In this document: piece after piece, positions 1 through 64,000 of the stretch
How the letters are laid out: the number at the start of each line of letters is the position of its first letter
How positions within the stretch are numbered: the stretch's first letter is position 1
NCBI GenBank assembly: GCA_034422515.1
Contig: DAOUJP010000010.1
Coordinates: 200,123-264,122 of the forward strand
Direction of reading: 5' to 3'
Origin: Chloroflexota bacterium
GTDB lineage: Bacteria > Chloroflexota > UBA11872 > UBA12225 > JAJDUF01
Length of the DNA stretch: 64,000 nt
Notes under the pieces: generated by a model
Databases searched by the model: none
What the model was told of the DNA's origin: nothing
The model's input: only the letters and a program-made list of their open reading frames with translations
Translations under genes and position numbers: made by a program

Positions 1-1239
1 ACAGTCGGCCGACGTGCGCGTGCGCGATGGGGTCTTGGGGCAGGGCAAATCGAGTGAGCGCCTGATCCGGGTATTCGAGGCACACATGCTCACGCTGTAC
101 GAGCCGCTGCTGACGCTGGCGGGCAAGCGCCTCGGTATGTATGCCGTGGGTGTGCCGGCACACACGTTGGCGGATGACCGCGAGTCGTTGTTCCGGGTCT
201 TCTTGCCGGTGATCGGCTCCATTGCCTTGGTGGCGATAGCGGTCGGCTATGCGGTCGCAATGCGCCTGACCCACCCGCTGCGCCGGCTGACCAAGGCGGC
301 CGAGCAGATCGGTCAGGGTGACTTGCAGACGCCGGTTGCCGTCACGGGTGATGATGAAGTGGCGCTCCTGGCATCGCGGATGGAGGAGATGCGTCGCAGC
401 TTGCAGCAAACCTACGAAAATCTGACCGAGTTGAACAAGCTCAAGGACGAATACCTCTTCAGCGTGGCGCACGAGGTGCGGACACCGCTGACGGCGCTGC
501 TGGCGACCGTCGAAATCCTGGCAAGCGACTACGAGCTGATGACGCCGGCCGAGCTACGGTCGGCGGTGGAGCGTATCTCGCGTAGCTCGGTGCGGCTGGG
601 GACGCTGGTGGACAACGTGCTGGACGCCGGCAGTATCCGCGCGGGACGGTTCGATATTTACGTCATGCCGACTCGTCTCGACGTGGTGTGCGGACAGGCG
701 ATAGCGACGGTACGTTCGCTGCTCGAAGAGCGTGGGCAGCGCGTCGTGCGCGATCTGCCGGACACGTTACCGCCGTTGCTGGCCGACCGGAATCGTTTGG
801 CCCAAGTGATGACCAACCTGCTCACCAACGCCATCAAATATGCGCCGGCCGGCGACGATATTGTGGTCGAGGCCACCTGGCAAGGCGGGACGACGGCGGC
901 CGGGCAGGTGCGGATTGCCGTCACGGACCATGGCGCCGGTATTCCGCTGCCCGATCAGGCGACGGTGTTCGAGCGCTATTTCCGCTCCGCGACGACGACG
1001 CAGGGATCGCCGGGGACGGGACTGGGACTGTCTATCGCCAAGGCCATCGTCGAGGCGCATGGTGGTCGGATCGGCTTGACGAGCGACGAGGGGGTGGGAA
1101 CGACCGTGTGGTTTACCATCCCCGTCGCCAGCGTGACCACGCCCGGTCTGCACGAGCAAATAGAAAGCGGTGATGCGGACCGGGCGGATCGGCCGGCCGC
1201 AGCGCGGCCCCCGCTGCCTGAACGCGAGGTAGTGGTGCG

Positions 1240-1243
<4 letters not shown>
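1..1243 (+). CDS. Two-component sensor histidine kinase, probably truncated at the 5' end by the window edge
   Basis: Transmembrane segment then HAMP-like linker; HisKA H-box SVAHEVRTPLTA; HATPase_c G-boxes DHGAGIP and GTGLGLSIAKAIVEAHGG. The stop overlaps the regulator start as ATGA. Confidence 0.85.
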
Positions 1244-1938
<695 letters not shown>

Positions 1939-2027
1939 GCAGCGGTGGGCGTCGCAGTGCTTCCGGCCGGTTGGCGTGGCTTGGCCGCGCCAGCAACAGG
2001 GCAGCACTGCCCAGCGTTCTACTCACA

Positions 2028-2106
2028 GGGATAGGCCTCACCCCCAGCCCCCTCTCCATCGCAAAGCGATAGAGAGGGGGGATTCCCGCTGGCGCGGGAA
2101 TGACGA
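2028..2106. repeat. Composite hairpin repeat, family D (CCCCTCTCCATCGC-N-GCGATAGAGAGGGG) followed by family E (GGATTCCCGC-TTTC-GCGGGAATGACG)
   Basis: Near-identical copies at 6387-6437 and 14552-14632 (D) and at 9160, 14600, 39035, 40215 and 55495 reverse (E). Both are perfect inverted repeats. Confidence 0.8.
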
Positions 2107-2139
2107 TTTTTGCAACGGTCTCCAGAGGGGAACAGTGGC

Positions 2140-2436
2140 ATGATTGCGCCAGAGATAGCGCCCCCGGAGCTGGCCCCGGACATCGAGCGCCGGTCGCGCC
2201 TGATTCCGCGATACCGCGTGCTGCTCCACAATGACGACTTCAACGAGATGGGCTACGTGGTGCGCGCGCTGCAGAAGTCGGTACCGTCGTTGAGTAGGGA
2301 AGAGGCGGAGGCCATCATGCTGGAGGCGCACGAGGAGGGTGTGGCCACCGTCATTGTCTGCCCGCTGGAGTTGGCCGAACTGTATCGGGACCGTTTGCAG
2401 ACCTTCAGGTTGACCAGCACGATCGAGCGGGAGTAG
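2140..2436 (+). CDS. clpS: ATP-dependent Clp protease adaptor ClpS
   Basis: YRVLLHNDDFNEMGYVVRALQKSV...AEAIMLEAHEEGVATVIVCPLELAE matches the ClpS core. The ORF-track start at 2110 abuts the repeat; the internal Met (MIAPE) is preferred. Confidence 0.8.
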   Translation: MIAPEIAPPELAPDIERRSRLIPRYRVLLHNDDFNEMGYVVRALQKSVPSLSREEAEAIMLEAHEEGVATVIVCPLELAELYRDRLQTFRLTSTIERE

Positions 2437-2449
2437 CGGGCTGCCGGCT

Positions 2450-3649
2450 ATGCTGCGGCTGTACGGCTCGTTTACTACGCTGCGTCGCTCCACAAAGCTA
2501 CGTCGGCTCTTGGCGCCCCCCACCTACTTCCTGCTGGCGCTGCTGCTGCTCGTAGCCGGCCGAGCACTCCCCCGGGATCCCCTGACGAGCATCAGGTCAG
2601 CACTCTTTGCGCCGGATTTCGAGGCGGTCCACGTGCAGATCGTCCTCGACCAGGAGCAGCATACCCCCGACCACACCGGCAGCACCGCACCCTACGGTAC
2701 TGACGTGCCGCGCCTGATAACGCTGACGAGCGAGGGCGAGGTCTTGGCGCGGAGGGACGAGCTGATCCGTTATATCTGGCATGATGGTGGTTTTCCGCAA
2801 CAAGTACCGACGTTGATTACGGAGAATATCACCGATGCGGACTTTAGCAGCTTGGGTAACCTCCAAAGTATTGATCGAATCACGGTAGAGATGGCCCATG
2901 GTGTCAACTCTATCGTCTATCTCTTCCATCCGGAGCGGGATAATGACAAGCTCATGATCTACCATCAGGGGCATCGGGGCGGGTTTCTCCTGGGCAAGGG
3001 AACGATTGCCTATTTCCTCGGGAAGGGCTACACGGTCGCCGCGTTTGCCATGCCGCTGCTCGGTATGAACAACCGGCCGGTCGTGGAGCTACCACGGTTC
3101 GGCAGACTGCGACTGCATACGCACGACCATCTGCGCTACCTGGATACGGCCACATTCTCGTCGCTGCAGTTCTTCCTGGAGCCGGTGGCGATGCTGTTGA
3201 ATTACGTCGAGCAAGCGCATGACTTTCGGTCGGTCTCGATGATGGGCGTCTCCGGAGGGGGCTGGACCACGACGCTGTATGCAGCCTTGGACCCCCGCGT
3301 GGCCTACAGCTACCCGGTGGCCGGCACGTTACCGCTCTACCTCAGCTCGGAGGTGGAGATTGGGGACTATGAGGAGTCGCTACCGGAGTTCTACCGCATT
3401 GCCAACTACCTGGAGCTGTATCTCCTCGGCTCCTATGGCCAAGACCGGCATCAGGTGCAGATACTGAACTACTCCGACCCGTGCTGCTTTGGCGGCATCG
3501 GCTACCTGAGCTATGAGCCGGCAGTGATCCGGGCGCTGGCAGTGCTGGGGCCGGGCAGCTTTGAGGTCTATTTGGACACCACGCACCACGACCACGCGAT
3601 CTCCGAGACGGCGCGACTGGTGATCTACGGGAAGGACAACGGGCGCTAG
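2450..3649 (+). CDS. Hypothetical membrane-anchored or secreted protein, possibly alpha/beta-hydrolase-like
   Basis: N-terminal hydrophobic segment (YFLLALLLLVAG); GxSxG-like GVSGGG and HQGHRGG motifs. No firm family assignment. Confidence 0.4.
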   Translation: MLRLYGSFTTLRRSTKLRRLLAPPTYFLLALLLLVAGRALPRDPLTSIRSALFAPDFEAVHVQIVLDQEQHTPDHTGSTAPYGTDVPRLITLTSEGEVLARRDELIRYIWHDGGFPQQVPTLITENITDADFSSLGNLQSIDRITVEMAHGVNSIVYLFHPERDNDKLMIYHQGHRGGFLLGKGTIAYFLGKGYTVAAFAMPLLGMNNRPVVELPRFGRLRLHTHDHLRYLDTATFSSLQFFLEPVAMLLNYVEQAHDFRSVSMMGVSGGGWTTTLYAALDPRVAYSYPVAGTLPLYLSSEVEIGDYEESLPEFYRIANYLELYLLGSYGQDRHQVQILNYSDPCCFGGIGYLSYEPAVIRALAVLGPGSFEVYLDTTHHDHAISETARLVIYGKDNGR

Positions 3650-3667
3650 GCTAGGAGGTGGTGCGGG

Positions 3668-3716
3668 AGGCTGGCCCCCCTATGGGTCCCCCCGTCCCGA
3701 CGGGGGGACGGAGGGT
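3668..3716. repeat. Hairpin repeat family B (CCCCCCTATGGTCCCCCCGCTGCGGCGGGGGGACGG)
   Basis: Copies at 9050, 18370, 40182, 43450 (reverse), 45380, 54550 and 62250 (reverse). Confidence 0.8.
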
Positions 3717-4591
3717 GGCTGCGCCTGGATTGCCGATGGTCGCGCCGCCGTGCGGGGGAGCGGCGGGTGCTTGGTGTGCTGGCGCTGGCGGAATATCGCG
3801 TAGAGCACGACGCCCGTCGCTACGGCCAGGTTGAGCGAGTTGACGCGGCCGACCATGGGGAGGCGTAGCAGGTCGTCGCAGGCGGCGGCTTGGTTGGCCG
3901 ATAGTCCTTCGCGCTCGCTGCCCATGAGCAGGACGAGCGGGGCAGCGTAAGAAACGGCGTCGTAGTCGCGGGTGGCGTTGACGGCGGTGCCGACGAGGCG
4001 GTAGCCGTGCGCTTGCTGCCAGGCGCAGAGCGCGGCGAACGTCGTGCGGACCAGGCGTTGGGTGCAGATGGCGCCCATGCTGGCGCGCACGGCCGCCGGG
4101 TGATACGGGTCGGTGGCATCGCCGAGGAGGATTAGTCCGGCGCCGCCAACCGCGTCGAGCGTGCGGAGGATGGTGCCGACGTTGCCGGGGTCCTGCGGAG
4201 CGTCGAGGGCGACCCAGCATAGCTCGTCGCCCGGCTGGACGGTGGCGAGGGAGTGCCAACGCTGGCGCACCACCGCCGCGAGGCCCTGTGGATGCTGGCG
4301 CGTCGAGAGGCTCTGCATCACCGCGGCCGTGACCGCCAGGCGAGGCACGTCGCGGCGCACCTGGCGGGCAAGCAGGTCGTGGGCATAGTCGCTGGTCAGT
4401 AGCTCCGGGGCGACGATCAGGGAGGCGATCTCGCTGCCACTGCGGATGGCTTCGGCTACGAGACGGATGCCTTCAGTGAAGAACAGGCCGCTGCGGCTGC
4501 GCTCCTTGCGCGTGGCGAGCTTGCGGACTTGCATGATCCGCGGATTGCGGGGGCTGGCGATCAGCGTGCGTGTGGGTTGGCTGAGCATTGG
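3680..4591 (-). CDS. TrmH/SpoU-family RNA 2'-O-methyltransferase
   Basis: SPOUT motifs GNVGTILRTLDAVGGAG, LLMGSEREGLS and NSLNLAVATGVVLYAI. The ORF-track N-terminus runs into repeat A/C, so the start was moved to the internal Met (MLSQPTR). Confidence 0.8.
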   Translation of the reverse strand, partial: PMLSQPTRTLIASPRNPRIMQVRKLATRKERSRSGLFFTEGIRLVAEAIRSGSEIASLIVAPELLTSDYAHDLLARQVRRDVPRLAVTAAVMQSLSTRQHPQGLAAVVRQRWHSLATVQPGDELCWVALDAPQDPGNVGTILRTLDAVGGAGLILLGDATDPYHPAAVRASMGAICTQRLVRTTFAALCAWQQAHGYRLVGTAVNATRDYDAVSYAAPLVLLMGSEREGLSANQAAACDDLLRLPMVGRVNSLNLAVATGVVLYAIFRQRQHTKHPPLPRTAARPSAIQAQPPSVPPSGRGDP

Positions 4592-4603
4592 TGGTTCCTG
4601 GTG

Positions 4604-4712
4604 GTGGGCTGGACCTAACCCCCGGCCCCTTCCCTTCAGGGAAGGGGGGTCAGGACGGCGACCGGTGGCCCCCACCCCAGCCCTCCCCCGTCCCGACGGG
4701 GGAGGGTGTACG
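4604..4712. repeat. Hairpin repeat family A (GACCTAACCCCCGGCCCCTTCCC-TGCA-GGGAAGGGG) plus family C (CCCTCCCCCGTCCCGACGGGGGAGGG)
   Basis: A copies at 10575, 12110, 21310 and a degenerate one at 18300. C copies at 45470, 54590, 60650 and 62160. Confidence 0.8.
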
Positions 4713-4745
4713 CCGTCTCCCGCTGGGAGGAGGGCTAGACCGCGG

Positions 4746-5732
4746 CTACCGTTGCTGGCGGGGGTGGTGGAGGGCGTCGGGGTTGACGACGTGCTGGGGC
4801 TGGCCAGCGATGTAGGCTAGGACGTTGTCCACGGGTAGGCGGACTTGATTGGCCGAGCCTACGTCAGTGACCCAGGCGATGTGGGGGGCGAGGATCGCGT
4901 TGTCGCGGGTGAGTAGGGGATGGTTGGGTGGGAGCGGCTCTTGCCAGTACACGTCGAGGCCGGCGACGGCCAGCGGACCGTGGTCGAGGGCGTCGAGGAG
5001 CGCCTGCTCGTCAATCAGGGCGGCGCGGGCCGTGTTCACGAGCAGGGCGCCGGGGCGTAGCAGCGACAACTCGCGGGCGCCGATGATGTTGGCGGTGCGC
5101 TCGGTGGCGCGGAGGTGCAGGGACAGGACGTGGGCCGTGCTAAGTAGCTCGTCGAATGGCACAAGCTCGGCGCCGCAGGCGGCAGCCCGGTCGGGATCGT
5201 GGGTGAGGCTCCAAGCGATGACCTTCATGCCGAGGGCGGCGCCCATGCGGGCCACTTGCTGACCGATCAGGCCGAGGCCGACGAGTCCGAGCGTCTTGCC
5301 GCGCAGCTCCCAGCCTTGCTCGTGGTACCAGGTGCCGCCGCGGACCTTGCGGTCGGTGAGCGGCAGGCGGCGGGCGGCGGCGAACATGAGGGCAATGGTC
5401 AGCTCGGCGACGGATTGTGTGGTGGCGCCGGGGGCGTTGCAGGCGAGGACACCGTGCTCGGTCGCGGCCGGTAGGTCCACCTGGTCGGTGCCGGTGCCGA
5501 CGATGGCGATCAGCTTGAGCTTGGGCAGGCGGGCGAGCAAGTCGGCATCGAATACGGTGTAGGCGCGCACGGTGACGGCGACGTCGGCGTCCGCCAGGCG
5601 GGCGACCAACTCATCGAGGTCGGCGGCGCGGGTATCGTAGAGCGCCACGTCGCCGGCGGCTTGTAGCCGGGCCACTTCGTCGGGATAGTCGGCGTAGGCG
5701 GGGGGATAGTCGTCGGGGATGACAATTTTCAT
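4746..5732 (-). CDS. D-isomer-specific 2-hydroxyacid dehydrogenase (PGDH/glyoxylate reductase family)
   Basis: NAD-binding GLVGLGLIGQQVA; catalytic R...E...H region LAPHIAW; overall D-2-HADH architecture. Confidence 0.9.
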   Translation of the reverse strand: MKIVIPDDYPPAYADYPDEVARLQAAGDVALYDTRAADLDELVARLADADVAVTVRAYTVFDADLLARLPKLKLIAIVGTGTDQVDLPAATEHGVLACNAPGATTQSVAELTIALMFAAARRLPLTDRKVRGGTWYHEQGWELRGKTLGLVGLGLIGQQVARMGAALGMKVIAWSLTHDPDRAAACGAELVPFDELLSTAHVLSLHLRATERTANIIGARELSLLRPGALLVNTARAALIDEQALLDALDHGPLAVAGLDVYWQEPLPPNHPLLTRDNAILAPHIAWVTDVGSANQVRLPVDNVLAYIAGQPQHVVNPDALHHPRQQR

Positions 5733-5921
5733 GGGGTTGCTCCTCCTCTCGGTGTGGTCGTATTATAGCGGCTGGGGAATAGTTGATAGTAATACCATCA
5801 GAACTCTTGACAATCTCCGCATAAGGTGATAGGATAGGAGTGTCACCGGAATGGTCGGTGACGAGAGTGGATAGGTCGGCCAGTGACGGCCGGCACTACG
5901 AGCCGTAGGAGGTAAAGGACG

Positions 5922-6374
5922 ATGGAGAACATCACGCGACACAATCCGTTTGGGACGGGGCGGCCGTTGAGCGAGATGGTGGACAAGCTGTTCCGCGAGA
6001 GCGTCGTGTTTCCGCGGTTTGCGGAGGGCGACGAGCGGATGGTGGCGGCCGGGGTGCCGAGCCTGTACGAGACAGAGGAGGGCTACGAGCTGTATGTGGC
6101 CGTGCCCGGCGCACAGGCCGACAATCTGGACATCTCGCTGCAGGGCGACGTGATCTCGATCAGCGGCAAGAGCGCGTGGGAGGTACCGGAGAAGGCGGCG
6201 GCCATCTGGCAGGGTATCCAGCCGCGCGAGTTCCGTTTTGCCTGGCGTTTGCCCGGCGAGGTGGAGGGGAGCGAGGTGAAGGCCAAGCTGGAGCAGGGCA
6301 TCTTGCAGCTGACGCTGCCGAAGGCGCGTGCCCAGCGACCGCGGCGCATTACTATCGAGACGAACGGGAGTTGA
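5922..6374 (+). CDS. Hsp20/alpha-crystallin small heat-shock protein
   Basis: Alpha-crystallin domain: YELYVAVPG...DISLQGDVISISG...FRFAWRLPGEVE...AKLEQGILQLTLPK. Confidence 0.9.
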   Translation: MENITRHNPFGTGRPLSEMVDKLFRESVVFPRFAEGDERMVAAGVPSLYETEEGYELYVAVPGAQADNLDISLQGDVISISGKSAWEVPEKAAAIWQGIQPREFRFAWRLPGEVEGSEVKAKLEQGILQLTLPKARAQRPRRITIETNGS

Positions 6375-6386
6375 GGCGCAGGCGCA

Positions 6387-6437
6387 GGCCTCACCCCCTG
6401 GCCCCCTCTCCATCGCGGAGCGATAGAGAGGGGGTTT
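6387..6437 (+). terminator. Family-D hairpin repeat followed by TTTT; probable intrinsic terminator for hsp20
   Basis: CCCCTCTCCATCGCGGAGCGATAGAGAGGGGG then TTTTGCC directly after the hsp20 stop. Confidence 0.5.
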
Positions 6438-6487
6438 TGCCGCTTGTCGTTGCTGCGTGTGGGGGGCCATGCCCTCGGGTGGCGGGC

Positions 6488-6516
6488 TTGACTTCCTCGT
6501 GTGATTTATTTATGAT
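6488..6516 (+). promoter_or_regulatory. Sigma-70-like promoter: TTGACT, 17-nt spacer, TATGAT
   Basis: TTGACTtcctcgtgtgatttattTATGAT. It lies about 200 nt upstream of the 6714 CDS, which implies a long 5' leader. Confidence 0.45.
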
Positions 6517-6713
6517 GGTGCTCTTGGATACCGTGTAGCGGTATTCACGACACAGTGTTGGGCGCACAGACCAATGAGTGACCGCACGCCGATACCCAGC
6601 GACGCGCCGCCTGACGGGATTGTGGCCTCACGCTGCCTTGCGGCACGTTGCTGGGATGGTGCGGTTCATTGGTAGTGAGCCACAGTCCCCAACTGCAAGG
6701 GAGACACCTCGCT

Positions 6714-7376
6714 ATGTGGCCCAGACGCACTCTGCTGGCTGGCGGCATTTCCGTGCTGGCTCTTTCTCGCTCTGCTAAGGCGCAGAGTGCATTGAAGCAT
6801 GGCACAGTAGTACAACTCGATACGACACCACACATATGGGTTGCCGATTGGCAAGGTGTCCTTCATTGGGCAGGCGATACACGCGCTCTTCAAGGACGAC
6901 ATGTTGATTGGAGCAGGCACCGCCATGTATGGCTCCATACGCTAGAAGGTAACTACTTGCAGCGTGGATACGGCTACCAGGTTGGCGACCCTTGGCTTTC
7001 TCTTGGCTTGCTGAAGGACGGTGATCCTATTTACCTTCCCAAGTGGGAAACCAATTGGGCAGTACCAAAGCTGTACCACATACTCAACATCAGAGATGTT
7101 GAACTGTTTGGCATCAATGAGACGAACTACGGAAAGTTCGTTATAGATAGGACAGAGTGGGAACGACGCCATGGATTTGACGTGAACATATTGGAGCGCC
7201 ATTCTTTACCGTCTACAGTGCCAGATGTCTTTGCGGACTGCCATCAAGCTAGGGTACTATCTATCGGAAGGAGAGTTGATTTTGATGATGGCAGAGTGCG
7301 CTTTGCCTTTTGGCACAGTAGATTACCCTCTGTGCCTGACCATGACGGCGACGGTTGGGTATTGTGTGACGGGTAG
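6714..7376 (+). CDS. Hypothetical secreted protein in a low-GC island
   Basis: Signal-peptide-like N-terminus MWPRRTLLAGGISVLALSRSAKAQSA; no recognisable domain. Region GC is clearly below the genome background. Confidence 0.5.
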   Translation: MWPRRTLLAGGISVLALSRSAKAQSALKHGTVVQLDTTPHIWVADWQGVLHWAGDTRALQGRHVDWSRHRHVWLHTLEGNYLQRGYGYQVGDPWLSLGLLKDGDPIYLPKWETNWAVPKLYHILNIRDVELFGINETNYGKFVIDRTEWERRHGFDVNILERHSLPSTVPDVFADCHQARVLSIGRRVDFDDGRVRFAFWHSRLPSVPDHDGDGWVLCDG

Positions 7377-7524
7377 TATGGAGAAGAAAGGCTGTTGCGG
7401 TCGAGTGTTTCTAGCCTTTGGGCGGGCCAGGAATCTGCCTAGTGGGGAAAGGTGACGTGGCCAGTATACAACATCTTACTTGCTAAGGATGTTGAAGAGG
7501 TGAAAAACTAGAAAGGTAAGTAGA

Positions 7525-8310
7525 GTGAGCACGATTGTCGTCGGCAGAGTAAGTCTAGCGAATGGTGCAGTAGCTCCGGTGCAGTGGAATGATAGCGGGG
7601 AATTTAGTAGCTTTGATGAAGGAAATAGACGTGTCTTCATAAAATACAGTTGCATCGCTAAAGGCGGTGTCGTAATAGTGGAGTTTTTGTACGACCGTTC
7701 TTATGAGGTAGGCAGTACGTTCGAGGCAGCACGCCATATCATCAACAACGCAGTCCTAACCATCGTAGGAGAAAAAGGCATTGGCTTGTTTCCCACCATC
7801 GAATACTGCAAGACTGCCGACAACCAGATAGTGAGCGCAAGTCCGGCCAGAATTGATGAGCAGGCCCCTTTCGACTCCGATGCCTTTCGACAATATTTGG
7901 GTTCTACACCTGACCTGCGAAACGCTTTGGCAGACTATAATTACGGATTGCTACATCCGTATGACAGTCCATTATTCTTCTACAGAGCTATAGAAACACT
8001 AGCACATGCTGTGCGTAGCACCGTCAACAAGGAAAAGAGCAGCGAGAAGTTGACAAGCTCCGACTGGGACATCTTTCACAGCAAGCTAGGCACCAAAAGC
8101 TCAGACCTCAATCTCTTGCTAGAGTTCTCGAAGAAACACCGACATGGACACCGAGAACTATTTAGCGATGAGGAGCACACTAGCATGATGAAAACAACAC
8201 GTTCCTTCATCGTGGCAGGGATACAGTTTCTGATACGAGAAGGCACGCAGCCTATCGATGTTTACCGTCAACAGAGAGAGGAAGCCGAAGGTGGAATGGC
8301 AGTTCAATAA
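7525..8310 (+). CDS. Hypothetical protein in a low-GC island
   Basis: 261-aa ORF with AT-rich codon usage; no recognised motif. Confidence 0.45.
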   Translation: MSTIVVGRVSLANGAVAPVQWNDSGEFSSFDEGNRRVFIKYSCIAKGGVVIVEFLYDRSYEVGSTFEAARHIINNAVLTIVGEKGIGLFPTIEYCKTADNQIVSASPARIDEQAPFDSDAFRQYLGSTPDLRNALADYNYGLLHPYDSPLFFYRAIETLAHAVRSTVNKEKSSEKLTSSDWDIFHSKLGTKSSDLNLLLEFSKKHRHGHRELFSDEEHTSMMKTTRSFIVAGIQFLIREGTQPIDVYRQQREEAEGGMAVQ

Positions 8311-8422
8311 GAACGCCATCCCCATTGGCAGATCGCTCTGCATCTACTGCAAGCACGTGTATCCTACAATCTGACACATTGACCGTTCTTTCTTAGTTTG
8401 GGTGAGGTGAAGGGAGAGAACG

Positions 8423-8938
8423 ATGGCAGGTACGGTGAGCACTTTGCCAAAACGTGAGTATCGCCTACCTCATAACCGACCTGCCGTGCGCCAGCGTGCT
8501 CGCCTGCGGGCTGCTCGCCTGCGGAATGGCTGCCCCCGGCCCCTTCGTGCAAACTTTACCAACGTCCGCTCTTACGACTTTGATCCTAGACATCACAGGT
8601 GGTCGTGGGATGATGAGCACTACCTACCGCTGGCGCAGGCGGCACTGCAGGCCTTCCAAGAAAAGCCTTATGCTCCTGTCGAAGTGAGCCAGCCCGCACT
8701 GGACAACATAATGACGGGTAGCACAGAGGGCACTCGACAGAAACGACGTGCTGAGAAAGCTATCCTGGATTTGCTTAGGGAGCATGAAGTGACAGTGTGG
8801 TTCTCTGCCAAGTCCGAAGGCTTGTCCGTGCCGATCTCATGGTTAGAGCCGATAGTGGGCTGGGTGGGCAGAGACAGGCGCGGTCAGCGGATTGACCTTG
8901 TGACGGCAACTATTGAGCTATCTCCACGTCTAGCCTGA
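8423..8938 (+). CDS. Hypothetical protein with an Arg-rich N-terminus, in a low-GC island
   Basis: 171-aa ORF; N-terminal RQRARLRAARLRNG with the short direct DNA repeat CTCGCCTGCGG present twice; no recognised domain. Confidence 0.4.
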   Translation: MAGTVSTLPKREYRLPHNRPAVRQRARLRAARLRNGCPRPLRANFTNVRSYDFDPRHHRWSWDDEHYLPLAQAALQAFQEKPYAPVEVSQPALDNIMTGSTEGTRQKRRAEKAILDLLREHEVTVWFSAKSEGLSVPISWLEPIVGWVGRDRRGQRIDLVTATIELSPRLA

Positions 8939-9043
8939 CCGTACAATGAGGTAGGGGATGGGGCCATGGGAAGCTATCGGTCCTGCTTATCCTCTAGTCC
9001 GGGGAATCCTGATGCTGACAATCCCCTCACCCTGGCTCTCGCC

Positions 9044-9186
9044 CGCGGGGCCAGCCCCCCTATGGTCCCCCCGCTGCGACGGGGGGACGGGAGTGGCGTG
9101 CTGCGCGTCTATGGCGGTGGGATTAGCGGGGAAGCGGGAGGCCTGGGTGCTGCGGCAACTGGATTGCGGCTTTCGCCGCAATGACG
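9044..9186. repeat. Repeat cluster: family B, then G-rich filler, then family E (GGATTGCGGCTTTCGCCGCAATGACGG)
   Basis: Same B-then-E arrangement as at 40182-40242. Confidence 0.75.
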
Positions 9187-9299
9187 GGCTGAGGAGGGCT
9201 GAGGGTAGAATGAGGCGGGGGTTGAAACCTTTTGGGGCGGGGGCGGTCTAAGGGGCAGAGACCGGAGCGGCCGCGGGGGCCGCTGGCAGTGAAGCCGAG

Positions 9300-10031
9300 G
9301 TGGAGAGAGCGGTGGGTCAGCAAGGCGGAGGCTCGGACCGGGTAGCGGCGATTGCGCCGGGGGCGGATGAGGCCGACCTGGTCCGGCGCAGTCAGGGCGG
9401 GGACCAGCAAGCCTTTGCGGTGCTGGTGCAGGCCTATCAGGGGACGGCCTACGCGCTGGCCTTGCGCCTGTTGCGGAATCCTGACGACGCCGCCGATATG
9501 GCCCAAGAGGCGTTCATCCGCGCGTGGCAGGCGCTGCCACGGTTTCGCGGACGGTCGCGCTTCGGTACTTGGCTGTACCGGATTGTCTACAACCTCAGTC
9601 TGAACCGGCAGGACGCGCTGCGGCGGCAGGGGCCGCAGGTGGCGGACGGTGAAGCGGTGGCGGCGGCGCTGCCGGCGCGGGAAGGCGATCCGGTCCGCAC
9701 GGCCGAGGCGGGGGAGCTGCGGGAGTGGCTCTGGCACCAAGTGGACCTGCTGCCGGAACGCTACCGGGCGGTGTTGGTGTTGTATTATTTGCGCGAGCTG
9801 ACGTATGATGAGATTGCGGAGATACTTGATCTGCCGCTGGGGACGGTGAAGACGCATCTGTACCGAGCCAAGGCGGAATTGAAGCAGCGGCTCGAACAGC
9901 AGTGGCCGGGGCGGCCAGCGGTTGATGTACCGACCGGTTCCGAGGACGAACCGCCCGCGCGGGCACACGTCCGGCTGGACCGACCAGCGATGCTAGACGG
10001 GAGCAGGATGCGATGCGCTTGGGCGCCTTGA
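9300..10031 (+). CDS. ECF (sigma-24/sigma-E family) RNA polymerase sigma factor
   Basis: Region 2 (AFAVLVQAYQGTAYALALRLLRNPDDAADMAQEAFIRAWQALPRF...WLYRIVYN) and region 4 (LPERYRAVLVLYYLRELTYDEIAEILDLPLGTVKTHLYRAKAELKQRL). The 3' end overlaps the downstream anti-sigma start. Confidence 0.85.
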   Translation: MERAVGQQGGGSDRVAAIAPGADEADLVRRSQGGDQQAFAVLVQAYQGTAYALALRLLRNPDDAADMAQEAFIRAWQALPRFRGRSRFGTWLYRIVYNLSLNRQDALRRQGPQVADGEAVAAALPAREGDPVRTAEAGELREWLWHQVDLLPERYRAVLVLYYLRELTYDEIAEILDLPLGTVKTHLYRAKAELKQRLEQQWPGRPAVDVPTGSEDEPPARAHVRLDRPAMLDGSRMRCAWAP

Positions 10032-10576
10032 TCTGTGCGTTCACCCGCCGACGCTTGCCGGGCCTGGCCGCGCGGGCGGCCGCGGCCGGGGAGACGGCGC
10101 CGCCGCGCCACGTGCGGCAGTGCGCGGAGTGCAAGCGGGAGTGGGCACGCTGGCTGGACATCGAGCAGGCGTTGTGGGCCGGCCCGGAGCAGCTGCCGAC
10201 ACCGAACCTGCTGCCGGGGATTATCGGCGCGCTGCCGGCGCAGGAGGCGCCGCTACCGGCGGCACAGCACAACGGGGTGGCGCAGTGGTGGCCGTTGGCG
10301 GCGGGGCTGGCGGTGCTGCCGGCGTTGTTCATTGGCAGTGGGGACCCGGCGGTGCTGCTGGTAGTGGCGGTGGATTGGCTGGTCAGCGCCGCCGGCTCGG
10401 CGTGGGCCGCGCCGTTCTTGGCCCTGCTGGAGCCGCTCGGTGGCCAGACGGCGTTGCTGGACTGGCTGATCCCGCTCCTCGAACACAGCGCGCGGTCGGC
10501 CGAGATGCTCGTGCCGGCGTTGATCGCGCTGATCGTGCTCAAGCCGCTGCTGCAACGGCCGGTCGCGGCGCGGTAG
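10013..10576 (+). CDS. Anti-sigma factor with zf-HC2 motif and membrane-spanning C-terminus
   Basis: HVRQCAECKREWARWLD (H-x3-C-x2-C) right after the start; hydrophobic helices downstream; coupled to the ECF sigma gene. Confidence 0.7.
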   Translation: MRLGALICAFTRRRLPGLAARAAAAGETAPPRHVRQCAECKREWARWLDIEQALWAGPEQLPTPNLLPGIIGALPAQEAPLPAAQHNGVAQWWPLAAGLAVLPALFIGSGDPAVLLVVAVDWLVSAAGSAWAAPFLALLEPLGGQTALLDWLIPLLEHSARSAEMLVPALIALIVLKPLLQRPVAAR

Positions 10577-10638
10577 GGGGCTGGACCTACCCCCCGGCCC
10601 CTTCCCTGCCAGGGAAGGGGGGTCATGGCGGCGCACGC

Positions 10639-12048
10639 TTATTCCTCGGATACTTCTTCTTCCTGTAACTGGGCTATTGCTGCCGCGATGTCCTCGTCGG
10701 TGGCGGCGTGCCATTCGCTGCTGCGACTTTCTAGCGCGGCGAGGACTTGCCGGTTGGTCTGCCTTTGCGCGTGGAGTTGCCGTGCGGCCGTGGTGACGCG
10801 CTCGCGGTGGCTGGCCGCCAGCGAGCCGTGTTTGCGGCGCACGATACCGGCAAACTCGCCGGTTTCGACCGCCAAGCCGGCTTGCTCGGCGCGGCGGAGC
10901 CAGGCGCGGAAGCCGACGGGACAGCGCAAGACTTCCTTTTCGCGTGCCCATTGTGGGCGGCGCTGCTCGACGACGCGGGCCAGCGCGCTGAGGAGCGCCG
11001 CGGCGTTGGCCGGCCGCACGCGGCGCACGAGTCGCTTGAGCGCCGGCGTGGCGTCCCAAGCGGCCGGGAGCTGGGCGAGGACCGGCCGGTAGAAGGTCCG
11101 CAGGGCACCATGGAGGCCGGCGCCCAGCCGCCAGTACCGCTCGGCCAGCGTCAGCTCTGCCGTGGCCAAGCGGCGGCCATCGAGCGCCGCTAGCCGCCCG
11201 GCCTCGGACCAGCCTTCGAGCGTGCCCAACATGGTTGCCGGCGCTACCGGTTCGAGGTGCGCCAACAGTTGAAAGCCATCGCCACGGGAGCGCGTGGCCG
11301 GGGCACCGCGCGGCAGCCGAGGCAGCCGGACACCGGGGCGGACGTTGGCGAGCAGCTTGTGAAGCCAGCGATTGAAGGCGCTGTCCGGGGCGATGAAGAT
11401 GCCTTCCGGGACGATAGTGCTACCCACGTTCCCGGCCATGAGCGCGGTCAGGGCCGCGTGGTAGGCCGGGGAGGGGGCCTGGGTGAGGATGGCCGCGGCG
11501 ACCTCCGGCACTTCATTGGCGATGCGCGGCAGGTTGCCGGCGAGGCGTGCCGCCGACACCTGCACCGGGTTGGCCGTATCGAGCGACGCCTTGAAATCGG
11601 CAGCCTGGACAACCAGCCGGTCGCTGCGTCCCAGGGTGCCGAGCAGCAAGAGGTCCGGGGCCGATACGCCGGCGGCGTGGAGGGCGGGGCCGGCGTCGGG
11701 ACCGGAATCGACGCTGATGAGGTGAGTGATGGTGGCGGTGCGGCCGGCGCCGAGCGGGACTGACCAGGGCAGGCGCTTTTCCAGGAGGGAGAGGCCAAGC
11801 TCTTCCCAGCGGCGGCCGATTAGGGCAGAGGCCTCGCCCCAGGCGCCGATGAGGCGCGAATACTCCTCAGCCTGGACGCTGGTGCCTGGGAATTCGGCAA
11901 TAGTGAGGAAGCGAGGCGGTAGGGGCAGGGTCGGCTTGGAGGGGCTAGGACCGCGTGCTTTGCCGGATGGTGACGGTCTCTGTCGCACAACAATTCCCAG
12001 GGTAGCGGTACGGATCGGCGTGCCGGCAGAGCGCGGCTGGCCGGGCAC
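10639..12048 (-). CDS. Hypothetical protein with acidic C-terminal tail; the start is uncertain
   Basis: 469-aa ORF with consistent codon usage. The only Met is at the ORF start, and the N-terminal region overlaps repeat A, so the true start may be an internal GTG or TTG. No recognised domain. Confidence 0.45.
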   Translation of the reverse strand: MPGQPRSAGTPIRTATLGIVVRQRPSPSGKARGPSPSKPTLPLPPRFLTIAEFPGTSVQAEEYSRLIGAWGEASALIGRRWEELGLSLLEKRLPWSVPLGAGRTATITHLISVDSGPDAGPALHAAGVSAPDLLLLGTLGRSDRLVVQAADFKASLDTANPVQVSAARLAGNLPRIANEVPEVAAAILTQAPSPAYHAALTALMAGNVGSTIVPEGIFIAPDSAFNRWLHKLLANVRPGVRLPRLPRGAPATRSRGDGFQLLAHLEPVAPATMLGTLEGWSEAGRLAALDGRRLATAELTLAERYWRLGAGLHGALRTFYRPVLAQLPAAWDATPALKRLVRRVRPANAAALLSALARVVEQRRPQWAREKEVLRCPVGFRAWLRRAEQAGLAVETGEFAGIVRRKHGSLAASHRERVTTAARQLHAQRQTNRQVLAALESRSSEWHAATDEDIAAAIAQLQEEEVSEE

Positions 12049-12218
12049 GTGCAGGGTGAGGATACCATTGGGTGTGCCTGGACAGGTGCTGGCGGTGCGG
12101 TTAGCATGGGCGCTGACCTAACCCCCGGCCCCTTCCCTCGCAGGGAAGGGGAGTCCGGTGGGGTACCGGCCCCCCTACAGGTTGGGCCACAGCGGCCAGG
12201 GTCGGGGATGAGGAGTGG

Positions 12219-13268
12219 TTGATGGTGAAGCGCGTGCGAGTGGGGTTGATTGGGTGTGGGACGGTGGCGACGGAGCGGGTGGAACACGCCTATCCGGCCT
12301 TGCGGGAGCTTGGGGAGGTCGTGGCGACGTGCGATCCGGTGCCGGAGCGAGCGGAGACGCTGGCCGGCCACGCCCGGCGGTCCGGCGCCGACTGTCGCGT
12401 CTATACGGCGCTCGACGACCTGCTGGCCGATCCGCGGGTGGAGGCGGTAGATATCTGCACGCCGCACCCGTATCACGCGGAGCCGGCCATCGCGGCCGCT
12501 GGTGCCGGTAAGCACGTGCTGGTCGAGAAGCCGATGGCGACGACGCTCGACGACGGGCGGCGGATGCTGGCCGCGGCCGAGCGTGCCGGGGTGATCCTGT
12601 GTGTCAACGAGCAGTTGCGAGTACAGGAGCCGGTGGTGCGGGCGCGCGACATGATCGCGGCTGGCGAGATCGGCACGCCGGCCGTGGTGCGGGCGCATCG
12701 GATCGGGTATTTGGAGGAGCGCTGGATGGTGCGGGGCTGGCGCCAAGACGCGGCGCAGGCCGGTGGGGGGATGCTGCTGGACCAGGGGCCGCACTATTTC
12801 GCCATGCTGCGCGTGCTGGCGGGTCCGGTGGCCGGCGAGGTGACGCACGTATCGGCGCTGGCCGGGACGGTGCGGGAGGATTGGCAGGCTGAGGATACGG
12901 CCGTGGTGGTGCTGCGCTTCGAGTCCGGGCTGTTGGGTGAGGCGCTATATTGCTGGGCCACGCGGACGCCGGATCGGGGGGCGGTCGGCGCCGCCTACGG
13001 CACGCGAGGCAGTCTGGACATTATCTCGGCGGAGGGTGGCCTGATCCTGCACCGCAGCGACCTGCCCGGGGGGCGGCAGGTGGTGATCTCCGATGACGGC
13101 TATGACCATAGCTATAACATGAGCATTGCCGACTTCCTGCACGCGGTGCGTGGCGAGGCAGCGGCTGTCAGCACGGGCACAGAGGGACTGCGGGACCTGG
13201 CGGTGGTCGAGGCGTGCTATCGCTCGTGGCGGTCGGGGCAGGTTGAGCGGGTCGAGGTTGTCGAGTAG
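12219..13268 (+). CDS. Gfo/Idh/MocA-family NAD(P)-dependent oxidoreductase
   Basis: N-terminal Rossmann fold VGLIGCGTVA...; EKPMATTLDDGRRMLAAAERAGVIL; C-terminal GFO_IDH_MocA_C-like domain. Confidence 0.9.
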   Translation: MMVKRVRVGLIGCGTVATERVEHAYPALRELGEVVATCDPVPERAETLAGHARRSGADCRVYTALDDLLADPRVEAVDICTPHPYHAEPAIAAAGAGKHVLVEKPMATTLDDGRRMLAAAERAGVILCVNEQLRVQEPVVRARDMIAAGEIGTPAVVRAHRIGYLEERWMVRGWRQDAAQAGGGMLLDQGPHYFAMLRVLAGPVAGEVTHVSALAGTVREDWQAEDTAVVVLRFESGLLGEALYCWATRTPDRGAVGAAYGTRGSLDIISAEGGLILHRSDLPGGRQVVISDDGYDHSYNMSIADFLHAVRGEAAAVSTGTEGLRDLAVVEACYRSWRSGQVERVEVVE

Positions 13269-13313
13269 GAAGGACCGGCCGGTCGGGGGTCGTAGGGAAG
13301 GATGGGGTGACGG

Positions 13314-14477
13314 ATGAGTCGGGCCTGGATTTGGAACGTATTCGACAAATTGGAGTGGTGCCGGCGGACGCGGTCGGATCTGACGGCGGCAGAGCAGGAG
13401 TTTGTCGAGGCGACGGCGCTGGACAAGGACGGGAACTGGGGGCAGGACCTCGGGCGGATGAAAGCACTCTTGGACGAGCACCCCTCCATCATCGAGCGGG
13501 CCGGTGCGATGGCCCTGTCTACTGCGATCCGCTCCAGGGAGCCTGATGAGGTGAGTGCCGAGGTGGTCCGGTTCTTGGTTGAGAACGGCGCGCGGTTCGA
13601 GTACCCCAAGGACTGCTTTAGCCCCGTGCATGAAGGGGCTTGGAGCACGGCGCACGGGCAGTTGGGCATCGAAAGGTTTCGCATTATCTTCGAGGCCGGT
13701 CTGGCCGATGCTGCACAGGTCGGTATCGAGCCGCCACACAACGGCCTGACATCCGGGCACCGGTCGCTGCTGCACATCGTGGCCATGTTCGGGCACCCGG
13801 CGCTGACCGAGCTGCTGCTCGCGCATGGAGCAGCCAAGGCCATGGAGGTTCGGCTGAACGGAAACGCCGATACGGCGCTCCAGCGGGCCGTACACGCGGG
13901 CCTCTGGCGGGACCGGCGGCGGAAGGTCGCCGAGATACTGCTCACGCACGGGGCCTACTACGACATCTTTTCGGCCTGTGCTCTCGACGACGAGGCGCGG
14001 CTGCGGGCCTTGCTGGCGGAGGACCCGGCTGCCGTGGGCACCCGGCATTCCGACCGGACAACGCCGCTCCACTGGGCCGCGGCCGCCGGCGCCGGAACAT
14101 GTGCCGAGGTGCTCTTGGCCGGCGGCGCGGAAATCGGGGCGCTCAACTCCGGCAAGAAGACCCCGCTGCATAAGGCCGCCGAGCCGCACGGCGCTACACC
14201 CGCCGATTGGACGTTCCCGCCTATTGAGCGGGTGATCGCGCTGCTGGTGCAGAACGGCGCCAACGTCAACGCGCAGGACATCAAGGGGCGGACACCGCTG
14301 CACCTCGCTACCTACGGGGGATCGGCCGCGGCCGCCGAGCAGCTGATGGCACTCGGTGCCGACACGACGATCACAAACAAGCGGGGCAAGACGGCGTTCG
14401 AGGTCGCTAGGATGGACTGCCTGTACCTCAAACCGGGACGACCCAAAGCCAAGCGGCGGACCGCAGGGCGGCGGTAG
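13314..14477 (+). CDS. Ankyrin-repeat protein
   Basis: At least four ANK repeats: TPLHWAAAAGAGTCAEVLLAGGAEIGALNSGKKTPLHKAA...NGANVNAQDIKGRTPLHLATYGG...LGADTTITNKRGKTAFEVA. Confidence 0.85.
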   Translation: MSRAWIWNVFDKLEWCRRTRSDLTAAEQEFVEATALDKDGNWGQDLGRMKALLDEHPSIIERAGAMALSTAIRSREPDEVSAEVVRFLVENGARFEYPKDCFSPVHEGAWSTAHGQLGIERFRIIFEAGLADAAQVGIEPPHNGLTSGHRSLLHIVAMFGHPALTELLLAHGAAKAMEVRLNGNADTALQRAVHAGLWRDRRRKVAEILLTHGAYYDIFSACALDDEARLRALLAEDPAAVGTRHSDRTTPLHWAAAAGAGTCAEVLLAGGAEIGALNSGKKTPLHKAAEPHGATPADWTFPPIERVIALLVQNGANVNAQDIKGRTPLHLATYGGSAAAAEQLMALGADTTITNKRGKTAFEVARMDCLYLKPGRPKAKRRTAGRR

Positions 14478-14551
14478 GGGAGGGTTGACCTCACAAGGGT
14501 AGGTTTTTGTCTGCATCAGGATTTTCAGGATGGAATGATGAACAGGATGGG

Positions 14552-14632
14552 CCTCACCCCCCGGCCCCCTCTCCATCGCCGAGCGATAGAGAGGGGGAGT
14601 GGATTCCCGCTTTCGCGGGAATGACGGAGGGG
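14552..14632. repeat. Composite D plus E hairpin repeat
   Basis: GGCCTCACCCCCCGGCCCCCTCTCCATCGCCGAGCGATAGAGAGGGGG then GGATTCCCGCTTTCGCGGGAATGACGG. Confidence 0.8.
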
Positions 14633-14754
14633 AAGCGGGAATGAGGGGGGCTAGGCGCGATGAATTGCGTCCCTACACAAAACATCTACCCTGGTGAGGA
14701 GGGTTGATGGGAGAGCGGCAGCCTACACGTGGTGCCGGTGCCGGGAGGAACAGG

Positions 14755-16137
14755 ATGGCAGAGGTAACACAGCTATACGCCGGGATCGCGCCGGTGACGA
14801 TCACGCCGGACCGGCCGCTGCTGCTGGAGGGTTATGGCTCGCGGCAGGGGCCGGCGACGGGCACGCTCGACGAGGTAGAGGCGCAGGCGCTCGTCCTGGA
14901 CGACGGGAATACGCGCGCGGCCGTTGTCGCCGCGGACCTGTGCGGCTTTGAGTCGGAATCGGCCGAGCGGATACGAGTGGCGGCGCAGGCCAGCGGCGTG
15001 CCCGGCGAGAACATCATGATTACGTACTCGCACTCGCACTCGGCGCCGCTGGTGACGCCGTTTGCGGCGGAGGTGGTTGACGGCGAGTACCTGGCGTGGA
15101 TGGAGCGGACTATTGCGGAGGCGATCATCACGGCGAGCCGGCGGCTGGCGCCGGTCACGCTCGGCGTCGGCACGGGCGAGGTCAACTTCACGGTCAACCG
15201 GCGGGTGCGGACCGCTGCGGGCACGGTGATGCGCGCAAACCCGGAGGGGCTGGCGGATCGCCGCGTGCGGGTGCTGCGCCTGGACCCAGCGGACGCGCCG
15301 GCGGCGCCGGGCACGCTCGGCGATACGCCGTTACCGGTGGCTGATCCGGTCGCTATTTTGTTTGCCTACGCAACCCATCCCGGCGTGCTGCGCGACGAGA
15401 GCTATCTCTATAGCGGCGAGTATCCGGGGGCGGCGCGGCGCGCGGCTGCGGCGATGTATAGCGCGAACGGAGGGGGCGCCGGCCCGCCGGCGATGTTCCT
15501 GCCGGCGTGCTTCGGCAATCTGCGGCCGCACTTGCTGGCGCCCGACGGCGGCTTTCGCTCCGGTACGCAGCACGAACTGACCGTGTTGGGGCGGATGCTC
15601 GGCAGCGAGGTCGTGCAGGTTGCAGAGCGTATTGTCGCAGCGCCGGTGAGCAGCATCGCCATGGGGCAGCGGATGGTACGTCTGCCATACAGCCACGTCC
15701 CCGACGCGGCCGAGCTGCGAGCGGCCCTCTCCGGGCCAAAGGCATTCTGGGCACAACACCTGCTCGATTGTCTTGCGCGCGGCGAGCCGCTGCCGGAGTC
15801 CGAGATGGCAGAGGTGCAGGTGCTGCGCGTGGGGCGGCACTGGCTTGTGGCGCTGCCCGGAGAAACGACGCTGGAGATCGGCCTTTCGATAGAGCGCGGG
15901 CTGGTCGAGCGGGGGCTGGCCGACCCGGCGCGGGGTGATATGACGCTGGCGGTGGGCTATGCCAACGGGTACGTGGGCTATCTGTGCGCTGCCAGTATCA
16001 TCACGGAGGGCGGCTACGAGCCGGCGACTTCATTCTACGAGTACCTGCGGCCGGGACCGTTCGGCCCGGAGGTCGAGCCGGCGCTGGTCAACGGCGCTTT
16101 AGAGGTGGCAGAGGAGCTTGGTCCGGCGGAGGGGTAG
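14755..16137 (+). CDS. Neutral/alkaline ceramidase-like hydrolase (N-terminal ceramidase domain family)
   Basis: LLEGYGSRQGPATGTLDEVEAQALVLDDGNTRAAVVAADLC and YSHSHSAPL resemble the neutral-ceramidase N-domain motifs (GYA...R...G.HD.L.ARA.VLDDG and HTHSGP). Start chosen at MAEVTQLYAG. Confidence 0.6.
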   Translation: MAEVTQLYAGIAPVTITPDRPLLLEGYGSRQGPATGTLDEVEAQALVLDDGNTRAAVVAADLCGFESESAERIRVAAQASGVPGENIMITYSHSHSAPLVTPFAAEVVDGEYLAWMERTIAEAIITASRRLAPVTLGVGTGEVNFTVNRRVRTAAGTVMRANPEGLADRRVRVLRLDPADAPAAPGTLGDTPLPVADPVAILFAYATHPGVLRDESYLYSGEYPGAARRAAAAMYSANGGGAGPPAMFLPACFGNLRPHLLAPDGGFRSGTQHELTVLGRMLGSEVVQVAERIVAAPVSSIAMGQRMVRLPYSHVPDAAELRAALSGPKAFWAQHLLDCLARGEPLPESEMAEVQVLRVGRHWLVALPGETTLEIGLSIERGLVERGLADPARGDMTLAVGYANGYVGYLCAASIITEGGYEPATSFYEYLRPGPFGPEVEPALVNGALEVAEELGPAEG

Positions 16138-16157
16138 CCGTATAGCAGGAGGAGATC

Positions 16158-17465
16158 ATGCCGAAGATTGCGCTTATCGGTGCCGGTAGTGTCGTCTTTG
16201 CCCGGCGGCTCACCATAGATATTCTGTCGTGGCCGGAGCTGGCCGACGGCACGATTGCGCTGATGGACATTGACGCCGAGAGCCTCGACGTGATGGGGCA
16301 GCTGGCGCAGCGCATGGTTCGGGAGCAGGGTCTGCCGACGCAGATCGAAGTGACCGAGGACCGCCGGCAGGCGCTCGACGGGGCCGACTACGTGATCACC
16401 TCGATTGACGTTGGCGGTCGGGAGCTACGGGAGCGCGACGTCGCAATTCCGCAGCAGTACGGCGTCTACCAAACCGTTGCCGATACGATTGGGCCGGGCG
16501 GCGTCTTCCGCGCCCTGCGGACCACGCCGGTTTTGGTGGATATTGCCCGCGACATGGAGGAACTGTGCCCACAGGCGCTGCTGCTGAACTACACCAACCC
16601 GATGAACATCAATATGTGGGCGATTGGCGCGGCGACGAGCGTGCCAGCGGTTGGGCTGTGCCACAGCGTCCAAGGTACGGCCGGGCAACTGGCGCGGTAC
16701 ATGGGCGTGCCGTATGAGGATCTGGCCTATTGGGTGGCCGGGATCAATCATCAGGCCTGGTTTCTGGAACTGCGCCGCGGCACCTATCGGGGCGAGGACC
16801 TGTATCCGTTGCTGCGCGAGAAGCTAGAGGACGCGGCGGTGTATGCCCAGGACCGGGTGCGTTTCGAAGTCTTCCGGCACTTCGCGTACTTCGTCACCGA
16901 GTCGAGCCGGCACATGTCCGAGTACACGCCCTGGTTCCGGCGCACCGCCGAGTTGCGGGACCGCTTTACGCCGGCCGATGGCGGCGGCAAGGCGGTGGAA
17001 GTGCCCGGCGGTGACGCGGCGCGTCGAGCGGAGCACTTCGAGGACATTCGGGAGGAGCTACGCAGCGGCGAGCCGCTGCCGTTCGAGCGCACGCACGAAT
17101 ACTGCTCGTTCATCCTGCACGCCATCGAGACGAACACGCCGTTCCGGTTCAATGGCAACGTGCCGAACGAGGGGCTGATTGCCAACCTGCCGGCCGGCTG
17201 TAACGTGGAGGTGCCGATTCTCGCGGACAACGCCGGCTTGCATCCCTGTGCCATCGGTGATCTGCCGGAGCAGTGTGCGGCGATCAATCGAACGAACGTC
17301 AACGTACAGGAGCGAGCGGTCACTGCGATCCTGAACCGTGATCGGGAGGCGGTACACCAGGCGATTGCGCTCGACCCGCTGACGACGACGCAGTGCAGCC
17401 TGGACGAGGCGCGGCGGATGACGGACGAGCTGTTCGCAGCCTCAGCCGATTACCTGCGGCTGTAG
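16158..17465 (+). CDS. Glycoside hydrolase family 4 enzyme (NAD+/Mn2+-dependent alpha-glucosidase or alpha-galactosidase type)
   Basis: MPKIALIGAGSVVFARRL Rossmann start; LNYTNPMNI; CHSVQGT (catalytic Cys-His region typical of GH4). Confidence 0.85.
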   Translation: MPKIALIGAGSVVFARRLTIDILSWPELADGTIALMDIDAESLDVMGQLAQRMVREQGLPTQIEVTEDRRQALDGADYVITSIDVGGRELRERDVAIPQQYGVYQTVADTIGPGGVFRALRTTPVLVDIARDMEELCPQALLLNYTNPMNINMWAIGAATSVPAVGLCHSVQGTAGQLARYMGVPYEDLAYWVAGINHQAWFLELRRGTYRGEDLYPLLREKLEDAAVYAQDRVRFEVFRHFAYFVTESSRHMSEYTPWFRRTAELRDRFTPADGGGKAVEVPGGDAARRAEHFEDIREELRSGEPLPFERTHEYCSFILHAIETNTPFRFNGNVPNEGLIANLPAGCNVEVPILADNAGLHPCAIGDLPEQCAAINRTNVNVQERAVTAILNRDREAVHQAIALDPLTTTQCSLDEARRMTDELFAASADYLRL

Positions 17466-17480
17466 GGCCGGATTGGCAAC

Positions 17481-18269
17481 GTGGAGGTGAACGGGATGAA
17501 CCAGCGGGTGCCGATACTGGTCTACCATCATGTGTATCCCGACGGCCATGACGCGCTGGGAGCGCCGTCGGGGGAGCGGGCGACCGGGATCATCGGGGCG
17601 GCGGCGCTGCGGCGGCAGCTCGACTACCTGGTTGCCGAGGGCTGGGAGGTGATCTCGACGACGCGCCTGGTGGATTGGCTGGAGCAGGGCGTCAGCATCC
17701 CGCAGCGGGCCGTCGTGCTCCACTTCGACAACGGCTGGCTGGATACGTATACGGTGGCCTGGCCGATCCTGCGTGATTACGGGCTGACGGCTACGTGCTA
17801 CCTGATTAGCGCCGTGGCGGCGGCCACAGACGGGCAGCCGGTGGCGGTGGCCACCTCGACCGAGGGCGCGGTGGCCAAGCCCGGCCTCAGTTGGCGGCAG
17901 GCGGCCGAGCTGGTAGCGGACGGGTGGGAGATCGGCGCGCACACCGCGACGCATCCGCGGCTGGCCGAGGTGCAGGCGGCGACGGGTGACGCCGGGGTCG
18001 TGGCCGAGATAGAGCGCTCCCATGCGATGTATCGTGAGGGGATGGGTGCGGTGCCGACGCACTTTGCCTATCCGAGCGGCTCGCGCAATGCCCGGACCGA
18101 CGCGCTGCTCGCGCCGTATTATAGTTCCCTGCGGCGCTGGCACTTCACCTCCCCGCCGCGGTGGACGTACACCGACCGCAGCACGTCGCCGCTGGCGTTG
18201 GAGTGCCAGAATGTGGATAACACCGTGTCCTTTCGGGACTTCGTCCGGCTGTTCGAGGGGGTGGGATAG
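17481..18269 (+). CDS. Polysaccharide deacetylase (CE4/NodB-homology)
   Basis: VPILVYHHV...VLHFDNGWLDTYTVAWPILRDYGLTATCYLI...THPRL; NodB motifs. Confidence 0.8.
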   Translation: MEVNGMNQRVPILVYHHVYPDGHDALGAPSGERATGIIGAAALRRQLDYLVAEGWEVISTTRLVDWLEQGVSIPQRAVVLHFDNGWLDTYTVAWPILRDYGLTATCYLISAVAAATDGQPVAVATSTEGAVAKPGLSWRQAAELVADGWEIGAHTATHPRLAEVQAATGDAGVVAEIERSHAMYREGMGAVPTHFAYPSGSRNARTDALLAPYYSSLRRWHFTSPPRWTYTDRSTSPLALECQNVDNTVSFRDFVRLFEGVG

Positions 18270-18437
18270 GGGGTATTGGCTCTCACCAGGCTAGGTTTCT
18301 CGGCAGCAGGCGGGGTGGACCTACTCCCCGCTCCTTCCCTGGATGAAAGTTGACAACTTAATCGGGTAGTGGGATGTAGCCCCCCTATGACCCCCCGCTG
18401 CGGCGGGGAGACGGGAGCGGAGGTAAGGAGGTTGGTG

Positions 18438-19439
18438 ATGGAATATCGGACGTTCGGTGCGACGGGCTTGCGGGTGTCGGCCATTGGGCTGGGCGCTTTT
18501 CCGCTCTCCGGGATGCGCCAGCAGCCCGACGGGCGGATGCTCGGTTGGACGGGGACGGATGACCGCGAGGCGGTGGCGCTGATCCATCGCGGCGAGGAAT
18601 TGGGCGTCAACCTGATTGATACGGCGGAGTCCTATGGAGCCGGCCACAGCGAGATCGTCACCGGCAAGGCGCTGGCCGGGCGGCGCAACCGCTGGATCGT
18701 GGCGACGAAAGTGAGTCCGTTCACGCGGCCGGCGCCCAATATGGGATCGGCCGGCAGTCCGCTGATCGCCGCTACGGCGCGGCAGCGGATCATCGAGGCG
18801 TGTGAGGGGAGCTTGCGCCGCCTGGGGATGGACCACATAGACTTGTATCAGCTCCATGCGGTTCCCGCCACGCCGGCGATGCCGGCCGTGATGGAGGCGC
18901 TGGCGACGCTGCGCGAGCAGGGCAAGGTCCGTTGGTACGGCATTTCCACGAATGACCACGCAGCGATCAAGCAGCTTCGCACGCTCGGCCCGATTGACGT
19001 GCTCCAGATCGGCTACAACCTGCTGGAGCGCGAGGCCGATGGCTTGTTGCACTGGTGTCGGGAAGAGCGGATCGGGACGCTCATTCGCGTGCCGTTGGCC
19101 AAGGGGATGCTCACCGGGAAGTACGTCGGAGCACGGGCGGCGGCGGTGCCGGAGGAGGACGTGCGCTACGACCGGTTCCAGTTGCCGGAGTCGGTGGATG
19201 CGCTACAGAAGTTGCCGCAGCTCGATTTCCTGGCCGCCGGGACGGGGCGGACGATGGCACAGGCAGCACTACGCTTCGTGCTGGATCACCCCGGCGTGTC
19301 GTGCGTGATTGCCGGGGCCAAGAACCGGGGGCAGATCAAGGCGAACGCCGCCGCAGTGGAAGTACCCTCATTGTCGGCGGCGGAAACGCGACGGGCAGTG
19401 GCGATTGCAGACACGATCCGCACACCGGGGTGGACCTAG
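18438..19439 (+). CDS. Aldo/keto reductase
   Basis: MEYRTFGATGLRVSAIGLGAF...INLIDTAESYG...HIDLYQLHA...IGISTND; AKR signature. The ORF-track upstream extension reads through repeat B and was trimmed. Confidence 0.85.
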   Translation: MEYRTFGATGLRVSAIGLGAFPLSGMRQQPDGRMLGWTGTDDREAVALIHRGEELGVNLIDTAESYGAGHSEIVTGKALAGRRNRWIVATKVSPFTRPAPNMGSAGSPLIAATARQRIIEACEGSLRRLGMDHIDLYQLHAVPATPAMPAVMEALATLREQGKVRWYGISTNDHAAIKQLRTLGPIDVLQIGYNLLEREADGLLHWCREERIGTLIRVPLAKGMLTGKYVGARAAAVPEEDVRYDRFQLPESVDALQKLPQLDFLAAGTGRTMAQAALRFVLDHPGVSCVIAGAKNRGQIKANAAAVEVPSLSAAETRRAVAIADTIRTPGWT

Positions 19440-19654
19440 CGGTGGTGGCGGACGGTTGCTGGGCCGGTCTGGCGGGTGCCGCAGCCCTGGACTTGCCAGC
19501 AACCCAATCCGCACTGTATCCTATGCGCGTTACCCTTGCAGCCTGGAGGAGCGCAGCAAGGGTGGGGCGCCTGATCGCTCGCCGGGCGTCGTGTCACACT
19601 GGGCGAGCATACACGCCGCTCCCTGCGGGGAGCGAGTATCTAGGAGGTACGCCG

Positions 19655-21202
19655 ATGGCAGGTGTAATCCGCAGACGGTATCTGGGAGGCGCGGCAGCGG
19701 CAATTGGGGGGCTACTCGCCGCGGCCTGTGGTGAGATCGAGGTCCGCTACGTGCAAGGGCCGGCCGGACCAGCCGGACCAGCCGGCCCGCAAGGCGCCAC
19801 GGGAGCGCAAGGCGCCGCGGGGGCGCAAGGTGCCACCGGGCAAGCCGGGGAGACGCAAGTCGTCGTCCAGGAGAAGGTCGTCACCGTCGAGAAGCAGGTG
19901 GTGGTCGAGGCGCAGGCGAAGGCGCCAATCAAGCTCACGTATCTGAACAAGCACTTCCCCGGGACGGTGAACTACGAGTGGGACAACCTCATGTACGAGC
20001 GGGTGGCAGAGGAGTTCCCGCATATCGTGTTCGAGCACAGCCCGATCCAGACCTCGCGCAAGGAAGCGTTCATCGTGCGCGCCTCGGCCGGTGTGCCGGC
20101 ACACATGGTGCAGAACGACTGGGGCGTGTGGCTGGACCTGGCGCGCGGTGGCAGCATCATGGAGTTGACGGACAACTTCAAGCGGGACAAGATCGTCCCG
20201 ACGGAGACCTTCCTGCGCTGGTCGGTGGAGCAGTACAGCTACGCTGGCCGGATGTTCGGGTTCCCGTTGTCGCAGTCGTCCGACTCGTTCCCGTACAACA
20301 AGGGCCTCTTCGACTCGGCCGGGTTGCCGCACCCGCCGACGGACGTGACGGACCAGTCTTGGACGATGGAGTCGTTCCTGGAGACGCTGCAGAAGCTGCA
20401 GCAGGCGCTGGGCGATGACGCCGCCGCGATGGGCAACGGCCATGGCTACCACTGGAACCGGGGTACCTGGTACGGCCACTCCTCGTGGGATGACGTTGCC
20501 ATCAAGCCGACGATGGATCACGAACTGTTCATCAGGGGCAACCAGTTCTGGCAGGACCTCCGGCACAAGCACCGCCTGATCATGGATTCGGAGTTCTCGA
20601 AGGCGATTGGTGGTATCGGCAAGGGCTTCCCGGCAGGGAAAGTCGCGATGTACTACACCTGCTGCCCGCACAACGTGCTGCGTGACGCGAAGGCAACCGG
20701 TGTGGAAGCCGGCCTGGCGACGCTACCGTTCTCCGGCTGGGACACGAACGGCAACACCATCTTCCCCGGTCAGAACATCTCGGGGCGGGTGTGGCCGCAC
20801 AACATGCACGTCGCCAAGGAGATTACGACGGAGGAGCAGGAGGCAGCCTGGACGTTCTTCATGTGGCTGGTGAAGGACCCGAAGAACGGCGGCCTGATGC
20901 CACCGTCGAACCAGCACATCGTGGCGCCGTACCTCGACGAGACGTACTCCGAAGCCGCCCAGCGCGACTTCGAGAGCATCACCGGGGTGGACAGCGTTGC
21001 CAGCAGCGCGCCGCTGCAGAACGCCTTGACCGAGTATCCGAGCTTCTGCGGGATGCTGAAGTACGAGGAATACTCGGATGCGTGGAACGCGATCAAGGAC
21101 GACTGGAGCAAGCACGAGGCCAACGAGATGTCCTCGGGCGACTTCTCGCGCCGTGCTCAAGAGGTGTTCACGAACGCCAAGCTGGGCACGAACACCCTGT
21201 AG
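19655..21202 (+). CDS. ABC-transporter sugar-binding lipoprotein (family-1 SBP) with Tat-like signal, lipobox Cys and a collagen-like Gly-X-Y linker
   Basis: AGGAGG SD 8 nt upstream; MAGVIRRRYLGGAAAAIGGLLAAACG (RR motif then lipobox); GPAGPAGPAGPQGATGAQGAAGAQGATGQAG (10 GXY triplets) followed by the SBP_bac_1-like body. The 600 nt upstream in the ORF track is not coding. Confidence 0.8.
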   Translation: MAGVIRRRYLGGAAAAIGGLLAAACGEIEVRYVQGPAGPAGPAGPQGATGAQGAAGAQGATGQAGETQVVVQEKVVTVEKQVVVEAQAKAPIKLTYLNKHFPGTVNYEWDNLMYERVAEEFPHIVFEHSPIQTSRKEAFIVRASAGVPAHMVQNDWGVWLDLARGGSIMELTDNFKRDKIVPTETFLRWSVEQYSYAGRMFGFPLSQSSDSFPYNKGLFDSAGLPHPPTDVTDQSWTMESFLETLQKLQQALGDDAAAMGNGHGYHWNRGTWYGHSSWDDVAIKPTMDHELFIRGNQFWQDLRHKHRLIMDSEFSKAIGGIGKGFPAGKVAMYYTCCPHNVLRDAKATGVEAGLATLPFSGWDTNGNTIFPGQNISGRVWPHNMHVAKEITTEEQEAAWTFFMWLVKDPKNGGLMPPSNQHIVAPYLDETYSEAAQRDFESITGVDSVASSAPLQNALTEYPSFCGMLKYEEYSDAWNAIKDDWSKHEANEMSSGDFSRRAQEVFTNAKLGTNTL

Positions 21203-21257
21203 CAAGAGGCCGCTGCACCTCTTCCGGGGTGCGGCCGCTTGCCAAGCACGCAACTGC

Positions 21258-21297
21258 GGCAGGTATCGGCGATCTCGCCGGTACCTGCCTGTTTTTA
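21258..21297 (+). terminator. Rho-independent terminator after the SBP gene
   Basis: GGCAGGTATCGGCGA-TC-TCGCCGGTACCTGCC (15-bp stem with one mismatch) followed by TGTTTTT. Confidence 0.7.
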
Positions 21298-21423
21298 AGG
21301 CTCGGCTCCCGGGGTGGGACCTAACCCCCCGGCCCCTTCCCTAAAGGGAAGAGGGTAGGTCCGCCGCAATGACGAGCATCTGGACGCGATGAATCGCGCC
21401 CCTACGGCGTGCTGTGCCGTCCG

Positions 21424-22245
21424 TCAGGATGAGGGGGCGAGGTTGGCGCCTAACGCTGCGCGCAGGGGGGTGAGGAAATCGTCGTCACCGACGTGGACGG
21501 GACAAGCCGCCCGGCGCGCCGCGGCGAGGGGATCGAAGTAGCCTAGCGTGCGGGCCATGTCGGCCGCGCGCTCCGGGTAGGTCCGCAGGTAGTCGTTGAA
21601 TTCTGCGAGTGGGTAGTCGTTGGTCGTGGGGAGCACATCGGCCAGACGGTAGAACAACGATGGCGCGGCGCGCACGCCGGCAACCTCCCGGCCACGCAGG
21701 GCGGCCACAAAGAGGGCCAGGTCGTTGCCCGCGACCGTGATGGCGCTGTGGTCCACTTCGTCCGATGGGCGGCTCAGGAGAAAGTCCACGGCGCGGCAGG
21801 CGTCGGCCACGATGCCGCGATAAGCATAGGCTTCCGGCGAATCGATGCCGTCGGTGAGCAGGCCGGGGTAGGCTGCGGCGTAGGGCCGGTCGCTGAGACG
21901 TTGGCCGCGATGACACAGGGTCAGCACGGCGCGCTGCTCCGGCCAGCGGTGGTCTAGGTCGCCCACGGGCACATGCACTACACTGCCGTAGCCGGGTAGC
22001 TGCACTTCCACGCCACGTGGCTCCGCGCCGGCCGCAGGCGGCGGCTGGACGTAGTACGCAAACAGGCGGTAGGGGCCGATACTGGTGAAGCGCGCGCCGT
22101 ACACGAGCGCCTCCGCCGATGACCGCAGCGGCAGTAGCTCGACTTCGGGCGCCACCTCCGTGTGCGCCAGCTCGGTCGCTACCGTGCCCCAGAAAGCATC
22201 GAAATCCGCCGGCTCCGGTTGGTGAGGCAGCGTCGGTGTCTGCAT
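21424..22245 (-). CDS. Acetyl-xylan esterase/cephalosporin-C deacetylase (CE7/AXE1) paralogue with substituted nucleophile; probably catalytically inactive
   Basis: Alignable with the downstream CE7 gene throughout, but the GGSQGG nucleophile elbow is replaced by VAGNDLA (Ser to Asn) and the C-terminal GHG region is altered. Start trimmed to MQTPTLP. Confidence 0.65.
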   Translation of the reverse strand: MQTPTLPHQPEPADFDAFWGTVATELAHTEVAPEVELLPLRSSAEALVYGARFTSIGPYRLFAYYVQPPPAAGAEPRGVEVQLPGYGSVVHVPVGDLDHRWPEQRAVLTLCHRGQRLSDRPYAAAYPGLLTDGIDSPEAYAYRGIVADACRAVDFLLSRPSDEVDHSAITVAGNDLALFVAALRGREVAGVRAAPSLFYRLADVLPTTNDYPLAEFNDYLRTYPERAADMARTLGYFDPLAAARRAACPVHVGDDDFLTPLRAALGANLAPSS

Positions 22246-22306
22246 TGGATCCCCTTCGAGTCCTTGCTTGTCGCCGATGCGCGAGCGTAGGGCGGGCAGT
22301 CGGGCG

Positions 22307-23299
22307 TTAGGCGGCGACCTGAAGATGGTGGCGCATCCACGCCTGGACGTGCGGGGCGTGTTTGGCGCCGCCGGCACCGTGCCCCTCGCCCGGATAGGCG
22401 CGTAGCTCCTTGACCGCCGCGCCAACCGCCGCGAAGACGGCGTAGCCCGTTTCCGGTGGGCAGACGGGGTCGGCCAGCCCGATGTTCATGAGCGTCGGGC
22501 AGCTGATGCGCGGTGCCATATTGATGCCGTCGTAGAAATCGAGCGTCCGCAGGACCGCCGCGCGGCGGTCCGGATAGATGCGGAGGTAGTCGTTAAGCTC
22601 TTCATAGGGATAGGTGTGGGTGAGGTCAATGGCCTCGCGCATCCCGCAGAGGTAGGGCGCGCCGGGGCAGGCCGCGCGGATGGCGGGATGCCAGGCCGAT
22701 GTGACGATGGTCAGGGCACCGCCTTGGCTGCCGCCGGTCACGGCGACACGCTCCGGGTCCACTTCGGGGCGGCTGAGGAGCAAGTCAATCGCGCGCCAGG
22801 CATCGCAGTAGAAGCCGCGGTAGCCGTAGGTTTGGTAGTCGGTCAGGTTATGTGTGAGCAGGCCGGGATAGCCGGGGTTGAAGACGCCGTTTGACCGCAG
22901 CTTGCCGCGCGGGGCCACTACCACGCTGGCATAGCCTTCGCGTGCCCACTGCTTGCCTGTTGCGAGCGACGGCTCACTGACGTAGCCCGGCATGATGGCG
23001 ATGGTCGGGTTGGGCTGGCCGGCGCTATGGCGCGGCACGCAGTACCAGCAGGCGATCCGCAGCCGCTCCCAGCTTGTGTAGAAGACCTCGTAGACGAGAA
23101 CCTCATCGTCAGAGCGTAGCGGCACGAGCCGCACTTCCGGCTCCAGCGGAATATCCTGGAGCCGATCCCAGGTCTCCTGCCAGAAGGCATCGTAGCCCGC
23201 CGGCTTGGTGACGGACGTGCCGTAGCCGGCCGGGTCGCTCCGGTCATACGGCTGCCCATCACGGTCTACGGCGCCTACGCGGCTGGGCTGAAGGTCCAT
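22307..23299 (-). CDS. Acetyl-xylan esterase/cephalosporin-C deacetylase (CE7/AXE1 family)
   Basis: AXE1 N-domain; RVAVTGGSQGGALT nucleophile elbow; YPGEGHG C-terminal His motif. Confidence 0.85.
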   Translation of the reverse strand: MDLQPSRVGAVDRDGQPYDRSDPAGYGTSVTKPAGYDAFWQETWDRLQDIPLEPEVRLVPLRSDDEVLVYEVFYTSWERLRIACWYCVPRHSAGQPNPTIAIMPGYVSEPSLATGKQWAREGYASVVVAPRGKLRSNGVFNPGYPGLLTHNLTDYQTYGYRGFYCDAWRAIDLLLSRPEVDPERVAVTGGSQGGALTIVTSAWHPAIRAACPGAPYLCGMREAIDLTHTYPYEELNDYLRIYPDRRAAVLRTLDFYDGINMAPRISCPTLMNIGLADPVCPPETGYAVFAAVGAAVKELRAYPGEGHGAGGAKHAPHVQAWMRHHLQVAA

Positions 23300-23435
23300 G
23301 GTTGTGGCCTACTCCTTGGTTCCTAGTCGCCGGTGCAAAGGCCGCCGCACGCCGGCTGGCTCTAAGCCTAACTGGACGATGGCACTCGGTCAATGAGGCG
23401 TAGAGCCGAACGCACCGTATCTGCGTGTCGGAACC

Positions 23436-24122
23436 TCAGGTTGTTATGCCCAGCGCAGACAGCTTTTCCTCCCGGTAGAGGGATAGGACATCATTCAGTG
23501 CCGTGAGGTCACCGCCGAGATAAGCCTGAAGCCAACTCTGTAAGGCATCCAGGAAGTCTATATCAAGCACTACGGGACGCGGTACGAGCCAACGCTCGTG
23601 AACCACTTGCAGCCGGTCAAACCGCACGAAGCTCTCCCGAATACCATACTGGGTATCCGGAGGCATGTAGAAGAGTTGATTATAGGCATAGGCCTTTACT
23701 CGATCAATGAAGGTTTGTGAGTAGGGACGTTTCGTGCCTCTTGCCTGGAAGCCATACAGTGGGGCAACGACAAAGCCTTCATCGTGCTGGCGTGGGTGAT
23801 CCTGCCAGGAATCGCATGGTGAGGACACGACGACGGCCGGTCGCCACTTATGACGGCGGACAACGTCTACCTCGTCGGAACGCTGACCGATCTCATAGAC
23901 CGGGTAGCTTCCTTGGCGATCACGGAAATGCTGAGTTCCCACTTGTCTAATAATGTAGCTCTGCACCATCCTGGCATTGATGTCTCCGGCCTCCAGAACC
24001 GGAATTCGTGCTGCGTCAAGCAGATAAACGGCGGCGGTGTCGCAGATGCGGCCCGGTTCACATTGAGAATGCGCCAGTGGTTTTGGCTGCCGCATGTAGT
24101 AGCGGTCCAAAAGCTCGATCAT
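23436..24122 (-). CDS. Hypothetical protein, candidate toxin partner of the upstream Panacea-domain gene
   Basis: 228-aa ORF 9 nt downstream of the Panacea-domain gene on the same strand; lower GC than its surroundings; no recognisable toxin motif. Confidence 0.45.
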   Translation of the reverse strand: MIELLDRYYMRQPKPLAHSQCEPGRICDTAAVYLLDAARIPVLEAGDINARMVQSYIIRQVGTQHFRDRQGSYPVYEIGQRSDEVDVVRRHKWRPAVVVSSPCDSWQDHPRQHDEGFVVAPLYGFQARGTKRPYSQTFIDRVKAYAYNQLFYMPPDTQYGIRESFVRFDRLQVVHERWLVPRPVVLDIDFLDALQSWLQAYLGGDLTALNDVLSLYREEKLSALGITT

Positions 24123-24131
24123 GTTTCCGCC

Positions 24132-24866
24132 CTACTCGGCCTGCTCACGAATCGTGTTCGCTGCCTCCGGCGTGATCTGTACTGCTCGGCCGTCGAGGCG
24201 GCGGCGAGTCTGCGGCACCTGATCTTCGGCGTTGAGCAGCCGCATACCCTCCTCGTATACAGCGTCACGCGGAGCACGCGCTGGTCTAGTTCCGGCCCGG
24301 CGTGCTTCGCGCCGGCGAGCGAGCCGGCGTCGTAAGTCCGCGAGCACCTCATCCGACAGGCGGTGCGGCTCCCGTTGCGGCTGCGGATATTTTGGTGTGG
24401 CTCTCACTACTCGCGAGAAATCCAGCACCTCGCCCCGCGCCACGTTCTCCATCGGCTCTGTCCCAAAGTACACGTAATCGAGCAGCACCGGCAGGTCCTC
24501 CAGTCCCCATTGCTGCACAATGCGGTCTAGGATCACGCGATCAGGTAGAGTAAGGATGTCATCTACCGACACGTCCTCATAGCTCCCTAGCGCCACGTAA
24601 GCTCTGTGGCCGGAGGTCGTCGTGGCTTCATCGCTACCAAGATATGGCTCCAGAGCAGTGTCGTATGGTCCGTAGTGCAGAAACCGCCATTGGAGGCGCG
24701 TGAAGGGGTGACCGTGAACTCGATAATATTCGATGTCAAATAAATACAGCAGCTTTGCCAAGCGGGTACGGGCAGCGGTGCCTTCATGATCGCTCAACTT
24801 CTGGACGATATAGTCCACGAGCCGCTGAAGGTGAGGATGTAGTCGGCTAGACGCGGTGGTTGTCAT
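24132..24866 (-). CDS. Panacea-domain (DUF4065, SocA/PanA-like) putative antitoxin
   Basis: LAKLLYLFDIEYYRVHGHPFTRLQWRFLHYGPYDTALEPYL fits the DUF4065 core (KLLYfaD...G.P.T...w....yGPv...l). Arg-rich unstructured C-terminal tail. Confidence 0.6.
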   Translation of the reverse strand: MTTTASSRLHPHLQRLVDYIVQKLSDHEGTAARTRLAKLLYLFDIEYYRVHGHPFTRLQWRFLHYGPYDTALEPYLGSDEATTTSGHRAYVALGSYEDVSVDDILTLPDRVILDRIVQQWGLEDLPVLLDYVYFGTEPMENVARGEVLDFSRVVRATPKYPQPQREPHRLSDEVLADLRRRLARRREARRAGTRPARAPRDAVYEEGMRLLNAEDQVPQTRRRLDGRAVQITPEAANTIREQAE

Positions 24867-25130
24867 GGTACATGAACTCCACTCAGGCTAATGATTCTAG
24901 CGTTACCTGGGAACTAGAGGCCAGCCCCGCCAAGTGGACCCACAGTCCGATGCCGTGCCAGTGCTCGGAGCGCCAAGGCCAAGCAGCACTCCTCGCGCTT
25001 CGCGCCGCCGTTTGCGCCCTGCTGTGGAAAGGTACACGACGTTCCGGCCTGTCGTGCCCGGCCATAGCCGGTGGGGTGGGCCGCTTGACGAGGCGGCGCG
25101 GCTGTGTTACGATGCCTTCAGCCGGCCTGT

Positions 25131-25206
25131 GCGGGCATGGTGTAGTTGGTAACACGCGACCTTCCCAAGGTTGAGATCGAGGGTTCGAGTCCCTTTGCCC
25201 GCTCCC
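25131..25206 (+). tRNA. tRNA-Gly (anticodon CCC)
   Basis: GCGGGCA acceptor; D-loop AGTTGGTAA; anticodon stem CGACC/GGTTG with loop TTCCCAA; T-arm GGGTTCGAGTCCC; 3' TGCCCGC. CCA is not exactly encoded. Confidence 0.85.
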
Positions 25207-25424
25207 AACGGTGACTTGGTTGCCACTTCGGTCTGCCGCTCGGCAGGCCCTTTTTTGTGTGTGCGGCGGTTGCCGGTTGTCCTCGCCGGCGCGGCACGCA
25301 GAGATGCACGGGCTAACTATCGGCCGGCTCCGCGTCTCCTTGGCGCGGATGATGGCCCACGGAGCAACGCTCGACACGCGCCGGATACGCCGACCAGGAC
25401 AGAAACACGGAGGGATGACGCGGT

Positions 25425-26072
25425 ATGACGCACCTCATGGAGCAGGTAGGGGGCTGGATCGAGGAGCTGATCGCCACCATCGGCTATCCCGGTATTGTCC
25501 TCGTGATGGCAATCGAAAACATCTTCCCACCCATTCCCTCCGAGATGGTGCTGCCGTTCGCCGGGGCGCTATCGGTCAAGGGAGAGCTGAACTTTTGGGG
25601 CGCCGTGGCGGCGGGTACCGCCGGCTCGCTGATCGGGGCAGTGGTGCTCTACGCGATTGGGTACGTGGCGCGCGAGGCCGGCGTGCGGCGGCTGGTCGCA
25701 GCCTACGGGAAATACGTCTTTATCTCCGAAAAGGACCTCGACCGCGGGGCGGCGTGGTTCGAGCGGTACGGTGAGGCGGTCATCTTTTTCGGGCGGCTCA
25801 TCCCGATCATTCGCAGTATCATCTCCGTGCCGGCGGGCTATACGCGGATGCGCGTTGATCGATTCCTGCTGTATACCACTCTCGGCACGGCGCTGTGGAG
25901 CCTGTTTCTGACCTACGTCGGCCGCGTCCTCGGCGAGAACTGGGCAGACCTCCGGGACTATATGAAACCCTACGAAAACGGCACCCTGGTCGTGCTGGTG
26001 CTGGTCGTGCTGGTGTTCGTCGGCTGGCGGGCGCTGCGCTGGCGCCGGCAGCCGCCGGACACCGAGGCTTGA
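25425..26072 (+). CDS. DedA/SNARE-associated (VTT-domain) membrane protein
   Basis: GYPGIVLVMAIENIFPPIPSEMVLPFAG, FFGRLIPIIRSIISVPAG; canonical DedA motifs. Confidence 0.9.
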   Translation: MTHLMEQVGGWIEELIATIGYPGIVLVMAIENIFPPIPSEMVLPFAGALSVKGELNFWGAVAAGTAGSLIGAVVLYAIGYVAREAGVRRLVAAYGKYVFISEKDLDRGAAWFERYGEAVIFFGRLIPIIRSIISVPAGYTRMRVDRFLLYTTLGTALWSLFLTYVGRVLGENWADLRDYMKPYENGTLVVLVLVVLVFVGWRALRWRRQPPDTEA

Positions 26073-26103
26073 TTCACCGAGGGGACCGGCTGCCGGGCCG
26101 GCG

Positions 26104-28176
26104 CTAACCACCCTGGGCTGCCGATGTCTCGACGGGTGTGAGCGTTACGGTCGGGCCGCCTTCGGCGGGGAGGACGTACTCGCTCAATCGCTGCTCCGTG
26201 AGTACGAAAATGCGGTCACCGGCCTCGTCAACCCACACGTCGCGGATTTCTTCGCCCGGGTTGGCGACTCCGACTAACTCGCGCTCGAACTGCCCGCTCT
26301 TGGCGAGCTGCACGATGCGACTATTGCCCGTGTCCACCACGTAGAGCGAGTTGATGGACACGCCGGTCGTGATCGCCTGGGGGTTTTGCAGTGGACGCTC
26401 CAGGCCCTGCAGGGTGAAGGGCCGTGGCTCGCCGCTCCGGTACCGCGTGATGCCACCATCAGCAGCGAGCACGAAGATGTCCCCGTCTATGGCAAGGTCG
26501 AGCGCCGTCGCGATCTCAGCGGGTACCGACGTGCCAAACCACTCATCGGGCGGCAGGGCATAGGTCCCGAGCGCCGTCGGCCGCCAGCGCAGGAGTTGGT
26601 TGGTACCCGTATCCACTGCATAGAGGCGGTCTTGGTACGTTTCGAAACCGAGGACCCGCTGCCACCCGGCCGCGCCGGGCAAACGCCCAGCGCGCATCGT
26701 ATCGTCAGCGGTGAGGAACCAGTAGTGTCCCGTACTGTCAATAGATACGACTCCGTCAGTCGTGGTGACCAGATAGGCCAGATCACCGACGGTTTGCCCG
26801 GCCTTGTTGCCCCCGCGCTCCAGCAGCAGTTCGGGCCCTTGGCCGGGGCGCACGGCCAGCACGGCGCGCGGCCCATCGAGGACAAAGAGGCGTTCACCGA
26901 AGCGGGTGACTGCGGAGAACTGGGTGGGACGGTTGATCTGTTCGGCGGAGAGGACGGACGGCACGAGCGGTGGCGGTGGTTCCAGCCCGGCGATGCGGGT
27001 GCTCTGCGCCTCGACGGCCGACCGTAGCTCGGCAGCGCGCTCCTCGGAACGCGCGTCGAGGGCGCTAATCTTAGCCAGGGCCTCGACGACGGCGTTCTGT
27101 CCTTGCTCCCGGTCGGTCACGCTGGCCAGGTCGGCAACGGCCCGCTCGGCCGCCGCCAGAGCTTGGGGGTTCGGTGTGGGTGAAGTGGCCACTTCCTGAG
27201 TCGGCCCCGCGCCGCTCAAGCGGCTGAGGATAAAGATCAGCAAGATGACCGCAAGCAGGCCGACCAGAATGATACGCAGACGTCCCTGGAGTACCGCGTC
27301 CAAGCGCTGCCAAGCACCGGCGACCATCCCCGAAAAACCGGCCGCCGGCGCCGCCGACCGGGGCCGGCCGTAGCCGGCTCGCGCCGGTCTGGGTCTCACC
27401 GGCGGCGCATCACTGCCAGTTGCTTCGTCCCACTCCGGCCCCAGGTCTTCCTGTCCATCCGCCCAGCCCGCTTCGCTCGTAGACGCCGGAGCCGTGCGGA
27501 CGACCAAGGCTTCGAAGTGGGGTGCTCCGCGCGCCAAGTGGTTACACAGCCAGGTTGCAGCTTGCTCGGCGCTGTCCTGATCCAGGGCGCGCCGCACGTG
27601 GGCAGGACGCAGGCGAGCGGCAAGCTCCGAGGTGCTGATAAGCAACGTCGCGCCTTGGCGCAGTGTGGCCCGCGCGTGCTCGATCTCTAGGTCCCAGCGC
27701 CTGGCCTGACCGCGCCGCAACGACTCGCCCTGCGGTGCCGCAACCGGCGTGTCCGGCCACATCCGCAGGGAACCCTGTCCCTGTTGGAGGAGGTAGATCT
27801 GTGCCGGCAACAGTTGGGCGAGCACCATGCCATGCTCTTGGATCAGCACCGCACTGGCGCCCAGCGCGATAAGCTCACGCGCTGGGGCGAGGGCATGGGT
27901 TTCGAGGCGGACGCACGCCGCACGCAAGGCGCGGCTCAAGGCTGAGGCCGGGGGGGACTCCGGCTCCTCGAGCAGTGCTTGGACGAGGGTCTCGCCAAAC
28001 AGGAGGCATGAGTCGTCACCAACCCCCTCAATCACGAGGAAGAGGTCGCTCGTACCCCGGCCAACCGCCTCGTCTGCCGGGAGGTGATGATGCTGGGCCT
28101 GAGGGGACTCTGCACGACGCTTGCCGCCCCAGACCGATGCGGCGGCCCACTCGATAACGCCGCTTTCTCTACTCAT
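26104..28176 (-). CDS. Single-pass membrane protein with degenerate PP2C-like cytoplasmic domain and extracellular beta-propeller-like repeats
   Basis: The N-terminal approximately 250 aa has PP2C-like spacing, but the metal-binding DG(x)GG is replaced by IEGVGDD. TM helix LRIILVGLLAVILLIFIL. C-terminal repeated YAVDTGTNQLLRW / YVVDTGNSRIVQL / IFVLTEQRL blades. Confidence 0.5.
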   Translation of the reverse strand: MSRESGVIEWAAASVWGGKRRAESPQAQHHHLPADEAVGRGTSDLFLVIEGVGDDSCLLFGETLVQALLEEPESPPASALSRALRAACVRLETHALAPARELIALGASAVLIQEHGMVLAQLLPAQIYLLQQGQGSLRMWPDTPVAAPQGESLRRGQARRWDLEIEHARATLRQGATLLISTSELAARLRPAHVRRALDQDSAEQAATWLCNHLARGAPHFEALVVRTAPASTSEAGWADGQEDLGPEWDEATGSDAPPVRPRPARAGYGRPRSAAPAAGFSGMVAGAWQRLDAVLQGRLRIILVGLLAVILLIFILSRLSGAGPTQEVATSPTPNPQALAAAERAVADLASVTDREQGQNAVVEALAKISALDARSEERAAELRSAVEAQSTRIAGLEPPPPLVPSVLSAEQINRPTQFSAVTRFGERLFVLDGPRAVLAVRPGQGPELLLERGGNKAGQTVGDLAYLVTTTDGVVSIDSTGHYWFLTADDTMRAGRLPGAAGWQRVLGFETYQDRLYAVDTGTNQLLRWRPTALGTYALPPDEWFGTSVPAEIATALDLAIDGDIFVLAADGGITRYRSGEPRPFTLQGLERPLQNPQAITTGVSINSLYVVDTGNSRIVQLAKSGQFERELVGVANPGEEIRDVWVDEAGDRIFVLTEQRLSEYVLPAEGGPTVTLTPVETSAAQGG

Positions 28177-28244
28177 CGTGCCTGATACTACTTGTCTTCT
28201 CTTGTGGTTGACAACTGCCCGGTCACTCCCGTATATTGTTCATA

Positions 28245-28256
28245 GAACAGGCGTTC
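28245..28256 (+). promoter_or_regulatory. Cheo-type LexA box GAAC-N4-GTTC upstream of lexA
   Basis: GAACAGGCGTTC about 90 nt upstream of the lexA start, overlapping a second palindrome TGTTCATAGAACA (28238-28250). Confidence 0.6.
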
Positions 28257-28346
28257 CCCGCGTCAGGCGTTGTGTAGCGCCTAGTACACCGCCACTCCTG
28301 CTTGAGGTGGCGTGCCGGCAGATCGAACGAGGAGAAAGGCAAGCCG

Positions 28347-28976
28347 ATGCAAACTCTTAGCGAGCGGCAACAGGGTATCCTGCGCTTCATCGAGCAATAC
28401 ATCGAGGAACAGGGGCGACCGCCGACGAACCGGGAAATCGGCGCAGCGGCCGGTATCGGGTCGACAAGCCACGTTGATTACCACCTCACGGTCCTGGCCA
28501 AGAAAGGCTACATTATCCGCGAACGCCATACCAGCCGGGGGCTACGGCTGGTGCATGGCCCGGCGGCACCGCGGCCGCGCCTCCGCACCGTGCCCGTGAT
28601 TGGGCAGATCGCCGCCGGTCAGCCGATTGACGCGATCAGTGACCGGAGCGATGTCCTCCAGCTCAGTGCCGACCAGGTACCGCCGGACACGTATGCGCTG
28701 CGCGTGCGCGGCAAGTCCATGATCGAAGACCTGATTGACGACGGAGACCTGGTGGTGGTCGAGCCGGCACAAACCGCGCGAGACGGCGAGATTGTAGTGG
28801 CACTCTTGACCGATGGTCCCAATGCTGAGGGTACCGCCACGCTGAAGCGATTCTATCACGAGGGCGACCGCATTCGCTTACAACCGGCGCATCCGACGAT
28901 GGAGCCGATCTATGCCGACCCGCAGCACGTGCTCGTGCAGGGACGCGCGGTCAGCATTATCCGCCACCTACACTAA
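28347..28976 (+). CDS. lexA: LexA repressor (S24 peptidase)
   Basis: N-terminal wHTH LSERQQGILRFIEQYIEEQGRPPTNREIGAA; cleavage site and catalytic Ser/Lys: VIGQIAAGQPI...RVRGKSMIEDLIDDGDLVVV. Confidence 0.95.
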   Translation: MQTLSERQQGILRFIEQYIEEQGRPPTNREIGAAAGIGSTSHVDYHLTVLAKKGYIIRERHTSRGLRLVHGPAAPRPRLRTVPVIGQIAAGQPIDAISDRSDVLQLSADQVPPDTYALRVRGKSMIEDLIDDGDLVVVEPAQTARDGEIVVALLTDGPNAEGTATLKRFYHEGDRIRLQPAHPTMEPIYADPQHVLVQGRAVSIIRHLH

Positions 28977-29020
28977 GAGGGTGGCGGCGCCCGGGTATTG
29001 CGACCGTGGAGCAGCGAAAG

Positions 29021-29050
29021 TTGACGGAATCGCCGCTCCCTTGCTAGACT
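29021..29050 (+). promoter_or_regulatory. Putative promoter (TTGACG, 18-nt spacer, TAGACT) with an approximately 145-nt structured leader before rplU
   Basis: aagTTGACGgaatcgccgctcccttgcTAGACT; the leader contains the hairpin GCTGCC-tttatccccgca-GGCAGC. Confidence 0.4.
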
Positions 29051-29194
29051 GCGAGGCTGTGCGGAGGTGGCCTTGAGTGCTGCCTTTATCCCCGCAGGCA
29101 GCGAGCGGCTCGCACGCCGGCTTGACGGTATAGGGCTTGTGTGAGCGCGGGCGACGCGGCGCAGCCGGCGCCCAATGCCAGAGCAGAAGGAAGT

Positions 29195-29545
29195 ATGGGC
29201 GTGTATGCCATTGTAGAGGATCACGGGCAGCAATACTCCTTACGCGAGGGTGAGGTGCTGGACCTTGCCCGGCGGGCGGCCACGCCCGGCGAACGGCTGG
29301 AGTTGGATCGGGTACTCCTGGTGCGCGACGGCGACCACGTCGCGGTCGGCCGGCCGACGGTACCCGGTGCCCGTGTGATCGCGGAAGTGCTCGATGAAGT
29401 GAAGGGTCGCAAGGTCACGGTCTTCAAGTACAAGTCGAGCGTGCGGTATCGTCGGCTGACCGGCCATCGGCAACGCTACTGCCGGGTGAAGATCACCTCC
29501 ATTGTCCCGGGCGGTAGCGCCGGCACCGAGGCCGCGGCGAGTTGA
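29195..29545 (+). CDS. rplU: 50S ribosomal protein L21
   Basis: [24 protein letters not shown]...[28 protein letters not shown] matches L21. Confidence 0.9.
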
Positions 29546-29597
29546 GGCGAGTGCTGGGGCAGCAGGGTCCTTGGCGGTAGCGAGAGAGGAAGAACGG

Positions 29598-29855
29598 ATG
29601 TCCTCCAAAAAGGGTGTCGGGAGTACCAAGAACGGCCGCGATAGTATCGGCAAGCGCCTCGGCGCAAAGCGGTTCGACGGGCAGTTGGTCCATGCCGGTG
29701 AGGTCCTGGCGCGGCAGCGTGGCACCCGTTACTATCCCGGCAACAACGTCGGGCTAGGGCGAGACTACACCCTCTTCGCGCTCGTGTCCGGGCGCGTGAA
29801 GTGGGAGTACCGGCGACGCAACCAGCGCCAAGTCAGTGTCTACGCGGACTCGTGA
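29598..29855 (+). CDS. rpmA: 50S ribosomal protein L27
   Basis: [61 protein letters not shown] is the canonical L27 sequence. Confidence 0.95.
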
Positions 29856-30136
29856 GCGGCAGTCGATGAGCCGGGTCAGCGGGTAGGAATATCCGCTAGG
29901 GAGCTTCGCTGTGCTGGGGGCACGGCGAGCTACGGTATCCGTTGCTACTCGTACCTGACAGCGGTACACCTCGCGTGTTGCCGGGGCAGTTGCGTCCCCG
30001 GACCAAGGCAGTTGTTGGTCGCCATTTCGGTTGCCGCGCCACTCCATATGGCACCCCGATAGGCTATGCTATACTCGGCAGCCTAACGGGAAGTGCAGCC
30101 ACACGGGAACGCGAGTTGGGCTGAGAAGAGGCGAAC

Positions 30137-31390
30137 ATGGCGGAAACCGAGCGTCGCCGCGTAGTAGTCACCGGCATGGGGGCGGTTACCCCGCTGGGCT
30201 TGGATGTGGCTAGTAGCTGGGAGGGGGTCATCGCGGGGGATTCCGGCGTCGTGCCGATCTCCACGTTCGACACCACCGGCTACCCCTGCCGGATTGCCGG
30301 TGAGGTCCGGGGGTTTAATCCGACCGACTATTTCGATGCCAAGGACGTGCGTCGTACCGACCGCTTCGTCCAGTTCAGTCTGGTCGCAACCCAGGAAGCA
30401 CTGCACGATGCCGACCTGGAAGTCACGGAGGAACGGGCGGACCACACGGGCGTCTATATCGGCACCGGCATCGGTGGCCTGATTACGTTGACCGAGCAGA
30501 TCAAGGTGCTCGACGAGCGGGGTGTGCGGCGGGTAAGCCCGTTTCTGGTGCCGATGATGATTGCCGACATGGCCTCCGGCCAGGTCAGCATAGACGTGGG
30601 GGCACGCGGACCGAATATGGGCATCGTGAGTGCCTGCTCCAGTGGAGCACACGCCATCGGGGAAGCCTACGAGGTAATTCGCCGGGGCGATGCCGAGGCG
30701 ATGATAACCGGCGGCACGGAAGGCTCCATCGTGCCCATCGGTCTGGCCGGCTTTTGTGCTTCGCGGGCACTCACCAGGCAGAACGGCGAGCCGGAACGGG
30801 CCTCGCGGCCTTTTGACGCCAAGCGCGACGGATTCGTGCCGGCCGAGGGCGCCGGCATCGTCATCCTGGAAAGCCTCGAACATGCCGAAGCCAGAGGCGC
30901 GCGGATTCACGCCGAACTGGTCGGCTACGGCGCCACGGCCGATGCCTTCCACATCACGCTGCCGGCAAAGGAAGGCGCCGGGGCGCGTCGCGCGATGGAG
31001 CGAGCGCTGCAAAAGGCCGACCTCGACGTAGGCGAGGTGGACTACATCAATGCCCACGGCACGAGCACCGAGGCCAACGACCGCTTGGAAACGCACGCCG
31101 TCAAGACCTTGTTCGGGGAGCACGCGGACCGGCTACCGATAAGCTCCACGAAGTCTATGATCGGCCACGCCCTGGGGGCGGCGGGTGGTATCGAAGCGGT
31201 CTTCACGATCAAGGCATTGCTGGACGACACGCTCCCGCCCACCATCAACTACGAGTATCCGGACCCGGCGTGTGACCTGAACTACGTCCCCAACGAGGCC
31301 CGGCCGGCGCGGGTGGACGTAGCCATGTCCAATAGCTTCGGGTTCGGTGGTCATAACGCCAGTCTCGTCTTCCGGGCTTATGCCCCCTGA
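30137..31390 (+). CDS. fabF: 3-oxoacyl-ACP synthase II
   Basis: VVVTGMGAVTPLG; active-site IVSACSSGAH; HGTSTEANDRLE; GHALGAAGGIEAV; FGFGGHNASLVF. Confidence 0.95.
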   Translation: MAETERRRVVVTGMGAVTPLGLDVASSWEGVIAGDSGVVPISTFDTTGYPCRIAGEVRGFNPTDYFDAKDVRRTDRFVQFSLVATQEALHDADLEVTEERADHTGVYIGTGIGGLITLTEQIKVLDERGVRRVSPFLVPMMIADMASGQVSIDVGARGPNMGIVSACSSGAHAIGEAYEVIRRGDAEAMITGGTEGSIVPIGLAGFCASRALTRQNGEPERASRPFDAKRDGFVPAEGAGIVILESLEHAEARGARIHAELVGYGATADAFHITLPAKEGAGARRAMERALQKADLDVGEVDYINAHGTSTEANDRLETHAVKTLFGEHADRLPISSTKSMIGHALGAAGGIEAVFTIKALLDDTLPPTINYEYPDPACDLNYVPNEARPARVDVAMSNSFGFGGHNASLVFRAYAP

Positions 31391-31910
31391 CACCGCCCGG
31401 CCGCTCCCCGAACGCCTCCACTGGCTGCGGGACCTGCTCGCCGCCGTCGAAGCCGCGGACCTCGCGGGGCTGGAGCTAAGTACCGGCGGGCTGCGCGTGT
31501 ACGTGCGCCGCCGGGTGACAGCCGTTGATGCACCGGTTATCGTCGCGGCGCCTCCCGCCGCAGCGCGTCCTGCGGCCGAGAGAACCGCTGCGGCGACCGC
31601 TCCCGCGACCACTGAGGTCGCCGATCAGGACCTGCTCGCCGTGCGGACCCCGCTGACCGGCATGTTCTACACGTCGCCAACGCCGCAAGACCCGCCGTAT
31701 GTCCAGGTTGGCGATCCGGTCGAGGCGGATCAGGTGGTGGCGCTCGTAGAAGCAATGAAAGTCTTCAACGAGATTCGCTCCGAGCACCGTGGGGTGGTGG
31801 AGCGCGTCGTCGCGGAGAACGGCCAACTGGTCCACACCGACCAGCCGCTGCTGCTGCTGCGGCCCATCGAGGGCGGGCCGGAGGGCACATCACCGGCGGC
31901 GGCGATGTAG
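31380..31910 (+). CDS. accB: Biotin carboxyl carrier protein of acetyl-CoA carboxylase
   Basis: Ala/Pro-rich linker then biotinyl domain VRTPLTGMFY...GDPVEADQVVALVEAMKVFNEIRSEHRGVV (EAMK biotin-attachment motif). Start overlaps the fabF stop by 11 nt. Confidence 0.8.
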   Translation: MPPDTARPLPERLHWLRDLLAAVEAADLAGLELSTGGLRVYVRRRVTAVDAPVIVAAPPAAARPAAERTAAATAPATTEVADQDLLAVRTPLTGMFYTSPTPQDPPYVQVGDPVEADQVVALVEAMKVFNEIRSEHRGVVERVVAENGQLVHTDQPLLLLRPIEGGPEGTSPAAAM

Positions 31911-31953
31911 GGCCACTCGCGGCCGGTCCTGCCGCGGGAGCGGGAGGAGTGGG

Positions 31954-32304
31954 ATGATTGAGCGCCTGGACTTGCAGCCGAGGCACCGCAAGCAGATCGA
32001 GGCGATGTTGCGCGAGCAACTGCCGGGCGTTGAAGTGTGGGCCTACGGCAGCCGCGTCAACGGCAGAGGCCATGGTGGCAGCGACCTTGACTTGGTGCTG
32101 CGCGGCCCGGACTTGCAGCGGCTGCCCATCGGCAAGCTCTCCGACTTGACGGAAGCCTTTCGGGAATCCAACATTCCCTTTCTCATCGAGGCGCGTGAGT
32201 GGGCGAGGCTGCCAGAGAGCTTCCATCGCGAGATCGAGCGAGACTACGTGGTGCTGGTGAGGGGCGTGGAGCGAACAACTGGGAGGGTATCCGATGCTGA
32301 CTAA
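31954..32304 (+). CDS. Minimal nucleotidyltransferase (MNT/Pol-beta superfamily; MntA-like)
   Basis: hG[GS]-x9-13-DhD signature: VWAYGSRVNGRGHGGSDLDLVL; 116 aa; the stop overlaps the downstream ATPase start (GATGCTGACTAA). Confidence 0.7.
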   Translation: MIERLDLQPRHRKQIEAMLREQLPGVEVWAYGSRVNGRGHGGSDLDLVLRGPDLQRLPIGKLSDLTEAFRESNIPFLIEAREWARLPESFHREIERDYVVLVRGVERTTGRVSDAD

Positions 32305-34039
32305 GCTCATCATCCGCCATTTTAAGCGTTTTGGCGCGGAAGTCGAGATCGAGTTGGGCAATCCCGTCGTGTTCATCGGCCCGAACAACTCGGGCAAAAC
32401 CTCGGCGATGCAAGCCTTAGCGCTCTGGGATATCGGCCTGAATCGCTGGAACGAGAAGCGCTCGGGGAGAAGTACACCAGAGAGGCGTCCGGGTGTCACC
32501 GTTAACCGAAGGGACCTCGTCTCCATACCTGTCCCAAGTGCGCGTCTGTTGTGGCATAGGCGCCATGTACGCGACGTGCAGCAGGTCGGAGGTCGCCCAC
32601 AGACCAGCAACGTCCGGATTGATGTCATTGTCAATGGCATCACCCAAGGCAGTGAATGGACCTGCGGGCTGGAGTTCGACTTTGCGAACGAGGAGTCGTT
32701 CTACTGCCGCCCGCTGCGGCGAGGCGAGGGTAAGACACCGGAGCGAATGTCAATTCCGCCGGAGGCCGGGGCAACGCAGATAGCCTTCCTTCCCCCGATG
32801 TCCGGCCTCGCGGCGACAGAGACACGCCTCGATCACGGTGCCGTGAATGTGCGTGTGGGAGAAGGCCGCACGGCCGAGGTCCTACGCAATCTCTGCTTCC
32901 GCATTTACCAAGAGCATCCGGGTGACTGGGAGAAGCTCGTTGCACAGATCGAGGGGTTGTTCGGGGCGGTACTCGAACCTCCGCACTACATCGAGGAGCG
33001 CGGCGAGATCGCCATGAGCTACCAGGAGCAAGGGGTGACGCTTGACCTCGCTTCCAGCGGCCGGGGCCTTCAGCAGACACTCCTCATCCTGGCGTACATG
33101 TACGCCAACCCTGGCGCCTTGCTCTTGCTCGACGAGCCGGACGCGCACCTCGAGATTCTGCGCCAGCGCCAGATATATCGGCTGCTCACGGAGGCGGCAG
33201 CCGGGAGCGGCAGCCAGATCATCGCGGCGAGCCACTCCGAGGTGCTCCTGAATGAAGCCGCGGGCAGAGACATGGTGATCGCTTTTGTCGGCCCGCCGCA
33301 TCGGATTGAAGACCGCGGCAGCCAGGTCCGCAAGGCGCTCACGGAGATCGGATTCGAGCACTACTACCAGGCCGAGCAGACGGGCTGGGTGCTCTATCTG
33401 GAAGGCTCCACGGACCTTTCCATCTTGCAGGCTTTTGCCCGGCGCCTCGGTCACGGCGAGGCGGCCCAAGTGCTGGAGCGCCCTTTCGTGCATTACGTTG
33501 GGAACCAGCCGGCCGCGGTAAAACGTCACCACTACGGTCTCGGGGAGGCGCTGCCGCACCTGCGAGGCGCGGCGCTCTTTGACCGCCGCGAATCTGGCGT
33601 CCCGACAATTGATCCGGTCGAATGTCTGATGTGGGAGCGACGGGAGATCGAGAACTACGTCTGCTCCCAGGCGACTCTGGAGAGGTATGCGCGGGCAGTA
33701 GGAGAAGGAGACACCCTCGGACCCCTGTTTGCGCCCGCAGAGGCCGACCGGCGGGTACACATCATGCGCGAGGCCATCGAGGAGGTTCAGAGGGCGATGC
33801 GGACTTTGGGCAAAGGCTCACCATGGAGCAGCGAGGTCAAGGTGAGCGATGACTTCCTGACTCCGCTGTTCCAGAACTACTTCCAGAAGCTCGGCTTGCC
33901 TAACCTGATGAACAAGAAGGACTTCTACGAGCTTGCCGAATACGTCCCTGAAGACGAGATTGACGCGGAGATTCGCGCCAAGCTGGACGCTATCGTGCGG
34001 GTCGCTGCGAGCGCCACTCCCGGGACGCGCGAACAGTAG
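32294..34039 (+). CDS. OLD/GajA/PARIS-like ABC-type ATPase (AAA_21-like) with C-terminal Toprim-like region
   Basis: N-terminus MLTKLIIRHFKRFGAEVEIELGNPVVFIGPNNSGKTSAMQAL (OLD-family start plus Walker A); signature-like LASSGRGLQQ; Walker B LLLLDEPDAHLE; H-loop AASHSE; C-terminal WVLYLEGSTDLSIL (Toprim-type EG) followed by FVHYVG...AALFDRRE. Confidence 0.65.
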   Translation: MLTKLIIRHFKRFGAEVEIELGNPVVFIGPNNSGKTSAMQALALWDIGLNRWNEKRSGRSTPERRPGVTVNRRDLVSIPVPSARLLWHRRHVRDVQQVGGRPQTSNVRIDVIVNGITQGSEWTCGLEFDFANEESFYCRPLRRGEGKTPERMSIPPEAGATQIAFLPPMSGLAATETRLDHGAVNVRVGEGRTAEVLRNLCFRIYQEHPGDWEKLVAQIEGLFGAVLEPPHYIEERGEIAMSYQEQGVTLDLASSGRGLQQTLLILAYMYANPGALLLLDEPDAHLEILRQRQIYRLLTEAAAGSGSQIIAASHSEVLLNEAAGRDMVIAFVGPPHRIEDRGSQVRKALTEIGFEHYYQAEQTGWVLYLEGSTDLSILQAFARRLGHGEAAQVLERPFVHYVGNQPAAVKRHHYGLGEALPHLRGAALFDRRESGVPTIDPVECLMWERREIENYVCSQATLERYARAVGEGDTLGPLFAPAEADRRVHIMREAIEEVQRAMRTLGKGSPWSSEVKVSDDFLTPLFQNYFQKLGLPNLMNKKDFYELAEYVPEDEIDAEIRAKLDAIVRVAASATPGTREQ

Positions 34040-34077
34040 GCCTGTCCGCACCGGCCGTCACGCTTAGTGAGCCGGTG

Positions 34078-35454
34078 CTACTCCACGCTGCCGGAGGCTA
34101 CTTCGTAGGCGCCTTGCACACCCTTGACCGCCGCGACGGGGGCACCGCTGCGGTAGTAGAGCGAGCCGAACGAGCGGGCCAAGGCGGTGGCGATCTCCGG
34201 GTGGGCGTCAATGAGGTTGCGGCGCTCGCCGCGGTCGGCGGTGAGGTCGTATAGCTCATCCGGCTCGTCGGGTGGCCGCAGCACTAGGCTCCACCGGTCA
34301 TCGCGGATGCAGCGCTCGTAGCCGGCGTGGTAGCCCGTAATCATGTGGTCGCGGTGCGCGGCGGTCTGCCCGCGTACCACGCGGTCAAAGCTGTGACCGT
34401 GCATGTCGGCGGTGAGGTTGGACCGGCCCATCATGGTGAGCAGGGTGGGTAACACGTCGTGGAACTGGGCCAGCGCGCTGATGCGTTGGCCGCCGCCACG
34501 ACCGCCGGGCAGCCGGAGTAGGAACGGCACCTTGAGCAGCTCGTTGTACAGGCGGTCGGTGCCCTTGAGGAACTTGCCGTGGTCGGCGAGGGGATGGCCG
34601 TGGTCCGCAACGAGCAGGATGATGGAATCGTCGTAGTAACCGAGATCGCGAAGGGTGGCGAACAGTTGACCGAGGCAGTGGTCCACGAAGGCCACCTCGC
34701 CCGCATATAGGCCGCGAATGTGGCGGATTTGCTCCGGCGAGGCCCACTCGGCGGCCGGGCCGCCCATCGGCAGGATGAGACGCGGCCCCCGGTACGCCGG
34801 GTCGGTGTAGGTATCCCAGTGCGATGGCGGGTCCCACGGCTCGTGGGGGTCGAAGCTATCAATCCAGAGGAAGAGCCGGTCGTGGGAGCGGTTGCGCTGG
34901 AGCCAAGTGCGGGCCTCGTCCACGACCTGCGCCGGGAACCAACGCTGCTCCTCGGTGAAGGCATCGGTATTGGCGAGGAACTGATGTATCCGTTCGCGCC
35001 AGAGCGGCGGGTAGTGCGCGTTGACGTAATCGTCCAGGTTGCGCTGCGCCGGGCCGGAGTCGTAGGGGTCGTACTCCTGGCCGCGGATCCAGCGATAGGA
35101 GTGGAAGTTGCGGTGAAAGTTCATGCCCGGCGCCCGGTAATGGTAGGTATCGGAGATCAGCCCGCAGACGTAGCCCTCGCCGCGCAGTAGCTCGGTGGCG
35201 GTTACGTCCTCCGCGGTCAGCGGCTGCCAGGGGCGGTAGGGGAGGGTGCGTTGGCCGGTGAGTAGCGCGGTGCGGACCGGTATCGTCGGGAACGCCTCCG
35301 GGTAGACGTTCTCGAAGATCAGGCTCTCTTGCCCAAAGGCATCAATGTTGGGCGTTTGACAGGGCGCAACATCAGCGAATGGCGCTTGTCCCTGGTGGTA
35401 GAGGCTGACGTGGTCCTGCCGTAGGCTGTCCAGCATGATGACGATGAGGTTCAC
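34078..35454 (-). CDS. Sulfatase-family (alkaline-phosphatase superfamily) protein with Thr at the FGly position
   Basis: LIVIMLDSLRQDH; TIPVRTALLTGQR aligns to the sulfatase C/S-x-P-x-R-AALLTG signature with Thr in place of Cys/Ser; ADHGHPLADHG metal-site region. Confidence 0.75.
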   Translation of the reverse strand: MNLIVIMLDSLRQDHVSLYHQGQAPFADVAPCQTPNIDAFGQESLIFENVYPEAFPTIPVRTALLTGQRTLPYRPWQPLTAEDVTATELLRGEGYVCGLISDTYHYRAPGMNFHRNFHSYRWIRGQEYDPYDSGPAQRNLDDYVNAHYPPLWRERIHQFLANTDAFTEEQRWFPAQVVDEARTWLQRNRSHDRLFLWIDSFDPHEPWDPPSHWDTYTDPAYRGPRLILPMGGPAAEWASPEQIRHIRGLYAGEVAFVDHCLGQLFATLRDLGYYDDSIILLVADHGHPLADHGKFLKGTDRLYNELLKVPFLLRLPGGRGGGQRISALAQFHDVLPTLLTMMGRSNLTADMHGHSFDRVVRGQTAAHRDHMITGYHAGYERCIRDDRWSLVLRPPDEPDELYDLTADRGERRNLIDAHPEIATALARSFGSLYYRSGAPVAAVKGVQGAYEVASGSVE

Positions 35455-35547
35455 TGGCTCAATCCTCCCGGAGACATAGCGTATCTAGCGGTACGCCGAT
35501 GAAGGTTGAGCACTCCTGTAACACATTTCACGTGAAACGACAAGCTC

Positions 35548-35600
35548 CACTCCTCACCCCCCGGCCCCCTCTCCACCAAGTGGAGAGGGGGAGTCGGCCG
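35548..35600. repeat. Family-D-like hairpin repeat (CCCCCTCTCCAC-CAAG-TGGAGAGGGGG)
   Basis: Variant of repeat D, between purC and the sulfatase gene. Confidence 0.7.
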
Positions 35601-35740
35601 AGGGCGGAGTCGTACTTCGTGGTCAGTTGGCGGGGAGAAAGGTCTGGTTTACCGTGAGCGTTGCCATTGAACTTGCTGCTCAGTGCTCGTGTCCGCTTGG
35701 CCTCATGCCTCTATTGAGTAGGCAGAGGCCGGATATGCTT

Positions 35741-36625
35741 TTACGCGACCTCGCGGCCGGTCAGGCGGCGGAGCGCGTCGGTGTACTTCTCTTGGGTCCG
35801 CGCGACCACCTCGGGCGGTAGCGGCGGGGCCGGCGGCGCTTTGTTCCAGCCAGTGGCGCTGAGGTAGTCGCGGACGTACTGTTTGTCGTAGCTGGGCGGG
35901 TTGCTGCCCGGCTCGTAGGTCTCCGTATCCCAGAAGCGCGACGAGTCCGGCGTCAGCAACTCATCAATCAAGATCAACTGACCCTCGGCGCTACCGTTGT
36001 CCTCGATGATGCCGAACTCCATCTTCGTATCGGCGATGATGATGCCGCGCTCCCGCGCTTGCTCCGCTGCGGCCGAGTAGACCGCGAGCGTCGCGTCGCG
36101 TAGCTGGGCCGCGAGCGGCCGGCCGACCATCGTTTCCACCTCCTCGAAGGTCAACGGCTCATCATGCCCGGTTTCGGCCTTGGTCGTTGGCGTGAAGATC
36201 GGCTCCGGGAGCTGCTGCGCCTCGATCAACCCCGCCGGCAGCCGAATGCCGCAGACGGTCCCCGACTTCTGGTACTCGGCCCAGCCCGAGCCGGTGATGT
36301 AGCCGCGCGCGACGCACTCGACGTCAATCCGCTCGGCCCGTCGCACCACCATGCTGCGACCGGTGAGCTGGGCGGCGTGTGCCTGTAGCTCCGCCGGATA
36401 CTCGTCCACGTCCGTTGTCAGCACGTGGTTGGGCAAGAGGTCTTGGGTCTGCTCGAACCAGTAGGCGGAGAGTTGGTTGAGCACCTTACCCTTCCCGGGG
36501 ATCGCCGTCGGCAGCACCACGTCGAACGCGGAGATGCGATCACTGACGACGATCAGTAGTTGGTCGCCCAGATCGTACACATCGCGTACCTTGTAGCGGA
36601 TAGCCAACTCCTCAAGCTGTGCCAT
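35741..36625 (-). CDS. purC: Phosphoribosylaminoimidazole-succinocarboxamide (SAICAR) synthase
   Basis: MAQLEELAIRYKVRDVYDLGDQLLIVVSDRISAFD...; own RBS AAGGAG 6 nt before the ATG; SAICAR_synt fold features throughout. Confidence 0.85.
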   Translation of the reverse strand: MAQLEELAIRYKVRDVYDLGDQLLIVVSDRISAFDVVLPTAIPGKGKVLNQLSAYWFEQTQDLLPNHVLTTDVDEYPAELQAHAAQLTGRSMVVRRAERIDVECVARGYITGSGWAEYQKSGTVCGIRLPAGLIEAQQLPEPIFTPTTKAETGHDEPLTFEEVETMVGRPLAAQLRDATLAVYSAAAEQARERGIIIADTKMEFGIIEDNGSAEGQLILIDELLTPDSSRFWDTETYEPGSNPPSYDKQYVRDYLSATGWNKAPPAPPLPPEVVARTQEKYTDALRRLTGREVA

Positions 36626-37252
36626 GACCTGCTCCTTTACTGCGGCTCTTGACTGCTGCTCGGCGATAGTGGGTTGCCGGGGAGCAAACCTCCTTTCATA
36701 CGTAGGTCCGAGGATGCGCCGCAGACGCTTGCGACCTTCCTGTATACGCCCCTTCACCGTAGTGATCGGTAGCTCCACAACCTCGGCGATCTTGCGGTAG
36801 CGCAGCCCGGCCACGTAGTACAGCGTGAGGGCCAGGCGCTGTGGTCGCGGCAAGGCCAGCAGGGCACGATTGAGGTCCTGGTGTAGCTCGCCGTGCTCGG
36901 CTGCACGCTCCGGGGACACTGCCCGCCCATCCTGCAGATCGCCCAAGGCGGGTGTATCGAGCGAGAGTGCCGGACGCCGCCGGCGACGCCAACGCAAACA
37001 CTCGTTGGCCACAATGCGGGCGAGCCAGCCGCCGAAGCGAGCCGGGTCGGCCAGGCTGTCGAGGTGCAGATACGCGGCGAGGAATGCCTGTTGGGCAACA
37101 TCCAAGGCATCTTCGCGGTGACCTAGATGGTAGTAAGCGAGTCCATAGGCCTCCGCCTGAAACCGCTCGACCAACTGCCCGAACGCGCCCTTATCCCCAG
37201 TCTGGCCGCGGCGGACTAGGTCGGCAGTGGATGAAGTCACTACGTCACTCAC
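36626..37252 (-). CDS. ECF sigma factor, in frame with and reading without a stop into purC
   Basis: Region 2 FLAAYLHLDSLADPARFGGWLARIVANECLRWRR; region 4 LPRPQRLALTLYYVAGLRYRKIAEVVELPITTVKGRIQEGRKRLRRIL. No stop codon before the purC ATG in the same frame. Confidence 0.6.
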
Positions 37253-37568
37253 GGGCGGCCTCCGTACTGGGCGCTGGCGAGGCGGCGGACTGGAAAGCGT
37301 CAGTGCGCCGCTGCGCCCCTCACAAGATACGATGCCGCGAGTCGGCGTTTGGGAAGAGGCCAGTTGCGGGGACGGGGTAGGTCCACTCCAGCGCGCCGAG
37401 CATCGTGATCCTCTACAAGTGATTCATCGTGAGCATCGGGGTTACACTCATGGTATAGTACGCGCGGCGACTACCAAGCAAGGAGACGGTGAGGTCGGCT
37501 GCGTTCGAGGAGCGCGCCGCGTTGGCGCGTGGCATGGTCTCGCCATCCGAATCAGGGGATGAGTCGTT

Positions 37569-38165
37569 ATGGTGAGCCGGAAGGATGGTTTCAGCGGGGA
37601 TTCCCAGGAGGCACATACTATAGATGATGTATATGCGAAGGTAAGGAGAGCGCTCTGTGGTTTCTTTAAATCGGATCGCGATTTGCTTGAAAAATGTGCA
37701 AACGAAAGGTCTATCACTCATAAACTAGCCGAGCATTTGCAGTGCCAGTTTAGGCATTTGAATGTGGATTGCGAATACAATAGACATGGTCTTAATGCCA
37801 AGATACTGCCTCGCTTTGCGGAGTGTATTGGTGAAGATGATTCAAGAGATAGGATGGTCTACCCGGATATTATCGTTCATCGGCGCGGAGAGGATAGATC
37901 CAACCTATTGGTGATTGAAGCTAAGAAGACTACCATGGAGGATATGGTATCGAAAAGCATGAAAAGAGGATTGAAGAGAGACAGGTGCAAATTGCGTGAA
38001 TTTACAAGAACACGCGGTTGCTACGAATACAAGTTTGGACTGTTGTTGGTATTTGACGTTGGTGAAGGTGGGAAGAAAATCTGTCGCGTCGAGTGTTTCA
38101 TCAAGGGGAAAAAGCGTAACAACACTGTCTGGGACTGTCTACGAGGCTTTCGCGGTGGTGGGTAA
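37569..38165 (+). CDS. PD-(D/E)xK-superfamily nuclease-like protein (low-GC island)
   Basis: CEYNRHG...YPDIIVHRRGEDRSNLLVIEAKK gives E...PD...(E)xK spacing; AT-rich codon usage; 198 aa. Confidence 0.55.
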   Translation: MVSRKDGFSGDSQEAHTIDDVYAKVRRALCGFFKSDRDLLEKCANERSITHKLAEHLQCQFRHLNVDCEYNRHGLNAKILPRFAECIGEDDSRDRMVYPDIIVHRRGEDRSNLLVIEAKKTTMEDMVSKSMKRGLKRDRCKLREFTRTRGCYEYKFGLLLVFDVGEGGKKICRVECFIKGKKRNNTVWDCLRGFRGGG

Positions 38166-38186
38166 TCGGGTAAGTGAGGGTGGACT

Positions 38187-38825
38187 ATGCGCCTACTGAT
38201 TGCTATATTTCTACTGCTACTTTCCTTGACTGTGCCAACTTCAAAGATTTTCGCTACGGATAGTGAACCTCGTCAGTGCGATTTTATACTTGGATTTGCT
38301 ACGCTCAAGGACTTGATTGATAGAGCAGAAGGCACAGAAAAAGTTGGCGATTGTCTTGAAGATCAACGCTTCAACCCAGAGAACGGTGATGCACTCCAAT
38401 AGACTACGGGTGGGCTATTGGTATGGCGTAAGGCTGATAACTGGACAGCATTTACGGATGGCTACCGTACCTGGATAAACGGACCGTATGGTCTACAGTC
38501 ACGTCTCAACACAGAATCATTTACTTGGGAAATGGGGGACACAGATGTACCCCTATTCAAGATGGATACAATTGAATATGATCGTTTTAACGCCTACAAG
38601 AATCATGTAGGTCAGACTGTCCGCATTATGGGCAGGGTAGCTAGAGGGGTATTGTTTGGATGGGGAAGCGATGGAGTGACACATTACTATGACAATATTG
38701 GGATAACATTTCTGGATGTAGGAGTATTTACGCCAGGGGGGGTGCTCACTATAGAGTGCCACACAACTTTATGGAAAGAGTCTCTTGTTACTATCGCAGT
38801 GATAGTGACAGGGACAAGTTTCTGA
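38187..38825 (+). pseudogene. Paralogue of the N-terminal domain of the SodC-like protein (45557-46336), interrupted by an in-frame TAG
   Basis: Signal peptide, then CDFILGFATLKDLIDRAEGTEKVGDCLEDQRFNPENGDALQ-stop-TTGGLLVWRKADNWTAFTDGYRTWING, collinear with CTFILGFKTLKGLIAAAEGPATVGECLENQRFDAHGNAAQRTAGGLMVWRKADNWTAFSDGYRTWVNQ. Both ORF segments (38187-38402 and 38418-38825) are in one frame. Confidence 0.6.
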
Positions 38826-39032
38826 CTGTGGAATATGGGGATGCCGTAGTAGTGGAAGGTGTAGTGACACCAGTAGGATCACCATCTACCAGCGTTGATC
38901 TAAGGAGATGCCGCCTTATCAGTAAAGTGGTAGGATTACCGTCTATAGAGCGTTAGTCTACGACCTGGCTCGCTCAGTGCTGATCTCGCCTGATTCTAAC
39001 GTTCAGAATCACTGCGGTCCGCTCTCCGCTGG

Positions 39033-39072
39033 GAGAGGAGGCCTGGATTCTCGCTTTCGCGGGGATGACGGG
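39033..39072. repeat. Family-E-like hairpin (GGATTCTCGCTTTCGCGGGGATGACGGGG)
   Basis: Marks the right edge of the low-GC island. Confidence 0.65.
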
Positions 39073-39091
39073 GCCGGGGCTGTTTAGGGGG

Positions 39092-40165
39092 TCAGGCGCT
39101 GGTGGTGGAGGTCCAGTCGAAGAGGACGCCGAGGTAGCGGTCCTGCTGATTGGCTAGTCCGGCGTAGGCTGCGGCGCACTGCGCCGGCGGCAGGACGTGG
39201 GTCCGCAGGGGATCAACGATCAGGCGGTCCGCGGCCATCCACTCCAGCAACTGGCGGTAGTTGCGAGTGATGGAGTGCTTCAGGCCCGGTGTGTCGGGGA
39301 TGGGGTAGAGCCACTCCAGGGCGCCGCGCAGCGTGATGCCTTGCAAGTGAATGCGGGTGAGCATCGGGGTGACGTTCATGGTGTGGTGGGCGCGGGGGCT
39401 GCCGAGCAGGATCAACTCGCCGTGGCGGCGGGTCAGCTCGACGGCCTCGGCGATCAGCTCGGAGCGTCCGATGGCTTCTACGGCGATGTCCACGCCATGA
39501 CCGGCGGTCCAATCGAGCACGGCGGCTGCGAGGTCGTCGGTCATCGGGTTGACGGTACGCGCGATGCCGCACTGGGCGGCGATGGCGCGGCGCTCGGCTA
39601 TCGGATCACTCGCCAGCACCTCGGCGCCAGCGAGTTGGAAGAGCTGCGCGGCGAAGTTGCCTACCAGTCCCAGGCCAACCACCAGTACTTTGTCGCCGGG
39701 AGAGACGTTGGCACTACGGACGGCTGTGATGGCGACGCCGGCCATCCGTACAAAGACGGCGCGCCGGTCGTCGAGGCCGAGGGCGGCGGGGACCGGTAGG
39801 CAGAAGTGGCCGGTGTCTACCTTGGCGAGGGAGGCGTGGTTGGCGAAGCTCGTGACCGTATCGCCAGCCTGTATGCCCTCGACTGCGCTGCCGACGGCGA
39901 GCACTTCGCCCAAGTGCCCATAGCCGGTAGGCCGGGGATACGGTTCCGGGCGGGAATCACCGGCCGGGCGATGCTCGCGCATGGTGGCCATCTGCTGCAC
40001 CAGGCCGGTATAGCTGGCTCCCTCCGTCCCCGGGCTGATGACACTGTATTTGCCGCGCACGAGCGCTTCGCGGGGGCCGAGCGCCGCATCGAGGGTGAAG
40101 TCCTCCAGCTCTACCTGCCGTTCGCTGGTGAAGACGACGCGCTTGCCGTGCAATTGTTTGGTCAT
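39092..40165 (-). CDS. Medium-chain dehydrogenase/reductase (zinc-type alcohol dehydrogenase-like)
   Basis: GroES-like N-domain; Rossmann motif VLVVGLGLVGNFAAQL; about 350 aa. Confidence 0.8.
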   Translation of the reverse strand: MTKQLHGKRVVFTSERQVELEDFTLDAALGPREALVRGKYSVISPGTEGASYTGLVQQMATMREHRPAGDSRPEPYPRPTGYGHLGEVLAVGSAVEGIQAGDTVTSFANHASLAKVDTGHFCLPVPAALGLDDRRAVFVRMAGVAITAVRSANVSPGDKVLVVGLGLVGNFAAQLFQLAGAEVLASDPIAERRAIAAQCGIARTVNPMTDDLAAAVLDWTAGHGVDIAVEAIGRSELIAEAVELTRRHGELILLGSPRAHHTMNVTPMLTRIHLQGITLRGALEWLYPIPDTPGLKHSITRNYRQLLEWMAADRLIVDPLRTHVLPPAQCAAAYAGLANQQDRYLGVLFDWTSTTSA

Positions 40166-40181
40166 TGATGTTGCTCCTTTG

Positions 40182-40242
40182 CCCCCCTATGGTCCCCCCG
40201 TTGCGGCGGGGGACATGGATTGCGGCTTCCGCCGCAATGACG
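40182..40242. repeat. Composite B plus E hairpin repeat
   Basis: CCCCCCTATGGTCCCCCCGTTGCGGCGGGGGAC then GGATTGCGGCTTCCGCCGCAATGACGG. Confidence 0.8.
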
Positions 40243-40294
40243 GATGGGGCCGCTGTGACGGGTGGGTGTTGTTTTCGTGCGACTGACCAGCGCG

Positions 40295-42478
40295 CTAGGC
40301 GGTGAGCTGTGCTTGGAGCGCGCTCGGATCCGTGACCGGCAGTTTACAGGTAAACCGTTGGCAGACGTAGGCGGTGGGGCTGCCGCTGATCGTTTCACGC
40401 CCGGCCAGCAGCGGCACGAGGTCGGCGGCTGCCGTGTCGTCCTCCGAGCGGAACGCCAGGACGCAGTTGGGCAGGTAGTCCTCCAGCACGAGCCGGAGGA
40501 GGCCGTCGGCCGCAGTCGTGCCGGGTGGCGCGACGATGGCTACCTCTTTGGGCGGTGCGAGGAAGAGGTCGAGGGCGCTCAACAGGCGCCCAAAGGCGCT
40601 GGGATGCTGGGCCATCGTATTGCCGAGGGCGCGGAAGAGCGCCAGCGCCGGCTCGGCGGCGTCCCAATCGCCGGTGAGCGCCGCGAGGCGGATCAGGACC
40701 TCGGCGGCTACGGAGTTGCCGGCCGGCGTGGCGTTGTCGAGCATGTCTTTGGGCCGGGCGATCAGCTCTTCGTGGTCGCTGGCGGTGTCGAAAAAGCCGC
40801 CACCGGGGCTATCGAGGAACAGCGCGTGCATGGTGTCGGTGAGTGCCTTGGCGCGGGTGATCCAGACGGGATCGAAGGTTGCCTCATACAGCGCCAGATA
40901 CCCGTCGGCGAGGTAGGCGTAGTCCTCCAGATAGCCGTTGAGCGTCGCGCGTCCTTCCTTCCAGGAGTGGAACAGCCGTACCCGGCCGGCATCGTCGGTG
41001 TGCCGTAGCTGCTCCCAGAGGAATTCGCCGTTCGCTACCGCGCGTTGGCGATAGTCGTCCCGGTCAAGCACGGCGCCGGCCTCGGCAAACGCCCGCAGCA
41101 TCAGACCGTTCCAGGAGGTCAGGACTTTCTCGTCGCGGTCGGGCTTTATCCGCTGCTCGCGCACCGCCCATAGGCGTTGACGGGCACGCGCAAGCGTCTC
41201 GCGTAGTTGCTCGACGGAAACCCCGGCCAAGTGGGCTACCACGTCTTCATCGCGGGGCACGTGGAGGATGTTCTTGCCCTCGAAATTTCCGTCGGGCGTG
41301 ACGTCGTAGTACAACTCCAAGAGCCGCGCCTCATCGCCGGTGCCGGACCCCGATCCGGTAGACGGAAGTGCCTGCCGGATTTCTTCAGGTGTCCAGACGA
41401 AGAACAGGCCCTCTTCACCCTCGCTGTCGGCGTCCTGCGTGGAGTAGAACCCGCCGGCCGGGTCGGTCATCTCGCGCTCGACGTAGGCCAGCACGTCCTC
41501 GACAACCTGCCGGTATAGCTCCTTGCCGGTGAGCTGATGGGCGTGGAGGTAGACGCAGACGAGCTGGGCGTTGTCGTAGAGCATCTTCTCGAAGTGCGGG
41601 ACGAGCCACTGCGCGTCGGTGGAGTAGCGATGGAAGCCGCCGCCGAGATGGTCGTAGATACCGCCGCGGGCCATACTCTCCAGCGTCTTCTCTACCAGCG
41701 GTAAGAGGGCGGCGTTGGCGGGGTGGTGCGAGCGGCGCAACAGGAGTTCCAGGTTCATCGGCTGGGGAAACTTGGGCGCGCTGCCGAAACCGCCGTAGCG
41801 GGTATCGAACGCGGCGCCGAGCGTCTGGGTGGCCTGGTTCAGGGTGGTAGCCGTCGGGAGGGCGGCGTCATCGTCCGGCGGGCGTACCTCCACCGCGGAC
41901 CGCCGGAGCAGGCTCGTGAGTTGCTGGGCGGTGCGGTCAACGGCGTCCCGCCGCTGGCGATAGGCGTCGGCCACGCTTTGCAGCACGCGCTGAAAGCTCG
42001 GCATTCCGTAGCGGTCAACGGGCGGGAAATAGGTGCCGCCGTAGAACGGCTCGCCATCGGGTGTCAGGAAGACGGTCATCGGCCAGCCGCCGTGCTGCGT
42101 GAGTGCCTGCACCGCCTGCATGTAGATCGAGTCGAGATCGGGGCGCTCCTCGCGGTCCACTTTGATGTTGACGAACAGGTCGTTCATTAGACGCGCCGTC
42201 GCCTCGTCCTCGAACGACTCGCGCTCCATCACGTGGCACCAATGGCAGGCGGAGTAGCCAATCGAGAGCAGGATTGGCTTATCCAACTCCCGTGCTTGCC
42301 GTAGTGCCTCCGGTCCCCAGGCGTACCAGTCCACGGGGTTGTAGGCGTGCTGCAAGAGATACGGGCTGGTCTCGTTAATCAGGCGGTTGGGCCGGTGCTG
42401 CGTGTGTGGCGGGTTGTCGGACACGGGACGCTCCCCCCTTGGGCAGTGGCTAGTAGTCAGTGGGTCGGTGCCGGGCAC
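40295..42478 (-). CDS. Thioredoxin-domain protein of the YyaL/SSP411 (DUF255) family with six-hairpin glycosidase-like domain
   Basis: [61 protein letters not shown] is the DUF255 hallmark; long alpha/alpha-toroid C-terminal region. Confidence 0.85.
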
Positions 42479-42493
42479 TGGTCACTGGTCACT

Positions 42494-43330
42494 CTATATG
42501 GAGCCTAGCAGGCTCCGGAGATAGGTGTACGCGCGGACGGCTTCGCGGTTGACGGTTTCAATCGTGTCTTGGCCTTCGCCGGCATCGCCGGAGGCGCGAC
42601 TGCCGCCGGCCCCCAGGGTCTCGACAATGCTGGGGCCGGCGTAGCCGTGGTCGCTGAGGATGCGGAAGATGGTCGGGAAGTCCACGTCGCCATCGCCGGG
42701 CGAGACCGTCACCGAGCCGCCCTGCCCGCCGACTTCATCCTTGATGCACATGGCAGCGACGTAGGGTGCGAAGCTCCGTAGCGCCTGGACGGGGTCCTCG
42801 CCGGCGTAGTAGAGCAAGTTACCGGGGTCGTAGCAGAGGCGGTAGCCCGGATGATTGACCCGCTGGACGGCCGCCAGGCAATCGGCGCCGGTCGTAGTGA
42901 GGCCGCCGTGTGGCTTGACGGCAATAGTGACGCCGTGCTCGGCGGCGTAGGGGGCGGCTGCACCCATGAGATCGAAGTAGCGGTCGTAGTTCTCTGGCCG
43001 ACCGTGCCCCTGCTCCAGGATGACGCGCACGTTGAAGCGAACGGCCTGGTCCACCAAGCCATGCAGGCGAGCCAAGCCCGCCTCCCGCGGCGCGTCGAGG
43101 AGGACCGTGCTTACGAGGATGGCCGGAGCGAGGCCGTGCCGCTCCAGTTGCGCGAGAACGGCAGATTCCGTCTCCGGGATGGCCGCGCCGTCGTCATTGA
43201 GCGGGGGCTGGTCGTGATTGAGGCCGAGGAAGCCGAAGTGGTCGAACCCGGCGGCGGCGATCCCGGCCAGGGTTTCATCGAAGTCGAAGGCGGCCCAGGG
43301 ACGGCTAAAGCAGCCGAGGGGAATATCCAT
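42494..43330 (-). CDS. Sugar-phosphate isomerase/epimerase (xylose-isomerase-like TIM barrel)
   Basis: AP_endonuc_2-like motifs; 278 aa TIM-barrel pattern. Confidence 0.75.
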   Translation of the reverse strand: MDIPLGCFSRPWAAFDFDETLAGIAAAGFDHFGFLGLNHDQPPLNDDGAAIPETESAVLAQLERHGLAPAILVSTVLLDAPREAGLARLHGLVDQAVRFNVRVILEQGHGRPENYDRYFDLMGAAAPYAAEHGVTIAVKPHGGLTTTGADCLAAVQRVNHPGYRLCYDPGNLLYYAGEDPVQALRSFAPYVAAMCIKDEVGGQGGSVTVSPGDGDVDFPTIFRILSDHGYAGPSIVETLGAGGSRASGDAGEGQDTIETVNREAVRAYTYLRSLLGSI

Positions 43331-43553
43331 AGTATGCTCCTTACCATCAGGGCTACACCGAACGGACTGAGGCGATGGTGCAGAGTAGCCCTGGCGTGTT
43401 ATTTCTGCCGTTGGTGTTGGGGGAGTCTAGCAGTCGTGTCCTGCGCCGGCCCCGCTATGCGGGGGGACCATAGGGGGGCCGGCGCAGCCTATGCCTGCCG
43501 CGGCGAGGTGTTAGAGTTCAGGAGCAACTATGCCAGCTATCGGGGAGGAATGG

Positions 43554-45365
43554 ATGCCGAAGACGAACGATGCGGTGGCCCAAGGGATCACCTGGGACCT
43601 CTCGGACCTGTACGGTGCGTATGACGACCCGCGGATTGCTGCCGACGTAGAGCGGCTGCGGAGTGAGGCGGCGGCGTTTGCGGACACCTATCGCGGCACG
43701 GTGGACGTGGAGGGCGGACCGGCGGCCGCGCTGCTGCTGGCGGCGGTCACGGCACTGGAGGAACTGCATGAGCGGAGCGGCCGGCTCCAGGCATATGCCG
43801 GGCTGCTGTACAGCGCGGATACCGGCCGGGACGAGCACCGCGACCTGGAGCAGCGGACGGAGCAGCAGCTGACCGAAATCCAAAACCTGGTGTTGTTCTT
43901 CGATCTGGAGTGGTCCCGCGTAGACGATGTGACCGCCCAGGCGCTCTTGGACGATCCGCAGTTGGCTACCCATCGCCACTATCTGGAACAGGTGCGGAAG
44001 TACCGGCCGCACCTGTTGAGCGAGCCGGAAGAGCAGATCGTCAACGAGAAGGACCTGACCGGTCCGCTGGCCTGGGCGAGGCTGCACACCGAGATCACGT
44101 CGTCGCTGACGTTCTCGGTGGAGCGCGATGGGACGCCGCGCGATCACACGCTCGATGAGGTGTTGGCGCTATTCCACCACCCGGACCGCGATCTGCGCCG
44201 CCGTGCCCACGACGCGCTCTATGCCATCTTACAGGAACAAGGCGCGGTGTTGACGTATGTCTACGATACGTTGATCCAAGATCACCTCAACATGGACCGG
44301 CTGCGTGACTACCCGGACGCGATGGCGCAGCGGCACCTGTCCAACGAGGTGGACCCGGCGGCCGTCGCAGCGATGATGGAGGTGACGGAGGCGAACTACG
44401 GCCTGGCACAGGCGTATTTCGAGCTAAAGCGCCGGCTCCTACAACTCCCGGAGCTGCGGCTCTACGATCAATACGCGCCGGTCGGCAACGTGGATCGTGA
44501 GTACCCGTTCAGCGATGCGCGGGAGATGGTGCTGGAGTCCTACGAGGCTTTCGATCCGCAGTTCCGGGACATTGCGCTGCGGTTCTTCGACGGGCGGTGG
44601 ATTGACGCCGACCCGCGACCGGGCAAGCGCGGCGGGGCCTTCTGCTGGTCGCCGTCGCCCCAAACGCATCCGTATGTGCTGTGCAACTACACCGGCACGT
44701 TCCGGGACGTGATGACCGTGGCCCACGAGCTTGGTCACGGGGTTCACGGCTGGCTGGCACGGGAGCAAACGCTACTCAACTATCATCCCACGCTGCCGCT
44801 GGCCGAAACGGCGTCGGTGTTCGGTGAAATCGCCGTCTTCGACCGGCTGGTGGCGTCGGAGCAAGACCCGGCGACGGCGTTGGCACTGACCTGCGCGAAG
44901 GTCGAGGACATCTTTGCCACCGTTTTCCGGCAAAACGTGCTCACCCGCTTCGAGCAATCCGCTTACGAGGCGCGCGGCGACGGCCGCCTCACGTCCGACC
45001 GCCTCTCGGACCTGTGGATTGAGGCCAACGGTAAGTATTACGGCGATGCGGTGCAGTTGACGGAGGGGTATCGCTGGGGCTGGTCGTACATTCCGCACTT
45101 CATCCACACGCGCTTCTACTGCTACGCCTACACCTTTGCAGAGCTGCTGGTGCTGGCACTGTATAGCCTGTATCGGGAGCAGGGCCGCGCGTTCGTGCCA
45201 CGCTTTCTCGATCTCCTGCGGTCGGGTGGATGCGACAGTCCGGCTGCGCTGCTGGCACCGCTCGGCGTGGACTACCGCGACCCGGCCTTCTGGGAGCACG
45301 GCTTCGCGGAGCTGCGGCGCCTCATTACCCGCGCGGAAGAGCTGGCGGACACAGCCGGGGGCTAG
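43554..45365 (+). CDS. pepF: Oligoendopeptidase F (M3B family)
   Basis: HEXXH zinc motif TVAHELGHGVH; M3B-typical length and flanking helices. Confidence 0.85.
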   Translation: MPKTNDAVAQGITWDLSDLYGAYDDPRIAADVERLRSEAAAFADTYRGTVDVEGGPAAALLLAAVTALEELHERSGRLQAYAGLLYSADTGRDEHRDLEQRTEQQLTEIQNLVLFFDLEWSRVDDVTAQALLDDPQLATHRHYLEQVRKYRPHLLSEPEEQIVNEKDLTGPLAWARLHTEITSSLTFSVERDGTPRDHTLDEVLALFHHPDRDLRRRAHDALYAILQEQGAVLTYVYDTLIQDHLNMDRLRDYPDAMAQRHLSNEVDPAAVAAMMEVTEANYGLAQAYFELKRRLLQLPELRLYDQYAPVGNVDREYPFSDAREMVLESYEAFDPQFRDIALRFFDGRWIDADPRPGKRGGAFCWSPSPQTHPYVLCNYTGTFRDVMTVAHELGHGVHGWLAREQTLLNYHPTLPLAETASVFGEIAVFDRLVASEQDPATALALTCAKVEDIFATVFRQNVLTRFEQSAYEARGDGRLTSDRLSDLWIEANGKYYGDAVQLTEGYRWGWSYIPHFIHTRFYCYAYTFAELLVLALYSLYREQGRAFVPRFLDLLRSGGCDSPAALLAPLGVDYRDPAFWEHGFAELRRLITRAEELADTAGG

Positions 45366-45375
45366 GGGCAAGCTC

Positions 45376-45515
45376 CAAGCCCCCCTATGGTCCCCCCGCT
45401 GCGAGCGGCCCTGGGCGAGTATGAAGCGGGGGGACGGCAGCACGGCCACCGCGGCTGCCACCAGCTGTCAGGTTCCCTCCCCCGTCCCGTCGGGGGAGGG
45501 TGAGGGTGGGGGCCA
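45376..45515. repeat. Repeat cluster B plus C
   Basis: CCCCCCTATGGTCCCCCCGCTGCGAGCGG..., then CCCTCCCCCGTCCCGTCGGGGGAGGGTGAGGGTGGGGGCC. Confidence 0.8.
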
Positions 45516-45556
45516 GTAGTTCCCGCTCCCCCCTGGGAGAGCAGGAGCGCTACTTG

Positions 45557-46336
45557 CTATCCAATGGGGTTGCGTTGGATCACGCCGCAGGCAACACGGG
45601 CACCGGCGCCAGGGTCCGCACCGTAGGTGTCGGGCTTCTCGTGGACGATGATCGCGGAGCCGTCGGCGTCGAAGATCGAATGGGCGGCGTCCGTCTCCAG
45701 CGTCACGGCAGCGGTGAATATATCGGCGCGGGCCGTTCCGTCGGCTGCAGCGTAGACATTCGGCGTGTCACCGGCGTGGACCCCGCCTTCATCCAGGAAG
45801 CCGTGCCCGGTGCCGCCGGGGTTGAAGTGCCCACCGGCTGCTGCGAAGCTCGGTGAGCAGGTGCCGAACTCGTGGATGTGGAAGCCGTGCCCGCCGGGCG
45901 TCAATCCCATCAAGTCTGCTGCGATCAGGACGCCGAATGGTCCTTGCGTCAGCGTGACCGTGCCCATCGCGGTGCCGTCCGGCCCGGCCAGCATTGCTGC
46001 GGCGCCATTGATGTGGACTGCCAATCCGTCTTCCCCTTGATTGACCCACGTGCGGTAGCCGTCAGAGAACGCCGTCCAGTTGTCAGCCTTGCGCCAGACC
46101 ATCAGTCCGCCGGCTGTGCGCTGCGCGGCGTTGCCGTGGGCATCGAACCGCTGATTCTCCAGACACTCGCCGACGGTCGCCGGCCCTTCCGCCGCAGCAA
46201 TCAGGCCTTTGAGCGTCTTGAAGCCCAAAATGAACGTGCAGTCAGCCGCCGTTGGCTGACCGGCCAGCACCGGCGAGGCTGCGATTGCCGTGCCAATGAG
46301 GACGATGACGGCAAACCAGGGTAGTCGGTAGCGCAT
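45557..46336 (-). CDS. sodC: Secreted Cu/Zn superoxide dismutase with an approximately 90-aa N-terminal extension domain
   Basis: Signal peptide; C-terminal SodC motifs GFHIHEFGTC, AGGHFNP, HAGDTPN, ACGVI; N-terminal CTFILGF...VWRKADNW domain shared with pseudogene 38187-38825. Confidence 0.85.
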   Translation of the reverse strand: MRYRLPWFAVIVLIGTAIAASPVLAGQPTAADCTFILGFKTLKGLIAAAEGPATVGECLENQRFDAHGNAAQRTAGGLMVWRKADNWTAFSDGYRTWVNQGEDGLAVHINGAAAMLAGPDGTAMGTVTLTQGPFGVLIAADLMGLTPGGHGFHIHEFGTCSPSFAAAGGHFNPGGTGHGFLDEGGVHAGDTPNVYAAADGTARADIFTAAVTLETDAAHSIFDADGSAIIVHEKPDTYGADPGAGARVACGVIQRNPIG

Positions 46337-46583
46337 AGTACATCTCCTTGTGGTGAACGTTGGCCCGAGTATGTCGGACCCTCAACGTGATCCGCAAAGG
46401 GACACGGAATCCGCACCTCGGCAGGGTTCGCGCTTGCCGAATGCGGCGTGTGTGCGTTCGGGTACTACTCGGATGAGGAAGTGTATCGGATATTCATAAC
46501 AGGCTGCAAGCAGCAGGGGTACTAGGCGCGGCCGCGGCTGGTGGTCAGGTTCCGGTCGGATACCGGGGAGGGCGAGAGGGCTG

Positions 46584-46592
46584 TGATATAAT
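46584..46592 (+). promoter_or_regulatory. Extended -10 element (TGaTATAAT) about 17 nt upstream of the metallophosphoesterase ATG
   Basis: ctgTGaTATAATcgcgctctgagcgccaATG; implies a very short (about 9 nt) 5' UTR. Confidence 0.45.
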
Positions 46593-46608
46593 CGCGCTCT
46601 GAGCGCCA

Positions 46609-47349
46609 ATGCTGATTGCAATTCTCTCGGACATCCACGGGAACTTGGAGGCCCTCGATGAGGTGCTGCGCGACATGGGGACCGTGGATGCGATCTGGTG
46701 TCTGGGTGACCTCGTAGGATATGGGCCGGACCCGGCGGCCTGTATCCGGCGGGCACGCGAGGGCAAGTTCAGCTGCATCGCCGGCAACCACGACCTCGCG
46801 GCCGGCGGGAAGATGGACTCTTCCGAGGCGTTCAACAGCGAGGCCGATATGGCCGTGCAGTGGACGGCGCAGCAGCTCAACATGGCGGACCGGGCGTTCC
46901 TGGCCAGCCTGCCGACTGAGGAGCAGCACGGGGACTTTACCCTGGTGCATGGCAGTCCCCTGGACCCGGTCTGGGAGTATCTGACCAACGTGCGGCTGGC
47001 GCAGTTGAACTTCGATTACTTTGCGAGCCGCTATTGCCTGGTGGGGCACACCCACGTACCGCTGATTTTCCGGCAACCTTCGCCCGAGGCCCGCGCTCAG
47101 ACCTACGAGACCATCGTGCCGCAGCCCGATGAGCCGTTGTGTCTCGACGACCGGCGGCTGATTATCAACCCCGGGGCCGTGGGTCAGCCCCGCGACGGCC
47201 ATCCCGAGGCCGCCTACATGCTCCTCGATATGGATGTTGCCACTATCACCTTGCGGCGGGTGCCCTACCCGGTAGAGCGCGTGCAGCAGAAGATGCTGCA
47301 GGCCGGATTGCCGGAGCGGCTGGCTCGCCGGCTCGCCTACGGCTGGTAG
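46609..47349 (+). CDS. Metallophosphoesterase (calcineurin-like, YfcE/MJ0936-type)
   Basis: LSDIHGN, GDLVGYGPDP, GNHD, GHTH motifs. Confidence 0.9.
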   Translation: MLIAILSDIHGNLEALDEVLRDMGTVDAIWCLGDLVGYGPDPAACIRRAREGKFSCIAGNHDLAAGGKMDSSEAFNSEADMAVQWTAQQLNMADRAFLASLPTEEQHGDFTLVHGSPLDPVWEYLTNVRLAQLNFDYFASRYCLVGHTHVPLIFRQPSPEARAQTYETIVPQPDEPLCLDDRRLIINPGAVGQPRDGHPEAAYMLLDMDVATITLRRVPYPVERVQQKMLQAGLPERLARRLAYGW

Positions 47350-47533
47350 CGGGCCACCCTTGCTAGGGCGTCTCTGCCAAGTACCAGTCGGCCGGGTGCC
47401 TCCAAGTGGTGTGTGGCCTTCCTCCGGTCTCTCGCTCCGTAAGGGGACATGGATTCCGACCGGCGCGGGAGGCGTCGCGGCGGTGGGCTGTGACGATCTG
47501 CGTCCGCGCGTCATCTACATGGGGTGAGGGACG

Positions 47534-48160
47534 ATGATGGCTGCCGCCAATGCGACCGACGGCCAGCTTGTACGCGCGGCGTGCGCGGGCCAGGCTGCCG
47601 CCGTCGCGGCCTTGATTGACCGGCACTGGCCGCTCGTACACAAGCTCCTGGCGCGGGCTATCGGGAATTGGACGGAGGCGGAAGACCTAGCCCAGGAGAC
47701 GATGTTCCAGGCCGTGACCCGGCTCTCGGAGCTACGCGAGCCGGAACGCTTCCGGCCGTGGCTCTACACCATTGCGCTCAATCGTGCGCGGCTCTGGTGG
47801 CGGCGCGCGCCGGCGCGTCGGTTTACCCAGTCGCTGGACACGCTCCTAGTGGAGACGCCAGTGACCGTCGAGCGCCACCTGGCTGGCGATGGCGTCTCCG
47901 CCGAGGCAGCCTGGGAAGCCAACGATCTGGCGCGGGCCATCGGGCGGGCGATCTCGGCGCTACCGCAAGAGCAACACCGGGCCATCGTGGCGCACTATAT
48001 AGAGGGGCTGACGTATGACGAGATCGCTACGCTGCTCGCGGTGCCGGCGAGCACCATCCGCGGACGGCTCCACCATGCGCGTGGCCGGCTGCGGCGCGAG
48101 TTGGCGCAGCTGACGAGCGAGGGCTACGCCGAGTTCCGACCGGCCACCCTATGCTCCTAG
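47534..48160 (+). CDS. ECF sigma factor
   Basis: Region 2 DLAQETMFQAVTRLSELREPERFRPWLYTIALNRARLWWRR; region 4 LPQEQHRAIVAHYIEGLTYDEIATLLAVPASTIRGRLHHARGRLRREL. Confidence 0.9.
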   Translation: MMAAANATDGQLVRAACAGQAAAVAALIDRHWPLVHKLLARAIGNWTEAEDLAQETMFQAVTRLSELREPERFRPWLYTIALNRARLWWRRAPARRFTQSLDTLLVETPVTVERHLAGDGVSAEAAWEANDLARAIGRAISALPQEQHRAIVAHYIEGLTYDEIATLLAVPASTIRGRLHHARGRLRRELAQLTSEGYAEFRPATLCS

Positions 48161-48182
48161 CGGACGCAAGCGACCGAGGAGG

Positions 48183-48725
48183 TTGGCGATGACGTATGTC
48201 GAGATGATCGTGGACAGCATCCGCATGAACATTGATGACAGGTCCCGTGCGGCCCTGCGCGAGGGGGCGGATAGTTATCACATTGGCGAGGAACACATCA
48301 GGTCCTGGGTGGTCGTACTCAAGGAGCCGGATAGCGACCGGAGTCTGCCCATCATTATCGGCTCGGCCGAGGCCGAGGCTATCGTGTTCAAGCTCCAGGA
48401 AACGGCAGTGCCGCGACCGATGAGCCACGATCTCATGTTGGGCCTGGCGACTGCTTTCGGGGCGTCGATTCAGGAGGTGCGCGTCACCAAGATGGAACAA
48501 GAGACGTTTTTCGCGGCGGTTGTTGTCGCACGCGATGGTCAGATCAAAGAGATTGACGCCCGTCCGAGCGATGCCATCGCGCTCGCCCTACGCGCGCAAG
48601 TCCCCATCTACGTCCATACGGTCGTAAAGGAGAAGGCTTTTTCGAAGCGGAACGACGCTACGCCAAACTCAACTACGCAGGTGTTCGTGAAGAACAGCCA
48701 ACCGAGTCGAGGGGACGCAGTGTGA
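48183..48725 (+). CDS. Bifunctional-nuclease-domain (BFN/DUF151) protein
   Basis: ARPSDAIALALRAQVPIYV is the DUF151 hallmark; lies 23 nt downstream of the ECF sigma gene. Confidence 0.65.
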   Translation: MAMTYVEMIVDSIRMNIDDRSRAALREGADSYHIGEEHIRSWVVVLKEPDSDRSLPIIIGSAEAEAIVFKLQETAVPRPMSHDLMLGLATAFGASIQEVRVTKMEQETFFAAVVVARDGQIKEIDARPSDAIALALRAQVPIYVHTVVKEKAFSKRNDATPNSTTQVFVKNSQPSRGDAV

Positions 48726-48778
48726 GTCCGGGAAGCGATGCAATTTACTGAACAGGCTAGGCTATCGGCTCGCAGATG

Positions 48779-49975
48779 CTAGGATGCGGCGGCTCGCTCT
48801 ACCAGGGCGGCGATGCCCATGCCACCACCGACGCAGAGGGCGGCGATACCGCGCGTGGCATCGCGTCGAGTCAGCTCGAAGATCAGCGTTGCCAGCACGC
48901 GCGCGCCGCTCGCTCCCAGCGGATGGCCAATGGCAATTGCACCGCCGTTGACGTTGACCTTGGTGCGATCCCAGCCCAACTCCGCCTCGACGGTGAGCAC
49001 TTGGGCCGCGAAGGCTTCGTTCACTTCGAGCAGGTCAATGTCCGCCAGGGTCAAGCCCGTCCGGTCCAGCACGGTGCGGATGGCCGGCACTGGCCCGATA
49101 CCCATACGCAGCGGCTCGACGCCGACGACCGCTACCGATCTGAGCGTAGCCAGGGGTGCGTGACCATGCCGGGCGGCCCACGTCGGAGACGCGACGATCA
49201 GAGCGGTGGCACCGTCATTGATGCCAGCGGCGTTGCCGGCGGTGATGGTGGAGCCGCCGGCGAAGACCGGCGGCAGCTTGGCGAGCGCCTCCAGCGTTGT
49301 ATCCGGTCGTGGGTGCTCATCGGCCGTCACGCGGCGGGGCGGTCCGCGGCGCTGAGACACCTCGACCGGGACGATCTCATCGGCGAAGTGGCAGGCGGCG
49401 AGTGCCGCGGCGTAGCGGCGCTGGCTTTGTAGGGCGAATTCGTCCTGCGCCGCGCGGATGATGCCGAACTCCGCGGCGAGGCCCTCGGCCGTGGTAGCCA
49501 TGTGGCAGTCGTGGAAGGCATCCCAGAGGCCATCGTGGAGCAGGACATCGAGCTGCCGGGCGTGGCCCAGCCGCGCGCCCCACCGTGCATCGGGCAGCAC
49601 GTAGGGCACCTGGCTCATACTCTCCATACCGCCAGCCAAGGCGACCTCCGCCTCGCCGAGCCGGATAGCCTGGGCGGCCAGCGCGACGGCCTGCAAGCCG
49701 GAGGCACAGACTTGGTTGATCGTCATGGCCGGGACGCGATTGGGCACGCCGACGCCCATCGCCACCTGCCGCGCCGGGTTCATGCCGGCCCCGCCCTGGT
49801 AGATTTGGCCGAATATCGCCGTATCAACATCGTCCGGCGCGATCCGGGCGCGTTCGAGGGCCGCGCGCGCGGCGACGGTGCCTAGCTCGACGGCGGATAG
49901 GTCGCGGAACACGCCGCCAAAGCGGCCGAACGGCGTCCGCGCTGCCGACAGAATGACCGGATCCGTGGTGCTCAC
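48779..49975 (-). CDS. Acetyl-CoA C-acetyltransferase (thiolase II)
   Basis: Thiolase signatures INQVCASGLQAV (active Cys), NVNGGAIAIGHPLGASGAR, CVGGGMGIA. Confidence 0.95.
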   Translation of the reverse strand: MSTTDPVILSAARTPFGRFGGVFRDLSAVELGTVAARAALERARIAPDDVDTAIFGQIYQGGAGMNPARQVAMGVGVPNRVPAMTINQVCASGLQAVALAAQAIRLGEAEVALAGGMESMSQVPYVLPDARWGARLGHARQLDVLLHDGLWDAFHDCHMATTAEGLAAEFGIIRAAQDEFALQSQRRYAAALAACHFADEIVPVEVSQRRGPPRRVTADEHPRPDTTLEALAKLPPVFAGGSTITAGNAAGINDGATALIVASPTWAARHGHAPLATLRSVAVVGVEPLRMGIGPVPAIRTVLDRTGLTLADIDLLEVNEAFAAQVLTVEAELGWDRTKVNVNGGAIAIGHPLGASGARVLATLIFELTRRDATRGIAALCVGGGMGIAALVERAAAS

Positions 49976-50004
49976 TGTTTCGTCTCCCCAAGTCTTGGTG
50001 GGCT

Positions 50005-50229
50005 TCAGCCGTAACGCTCCCGGCCCTCGCGGATGATAGTGACTATCTCCTCGGTGGTCACGCCGAGATCAACACCAGCGACATCGAGGGGCGAGCCACG
50101 GGCCGGCTCGGGCTGCAAGACGAACGACCGACCGTCCCGACGACGAATCCGGACCGCACCGTCCCGCTGGGCAACCTCCAGGAGCGACGCAAGGTTCTGC
50201 CTAGCTTCCGAGTAAGTGTAGACTCTCAT
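50005..50229 (-). CDS. Phd/YefM-like antitoxin-fold protein without an adjacent toxin
   Basis: MRVYTYSEARQNLASLLEVAQRDGAVRIRRRDGRSFVL matches the YefM N-terminus (M-TISYSEARQNLS...); divergent 30-aa C-terminus. 24 nt downstream of the MTase gene; no YoeB/ParE/RelE ORF nearby. Confidence 0.6.
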   Translation of the reverse strand: MRVYTYSEARQNLASLLEVAQRDGAVRIRRRDGRSFVLQPEPARGSPLDVAGVDLGVTTEEIVTIIREGRERYG

Positions 50230-50253
50230 GGGCTGACCTCCAAGACTGGGGCC

Positions 50254-51867
50254 TTACTCCTGGGGCCGTAGTGGCGCCGTGCTCACGGCTGGCGCGGCGC
50301 GTGGCGCCCGCTGATAGGTGACGTTGCCCATGTGAGGATAGGCGATCCCTTGCCCGGCGAACAGGTCGGCAACGGTAAGTAGCTGCAAGCCTGGGTAATC
50401 CTGGTCCCAGCCTGGGGAATGATAAGGGTCGGCGCTGGCGGCTTCCTGCCGCATTGCTCGCGTCGGCTCTTGCAGCGAGATGAATACGCCGATAGCAGCC
50501 TGCTCGCGTTGGACGACGCCCCGGAGGTCGCGGACGTGCGCCACGCCGGTCTTGCCGGCCTTGACCGACAAGATGATCTGCTTGGTGCGGCCCTTGGGAC
50601 CTTCATCGTGGAAGTAGAGCCGGCCGTCAATGCCGCGGTCTGCTCCCTTCTTTTGCTCTAGTGGCCGCGCCCCCACCTTCCCTAGTGCCCACCACTGGAA
50701 CTGATACGGGTCTTGTTGGGCGAGTGCTTGGGCGTCCGGCAGCGCCTTGGGTTCTCCAATCACCTCGTAAGTTTGGGCGATGTCCGGTCCGAACGCATCC
50801 TGGAGCCGATGGCGAATGAGGTTAATGGCGAGATGGGTGATGTCAATGCCGATCCAGCGGCGTCCGAGCTTTTGCGCCGCTGCAATTGCGGTCCCACAGC
50901 CGCAGAACGGATCGAGGACGACCGCGCCTTCATTGGAGGAAGCCAGAATGATGCGCTCCAACAGGGCTTCCGGTTTCTGGGTCGGATAGCCAAGGCGCTC
51001 CTTGGACTGAGCGGACACATTCCCTATGTCGGTCCAGAGATTCGTCGGTGCTCGTCCGCCAGACAAATAGGTCTTGCGGTATGGCCGTCCACTCTTTGAC
51101 CATACTAGGCGCCCTTCATTGTCAAGAGCCTCCAACTTACTGCGTTCCATGCGCCAGCCGAATTCTGGAACATAGCCTTTGTATTCATATGCGAGATTAG
51201 GTCTAGGCCCCATTGATGCCGTGCGTATGATCTCGTGGAGTCGATACTTCCCTCGTTCATCCTCGTAGCGATAAAAGTTAGCTACATACGACTCGTCGTG
51301 GGGAACGTATACGCGATTCCATATACGCTTCTTCGTTTTCGCGTAAAACAGGATCGTATCGGTCACATGAGCGAAACGACTGGCGTCATTGTGCGAACTG
51401 GTCCGCTGCCAGATAACCTCACTCCGAAAGCTCTCCCCACCGAAAATTGCGTCCAGCAATAGTTTGAGGTAGTGGCTGGCGTTCGAATCACAGTGGAGAT
51501 AGAGACTGCCCGTTGGCTTCAAGACGCGATGCAGCTCGACGAGGCGCGGCGCCATCATGGACAGGTACGCCAGCATATCGTTGTCGCCGAGGAAGAGGCG
51601 GAAGGCTTGCAGGACCTCGGAGACTTTGCCGCCGGCTTCCACGACCTCTCGGTACGCGGTTGCTGCTGCCTGGTCCCAGTGCCAGGTGTCCTCGAAGGCC
51701 TTGATCTGTGCTGCCGACTGTGAGCCGTCTCGTTCGGCGAACAGCACGTTATAGCTCTGGTTGCTCTTGAAGGGCGGATCGAGGTAGATGAGGTCTACCG
51801 ACTCGTCGGGGACATGCTCGCGGAGCACTTCGAGGTTGTCACCGTAATACAGCGTGTTGTCTGGCAT
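50254..51867 (-). CDS. Beta-class N6-adenine/N4-cytosine DNA methyltransferase fused to a C-terminal Mrr-like (PD-(D/E)xK) restriction-endonuclease domain
   Basis: Motif IV IYLDPPFKSN precedes motif I VVLDPFCGCGTAIAAAQKLGR (beta permutation). The C-terminal approximately 170 aa contains GADRGIDGRLYF...KQIILSVKAGK...AAIGVFISLQEPT, which resembles the Mrr catalytic-domain pattern (D.GIDG...Q/SxK). Confidence 0.75.
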   Translation of the reverse strand: MPDNTLYYGDNLEVLREHVPDESVDLIYLDPPFKSNQSYNVLFAERDGSQSAAQIKAFEDTWHWDQAAATAYREVVEAGGKVSEVLQAFRLFLGDNDMLAYLSMMAPRLVELHRVLKPTGSLYLHCDSNASHYLKLLLDAIFGGESFRSEVIWQRTSSHNDASRFAHVTDTILFYAKTKKRIWNRVYVPHDESYVANFYRYEDERGKYRLHEIIRTASMGPRPNLAYEYKGYVPEFGWRMERSKLEALDNEGRLVWSKSGRPYRKTYLSGGRAPTNLWTDIGNVSAQSKERLGYPTQKPEALLERIILASSNEGAVVLDPFCGCGTAIAAAQKLGRRWIGIDITHLAINLIRHRLQDAFGPDIAQTYEVIGEPKALPDAQALAQQDPYQFQWWALGKVGARPLEQKKGADRGIDGRLYFHDEGPKGRTKQIILSVKAGKTGVAHVRDLRGVVQREQAAIGVFISLQEPTRAMRQEAASADPYHSPGWDQDYPGLQLLTVADLFAGQGIAYPHMGNVTYQRAPRAAPAVSTAPLRPQE

Positions 51868-51885
51868 GGCTGTCTCACACCTAAT

Positions 51886-52893
51886 CTAAGCCCCGATTCC
51901 CGATCCGTCAGGTGTAGATGGTCTGGGTTTAATATAGAAGCACGAATGAAAATTATCCTTGATCTCATCCGCCATCGGTTCCTCGCTCTCGCGCTCATAG
52001 CTGACCTTAACATAGGCATCGTAGGAAACACGCACTAGGGTGTCCTCGCAGAGGCTCAGGCGCTCTCTGACCTCCTTTTCCGCTGCGGGCGCCGCGGTGG
52101 ACGGTGATCGCTTGCAGAGGCCCAGGTACTCTCTGACCTCCTTTTCGGGATTCCATCGAGTGGAAAACCGAAGCTGTACCGTAGATAGTGGGCCAACTCT
52201 CACATCATGCACATGTATTGCCCTTACCAATTCATAATTTCTGACAAATGTCCCGACACGAAACTGGCCTTCATAGTGGCGAATACGCCAGCTATCCATC
52301 CAACTGTTACGCAAGACGATGCTGGATCGAAATTCAATCTCATCATCGTGCCAAAAGGCGTGCTCCACGGGCCCACTCTCAATACTGAGTCCTTTATGTT
52401 CGTGGTCGGCGATCTCATTATCCTTGACTACCAGTTGCCGGATGCGTTTCGGATCCACCGCTGGGCCTAAGACAGGAATAGGGACAGTACGAATAGGAAA
52501 CTCCCACTCAGACCTAATGAGTCTATTCAATTTCACCTTCAGCACCGCTTCCATGGGCCGGCCCTCTTGTGGCGGCTCCCAGCAATCGACAACGGCTTCA
52601 ACTTCCTCGGGCAGTCCTGACACGGGCAACGGGACAGTTATTTCGGCACTGGTTTGGGCGTTCTTGACGTGCCTCTCGCACTTTGCACGATTCTTGACTT
52701 TCCAAACGAGCTTTACACCATCCACCCGCCCGATGCTGGGGGAGGTACTCGTGAACTTGATGCGGAAGGAACCAGCTTGGCCAGAAGCGACAGGGGGTAA
52801 GATTTCTACTCTGAGGTCCGGCATCACCAGTGAGCGCAAGAATCCGACCACAAACGGCAGCCATCCGGGTGAGGGCGCAGAGATAGGGTCCAT
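51886..52893 (-). CDS. Hypothetical protein (low GC) immediately upstream of the MTase::Mrr gene in the same operon
   Basis: Approximately 335-aa ORF with the internal repeat EKEVRE(Y/R)L(G/S)LC twice; start trimmed to MDPISAP because the ORF-track N-terminus overlaps the CoA-transferase gene; no recognised domain. Confidence 0.45.
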   Translation of the reverse strand: MDPISAPSPGWLPFVVGFLRSLVMPDLRVEILPPVASGQAGSFRIKFTSTSPSIGRVDGVKLVWKVKNRAKCERHVKNAQTSAEITVPLPVSGLPEEVEAVVDCWEPPQEGRPMEAVLKVKLNRLIRSEWEFPIRTVPIPVLGPAVDPKRIRQLVVKDNEIADHEHKGLSIESGPVEHAFWHDDEIEFRSSIVLRNSWMDSWRIRHYEGQFRVGTFVRNYELVRAIHVHDVRVGPLSTVQLRFSTRWNPEKEVREYLGLCKRSPSTAAPAAEKEVRERLSLCEDTLVRVSYDAYVKVSYERESEEPMADEIKDNFHSCFYIKPRPSTPDGSGIGA

Positions 52894-52900
52894 GGGCTTA

Positions 52901-54475
52901 CTATACCGGAGCGAGGCGCATTGGCTCGGGGTGGAAGAGGCGGGGGTCCATCGGGCGGAGGGGGGCTTTGATGCGCGGTTGGAAGGCCATTTGTGCGAGG
53001 ACATCGCGCTCCAGGTCCACGCCGGGGGCCAGCTCGGTCAGGGTCAGGCCCGCGGGGGTGAGAGTGAACACGGCCCGCTCCGTGACGTAGAGGACCGGCC
53101 GGCCGGCGGCCTGGGCCAAGGCGCCGTTGAAGGTGACTTGCTCGACCTGCCCGACGAGCTTCTGCTGCCGGCCTTCCTGCCGGATACGCAGGGCGCCGTC
53201 GTCAATCGTTACGGCGAGGCCGCCGGCCGTAAACGTGCCGCAGAAGACGACCCGCTTGGCGTTCTGGCTGATGTTGACGAAGCCGCCGGCGCCGGGCATC
53301 ACGCGACCGAAACGGCTGACGTTGACGTTGCCCTGCGCGTCAATCTGGGCCGCGCCCAGGCAGGCGATGTCGAGGCCACCGCCGTCGTAGAAGTCGAACA
53401 TATACGGCGCATCTATCAACGCCGTAGGCATATACGAGGCGCCGAACGAGAGGCCGCCAGCGGGCACGCCGCCAATGGCCCCGGTTTCGACGGTCAGGAC
53501 GAGATCGTCCATGATTCCTTCTTCGGCAGCAACCGGCGCGACGGCTTCCGGCAGGCCGATGCCCAGGTTCACGATGTCACCCGGCCGTAGCTCAAGGGCT
53601 GCCCGGCGGGCGATCACCTTGCGGGCGTCCAGAGGATGCCGGGGGAGCGCCGGCAGGTCGGCGCTCATATCGGCCACGTAGGCGGGATTGAACCGTTCAT
53701 CGAACGTCTGCCAATGCTCGTCCGGGTCCGCGACGACGACTGTATCCACAAGGATGCCGGGAATTCTTATGTCGCGCAGTGGGAGGCGGGAGGCGCTCAC
53801 GCGCTCCACTTGTGCAATCACGCGGCCGCCGCAGTTATGCACGGCTTGGGCGATGCTCAACATCTCGCCGTAGACCGCTTCCCGCTCCATGCTGATGTTG
53901 CCGTCGGGATCGGCGGTCGTGCCGCGGATGAGGCCGACATCCAGCTCTAGGCGGGGGTAGAAGAGGTACTCGGCGCCGTTCAAGCGGACCACCTGCACCA
54001 GATCGGTGGGAGTAGCCTGGGGGTTGATGCGCCCACCTTCCAGGCGCGGATCGGCAAAGGTGCGGAGACCGACTTGGGTGATGGTACCGGGTTTGCCGGC
54101 GGCAATGTCGCGGAAGAGGTGTATGATGACGCCTTGCGGGAAGTTGTAGCCTTCGATCTTGCCGGCCAAGGCCAACTCACAGATGTGCGGGGCCAGTCCC
54201 CAGTGACCGCCGATCACGCGGCGCAGCAGGCCCTCGTGACCCAGGTGATTGAGGCCGCGACGCCCCCGGTCACCCTGCCCGGCGCCGTAGATCAAGGTGA
54301 GGCCGCGCGGCCGGCCAGTGCGGAGGAAGCGCGTCTCCAGGCCGGCGGTCAGTGCCTCCGGGTGACCGATTCCGACGAACCCGCCGACCGCCACGGCGTC
54401 GCCGTCTTGCACCGCCGCGACGGCCGCATCAAGCGACGTGACTTTGCCCGCAACTGGCTCGTTTTCCATGCTCAT
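52901..54475 (-). CDS. Acyl-CoA:acetate/3-ketoacid CoA-transferase (fused alpha-beta subunits)
   Basis: CoA_trans family motifs across approximately 520 aa: [10 protein letters not shown], catalytic Glu region ...SENG-like MEREAVY..., C-terminal beta-subunit-like half. Confidence 0.85.
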
Positions 54476-54547
54476 GTGCCGGCAGTTGTCGTTCTCCGGC
54501 GCGGAATTTGTAGCACGAATGGGACGGCATCTGCATAGTGTGGCTTA

Positions 54548-54635
54548 CTGGCCCCCCTATAGTCCCCCCGCTGCGGCGGGGGGACGGACTGTTCCCTCCC
54601 CCGTCGGGACGGGGGAGGGCTAGGGAGGGGGCCAA
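54548..54635. repeat. Repeat cluster B plus C in the divergent intergenic region
   Basis: CCCCCCTATAGTCCCCCCGCTGCGGCGGGGGGACGG then CCCTCCCCCGTCGGGACGGGGGAGGGCTAGGGAGGGGGCC. Confidence 0.8.
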
Positions 54636-54690
54636 GTTCGGCGAGCCTACGCATATACTATCGGGAGCAGAGCGGTGATAGGAGTGAGCG

Positions 54691-55440
54691 ATGCAGCGAT
54701 TTACGGGTCAAGTGGCGCTGGTGACGGGAGCGGCGACTGGGATTGGCTTCGGCATTGCCCGCCGCTTGGGGAGCGAGGGCGCCAAGGTGTTTGTGGTAGA
54801 CATTGACGAGGCCGGGGGACGCCGCGCGGTCAAAGAACTGGTGGCCGAGGGGGTCACGGCGCGGCTGGCGGTGGCCGACGTGGGCGACGAGCCGGCGGTC
54901 GCGGCGGCAGTCGAGGAGTTGATGGCGACTTGGGGCCGGATTGACGTGCTCGTGAATAACGCCGGGATTGTCGGGCCGACGGCGCCGTTGTGGGAGCTAT
55001 CCGGCGAGGACCTGGATCGCGTCTACCGCACCAACCTGCGTGGCGTGTTTGTCTGCTGCCGGTACGTCATTCCGCACATGCTCGCGCAGGACTACGGTCG
55101 CATCGTGAATATCGCCTCGATTGCCGGCAAAGAAGGCAACCCGCGGGTGGTGCCTTACTCGACGACCAAGGCCGCGGTCATCGGGCTGACCAAGGCACTC
55201 GGCAAGGAGCTGGCCGAGACGGAGGTGCGCGTCAACTGCATCACGCCGGCCGTCGTGCGGACGGCCATCCTGGATCAGACGGACGAGGCGATGGTGGAGT
55301 ACATGATTAGCCGCATTCCGATGCAGCGCACGGGCCAGATCGCGGAGATCGCGTCGTTGGTGGCGTGGATCGCCTCGGAAGAGTGCTCGTTCAGCACGGG
55401 CGCGGTCTTCGACATCAGCGGGGGGCGCGCGACGTATTAG
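54691..55440 (+). CDS. Short-chain dehydrogenase/reductase (3-hydroxybutyrate or 3-oxoacyl reductase-like)
   Basis: TGAATGIG cofactor motif; NNAG; catalytic YSTTKAAVIGLTKALGKE (YxxxK). Confidence 0.9.
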   Translation: MQRFTGQVALVTGAATGIGFGIARRLGSEGAKVFVVDIDEAGGRRAVKELVAEGVTARLAVADVGDEPAVAAAVEELMATWGRIDVLVNNAGIVGPTAPLWELSGEDLDRVYRTNLRGVFVCCRYVIPHMLAQDYGRIVNIASIAGKEGNPRVVPYSTTKAAVIGLTKALGKELAETEVRVNCITPAVVRTAILDQTDEAMVEYMISRIPMQRTGQIAEIASLVAWIASEECSFSTGAVFDISGGRATY

Positions 55441-55520
55441 TTGCCAGTTGCCGGTGACTAGTGGTCAGTGGAGCGGGGGTAGGCCGCTGCCCGTCATTCC
55501 GGCTTGCGCCGGAATCGGCC

Positions 55521-55811
55521 TCAGGTGGGCGTGTTGGCGAGCGACTCGCTGACGTTGGTGCCATTTGCGGCGCGAGCACAATCGAGGTCGTACATCTGCT
55601 GGAGATTAAGCCAGAAATCGGGAGTCATCCCCAAGGCTGCTCCAATCCGCAGCGCCGTGTCGACCGTGATCGGCGCTTGATGGTGGATGATTTGGTTGAG
55701 GCGTATTGGGTCCACGCCCATCGTCTGCGCTAGATGGTCCTGGCTGATGTGGAGTTCATCCAGAATCTCTACCAGATGCTCTCCTGGGTGGATCGGGTCA
55801 AGGGTGGTCAT
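55521..55811 (-). CDS. higA: HigA-type antitoxin (XRE-family HTH)
   Basis: IHPGEHLVEILDEL...LAQTMGVDPIRLNQIIHHQAPITVDTALRIGAALGMTPDFWLNLQQMYDL matches the HigA antidote consensus. Confidence 0.85.
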   Translation of the reverse strand: MTTLDPIHPGEHLVEILDELHISQDHLAQTMGVDPIRLNQIIHHQAPITVDTALRIGAALGMTPDFWLNLQQMYDLDCARAANGTNVSESLANTPT

Positions 55812-55825
55812 GGATGTTTTCCTCA

Positions 55826-56092
55826 GTGGTAGTCGGTAACTTCGATCTCCATCGCGCCTTGGGTCGTCCAACGAAAGCATACACGCCACTGGCCGTTGAT
55901 GCGAATGCTGTGTTGGCCCTTCCGGTTACCATTTGGGGGGCTTGAGGTGCAGAGAAGGCGGCGGCTTAAGGGCAGCCAGCCGCTCCCTCTCCACAACCAT
56001 CTTCGGCTCTTTGGGCGCCTGGCGCTTGGTCGGCAGGTAAGGGTACCGTTCCCCTTTGGGTATCCGTACCGTGCGCTTGTTCTTAAATCGTC
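55826..56092 (-). pseudogene. higB: higB toxin (RelE/ParE-fold HigB) disrupted by a frameshift
   Basis: N-terminal frame MKPRRFKNKRTVRIPKG...KPPPSLHLKPPKW-stop. The C-terminal HigB hallmark ...GNRKGQHSIRINGQWRVCFRWTTQGAMEIEVTDYH-stop lies in the +1 frame; it ends 14 nt before the higA ATG. Confidence 0.65.
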
Positions 56093-56990
56093 TCGGTTTC
56101 ATGGTGAGACTCCTTTCTCTGCTCTCGGCGTTCGTACCACAGACACCCCAGCGTTAAAAACACAGGGGCCGGGGAAACCCGGCCCCAATGTGTGTAGGCC
56201 TCCTTGATGTAACAGGAGGTTGTGAAGTTAAACCTCACCGTGTCGGATGGTTTGTTGCTGAAGACGGTGTATCGTTTGGAAGGTTGCCCGCAGTATTCTA
56301 GGACGTTCTAGTATTTCTACGTCAAGCTATCGGAAGATCGTTTGTAGTGCTCTGACCACAAGGGCAAGAGTGATCAGGTAGTAAGCGAATTGAATAAAGT
56401 CGTACTCCATTCAGGTCTCCTTTCCGGTCGACGCTGCGGGCGCCGTCAACCTGTATTTTTTTGGAGCGTACCAAGTAAAAACATCTACTCGGCACGATTC
56501 CATCTCTGGTGCCAGCGGTCGTGACGAGTTCTATTTCAGAAGTTTCCGGCAGTAAATCTGTTGAGATGGAAGTGTGTGATATCAGCGTGAAAAGTAATCC
56601 CGTAGTGACCTATACGGGATTGCACCGTGCTCTCCAGCCGCTAGGCTGTATTTACAGCCACAAAGAATCTTTACCTCAAAGATAACAATTGCTATTATGT
56701 AAGGACATGTAGACGCCAGAACACCTATGCCGGATTTTTCGCGATATCATCTAATTTTTTATTTGCTTACTAGAAAGACTGGAAGGCGCTGTACACCTCC
56801 TGGTAGGGAGCGGAGGTATAGAAGACTGGGAGAATACCTCTCAGTATCCATGGTACCTCCTAGGTCTACAGTAGTCAAGTAGAACGAATGGACTACTGGA
56901 GCTGGCTGGAACCTACACCAGAGCCATCAAGCCCCACAGGACGGGAGTGCCAGCTTGGCAAAGTCATTAGTAGCGACATAGCGTAGCCCC

Positions 56991-59519
56991 TCAGGTTGCG
57001 GGACAGCCCCACTGGCCCTCGACGCTGTGTATGCCCTCAATCCACACCCGGAAGGCGTCGTTAGCTGGCACGCACAGCCCCGTGTTGTGGAAGTGAAAAT
57101 TATGCAGCCTCGTCAACCTCGTCAGACTCTGCGGTAGCGGCCCGGTCAAGTTGTTACTGTAGAACCACAGCGACGTGAGGTTAGTCAGATCGCCCCACTC
57201 AGCCGGTATTGGGCCTGTCAACTCGTTGTTGGTGAGGCTCAACCAAGTGAGGCTAGTCAGATTACCCCACTCAGCCGGTAGCGGCCCGGTCAGGTTGTTG
57301 TCACCGAGGTTCAAATAGGTAAGGCTGGTCAGATTGCCCCACTCGGCCGGTAGCGGCCCGGTCAGGTCGTTGCCGTCGAGGTTCAGTCTCTCAAGTCTGG
57401 TCAGTCTGCCCAGTTCCGCTGGCAGCGGCCCCGCCAGGCTATTACCGAGACCTACAAATCCACTGACTGAACCGAGGTCCAGGCTGGTGACGCGGCCGTT
57501 GCGGTCAGTTTCGACGCCGGCCCAGAGCCTGAGTGGTGCGTCGCTCAACCAGTTCCGTTTGATCCTCCAGTTCGCGCCGTCCGTCGCATTGTAGAGCGCA
57601 ACGAGCACGGCCCGGTCCGAGGCCGGTCCTGGCTCCGGGGTGTTCGTTGGGCTGGGTGTGGGAGATGCCGGCGGCTCCGGCGTAGGTCTGGCGGTAGCCG
57701 CTGGCGCATTGGCCGGAGGCACTGCTGCTGTGTTGCTGCAGAACGGGAGGCCCGCCTCGTCGAAGTCGTTCCTAGCGACACGGCGCAGTGCCGGCGGCAG
57801 GCATCCGGTGAGTGCATTGCCGCCGAGGGACAAGAACCCCAGGTTGGCGAGCGAACCGAGTTGAGGCGGTACGACGCCCGACAGTTGATTGATGTTGAGA
57901 GTCAACGCTCGCAGGTTGACGAGAGAGCCTAGTTGGGGTGGGATAGGCCCGGACAGTTGGTTGGTGTCGAGCCACAACTGCTCCAGGTAGGTGAGGGCGC
58001 CCAGTTCGGGCGGAATGGGGCCGGACAACTGGTTTTCGCTGAGTCCTAATCCCTGCAATTTGGCGATGGCGCCCAACTGAGGCGGGATAGTGCCGGTCAA
58101 CTGGTTGTCGCTGAGATACAACACCTCCAGGTTAGCGATGGCACCCAGTTCCGGCGGGATGGTACCGGTCAGTTGGTTGTGGCCGAGGGACAACTCCCGC
58201 AGTTGCGAAAGGGTGCCCAACTGGGAGGGGGTCGTGCCGGTCAATTGGTTGACGTGGAGCCAGAGGCCCTGTAGCGAGACGAGGGTACCCAATTCGGGCG
58301 GGACGGGGCCGGTCAGTTGGTTGTAGCCGAGGGACAACTCCCGCAGTTGCGAGAGGGTGCCCAATTGCGAGGGGATGGCGCCAGTCAGTCGGTTGTCTCG
58401 GAGGTCCAACGATTGCAAGTGAGTGAGAGCGCCCAACTGAGGGGGAATAGTGCCGGTCAGCTTGCGATCAGACAGGACCAGCATGACTACCCGATGCGGC
58501 GCGCCGCCGATGGTGATGCCGTCCCAGTTGGCAACAGCAAGGTCCGCGCTCCAGTTCAGCGTGGCGCTACCGGCCAGCGTGTCTTTAGCTTGCAGCAGCG
58601 CCGTGCAATCCGCGACTAGGCCGGGGTTGTCCTGTGGTGCGGAAACCGCGATGCCATTGGCGCATGGTGATACGGTGGCCGTGGGAGCGGTGGCCGTGGG
58701 CACACCGGTCGGTGTCAAGGTAGGGGTAGGTACAGTCGTCGGAGTCACTGGGGGAGAGATGGCCGCCGCGGTAACGGTTGATGCACCGGTCGGCGTCAAG
58801 GTAGGGGTAGGTACAGCCGTCGGAGTCGCTGGCGGTGTGGTAGCAGTGGCGGTACGCTCCGTAGTCCCCGCACCCGTCTCACCAAACCAGCGCACTGCCA
58901 CCGCCTTGACTCTGGGAATGGTAATGCTCTGCCCAGAGATGGACTCGTACCGTTCTAACCAGGCTACTGCGCCGACAAACTCTATCCGGTCGTCCTCCAG
59001 CAACCGCCGCCCCGTGTAGTCGGCAAGATAGACAATGGCGCTGCTTAAAGAGTCCGGCTCGACATCGACTCGAAAGTCGTAGGTGTCTTCCCCATGCTCG
59101 ATGACTTGGACAATCTTGCCGCGGAAGTAGAAGTGCTGCCCGATGTACTGCTCGTTGTTTCTGAACAGTTCTCTATAGCCGATAGTCGGAATCTGTGCTC
59201 TGCGCTCCTCCCAGGTGGGCGTAGCGGTAGCTGCTGCCTGGCGGGAAGGCACTTGCTGGACCACCGGTGACGCAGCGGCCTCGGGGCGTGGCTCGGTCTC
59301 CTGGTCGGAGAACGAGACGGCTAAGGCGATCACGACGATGGCGAGGCCAACCAACAAGGATGTCGTTACCCCGAGCAGCCACAGGAGTAGGCGCCGGCAG
59401 CCCCCACTCTGCCGGCCAAGTAGCCGGTCACTGACACGCACTAAGCGACTGTGGAAGAGGGACAGATCCACCTTACCGGCGTCGAATGAATCTACATTTG
59501 GTGGGGACTTCTCGCTCAT
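56991..59519 (-). CDS. Large plant-type leucine-rich-repeat (LRR) protein with N-terminal TM anchor and Pro/Thr-rich linkers
   Basis: TM LLLWLLGVTTSLLVGLAIVVIAL; PT linkers TPTAVPTPTLTPTG twice; more than 12 tandem 24-residue repeats LxxLxxLxLxxNxLTGxIPxxLGx and a second LRR block at the C-terminus (GNLTSLTYLNLGDNNLTGPLPAEWG). Confidence 0.85.
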   Translation of the reverse strand: MSEKSPPNVDSFDAGKVDLSLFHSRLVRVSDRLLGRQSGGCRRLLLWLLGVTTSLLVGLAIVVIALAVSFSDQETEPRPEAAASPVVQQVPSRQAAATATPTWEERRAQIPTIGYRELFRNNEQYIGQHFYFRGKIVQVIEHGEDTYDFRVDVEPDSLSSAIVYLADYTGRRLLEDDRIEFVGAVAWLERYESISGQSITIPRVKAVAVRWFGETGAGTTERTATATTPPATPTAVPTPTLTPTGASTVTAAAISPPVTPTTVPTPTLTPTGVPTATAPTATVSPCANGIAVSAPQDNPGLVADCTALLQAKDTLAGSATLNWSADLAVANWDGITIGGAPHRVVMLVLSDRKLTGTIPPQLGALTHLQSLDLRDNRLTGAIPSQLGTLSQLRELSLGYNQLTGPVPPELGTLVSLQGLWLHVNQLTGTTPSQLGTLSQLRELSLGHNQLTGTIPPELGAIANLEVLYLSDNQLTGTIPPQLGAIAKLQGLGLSENQLSGPIPPELGALTYLEQLWLDTNQLSGPIPPQLGSLVNLRALTLNINQLSGVVPPQLGSLANLGFLSLGGNALTGCLPPALRRVARNDFDEAGLPFCSNTAAVPPANAPAATARPTPEPPASPTPSPTNTPEPGPASDRAVLVALYNATDGANWRIKRNWLSDAPLRLWAGVETDRNGRVTSLDLGSVSGFVGLGNSLAGPLPAELGRLTRLERLNLDGNDLTGPLPAEWGNLTSLTYLNLGDNNLTGPLPAEWGNLTSLTWLSLTNNELTGPIPAEWGDLTNLTSLWFYSNNLTGPLPQSLTRLTRLHNFHFHNTGLCVPANDAFRVWIEGIHSVEGQWGCPAT

Positions 59520-59610
59520 CGCTTATCCACATTGCTACCGGCGCGGGGGAATGTACTTCCTGGCACCGATGGACTCCGGCGAAAGCTGGAGTGACGGGAT
59601 TAGGCGGGGT

Positions 59611-60471
59611 TTATTTGGCTGGCCTTACCATGTCGGGAAAGGCGGCATCCAAGCCGTGCTGCTCGCACCAGGCACGTAGGGGCACGTCTTCGTCTTTGGG
59701 CAGGGAGAAGGCCATGTGGGTGGCCCAGGCACCGAGGAGTTGCCAACGGATCGGGTCGTCCTTGACCTTGGCGATCAGCTCCGGGGGCTGGGTCACGAAG
59801 TCCAGGGGGCGGAGCCAGCGGTAGCTGTAGCCCATGAAAATGGTCTTGCGGGTGATGGTACTGAGATTGGGGCCGACTGCGTGAAAGAGGCGGTTCTCGA
59901 ATAGGACGGCATCGCCGGGGTTGGCGAGGACTTCGATGGCACCGTCGGGGTCAACCGCGCCCTCCTGATGTGAGGGGCGGCCGAGGCGCGCGTGGCTGCC
60001 GGGAATGAAGCGGGTATTGCCGCGACCGGGTTGGCTGAGGTCGCTGAGGACGTAGCAAATCTTCAGGCGCATCCGCGGCAGCGGCTCCGGCAGTTGGCGG
60101 ACGGCAATCCCGCCGTCGCGGTGCCAGCCGATGGCTTTGTAGGCGGCGGCCGTATCCGCCGGCTGTGGCGGCCGGACGATGACGTGCGAGGTGTCGAGCT
60201 GGACGTTCCAGCCGAGGATGTACGGCACCAGGGAGACCGTCTCCGGCCAGTCGAGCAAGGGGAGGAATACATCGTCGTGGGCAATGCAGTTGCGTAGCTC
60301 GAATGCGCCGGCTTGGTTGAGCCGGTCCTCGCGCACGGCCGCTTGATAGAGGCGATCTATCGTTGCGGTCAGGCGTTCGATTATGTCCTGGTCCAGCACA
60401 CCCGGCACGATCAGATAACCGTTCGTCTCCAAGAAGCTCTGCTGCTCATCAGTCATCGCTACGAACTGCAT
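59611..60471 (-). CDS. Phytanoyl-CoA dioxygenase (PhyH)-family Fe(II)/2-oxoglutarate oxygenase
   Basis: N-terminal LTDEQQSFLETNGYLIVPGVL; HxD at GWHRDGG; distal His in LFHAVGPN. Confidence 0.7.
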   Translation of the reverse strand: MQFVAMTDEQQSFLETNGYLIVPGVLDQDIIERLTATIDRLYQAAVREDRLNQAGAFELRNCIAHDDVFLPLLDWPETVSLVPYILGWNVQLDTSHVIVRPPQPADTAAAYKAIGWHRDGGIAVRQLPEPLPRMRLKICYVLSDLSQPGRGNTRFIPGSHARLGRPSHQEGAVDPDGAIEVLANPGDAVLFENRLFHAVGPNLSTITRKTIFMGYSYRWLRPLDFVTQPPELIAKVKDDPIRWQLLGAWATHMAFSLPKDEDVPLRAWCEQHGLDAAFPDMVRPAK

Positions 60472-60574
60472 CGGTGTAGCCTCCTAGGAGCATAGCCGCC
60501 GGATGCGCCGGTCAGACTTCTGGCAAGCATACGGTCTCGGCGGTGTGCGGGCAAGCCCCGGCGTTGCCAACCCT

Positions 60575-60700
60575 GGCCCCCCTACAGCATGTCCCATACC
60601 CACCCCTGTCGGGGACCATAGCGGAGCGCGCCGCCAGCCCACGCCTCATCCCCTCCCCTGTCGGGACGGGGGAGGGCTAGGGTGGGGGCCTGCCCTCCTC
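60575..60700. repeat. Repeat cluster: B-like then C
   Basis: GGCCCCCCTACAGCATGTCCC...GGGGACCATAG then CCCTCCCCTGTCGGGACGGGGGAGGGCTAGGGTGGGGGCC. Confidence 0.7.
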
Positions 60701-62065
60701 CCCCGAATCCGCGCGCCAGCGCCTGATCTGGGTGAGGCGCTCGCGGATGGTCGCTTCCGCGCCGTCGCGACCCGGTTGGTAGAACGGGCCTGACACGCCG
60801 GCAGGGAGATAGTGCTGGCGGTAGCGCCGCGGGTCGTCGCTGGAGAAGTCGTGGCTGTACTCGTAGCCTTGGCCGTAGCCGAGCTGCTGCGCGCCGCTGA
60901 ACGAGGCGTTGCGGAGGTGGAGGGGCACTTCCAGGCTGGCGCCGGACTCGATGGCTGCTTGCGCTTGCCACACGGCCTTGGCGGCGCTCACCGATTTCGG
61001 GGCCGTGGCCAGGTAGACGGTGGCGTGGGCGAGGATGAGACCGGCCTCGGGTAGCCCGACGCGCTCTACGGACTCGTAGGCCGCCGTGGCGACCACAAGG
61101 CCCTGGGAGTCGGCGAGGCCAATGTCTTCCGAGGCGGAGATGACCAGCCGGCGGGCGATGAAGCGTGGGTCTTCGCCGGCTTTGAGCATCTTGGCGAGCC
61201 AAAATACCGCGCCGTCGGGATCGCTGCCGCGAATGCTCTTGATGAAGGCCGAGATGGTCTGATAGTGGTCGTCGCCGGTTTGGTCGTAGCGTACCTGCCG
61301 GCGCTGGATCGCCGTCTCGACGGTCTCAATCGTGACGGGCCGGCGGCCGGTAGTGTCGGTGGGCGCGATGTCTACGGCCGCTTCCAGGCCGTTGAGCGCG
61401 ATGCGTGCGTCGCCGCCGGAGGTAGCGACGAGTAGATCGAGCGCGTCGGCAGCCACCTCCACGTCCTCGCGGCCTAAGCCGCGCTCCTCATCGCGCAGGG
61501 CACGCTGGAGGAGCAGCTTGATCGTCTCGGCGGGAAGCGGCTCCAGCCGGAGGATGCGAACGCGCGAACGGAGCGCCGGGACCAGATCGAAATAGGGATT
61601 CTCACTCGTCAGCCCGATCAGGAGGACCAGGCCGTCCTCGACGGCCGGCAGCAAGACCTCCTGCTGCGTGCGGCTCCACTTGTGGGCCTCGTCGAGCACC
61701 AAGGCCGTCCGGCGGCCTTGGGTGCGGCTGCGACGGGCGGCCGTGAGGACGCGACGAAGGTCGGCGACGCCGGAGGTGACAGCACTGAGCGAATGGGCCT
61801 CAATCGCCAACGCGCGGACGAGGAGTTGGGCGAGGCTGGTCTTGCCAGTGCCGGGCGGTCCCCAGAGAATGACCGAGCCGAGGCGGCGCTGCTCCAGCGC
61901 GCGGCGCAGCGCCTTGCCGGGACCGAGCAAGTGCTCCTGGCCGGCGAACTCGTCCACCGTGCGGGGCCGCATCCGCACGGCGAGCGGCTGGTGTGGGTCG
62001 GGCGGCGGTTCGAAGAGCGCGGGCTGGCCCGGTGCGACCGGCGGCTGGGGCGCATTGCGCGGCAT
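60677..62065 (-). CDS. rarA: Replication-associated recombination protein A (AAA+ ATPase RarA/MgsA)
   Basis: Walker A ILWGPPGTGKTSLA; Walker B ALVLDEAH; sensor-1 and arginine finger; MgsA C-terminal domain. The ORF-track N-terminal 70 aa run through repeats C and B, so the start was set at MPRNAPQ. Confidence 0.85.
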   Translation of the reverse strand: MPRNAPQPPVAPGQPALFEPPPDPHQPLAVRMRPRTVDEFAGQEHLLGPGKALRRALEQRRLGSVILWGPPGTGKTSLAQLLVRALAIEAHSLSAVTSGVADLRRVLTAARRSRTQGRRTALVLDEAHKWSRTQQEVLLPAVEDGLVLLIGLTSENPYFDLVPALRSRVRILRLEPLPAETIKLLLQRALRDEERGLGREDVEVAADALDLLVATSGGDARIALNGLEAAVDIAPTDTTGRRPVTIETVETAIQRRQVRYDQTGDDHYQTISAFIKSIRGSDPDGAVFWLAKMLKAGEDPRFIARRLVISASEDIGLADSQGLVVATAAYESVERVGLPEAGLILAHATVYLATAPKSVSAAKAVWQAQAAIESGASLEVPLHLRNASFSGAQQLGYGQGYEYSHDFSSDDPRRYRQHYLPAGVSGPFYQPGRDGAEATIRERLTQIRRWRADSGEEGRPPP

Positions 62066-62154
62066 TGGCGACCTCCACGACACGCTGCGGCGAGTTGCAC
62101 AGCGAGGCTGAACGCTACGTCCGAGGATGTTAACGGGAAAAAGCGTCCGGGGTG

Positions 62155-62275
62155 CCTGGCCCCCACCCTCGCCCTCCCCCGTCCCGACGGGGGAGGGAAC
62201 ATGTCGTGCCTCCACCGCAGCGGCCCACGCCGCCGTCCCCCTGCCGCAGCGGGGGGACCATAGGGGGGCCAGCAC
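62155..62275. repeat. Repeat cluster: C then reverse-orientation B
   Basis: CCCTCCCCCGTCCCGACGGGGGAGGG ... CGCAGCGGGGGGACCATAGGGGGGCC. Confidence 0.8.
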
Positions 62276-62284
62276 CGGCAGCGT

Positions 62285-63985
<1,701 letters not shown>

Positions 63986-64000
63986 GGTGTGTTGTTCCCT

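What the first reader, a model, noticed from the sequence alone, without database searches (positions are those of the whole stretch)
50005..52893. Three-gene low-GC insertion (hypothetical, MTase::Mrr fusion, YefM-like) splitting a thiolase / CoA-transferase / SDR ketone-body cluster
Thiolase (48779-49975), 3-oxoacid CoA-transferase (52901-54475) and an SDR (54691-55440) form a recognisable acetoacetate/3-hydroxybutyrate set. Between them sits an operon of a 335-aa unknown, a beta-class N6/N4 methyltransferase with a C-terminal Mrr-like nuclease domain (GIDG...SVK), and a YefM-fold protein with no toxin partner. GC drops in 51.1-52.9 kb. This looks like an R-M or defence cassette integrated into a metabolic cluster. 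The MTase::Mrr fusion plus a YefM-like protein, possibly acting as a controller, is an unusual combination.
Basis: partly seen in the sequence, partly recalled or inferred. Interest (0 to 1): 0.7.

Follow-up and report, generated by a model that had tools for sequence, protein, structure and literature searches.

The report
Solitary methylase islet with swapped recognition domain
A small foreign islet inside a fatty-acid/ketone-body operon of a Chloroflexota genome carries a common stand-alone DNA methyltransferase whose DNA-recognition module was swapped by recombination, plus a genus-only unknown protein and an orphan antitoxin; they are not a conserved three-gene defence system.

Summary
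The three ORFs, their domains and the GC dip are real. An empty site in a congeneric genome shows that they interrupt a CoA-transferase/thiolase pair. They are not a conserved system. In 78 metagenome loci that family has no conserved neighbour.

The islet is old. Congeneric species carry it at the same site, and five others keep deletion scars.

The main new result is that the methyltransferase is a mosaic. Residues 1-145 and 296-537 are 90-100% identical among species (dN/dS 0.00-0.11). Residues 150-292, the target-recognition domain and exactly the GC trough, are 32-38% identical. That segment instead matches distant genomes at 75-81%. The genus holds at least three such alleles.

The Mrr-like fold is confirmed (nearest AspBHI/MspJI). 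It reads Q...D...SVK instead of E...D...QxK, so nuclease activity is doubtful.

The 335-aa protein exists only in this genus. It is predicted to be an all-beta tandem sandwich, not a nuclease.

Close paralogs of the YefM-like gene follow a PIN toxin, which is absent here.

Overall this is an ordinary but instructive case.

The parts
52901..54475 (-). Flank: fused family-I CoA-transferase (524 aa). The stop codon lies 7 nt before the unknown ORF.
   Evidence: Pfam CoA_trans E 4e-38. NCBIfam gives a FadX-like hit below cut-off. It is 90-96% identical in congeners.
51886..52893 (-). unk335, a genus-restricted ORFan. It has an N-terminal hydrophobic helix followed by two beta-sandwich lobes. GC is low (0.54).
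51886..52287 (-). Variable 3' third of unk335. It has no nucleotide similarity to the L002 allele.
   Evidence: The blastn alignment with L002 stops at window position 52288. Amino-acid identity is 26% for residues 201-335. The variant tracks the methyltransferase TRD type across the 3 types seen.
50254..51867 (-). Beta-class N6/N4 DNA methyltransferase (537 aa) fused to a C-terminal Mrr-like domain.
   Evidence: Pfam N6_N4_Mtase, NA-iREase1 and Mrr_cat. PADLOC Type II and Type III MTase models. PDB relatives are RsrI, CcrM, and the EcoP15I and H. pylori Mod proteins, for the methyltransferase part only.
51433..51867 (-). Methyltransferase residues 1-145: conserved N-terminal frame with catalytic motif IV (DPPF).
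   Evidence: 90-95% identical to congeners, dN/dS 0.07-0.11, dS 0.48-0.74. YLDPPF(N/K)S is conserved across the 202 family members examined.
51001..51400 (-). Target-recognition domain (about residues 150-292), replaced by horizontal exchange. This is the GC trough (0.51-0.52).
   Evidence: 32-38% identical to L002, L003 and L010, with no blastn match. The same segment is 75-81% identical to proteins whose frames are only 57-63% identical. GC3 is 0.57.
50743..50982 (-). Methyltransferase residues 296-375: AdoMet-binding motif I region (FCGCGT).
   Evidence: 100% amino-acid identity to L002 and L003 with dS 0.17. The motif is conserved in the family.
50254..50742 (-). Mrr-like PD-(D/E)xK-fold domain (residues 376-537). 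Its active-site pattern is degenerate: Q391...D414...S434-V-K436.
   Evidence: AF2 mean pLDDT 87. Foldseek best matches are the AspBHI and MspJI catalytic domains. Residue census. dN/dS 0.04-0.08.
50005..50229 (-). Orphan Phd/YefM-type antitoxin (74 aa).
   Evidence: Pfam 30.3 bits against a cut-off of 29.8. More than 3000 close homologs, nearly all of the 120 listed 74 aa long. Paralogs 81-84% identical overlap the 3' end of a 132-aa PIN gene by 4 nt. No PIN remnant here. dN/dS 0.03 against L003.
48779..49975 (-). Flank: acetyl-CoA C-acetyltransferase (thiolase, 398 aa).
   Evidence: Pfam Thiolase_N and Thiolase_C; NCBIfam TIGR01930 above cut-off. It is 91-97% identical in congeners.

Best explanation
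This is an old, decaying genomic islet at one intergenic site (CoA-transferase | thiolase) in a genus of Chloroflexota. It has no terminator-like site or spacer longer than 29 nt, so it is probably read through with the host operon.

Its core is a self-sufficient, solitary beta-class DNA methyltransferase. It is probably N6-adenine specific (DPPF motif), and its layout resembles a Type III Mod protein. It methylates a sequence set by its central target-recognition domain (TRD).

That TRD is a replaceable cassette. Recombination within the conserved N- and C-terminal frames has installed at least three unrelated TRDs at this site in the genus. The window's allele has its closest known relatives in distant genomes. 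Each swap presumably changes the methylated motif.

The C-terminal Mrr-like domain is kept under strong purifying selection. In this subfamily it has lost two canonical catalytic positions, so it most likely acts as a non-catalytic DNA-binding or oligomerisation module rather than as a restriction nuclease.

The upstream 335-aa protein is a genus-specific, probably membrane-anchored beta-sandwich protein of unknown role. The YefM-like gene is an antitoxin that has no adjacent PIN toxin. Neither is a required partner of the methyltransferase.

Shown: the anatomy, the empty site, the scars, the mosaicism, the selection, the fold, and the lack of conserved neighbours.
Inferred: the methylation activity and base, the change of motif, the non-catalytic role of the Mrr-like domain, and co-transcription.
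For: Site history:
- Empty site in L011, 26 nt.
- In L006 and L007 the first codons of the unknown ORF are fused to YefM at about codon 15-30. L008, L009 and L081 have analogous junctions. L005 keeps only the first ~20 methyltransferase codons.

Mosaic methyltransferase:
- Frames are 93-97% identical among the alleles at this site, and 86-90% to L175 and L176 at other loci, while TRDs are 30-49% identical. Three TRD types occur at this site and a fourth elsewhere in related genomes.
- The window's TRD is 75-81% identical to proteins whose frames are 57-63% identical.
- The TRD segment gives no blastn match, while its flanks match at 85-96%.
- The GC3 trough of 0.57 coincides with the TRD.

Selection: dN/dS is 0.00-0.11 for both frames including the Mrr-like domain, with dS similar to the flanking genes.

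Solitary family:
- 222 neighbour ORFs from 76 of 78 metagenome loci fall into 216 clusters, and none resembles unk335 or YefM.
- It is solitary in a 5.66-Mb genome.
- Full-length copies occur in temperate Streptomyces phages and rhizobial plasmids.

Mrr-like domain:
- Fold confirmed.
- 153 of 202 family members read Q-D-D-S-K-D-E at residues 391, 410, 414, 434, 436, 447 and 455. Canonical E...D...QxK occurs in 23 of 202. E391 almost always accompanies Q434.
- The Pfam score is higher for the 'inactive REase' model (43.6 bits) than for Mrr_cat (31.9 bits).
- The canonical Mrr-like site is PD-QxK (PMC12707154).

Partners:
- unk335 is all-beta with no nuclease fold.
- YefM paralogs pair with PIN toxins.

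Precedent: en-bloc exchange of the recognition domain between conserved frames in Type III modA genes (PMC3311624).
Against: - No methylome or biochemical data exist, so activity, base and motif are all inferred.
- The Mrr-like domain retains invariant D410, D414 and K436 and near-invariant E455. It is as constrained as the methyltransferase core. From memory, Cfr10I-type enzymes are active with an S-V-K motif plus a relocated Glu. Nuclease activity therefore cannot be excluded.
- 11% of the family keep the canonical residues.
- The 3' third of unk335 changes together with the TRD type. This could reflect a functional link rather than one shared recombination tract.
- The 202-sequence sample was selected by similarity to the window protein and is biased.
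Confidence: 0.6

Rival explanations
1. Single-chain restriction-modification enzyme. The Mrr-like domain is an active nuclease that uses the methyltransferase's TRD for recognition, in the manner of Type IIG/IIL enzymes but with a beta-class methyltransferase and a C-terminal nuclease. One gene would then be a complete R-M system. A TRD swap would change restriction and protection together, which would explain both the solitary occurrence and the free TRD exchange.
For: - Solitary occurrence with no partner.
- Modular TRDs.
- The domain is strongly conserved, with invariant D410, D414 and K436 and near-invariant E455, and dN/dS of 0.04-0.08.
- The nearest folds are the active nucleases AspBHI and MspJI.
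- 23 of 202 members have the canonical E...D...QxK.
- Easy loss without scars of killing fits a system in which R and M are lost together.
Against: - Most members, including this one, have Gln for the helix-1 Glu and Ser for the Q/E of the xK motif, substituted together.
- The better Pfam match is to a family defined as inactive.
- Full-length copies sit in temperate phages as plain 'DNA methylase' genes.
- At least one family member sits next to a separate PLD-type restriction enzyme (L126), which a self-contained enzyme would not need.
- My literature searches found no characterised enzyme of this architecture.
Confidence: 0.2
2. Classical Type II R-M pair. unk335 is the cognate restriction endonuclease of the methyltransferase, and both changed specificity together.
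For: - unk335 is immediately upstream on the same strand, 18 nt away.
- It is an ORFan, as many Type II endonucleases are.
- Its 3' part differs between loci that have different TRD types.
Against: - No nuclease family or PADLOC hit.
- It is truncated to its C-terminal half in L010 and L174, and replaced by a 118-aa membrane protein in L003, while the methyltransferase stays intact.
- It is absent from every family locus outside this genus.
Confidence: 0.05
3. Three-gene system in which YefM controls the cassette, either as a transcriptional controller or as an antitoxin of the Mrr-like domain. YefM occupies the position that the antitoxin holds after PIN in its paralogs.
For: - YefM follows the methyltransferase by 24 nt, exactly where its paralogs follow a PIN toxin.
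- It is under purifying selection against L003, dN/dS 0.03 over 74 codons.
Against: - L002, L010 and L174 have an intact methyltransferase under the same constraint but no YefM.
- Five species keep only a 5'-truncated YefM.
- No YefM homolog lies beside any of the 78 family loci.
- The family is otherwise a PIN-linked antitoxin.
Confidence: 0.04

Closest known systems
Type III Mod methyltransferases with allelic DNA-recognition domains (modA of Neisseria and Haemophilus; Gawthorne et al. 2012, PMC3311624)
   Same: - Beta-class N6_N4 methyltransferase with conserved 5' and 3' frames around a hypervariable central recognition domain.
- The domain is exchanged en bloc by horizontal transfer and recombination.
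- PADLOC Type III MTase models and the PDB Mod proteins of EcoP15I and H. pylori match the window protein.
   Different: - No Res gene nearby.
- No simple-sequence repeat that could drive phase variation.
- An extra C-terminal Mrr-like domain.
- The best PADLOC hit is a Type II model.
Mrr-like catalytic domains of MspJI and AspBHI (Type IIM/IV modification-dependent endonucleases)
   Same: They are the nearest solved folds to residues 369-537 (Foldseek probability 1.00, TM-score on the query about 0.5). Pfam Mrr_cat also hits.
   Different: - Those enzymes have a PD-QxK site (PMC12707154); here it reads D...SVK, with Gln for the helix-1 Glu.
- They carry an SRA-like reader domain, whereas here the partner domain is a methyltransferase.
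NA-iREase1 (Pfam PF22722, 'NACHT-associated inactive restriction endonuclease 1')
   Same: It is the best-scoring Pfam model for the C-terminal domain: 43.6 bits against a cut-off of 27. It is also precomputed on all 120 listed family members.
   Different: Here the domain is fused to a DNA methyltransferase, not to a NACHT NTPase. That the family is inactive comes from the Pfam name only and was not tested.
Type IIG/IIL single-chain R-M enzymes (MmeI, BpuSI)
   Same: One polypeptide combines a nuclease-fold domain, a methyltransferase and a swappable TRD, and it occurs as a solitary gene.
   Different: - From established knowledge, those enzymes have an N-terminal nuclease and a gamma-class methyltransferase.
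- Here the methyltransferase is beta-class and the nuclease-like domain is C-terminal with incomplete catalytic residues.
- No activity has been shown.
CcrM-type beta-class methyltransferases with an added C-terminal DNA-binding domain
   Same: Beta-class methyltransferase core (NCBIfam CcrM and PDB 6pbd match residues 291-376) plus an extra C-terminal domain. From memory, in CcrM that domain is needed for DNA binding.
   Different: The C-terminal domains show no detectable sequence relationship (one search found no PDB relative). The CcrM comparison is recalled, not tested.
PIN(VapC)/Phd-YefM type II toxin-antitoxin modules
   Same: The 74-aa gene is 81-84% identical to antitoxins that overlap an upstream 132-aa PIN gene by 4 nt.
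   Different: No PIN gene or remnant is present at this site in the window or in its congeners.

Membership tests
Beta-class N6/N4 DNA methyltransferase (PF01555) | Pfam model above the gathering score; catalytic motif IV (D/S)PP(Y/F) lies N-terminal to AdoMet motif I FxGxG, with the TRD between them | tested here: met
   154.8 bits against a cut-off of 26.7. DPPF at residues 31-34 and FCGCGT at residues 321-326, both conserved in the 202 family members examined.
Beta-class N6/N4 DNA methyltransferase (PF01555) | Demonstrated methyl transfer, and identity of the modified base (m6A or m4C) | not testable with these tools
   The DPPF motif suggests N6-adenine, from established knowledge of the motif. 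A methylome or an enzyme assay is needed.
Type II R-M system (separate R and M genes) | An adjacent gene encodes a restriction endonuclease | tested here: not met
   unk335 has no nuclease family hit. Its predicted fold is a beta-sandwich. The model is of moderate confidence only (pLDDT 62).
Type III R-M system | A Mod-like methyltransferase plus an adjacent Res gene (SF2 helicase with endonuclease) | tested here: not met
   Mod-like matches are present, but there is no helicase or Res gene in the operon or its flanks.
Type IIG/IIC single-chain R-M enzyme | Nuclease domain with a complete catalytic motif fused to the methyltransferase and TRD | tested here: inconclusive
   The fusion and the PD-(D/E)xK fold are present. 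D414 and K436 are kept, but S434 replaces Q/E and Q391 replaces E. Activity is untested.
Mrr_cat / Type IV Mrr family | A PD-QxK catalytic site and a modification-reading N-terminal domain | tested here: not met
   The site reads D...SVK. No winged-helix, Mrr_N or SRA domain was found; the N-terminal part is a methyltransferase.
NA-iREase1 (PF22722) | Pfam model above the gathering score | tested here: met
   43.6 bits against a cut-off of 27, residues 393-478.
NA-iREase1 (PF22722) | Association with a NACHT NTPase (the context that gives the family its name) | tested here: not met
   No NACHT domain in the protein or its neighbours.
Phd/YefM type II antitoxin | Pfam model above the gathering score | tested here: met
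   30.3 bits against a cut-off of 29.8, which is marginal. A PHROG Phd-like antitoxin model also hits, E 1e-5.
Phd/YefM type II antitoxin | An adjacent cognate toxin gene | tested here: not met
   The neighbours are the methyltransferase (24 nt upstream) and the thiolase (29 nt downstream). tblastn with the PIN partners of its paralogs finds nothing.
R-M controller (C) protein | A small helix-turn-helix regulator conserved beside the R-M genes | tested here: not met
   The 74-aa protein has a Phd/YefM match, with no HTH hit. It is absent from L002, L010 and L174 and from all 78 family loci.
Integrative mobile element / genomic island | An integrase or transposase, a tRNA target, and flanking repeats | tested here: not met
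   No such gene lies in or beside the islet. The only tRNA in the window is at 25131. The only flanking repeat is a 7-nt AAGCCCA, which may be chance.

The most novel reading that the evidence does not exclude
[quoted passage not shown] Swapping the TRD would retarget cutting and protection in one step.

A less likely add-on is that the variable upstream membrane-anchored sandwich protein is a specificity-matched accessory.
Probability: 0.15. Interest if true: 0.7.

Novelty: new member of a known kind. Interest (0 to 1): 0.3.

Why it matters
The case shows at single-locus resolution how methylation specificity diversifies in uncultured Chloroflexota. A recognition-domain cassette moves in and out of an otherwise frozen methyltransferase. 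The islet around it is being deleted in sister species.

It also flags a very large, uncharacterised family of solitary methyltransferases that keep a strongly conserved but degenerate Mrr-like domain. Learning what that domain does (DNA clamp, reader or cryptic nuclease) would affect the annotation of thousands of genes that are now labelled either 'methyltransferase' or 'restriction endonuclease'.

For the scan itself, this finding should not be counted as a new defence system.

Tried and rejected
- Family searches for unk335 in Pfam, NCBIfam, PADLOC and PHROGs: nothing.
- Exhaustive HMMER over 1.84 billion representatives for unk335: only 4 hits, every one that could be placed lying at the same site in the same genus.
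- unk335 as a nuclease: rejected on predicted fold. TM-scores to arrestins are low (about 0.2), so I do not call it an arrestin homolog.
- Search for a conserved partner of the methyltransferase in 78 metagenome loci: none. Tightly coupled upstream ORFs turned out to be transposases, DnaN, phage genes and similar.
- PDB sequence search with the C-terminal domain: no relative.
- PIN toxin remnant at the site: none.
- Recent transfer of the whole methyltransferase between species: rejected, because dS of the frames (0.17-0.79) is of the same order as in the flanking genes (0.16-0.38).
- Phase variation: no simple-sequence repeats in the gene.
- Promoter and terminator scan: no more sites than expected by chance.
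- Rfam and tRNA scans: nothing in or near the islet.
- Literature searches for this fusion architecture: no characterised example found.
- The AFDB Foldseek library was unavailable.
- In the sister genus, the gap between the CoA-transferase and the thiolase holds a HAD hydrolase. That is a resident gene, not mobile cargo.


Full report
OBSERVATION

All genes in 48.8-54.5 kb lie on the minus strand and are tightly packed:
- CoA-transferase, 52901-54475, followed by a 7-nt spacer.
- A 335-aa ORF, 51886-52893, followed by an 18-nt spacer.
- A 537-aa ORF, 50254-51867, followed by a 24-nt spacer.
- A 74-aa ORF, 50005-50229, followed by a 29-nt spacer.
- Thiolase, 48779-49975.

The 537-aa protein matches N6_N4_Mtase (E 4e-45), NA-iREase1 (E 3e-11) and Mrr_cat (E 1.5e-7). 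The 74-aa protein just passes PhdYeFM_antitox. The flanks are a thiolase, a CoA-transferase and an SDR. The 335-aa protein hits nothing in Pfam, NCBIfam, PADLOC or PHROGs.

GC falls to 0.51-0.60 between 50.8 and 52.8 kb, against 0.65-0.71 outside. By gene, GC3 is 0.82 in the flanks, 0.59 in the unknown ORF, 0.57 in methyltransferase residues 150-292, and 0.72-0.78 in the rest of the methyltransferase and in YefM.

No terminator-like site and no excess of promoter-like sites was found. Read-through with the host operon is therefore the simplest assumption.

IS IT AN INSERTION, AND HOW OLD?

The exact methyltransferase sequence occurs on a Logan contig with the same gene order.

A scan of species-representative genomes with the CoA-transferase returned Chloroflexota MAGs. 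Eight are congeneric loci (L005-L011 and L081; CoA-transferase 90-94% identical). Fifteen belong to a sister group (74-76% identical). Four more metagenome contigs came from protein look-ups (L002, L003, L085, L174).

The site varies as follows:
- L011 is empty, with 26 nt between the two genes.
- The window has unk335, the methyltransferase and YefM.
- L002 has a 312-aa homolog of the unknown ORF and the methyltransferase, but no YefM.
- L010 and L174 have a truncated unknown ORF (196-227 aa) and the methyltransferase, but no YefM.
- L003 has an unrelated 118-aa two-helix membrane protein, the methyltransferase and YefM (99% identical).
- L005 has that membrane protein, only the first ~20 methyltransferase codons, other DNA with a 369-aa opposite-strand ORF, and a partial YefM.
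- L006-L009 and L081 have only a 5'-truncated YefM.

In L006 and L007 the YefM fragment is fused to the first codons of the unknown ORF (ATGGACATCCCCTCT, against ATGGACCCTATCTCT in the window). These junctions are deletion scars.

It predates the divergence of these species and has since been lost or eroded repeatedly.

In the sister group the two genes are either adjacent or separated by a HAD hydrolase.

THE METHYLTRANSFERASE IS A MOSAIC

Against L002, L003 and L010, residues 1-145 are 90-95% identical and residues 296-537 are 92-100% identical. Residues 150-292 are only 32-38% identical.

At the nucleotide level the flanking parts of the gene align at 85-96%. Window positions 51001-51400 have no match at all.

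dN/dS is 0.07-0.11 for the N-terminal frame, 0.00-0.06 for the motif I region and 0.04-0.08 for the Mrr-like domain. dS (0.17-0.79) is of the same order as in the CoA-transferase and thiolase (0.16-0.38). The frames were therefore inherited with the locus and are functional, while the middle segment was replaced.

In beta-class enzymes the segment between motif IV and motif I is the target-recognition domain (TRD). The window's TRD is 75-81% identical to proteins whose frames are only 57-63% identical. One of these lies in a 5.66-Mb genome, where the gene is solitary.

A pairwise matrix shows three TRD types at this site:
- The window type.
- The L002, L010 and L174 type, 95-97% identical to each other.
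- The L003 type.

A fourth type occurs in L175 and L176. Their frames are 86-90% identical to those of the alleles at this site, but they sit at other chromosomal sites.

The GC trough inside the gene coincides with the swapped TRD.

This pattern matches the en-bloc exchange of recognition domains described for Type III modA alleles (PMC3311624). PADLOC Type III models and the Mod proteins of EcoP15I and H. pylori do match this protein. No simple-sequence repeat that could drive phase variation is present.

The N-terminal frame has a higher dS (0.48-0.74) than the C-terminal part in L002 and L003 (0.17-0.21). The 3' third of the unknown ORF (window 52287-51886) is also unalignable. One imported tract may therefore have spanned roughly 52.3-51.0 kb.

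THE FUSION IS COMMON AND SOLITARY

The best 120 hits are full length and at least 61% identical, and they carry the same Pfam domains. Source names among them include Actinobacteria, Acidobacteria and Bellilinea.

I examined 78 full-length metagenome loci. The 222 neighbouring ORFs, called for 76 of the loci, fall into 216 similarity clusters, and none resembles unk335 or YefM. Tightly coupled upstream ORFs are transposases, DnaN, phage-like proteins, an ankyrin protein and similar. One locus (L126) has a PLD-type, NgoFVII-like restriction enzyme upstream.

Full-length homologs (about 49% identical over residues 4-511) occur as single 'DNA methylase' genes in temperate Streptomyces phages. In phage OzzyJ the gene lies near a serine integrase. 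Homologs also occur on rhizobial and actinobacterial plasmids.

The other two genes are local company.

THE Mrr-LIKE DOMAIN

An AlphaFold model of residues 369-537, built from 30 sequences, has a mean pLDDT of 87. Its order of secondary-structure elements is alpha, alpha, beta, beta, alpha, beta, alpha, followed by further short strands. The best Foldseek matches are the catalytic domains of AspBHI and MspJI, followed by Rpb5, EcoO109I and BamHI. The fold assignment is sound.

The canonical Mrr-like site is PD-QxK (PMC12707154). Residue counts in 202 family members are as follows:

| Position | Residues |
|---|---|
| 391 (helix 1) | Q in 178, E in 24 |
| 410 | D, invariant |
| 414 | D in 201 |
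| 434 | S in 166, Q in 36 |
| 436 | K, invariant |
| 455 | E in 198 |

E391 almost always accompanies Q434 (23 of 24). Two states therefore exist: a canonical E...D...QxK minority, and a Q...D...SxK majority that includes the window protein.

The paired loss of two canonical positions, and the better Pfam score for the 'inactive REase' model, favour a non-catalytic role. The strong constraint, and the remaining acidic residues, mean that activity cannot be excluded. From memory, Cfr10I is active with an SVK motif plus a relocated Glu. I put about 60-65% on a non-catalytic role.

THE 335-aa PROTEIN

Only four relatives exist among 1.84 billion representative proteins, and every one that could be placed lies at this same site in this genus.

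Against L002, residues 1-200 give dN/dS of 0.26-0.34, so this is a real gene under relaxed constraint. Residues 201-335 are 26% identical.

The gene is dispensable for the methyltransferase, since it is truncated in L010 and L174 and replaced in L003.

Its C-terminal variant does track the TRD type. L002 and L174 are 75% identical there, while the window is 38% identical to L174. With only three types, this is equally explained by a single shared recombination tract.

THE YefM-LIKE GENE

More than 3000 close homologs exist, nearly all of the 120 listed being 74 aa long. Two close paralogs (81-84% identical) each overlap the 3' end of a 132-aa PIN gene by 4 nt. One lies on a contig of the same length as the L011 chromosome. 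This is therefore a toxin-first PIN/antitoxin family.

tblastn with those PIN proteins finds nothing in the window or in the congeneric loci.

The gene is an orphan antitoxin. It is under purifying selection where intact (dN/dS 0.03 against L003), but it is absent or truncated in most congeners. There is no support for a role as an R-M controller.

VERDICT

It is not a three-gene R-M or defence cassette, and the fusion is not unusual.

What is really there is a widespread solitary methyltransferase with a cassette-like recognition domain and a degenerate nuclease-fold appendage. It sits in an eroding islet together with a genus-specific sandwich protein and an orphan antitoxin.

Interest is modest. 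The open question worth an experiment is what the conserved Mrr-like domain does.

Noticed in passing
window 55521-55996 (minus strand): A HigA-like HTH protein (122 aa, HTH_3, E 1e-4) overlaps a 57-aa ORF that matches only the C-terminal end of the HigB-like toxin model (E 2.5e-5). This may be a second toxin-antitoxin remnant next to the SDR. Part of it is conserved in L002 and L005.
   Followed up: partly
window 56000-57000: An ORF-poor stretch with the lowest GC of the region (0.46-0.52), between the HigBA-like pair and a large LRR protein. There is no Rfam or tRNA hit. It may be another variable spot.
   Followed up: partly
window 9064-9089, 18388-18413, 40191-40212, 54561-54586, 62234-62259: A REP-like GC-rich palindrome (CCCCCCGCYGCRGCGGGGGGAC) occurs at 5 places in the window, against 0 expected by chance. 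One copy lies in the CoA-transferase/SDR divergent intergenic region. Copies also sit inside the variable site of L003, L005, L006, L007 and L009. A second palindrome (CCTCTCCACNNNGTGGAGAGG) occurs at window 35568 and, with a 2-nt or 1-nt central spacer, in the variable site of L002, L010 and L081.
   Followed up: partly
window 52894-52900 and 49998-50004: The 7-nt sequence AAGCCCA follows both the CoA-transferase stop and the YefM stop, so it brackets the islet. AGCCCATG also precedes both the unknown ORF and YefM. This could be a target duplication or microhomology, or it could be chance.
   Followed up: no
window 51886-52150 (unk335 residues about 250-290): unk335 carries a window-specific insertion that duplicates a short motif (EKEVREYLGLC... 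and EKEVRERLSLC...). The insertion is absent from the L002-type alleles.
   Followed up: no
L126 3863-4873: One metagenome member of the methyltransferase family has a PLD-type (NgoFVII-like) restriction endonuclease 128 nt upstream on the same strand. The family can therefore occasionally be part of a classical R-M pair.
   Followed up: partly
L175 2512-3933: A related Chloroflexota contig carries the methyltransferase (frame 89% identical, a fourth TRD type) at a different locus. A 473-aa ORFan with a coiled-coil region lies 67 nt upstream. It has no significant Pfam hit.
   Followed up: partly
L005 10171-11446: In this congener only the first ~20 codons of the methyltransferase remain. The rest is replaced by DNA encoding a 369-aa ORF on the opposite strand that appears to have a signal-peptide-like N-terminus.
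   Followed up: partly
L012-L026, between the CoA-transferase and the thiolase: In the sister group a 270-aa HAD-family hydrolase occupies the same intergenic position in most genomes. It is absent in L013, L015 and L016. The SDR there lies downstream of the thiolase rather than divergent from the CoA-transferase.
   Followed up: partly
window 56991-59519 (minus strand): An 842-aa leucine-rich-repeat protein with 72-bp tandem repeats (24-residue LRR units) and Pro/Thr-rich linkers.
   Followed up: no
window 48183-48725: A BFN-domain (bifunctional nuclease) gene lies next to an ECF sigma factor. In L003 and L174 the two are called as one fused 573-574-aa gene.
   Followed up: no

Follow-up and report, generated by a model that had tools for sequence, protein, structure and literature searches.

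The window, by which we mean the whole 64,000-nucleotide stretch of Chloroflexota DNA that was analysed, carries on its reverse strand a gene for an 842-residue leucine-rich repeat (LRR) protein (Table 1). An identical product was called on a contig of an independent Logan assembly, and P0001, an orthologue, keeps the same start codon and N-terminus, as does the corresponding locus of another genome, L004. The original prediction had described two LRR blocks, Pro/Thr linkers and a membrane anchor, and all of these are found in the ORF. It had also placed duplicated linkers between the anchor and the repeats. Linker 1 is indeed duplicated (81 nt x1.9, 84% matches, 58703-58854 by Tandem Repeats Finder), but a folded domain of 120 residues also intervenes. 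This OB-fold-like domain, which lies between the anchor and linker 1, was absent from the earlier description.

Table 1. Features of the LRR gene and its product. Positions are those of the window.
Feature	Residues	Position	Strand	Basis or remark
Whole gene	842 aa + stop	56991..59519	(-)	ORF list; ATG start
Putative cytoplasmic N-terminal tail, Arg-rich beside the membrane	1-42	59394..59519	(-)	Sequence
Predicted single transmembrane signal anchor	~43-69	59313..59393	(-)	Kyte-Doolittle hydrophobicity
Short spacer, acidic, Pro/Ala-rich	70-94	59238..59312	(-)	Sequence
Predicted membrane-proximal OB-fold-like beta-barrel domain (NTD)	95-215	58875..59237	(-)	AlphaFold2 and Foldseek
Pro/Thr-rich linker 1, with 27-aa tandem duplication	216-285	58665..58874	(-)	Tandem Repeats Finder
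N-cap A (Cys288, Cys307, helix, NPGLVADC motif)	286-340	58500..58664	(-)	Sub-threshold LRRNT_2; model
LRR block A, 10 units x 24 aa	341-580	57780..58499	(-)	Register, consensus, Pfam LRR
C-cap A, with last unit ...TGCLPPALRRVARNDFDEAGLPFC	581-596	57732..57779	(-)	Conserved motif
Pro/Thr/Ala linker 2	597-640	57600..57731	(-)	Disorder in model
N-cap B (DRAVLVALYNATDGANW...NWLSDAPLRLWAGVETDRNGRVTSLDL)	641-681	57477..57599	(-)	Weak sub-threshold LRR_10 match
LRR block B, 5 units x 24 aa, LTGPLPAEWGN type	682-801	57117..57476	(-)	Register, consensus
Degenerate last unit and C-cap B (GLCVPANDAFRVWIEGIHSVEGQWGCPAT)	802-842	56994..57116	(-)	Motif shared with P0273

We counted 16 LRR units, all in exact 24-residue register: 10 at residues 341-580 and 5 plus a degenerate capping unit at 682-825. 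Their consensus is LxxLxxLxLxxNxLTGPxPPxLGx, and Tandem Repeats Finder returned 72-nt (24-codon) periods across 57178-57438 and 57839-58460. Within the LxxLxLxxNxL segment, L4, L7 and N12 are each kept in 14/16 units, L9 in 13/16 and L14 in all 16. The variable segment is as regular (T/S15 14/16, G16 15/16, I/L/V18 14/16, P19 15/16, L22 12/16, G23 13/16) and can be set beside the (t/s)GxIPxxLGxLxx that defines the plant-specific (PS) class (PMC2946307). Length, ladder Asn and variable segment all fit, and the repeats belong to the PS class. The strict period of 24 and the retention of Asn12 bear out the prediction of more than 12 PS-class units. Pfam matches include LRR_1 (E=7.7e-44), LRR_4 (8.2e-39), LRR_14 (4.2e-32) and LRR_8 (2.7e-28), all above curated cut-offs. 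LRR_8, one of two profiles to which the prediction had pointed, is thus recovered, but the other, LRRNT_2, falls short: cap A reaches 15 bits where 20.7 are required, and the Pfam profile search gave no LRRNT_2 match for cap B.

An AlphaFold2 model of the ectodomain (mean pLDDT 89) predicts two ordered solenoids, residues 286-596 and 630-842, both of which begin with a helical cap. Between them, linker 2 is predicted to be disordered (model residues 314-341, pLDDT <50). The cap A helix falls at model residues 14-30 (pLDDT >90), block A is modeled at pLDDT 94-98, and the cap B helix lies at model residues 347-360. Many units are predicted to fold as strand-strand-short-helix, with two strands and a 5-residue helix; the structural unit described for the PS class is beta-beta-3_10 (PMC5976695). 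Blocks A and B are of different types and their N- and C-caps differ, with paired Cys in the caps. The C-cap A motif closes every cap-A-type block in P0001 and in L005, L006 and L007, and the P0001 protein terminates at this cap. Cap B is homologous to a cap in P0272-P0274, P0294 and P0323. Furthermore, P0273 ends in nearly the same motif as C-cap B, CAPANDAFRVWIEGINSVRGKWGCPAS, and the final stretch of the two is 83% identical at the nucleotide level. We also compared residues by their position in the repeat. The concave-face positions 5, 6, 8, 10 and 11 are hypervariable, the commonest residue occurring in just 3-4 of the 16 units, and most scaffold and convex positions (1, 4, 7, 9, 12, 14, 15, 16, 19, 22, 23) are conserved in 11-16 of them. 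This suggests that each solenoid would most likely bind a putative ligand through its concave face.

Hydrophobicity in 19-residue Kyte-Doolittle windows reaches 1.7-2.6 only for starts 43-56. Five Arg residues stand just before this stretch and acidic residues just after it, a charge distribution that fits an N-in/C-out signal anchor; we infer the topology from the hydrophobicity plot and the positive-inside rule. The tail that precedes the anchor (residues 1-42) has no recognised domain, a Pfam search with it being without match. It is 91% identical to that of P0001 and 69% to that of L004, and it is replaced in L005. The NTD that follows matches no Pfam family at threshold. Its AlphaFold2 model (pLDDT 85) contains three short helices and five strands, and Foldseek relates it to OB folds, namely the anticodon-binding domains of AspRS/AsnRS and SSBs, with a best E of 8.6e-4. 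The likeness is modest (TMq 0.58) and carries no functional inference. Homologues of the NTD are numerous, with 4,130 cluster representatives at E<=1e-3 in an unnamed family, and the domain comes directly after a hydrophobic anchor at 25 of 31 genome loci. Elsewhere in the family its passengers are DUF4352, a trypsin-like peptidase and a PsbP-like domain, all extracytoplasmic. In the paralogues L006 and L007, lipobox-like signals (VTGC, ITGC) replace the transmembrane helix, and the OB domain, cap A and LRRs are kept. The N-terminal anchor with Arg on its N-side, the paired Cys, the Pro/Thr linkers, the lipobox paralogues, and the usual anchors and passengers of the OB domain together argue for an extracytoplasmic site, and the protein is probably exposed at the surface.

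The closest proteins of determined structure come from plants. In the structural comparison the best 50 neighbours were, without exception, ectodomains of plant LRR receptors, with 20-30% identity. By sequence, too, the solved structures matched best are ectodomains of plant LRR receptor kinases (MIK2, 8.6e-142; GSO1, FLS2, BRL2), and block A alone matches plant LRR receptor ectodomains with E down to ~1e-154. In common with MIK2, GSO1, FLS2, BRL2 and PEPR1, the protein has capped solenoids built from a 24-residue LxxLxLxxNxL(t/s)GxIPxxLGx repeat. We therefore considered that it may be a transmembrane receptor, an analogue of plant LRR receptor-like proteins in which binding by the ectodomain is relayed through the helix to the 42-residue tail and the tail recruits a signalling partner. 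Such proteins are broadly resembled by an LRR ectodomain with a single helix and a short tail, and the conservation of the tail in P0001 is in keeping with the idea. However, the tail lacks a recognisable domain, is exchanged in L005 and is missing in L006 and L007, which have lipobox-like signals; no kinase, histidine kinase or regulator adjoins the gene, whose neighbours are PhyH, MgsA, ABC-F, HigBA and SDR. The orientation is also opposite, the only hydrophobic stretch being N-terminal and the anchor of plant receptors C-terminal. On this evidence a receptor is improbable. Further differences from the plant proteins are that no kinase family is matched and that the window protein has an OB-fold domain, Pro/Thr stalks, caps below the LRRNT_2 threshold and a bacterial host.

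The plant matches also bear on origin, since the gene or its LRR modules might have been acquired recently from a plant or alga. In favor of this, block B matches proteins of Laminaria, Monoraphidium and Leptomonas (algal, kinetoplastid) at 44-46% identity, and horizontal transfer of PS-LRRs between plants and bacteria was proposed by Miyashita 2013, as cited in PMC4232680. But bacterial relatives are closer than the plant structures (40-65% against 20-30% identity), and the caps are of bacterial type. The cap-A and cap-B modules, moreover, exist as several paralogues in this Chloroflexota clade. With a gene GC of 0.62 in a window of 0.64, and a GC3 of 0.73 against 0.81-0.86 in neighbours, the composition is native-like. 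A recent inter-domain transfer finds no support in these comparisons and appears very improbable; an ancient one, in either direction, would be compatible with them.

Another group of plant-type LRR proteins is that of Xanthomonas effectors, and the best NCBIfam matches are indeed XopAE (9.4e-31), XopAC (6.4e-30) and XopL (1.1e-13). This kind of repeat would be expected in an effector that is secreted or injected to mimic LRR proteins of a host. The scores, however, are 107.2 against a cut-off of 600 for XopAE, 104.2 against 450 for XopAC and 50.8 against 500 for XopL, or 10-23% of the cut-offs, and the matches span the LRR part only. Neither an E3-ligase XL-box nor a Fic domain was found with Pfam and NCBIfam, the protein has an N-terminal membrane anchor and a stalk, and there are no secretion-system genes at the locus. 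Type III secretion is not known in Chloroflexota. We rejected the assignment as a type III effector given scores so far below the curated cut-offs, and an effector of any such kind is the least probable reading that we weighed.

PS-type LRR proteins had been called uncommon in bacteria, which proved incorrect. At least 5,277 homologues at E<=1e-10 were present among the 8,000 candidates examined, most of them on bacterial-sized contigs and fused to domains of bacterial type, for instance Trypsin_2, SH3_3, subtilase, FN3 and Big_2. Bacterial PS-LRRs were also already in print, described by Miyashita et al. 2013 (listed as ref. 40 in PMC4232680). LRR "eukaryotic-like proteins" have been reported from sponge-associated Chloroflexi of the Caldilineae and SAR202 groups (PMC6306507); the window gene likewise encodes a eukaryotic-type repeat protein in a bacterium, and a named match among its homologues is from Caldilineaceae bacterium SB0662_bin_25. 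No paper names the run, sample or assembly accession (SRR13587046, SAMN17524321) in the literature we searched. Bacterial PS-type proteins of metagenomes and MAGs share the repeat class with the window protein at 35-61% identity. The top bacterial matches differ from it in that most are 1,000-1,470 residues long, with trypsin, SH3, subtilase, FN3 or Big_2 domains. Among the matches listed, only P0001 has the anchor-OB-linker-LRR layout over 97% of the length. The best bacterial solved structures matched (4.4e-57) are the Leptospira LIC proteins (LIC11098, LIC10831, LIC12759), which, like the Listeria internalins, are surface or secreted LRR proteins that bind. Both groups differ from the window protein in repeat class, length, caps and anchoring (lipoprotein, LPXTG, GW modules). 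Plant-type LRR proteins prove to be a large, mostly unannotated share of bacterial surface proteomes, notably in Chloroflexota.

We then compared the locus in four syntenic Chloroflexota genomes: the window, its sister L002, and L004 and L005, both of which are single-contig chromosomes of 4.4 Mb. The flanks (ABC-F, MgsA, PhyH / HigBA, SDR, CoA-transferase) are 88-91% identical at the nucleotide level. The ectodomains differ from genome to genome, behind a shared anchor and OB stalk. Two cap-A blocks occur in L002 and also in L005, whose N-terminus is different; the window combines one cap-A block with one cap-B block; and L004 has, at the same locus, no LRR at all. By its cap A and the part at residues 485-596, block A of the window is orthologous to the second block of L002: the dS of cap A is 0.237 to the second cap A of L002 and 0.568 to the first, and units 485-580 are 86-98% identical in nucleotides to L002 units 736-831. 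Units 341-484, on the other hand, are without an orthologue (dS 1.66, saturated), so that orthology within the gene is mosaic.

Linker 2 is without counterpart in L002, and block B is absent from the orthologous genes of L002, L004 and L005. Its relatives are the secreted proteins of ~361 residues P0273, P0274, P0294 and P0323 of the same clade, which have cap B, five LTGPLPAE-type units and the C-cap C[AV]PANDAFRVWIEGI..V.G.WGCPA[ST]. Module B is 53-56% identical to them in amino acids and ~74% in nucleotides, as far as the stop codon; for the C-terminal half of the 361-residue P0273, the values are ~56% and ~74%. In the window this module is fused behind block A, whereas the ~361-residue proteins are separate genes with a cleavable-looking signal peptide and a different N-terminal domain of ~170 residues. 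One secreted 361-residue paralogue lies ~62 kb away on the sister scaffold, and the start of the window has no long match to the P0273 locus of that scaffold. These comparisons indicate that block B is a lineage-specific fusion derived from this paralogous family.

The gene is rich in repeats, and at least some of the sequences under comparison come from metagenomes; the differences between genomes could in principle stem from collapsed repeats or from chimeric joins made during assembly. Yet most units are 29-74% identical in nucleotides and the closest pair is 89% identical over 72 nt, and short-read collapse is unlikely at such divergence. The window product and P0001 were each recovered identically in two independent assemblies, two of the variants sit on the single-contig chromosomes, all reading frames are intact, and the dS of orthologous segments matches the flanks. 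We consider an assembly artefact highly improbable, and take the differences between genomes as real.

The prediction had read the duplicated linker and partial repeats as recent internal expansion. One pair of units, 389/437, does look recent (89% nt; the next, 706/730, is at 81%, and the other pairs at 29-74%). The 27-residue linker duplication, however, also occurs in P0001, and it is therefore older than the split of the two genomes. As judged from the aligned genes, the main process is module-level deletion, replacement and fusion and not simple tandem expansion. The four genomes provide a clear case of LRR protein diversification, with whole capped modules lost, exchanged or joined on to others behind an anchor that is conserved, and with flanks that remain ~90% identical.

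The orthologous parts are under purifying selection, with a dN/dS of 0.18 for residues 1-215 and 0.26 for units 485-596. Their dS, 0.20-0.25, matches that of the neighbours PhyH (0.24) and SDR (0.29). The low dN/dS, together with a dS equal to that of the neighbours, shows that the gene is functional. We also asked about positive selection by point mutation on the concave face and rejected it. The 10 amino acid differences in orthologous units fall at register positions 24, 6, 15, 17, 5, 9, 13, 23, 15 and 16; they do not cluster on the concave face and give no sign of point-mutational diversifying selection.

Taken with the architecture, these results make it probable that the gene encodes a membrane-anchored surface protein with a role in adhesion or recognition, directed at a molecule of another cell or of a matrix. 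It would be a type II (N-in, C-out) protein in which one transmembrane helix is followed by the OB-fold-like domain and then by a Pro/Thr stalk. The stalk would hold out two independently capped PS-LRR solenoids joined by the flexible linker 2, and these may recognise a molecule on a host, neighbour, prey or matrix, the protein being neither an enzyme nor a signal transducer. The anchor and OB domain would then be a conserved carrier for an ectodomain exchanged among close relatives through recombination, which would involve the repeats as well as paralogous LRR genes. A host-directed role is no better supported than adhesion between bacteria or to a matrix. Binding partners, once found, would reveal the targets of attachment or recognition in these uncultivated bacteria.

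A more specific and rather speculative idea is that this is a strain-variable recognition locus. Through recombination with paralogous genes, the anchor/OB carrier might take up different whole capped LRR modules, or a domain of another kind such as that of L004, to give each lineage its own specificity, and a partner such as a host, phage or grazer may drive the diversity. If true, this would be a bacterial module-shuffling parallel to plant receptor clusters and to the variable lymphocyte receptors of lampreys. We looked in the window for silent cassettes or a DGR template and found none. A tblastn search of the protein against the whole 64 kb found no LRR-like sequence beyond the gene itself. 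The low-GC 1-kb spacer downstream has no similarity to the gene and no known RNA, just a sub-threshold chance match, and a scan for promoters and terminators was not above shuffled expectation.

The PhyH-like dioxygenase encoded upstream was a candidate for hydroxylating the Pro-rich linkers. Among the 31 GTDB loci, it is adjacent to the gene only in L004 and L005; it also adjoins in L002, and it is not beside L006, L007 or other OB-domain loci. Being limited to the syntenic genomes, the adjacency reflects shared ancestry and not coupling, and we dropped this candidate.

Lastly, relatives of the NTD weakly match Slp and DUF4839. The window's own NTD matches neither model. One family member, P0125, passes the whole-protein cut-offs of both (Slp, 38.3 against 22.5 bits; DUF4839, 29 against 25), with no single stretch that passes Slp or DUF4839 alone. 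Like the OB-fold lipoprotein domains Slp and DUF4839, the NTD is predicted to be a five-stranded barrel that sits close to the membrane, next to an anchor. This OB-fold stalk family, with >4,000 cluster representatives and no Pfam match for the window's own domain, would deserve a family description of its own.

Tandem Repeats Finder detected 72-nt periods in the LRR gene, a 144-nt super-repeat of two units and an 81-nt repeat in 1.9 copies. The original prediction claimed a 24-residue period with a conserved Asn, and this is borne out: 16 units stand in exact 24-residue register, ten in aa 341-580 and five plus a degenerate capping unit in aa 682-825. Their consensus is LxxLxxLxLxxNxLTGPxPPxLGx, with Asn12 conserved in 14 of 16 units, Leu14 in all 16, and Gly16 and Pro19 in 15 each. 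The repeats fit the plant-specific class as defined in the literature, LxxLxLxxNxL(t/s)GxIPxxLGxLxx, 23-25 residues long (PMC2946307). The LRR-specific HMM check agreed, with Pfam LRR_8, LRR_1, LRR_4 and LRR_14 all above cut-offs (E-values 7.7e-44 to 2.7e-28). Another period or absence of the Asn would have contradicted a plant-type LRR protein; we found neither, and the observation therefore stands. The gene encodes a real, correctly described repeat protein of a kind already known, in a domain combination not reported before.

The architecture first described, an anchor, Pro/Thr linkers and two LRR blocks, is correct, but a folded domain between the anchor and the first linker had been overlooked (see table). 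An AlphaFold2 model of aa 286-842 (mean pLDDT, 89) predicts a pair of ordered solenoids, both capped by a helix at the N-terminal end, and many LRR units with two strands and a short helix; pLDDT of the linker between the solenoids is below 50. Plant LRR receptor ectodomains (20-30% identity) make up all of the 50 best structural neighbors of the ectodomain model in the PDB. By sequence too, whether the query is the whole protein or either block by itself, the best matches among solved structures are the plant receptor ectodomains MIK2, GSO1, FLS2 and BRL2; among bacterial structures, Leptospira LIC proteins rank first (1e-57 to 1e-68).

Features of the LRR gene, its protein and its surroundings (nt, window positions unless stated; aa, protein positions)
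Feature	Position	Strand	Content
LRR gene	56991..59519	-	ORF, ATG start, 842 aa
72-nt periods	57178-57438; 57839-58460
81-nt repeat	58703-58854
Arg-rich tail	aa 1-42
Hydrophobic stretch	about aa 43-69		sole strongly hydrophobic stretch
Acidic spacer	aa 70-94
OB domain	aa 95-215		folded domain
Pro/Thr linker	aa 216-285		contains 27-aa tandem duplication
Cap A	aa 286-340		helix and two Cys
LRR block A	aa 341-580
C-cap A	aa 581-596		with last unit, ...TGCLPPALRRVARNDFDEAGLPFC
Second linker	aa 597-640		Pro/Thr/Ala
Cap B	aa 641-681		DRAVLVALYNATDGANW...
LRR block B	aa 682-801
C-cap B	aa 802-842		GLCVPANDAFRVWIEGIHSVEGQWGCPAT
HigB/HigA pair	55826-56102; 55521-55889	-; -
Spacer	55997-56990		1 kb
Terminator-like hairpin	56186-56165	-	strong
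Hairpin repeats	4675-4706; 54594-54625; 60651-60682; 62166-62197	+; -; -; +	CCCT[CA]GCCCTCCCCCGTCCCGACGGGGGAGGG
Second hairpin-repeat type	62233-62276; 54548-54587; 9054-9093
L004 C-terminus	6352-6831 of L004 (OZ242293.1)		predicted non-LRR

The most informative result came from comparing the window with three syntenic loci, L002 (the sister scaffold), L004 and L005. The flanks share 88-91% nucleotide identity across the four, and the PhyH protein is 93-94% identical. The window ectodomain consists of cap A, 10 units, a linker, cap B and 5 units. That of P0001, the L002 orthologue, has cap A with about 12 units and a second cap A with about 6, ending at a cap-A-type C-cap, and L005 has an N-terminus unlike the window's followed by two cap-A blocks. 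L004 retains the tail, helix and OB domain (92% identity), but they carry an alternative passenger, a predicted non-LRR C-terminus of about 150 aa without a Pfam match.

We settled orthology by unit-by-unit matching and synonymous divergence. Window cap A and units 485-596 pair with the second block of L002 at a dS of 0.20-0.24, equal to that of the neighbors PhyH (0.24) and SDR (0.29), and at a dN/dS of 0.26-0.46; the orthologous parts are under purifying selection. Nucleotide identity reaches 98% between unit 485 and L002 unit 736 and 97% between units 533 and 784. Against the first cap A of L002, window cap A has a dS of 0.57, and units 341-484 have no orthologue (dS 1.66, saturated). Because two cap-A blocks are present in both L002 and L005, the most economical history is that the window lineage lost the first of them when the two caps recombined, had its central units replaced or expanded and gained block B. 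Substitutions in orthologous units are few, with no concentration on the concave face. Diversity at this locus arises from recombination of units and modules, an instructive pattern. Errors in assembling repeats are an unlikely source of these genome-to-genome differences: the units have diverged from one another, and for each of two proteins, independent assemblies gave an identical sequence.

The stretch 57738-56991 has no counterpart in L002. Block B is most closely related to a set of secreted proteins about 361 aa long (P0273, P0274, P0294 and P0323), each made up of a signal peptide, a different N-terminal domain of about 170 aa, a linker rich in Pro, cap B, five units and a near-identical C-cap. 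The match reaches the stop codon at 53-56% protein and about 74% nucleotide identity, and P0273 lies about 62 kb from P0001 on one scaffold. Block B therefore comes from the clade's own paralogous family, as a diverged member fused at the C-terminus, and is neither a fresh copy nor foreign.

No Pfam family reaches threshold over the OB domain, and a word-indexed search returned just four relatives. When 1.84 billion cluster representatives were searched with a profile, 4,130 scored E≤1e-3 and 1,960 scored E≤1e-10, some of them with five tandem copies; one multi-copy relative exceeds the Slp and DUF4839 cut-offs as a whole protein. Eight family members (P0125-P0130, P0135 and P0141; 535-739 aa) are built of four or five tandem OB domains, a repeat architecture without a name inside a family with over 4,000 cluster representatives. 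In the model (pLDDT 85), a five-stranded barrel follows three short helices. Foldseek matched it to OB folds, namely AspRS/AsnRS anticodon-binding domains and SSBs (best E 8.6e-4; TMq 0.58), which assigns a fold class without telling function. Hosts at 31 genome loci are Chloroflexota (many Dehalococcoidia, some Caldilineales) and a few archaeal MAGs. The archaeal copies, at L012, L028 and L029 (34-45% identity), belong to Woesearchaeota and an unclassified archaeon; this occurrence suggests inter-domain spread of an envelope module. A hydrophobic anchor precedes the domain in 25 of the 31 loci, and it is combined with, among others, LRRs, DUF4352, trypsin-like peptidase, TPR and a PsbP-like domain. 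Our reading is that it serves as a general-purpose carrier module close to the membrane.

We conclude that the LRR protein is most likely a binding protein displayed on the surface. Across the 16 units, concave-face positions are hypervariable against a conserved scaffold. The anchor would place the N-terminus inside and the C-terminus outside, the Pro/Thr stalks would hold the solenoids out past the envelope, and ligand would bind through their concave faces; pressure from a binding partner may drive module turnover. A signalling receptor is unlikely, as the tail carries no domain and relatives can do without it. Anchors also swap within the family, from the window's transmembrane helix to lipobox-like VTGC/ITGC, and this interchangeability argues that tethering counts, not signalling. 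Two shorter paralogues, L006 (JAJDZR010000132.1) and L007 (OY759972.1), comprise an OB domain, cap A, 7-8 units and a C-cap, with the signals LGVTGC and LGITGC in place of the helix; OY759972.1 thus carries at least two genes of the family. A type III effector was ruled out by score cut-offs and architecture.

Such proteins had been called uncommon in bacteria. Of the 8,000 candidates examined in a full-length search, at least 5,277 proteins reached E≤1e-10, bacterial PS-LRRs and possible exchange with plants have already been discussed (Miyashita et al. 2013, reference 40 of PMC4232680), and LRR "eukaryotic-like proteins" are reported from sponge-associated Caldilineae and SAR202 (PMC6306507); the claim is therefore unsupported. 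The best 120 matches range in length from 928 to 1,474 aa and lie on contigs as long as 5.9 Mb; many have Trypsin_2, SH3_3, subtilase, FN3 or Big_2 fused to the LRRs, and one is named as a Caldilineaceae MAG protein. Block B is 44-46% identical to algal and kinetoplastid proteins, much as to many bacterial matches, a consensus-driven similarity that gives no transfer direction. A recent origin from plants is not supported, since composition, caps and closest relatives all fail to favor it.

The gene's GC3 is 0.73, against 0.81-0.86 for its neighbors, a native-like, slightly relaxed composition. The neighborhood is housekeeping, with ABC-F, MgsA/RarA and a PhyH-like dioxygenase upstream and a HigB/HigA pair, SDR and CoA-transferase downstream; secretion-system, mobile-element and signalling genes are absent from it. 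The nearest genomes are the Chloroflexota MAG chromosomes OZ242293.1 (L004) and OY759972.1 (L005). An identical protein is present on a contig of run SRR13587046, and P0001, on a 428-kb scaffold from SAMN17524321, is 61% identical over 97% of its length.

The downstream HigB toxin gene is a pseudogene beside an intact HigA antitoxin (HTH) gene: its match to the 95-aa HigB of L002, which is intact, is split between two reading frames, and the gene has an indel as well as a frameshift near 55940. The spacer (GC 0.50 versus 0.64 for the window) has no ORF longer than 58 aa, and searches of it returned neither Rfam families nor LRR remnants; it is kept at 82-88% in L002 and L004 and contains the terminator-like hairpin. 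GC-rich hairpin repeats occur at intergenic sites, one type in 4 copies versus 0 expected by chance. The sister scaffold carries such repeats at intergenic sites too, and they look like REP-type elements.
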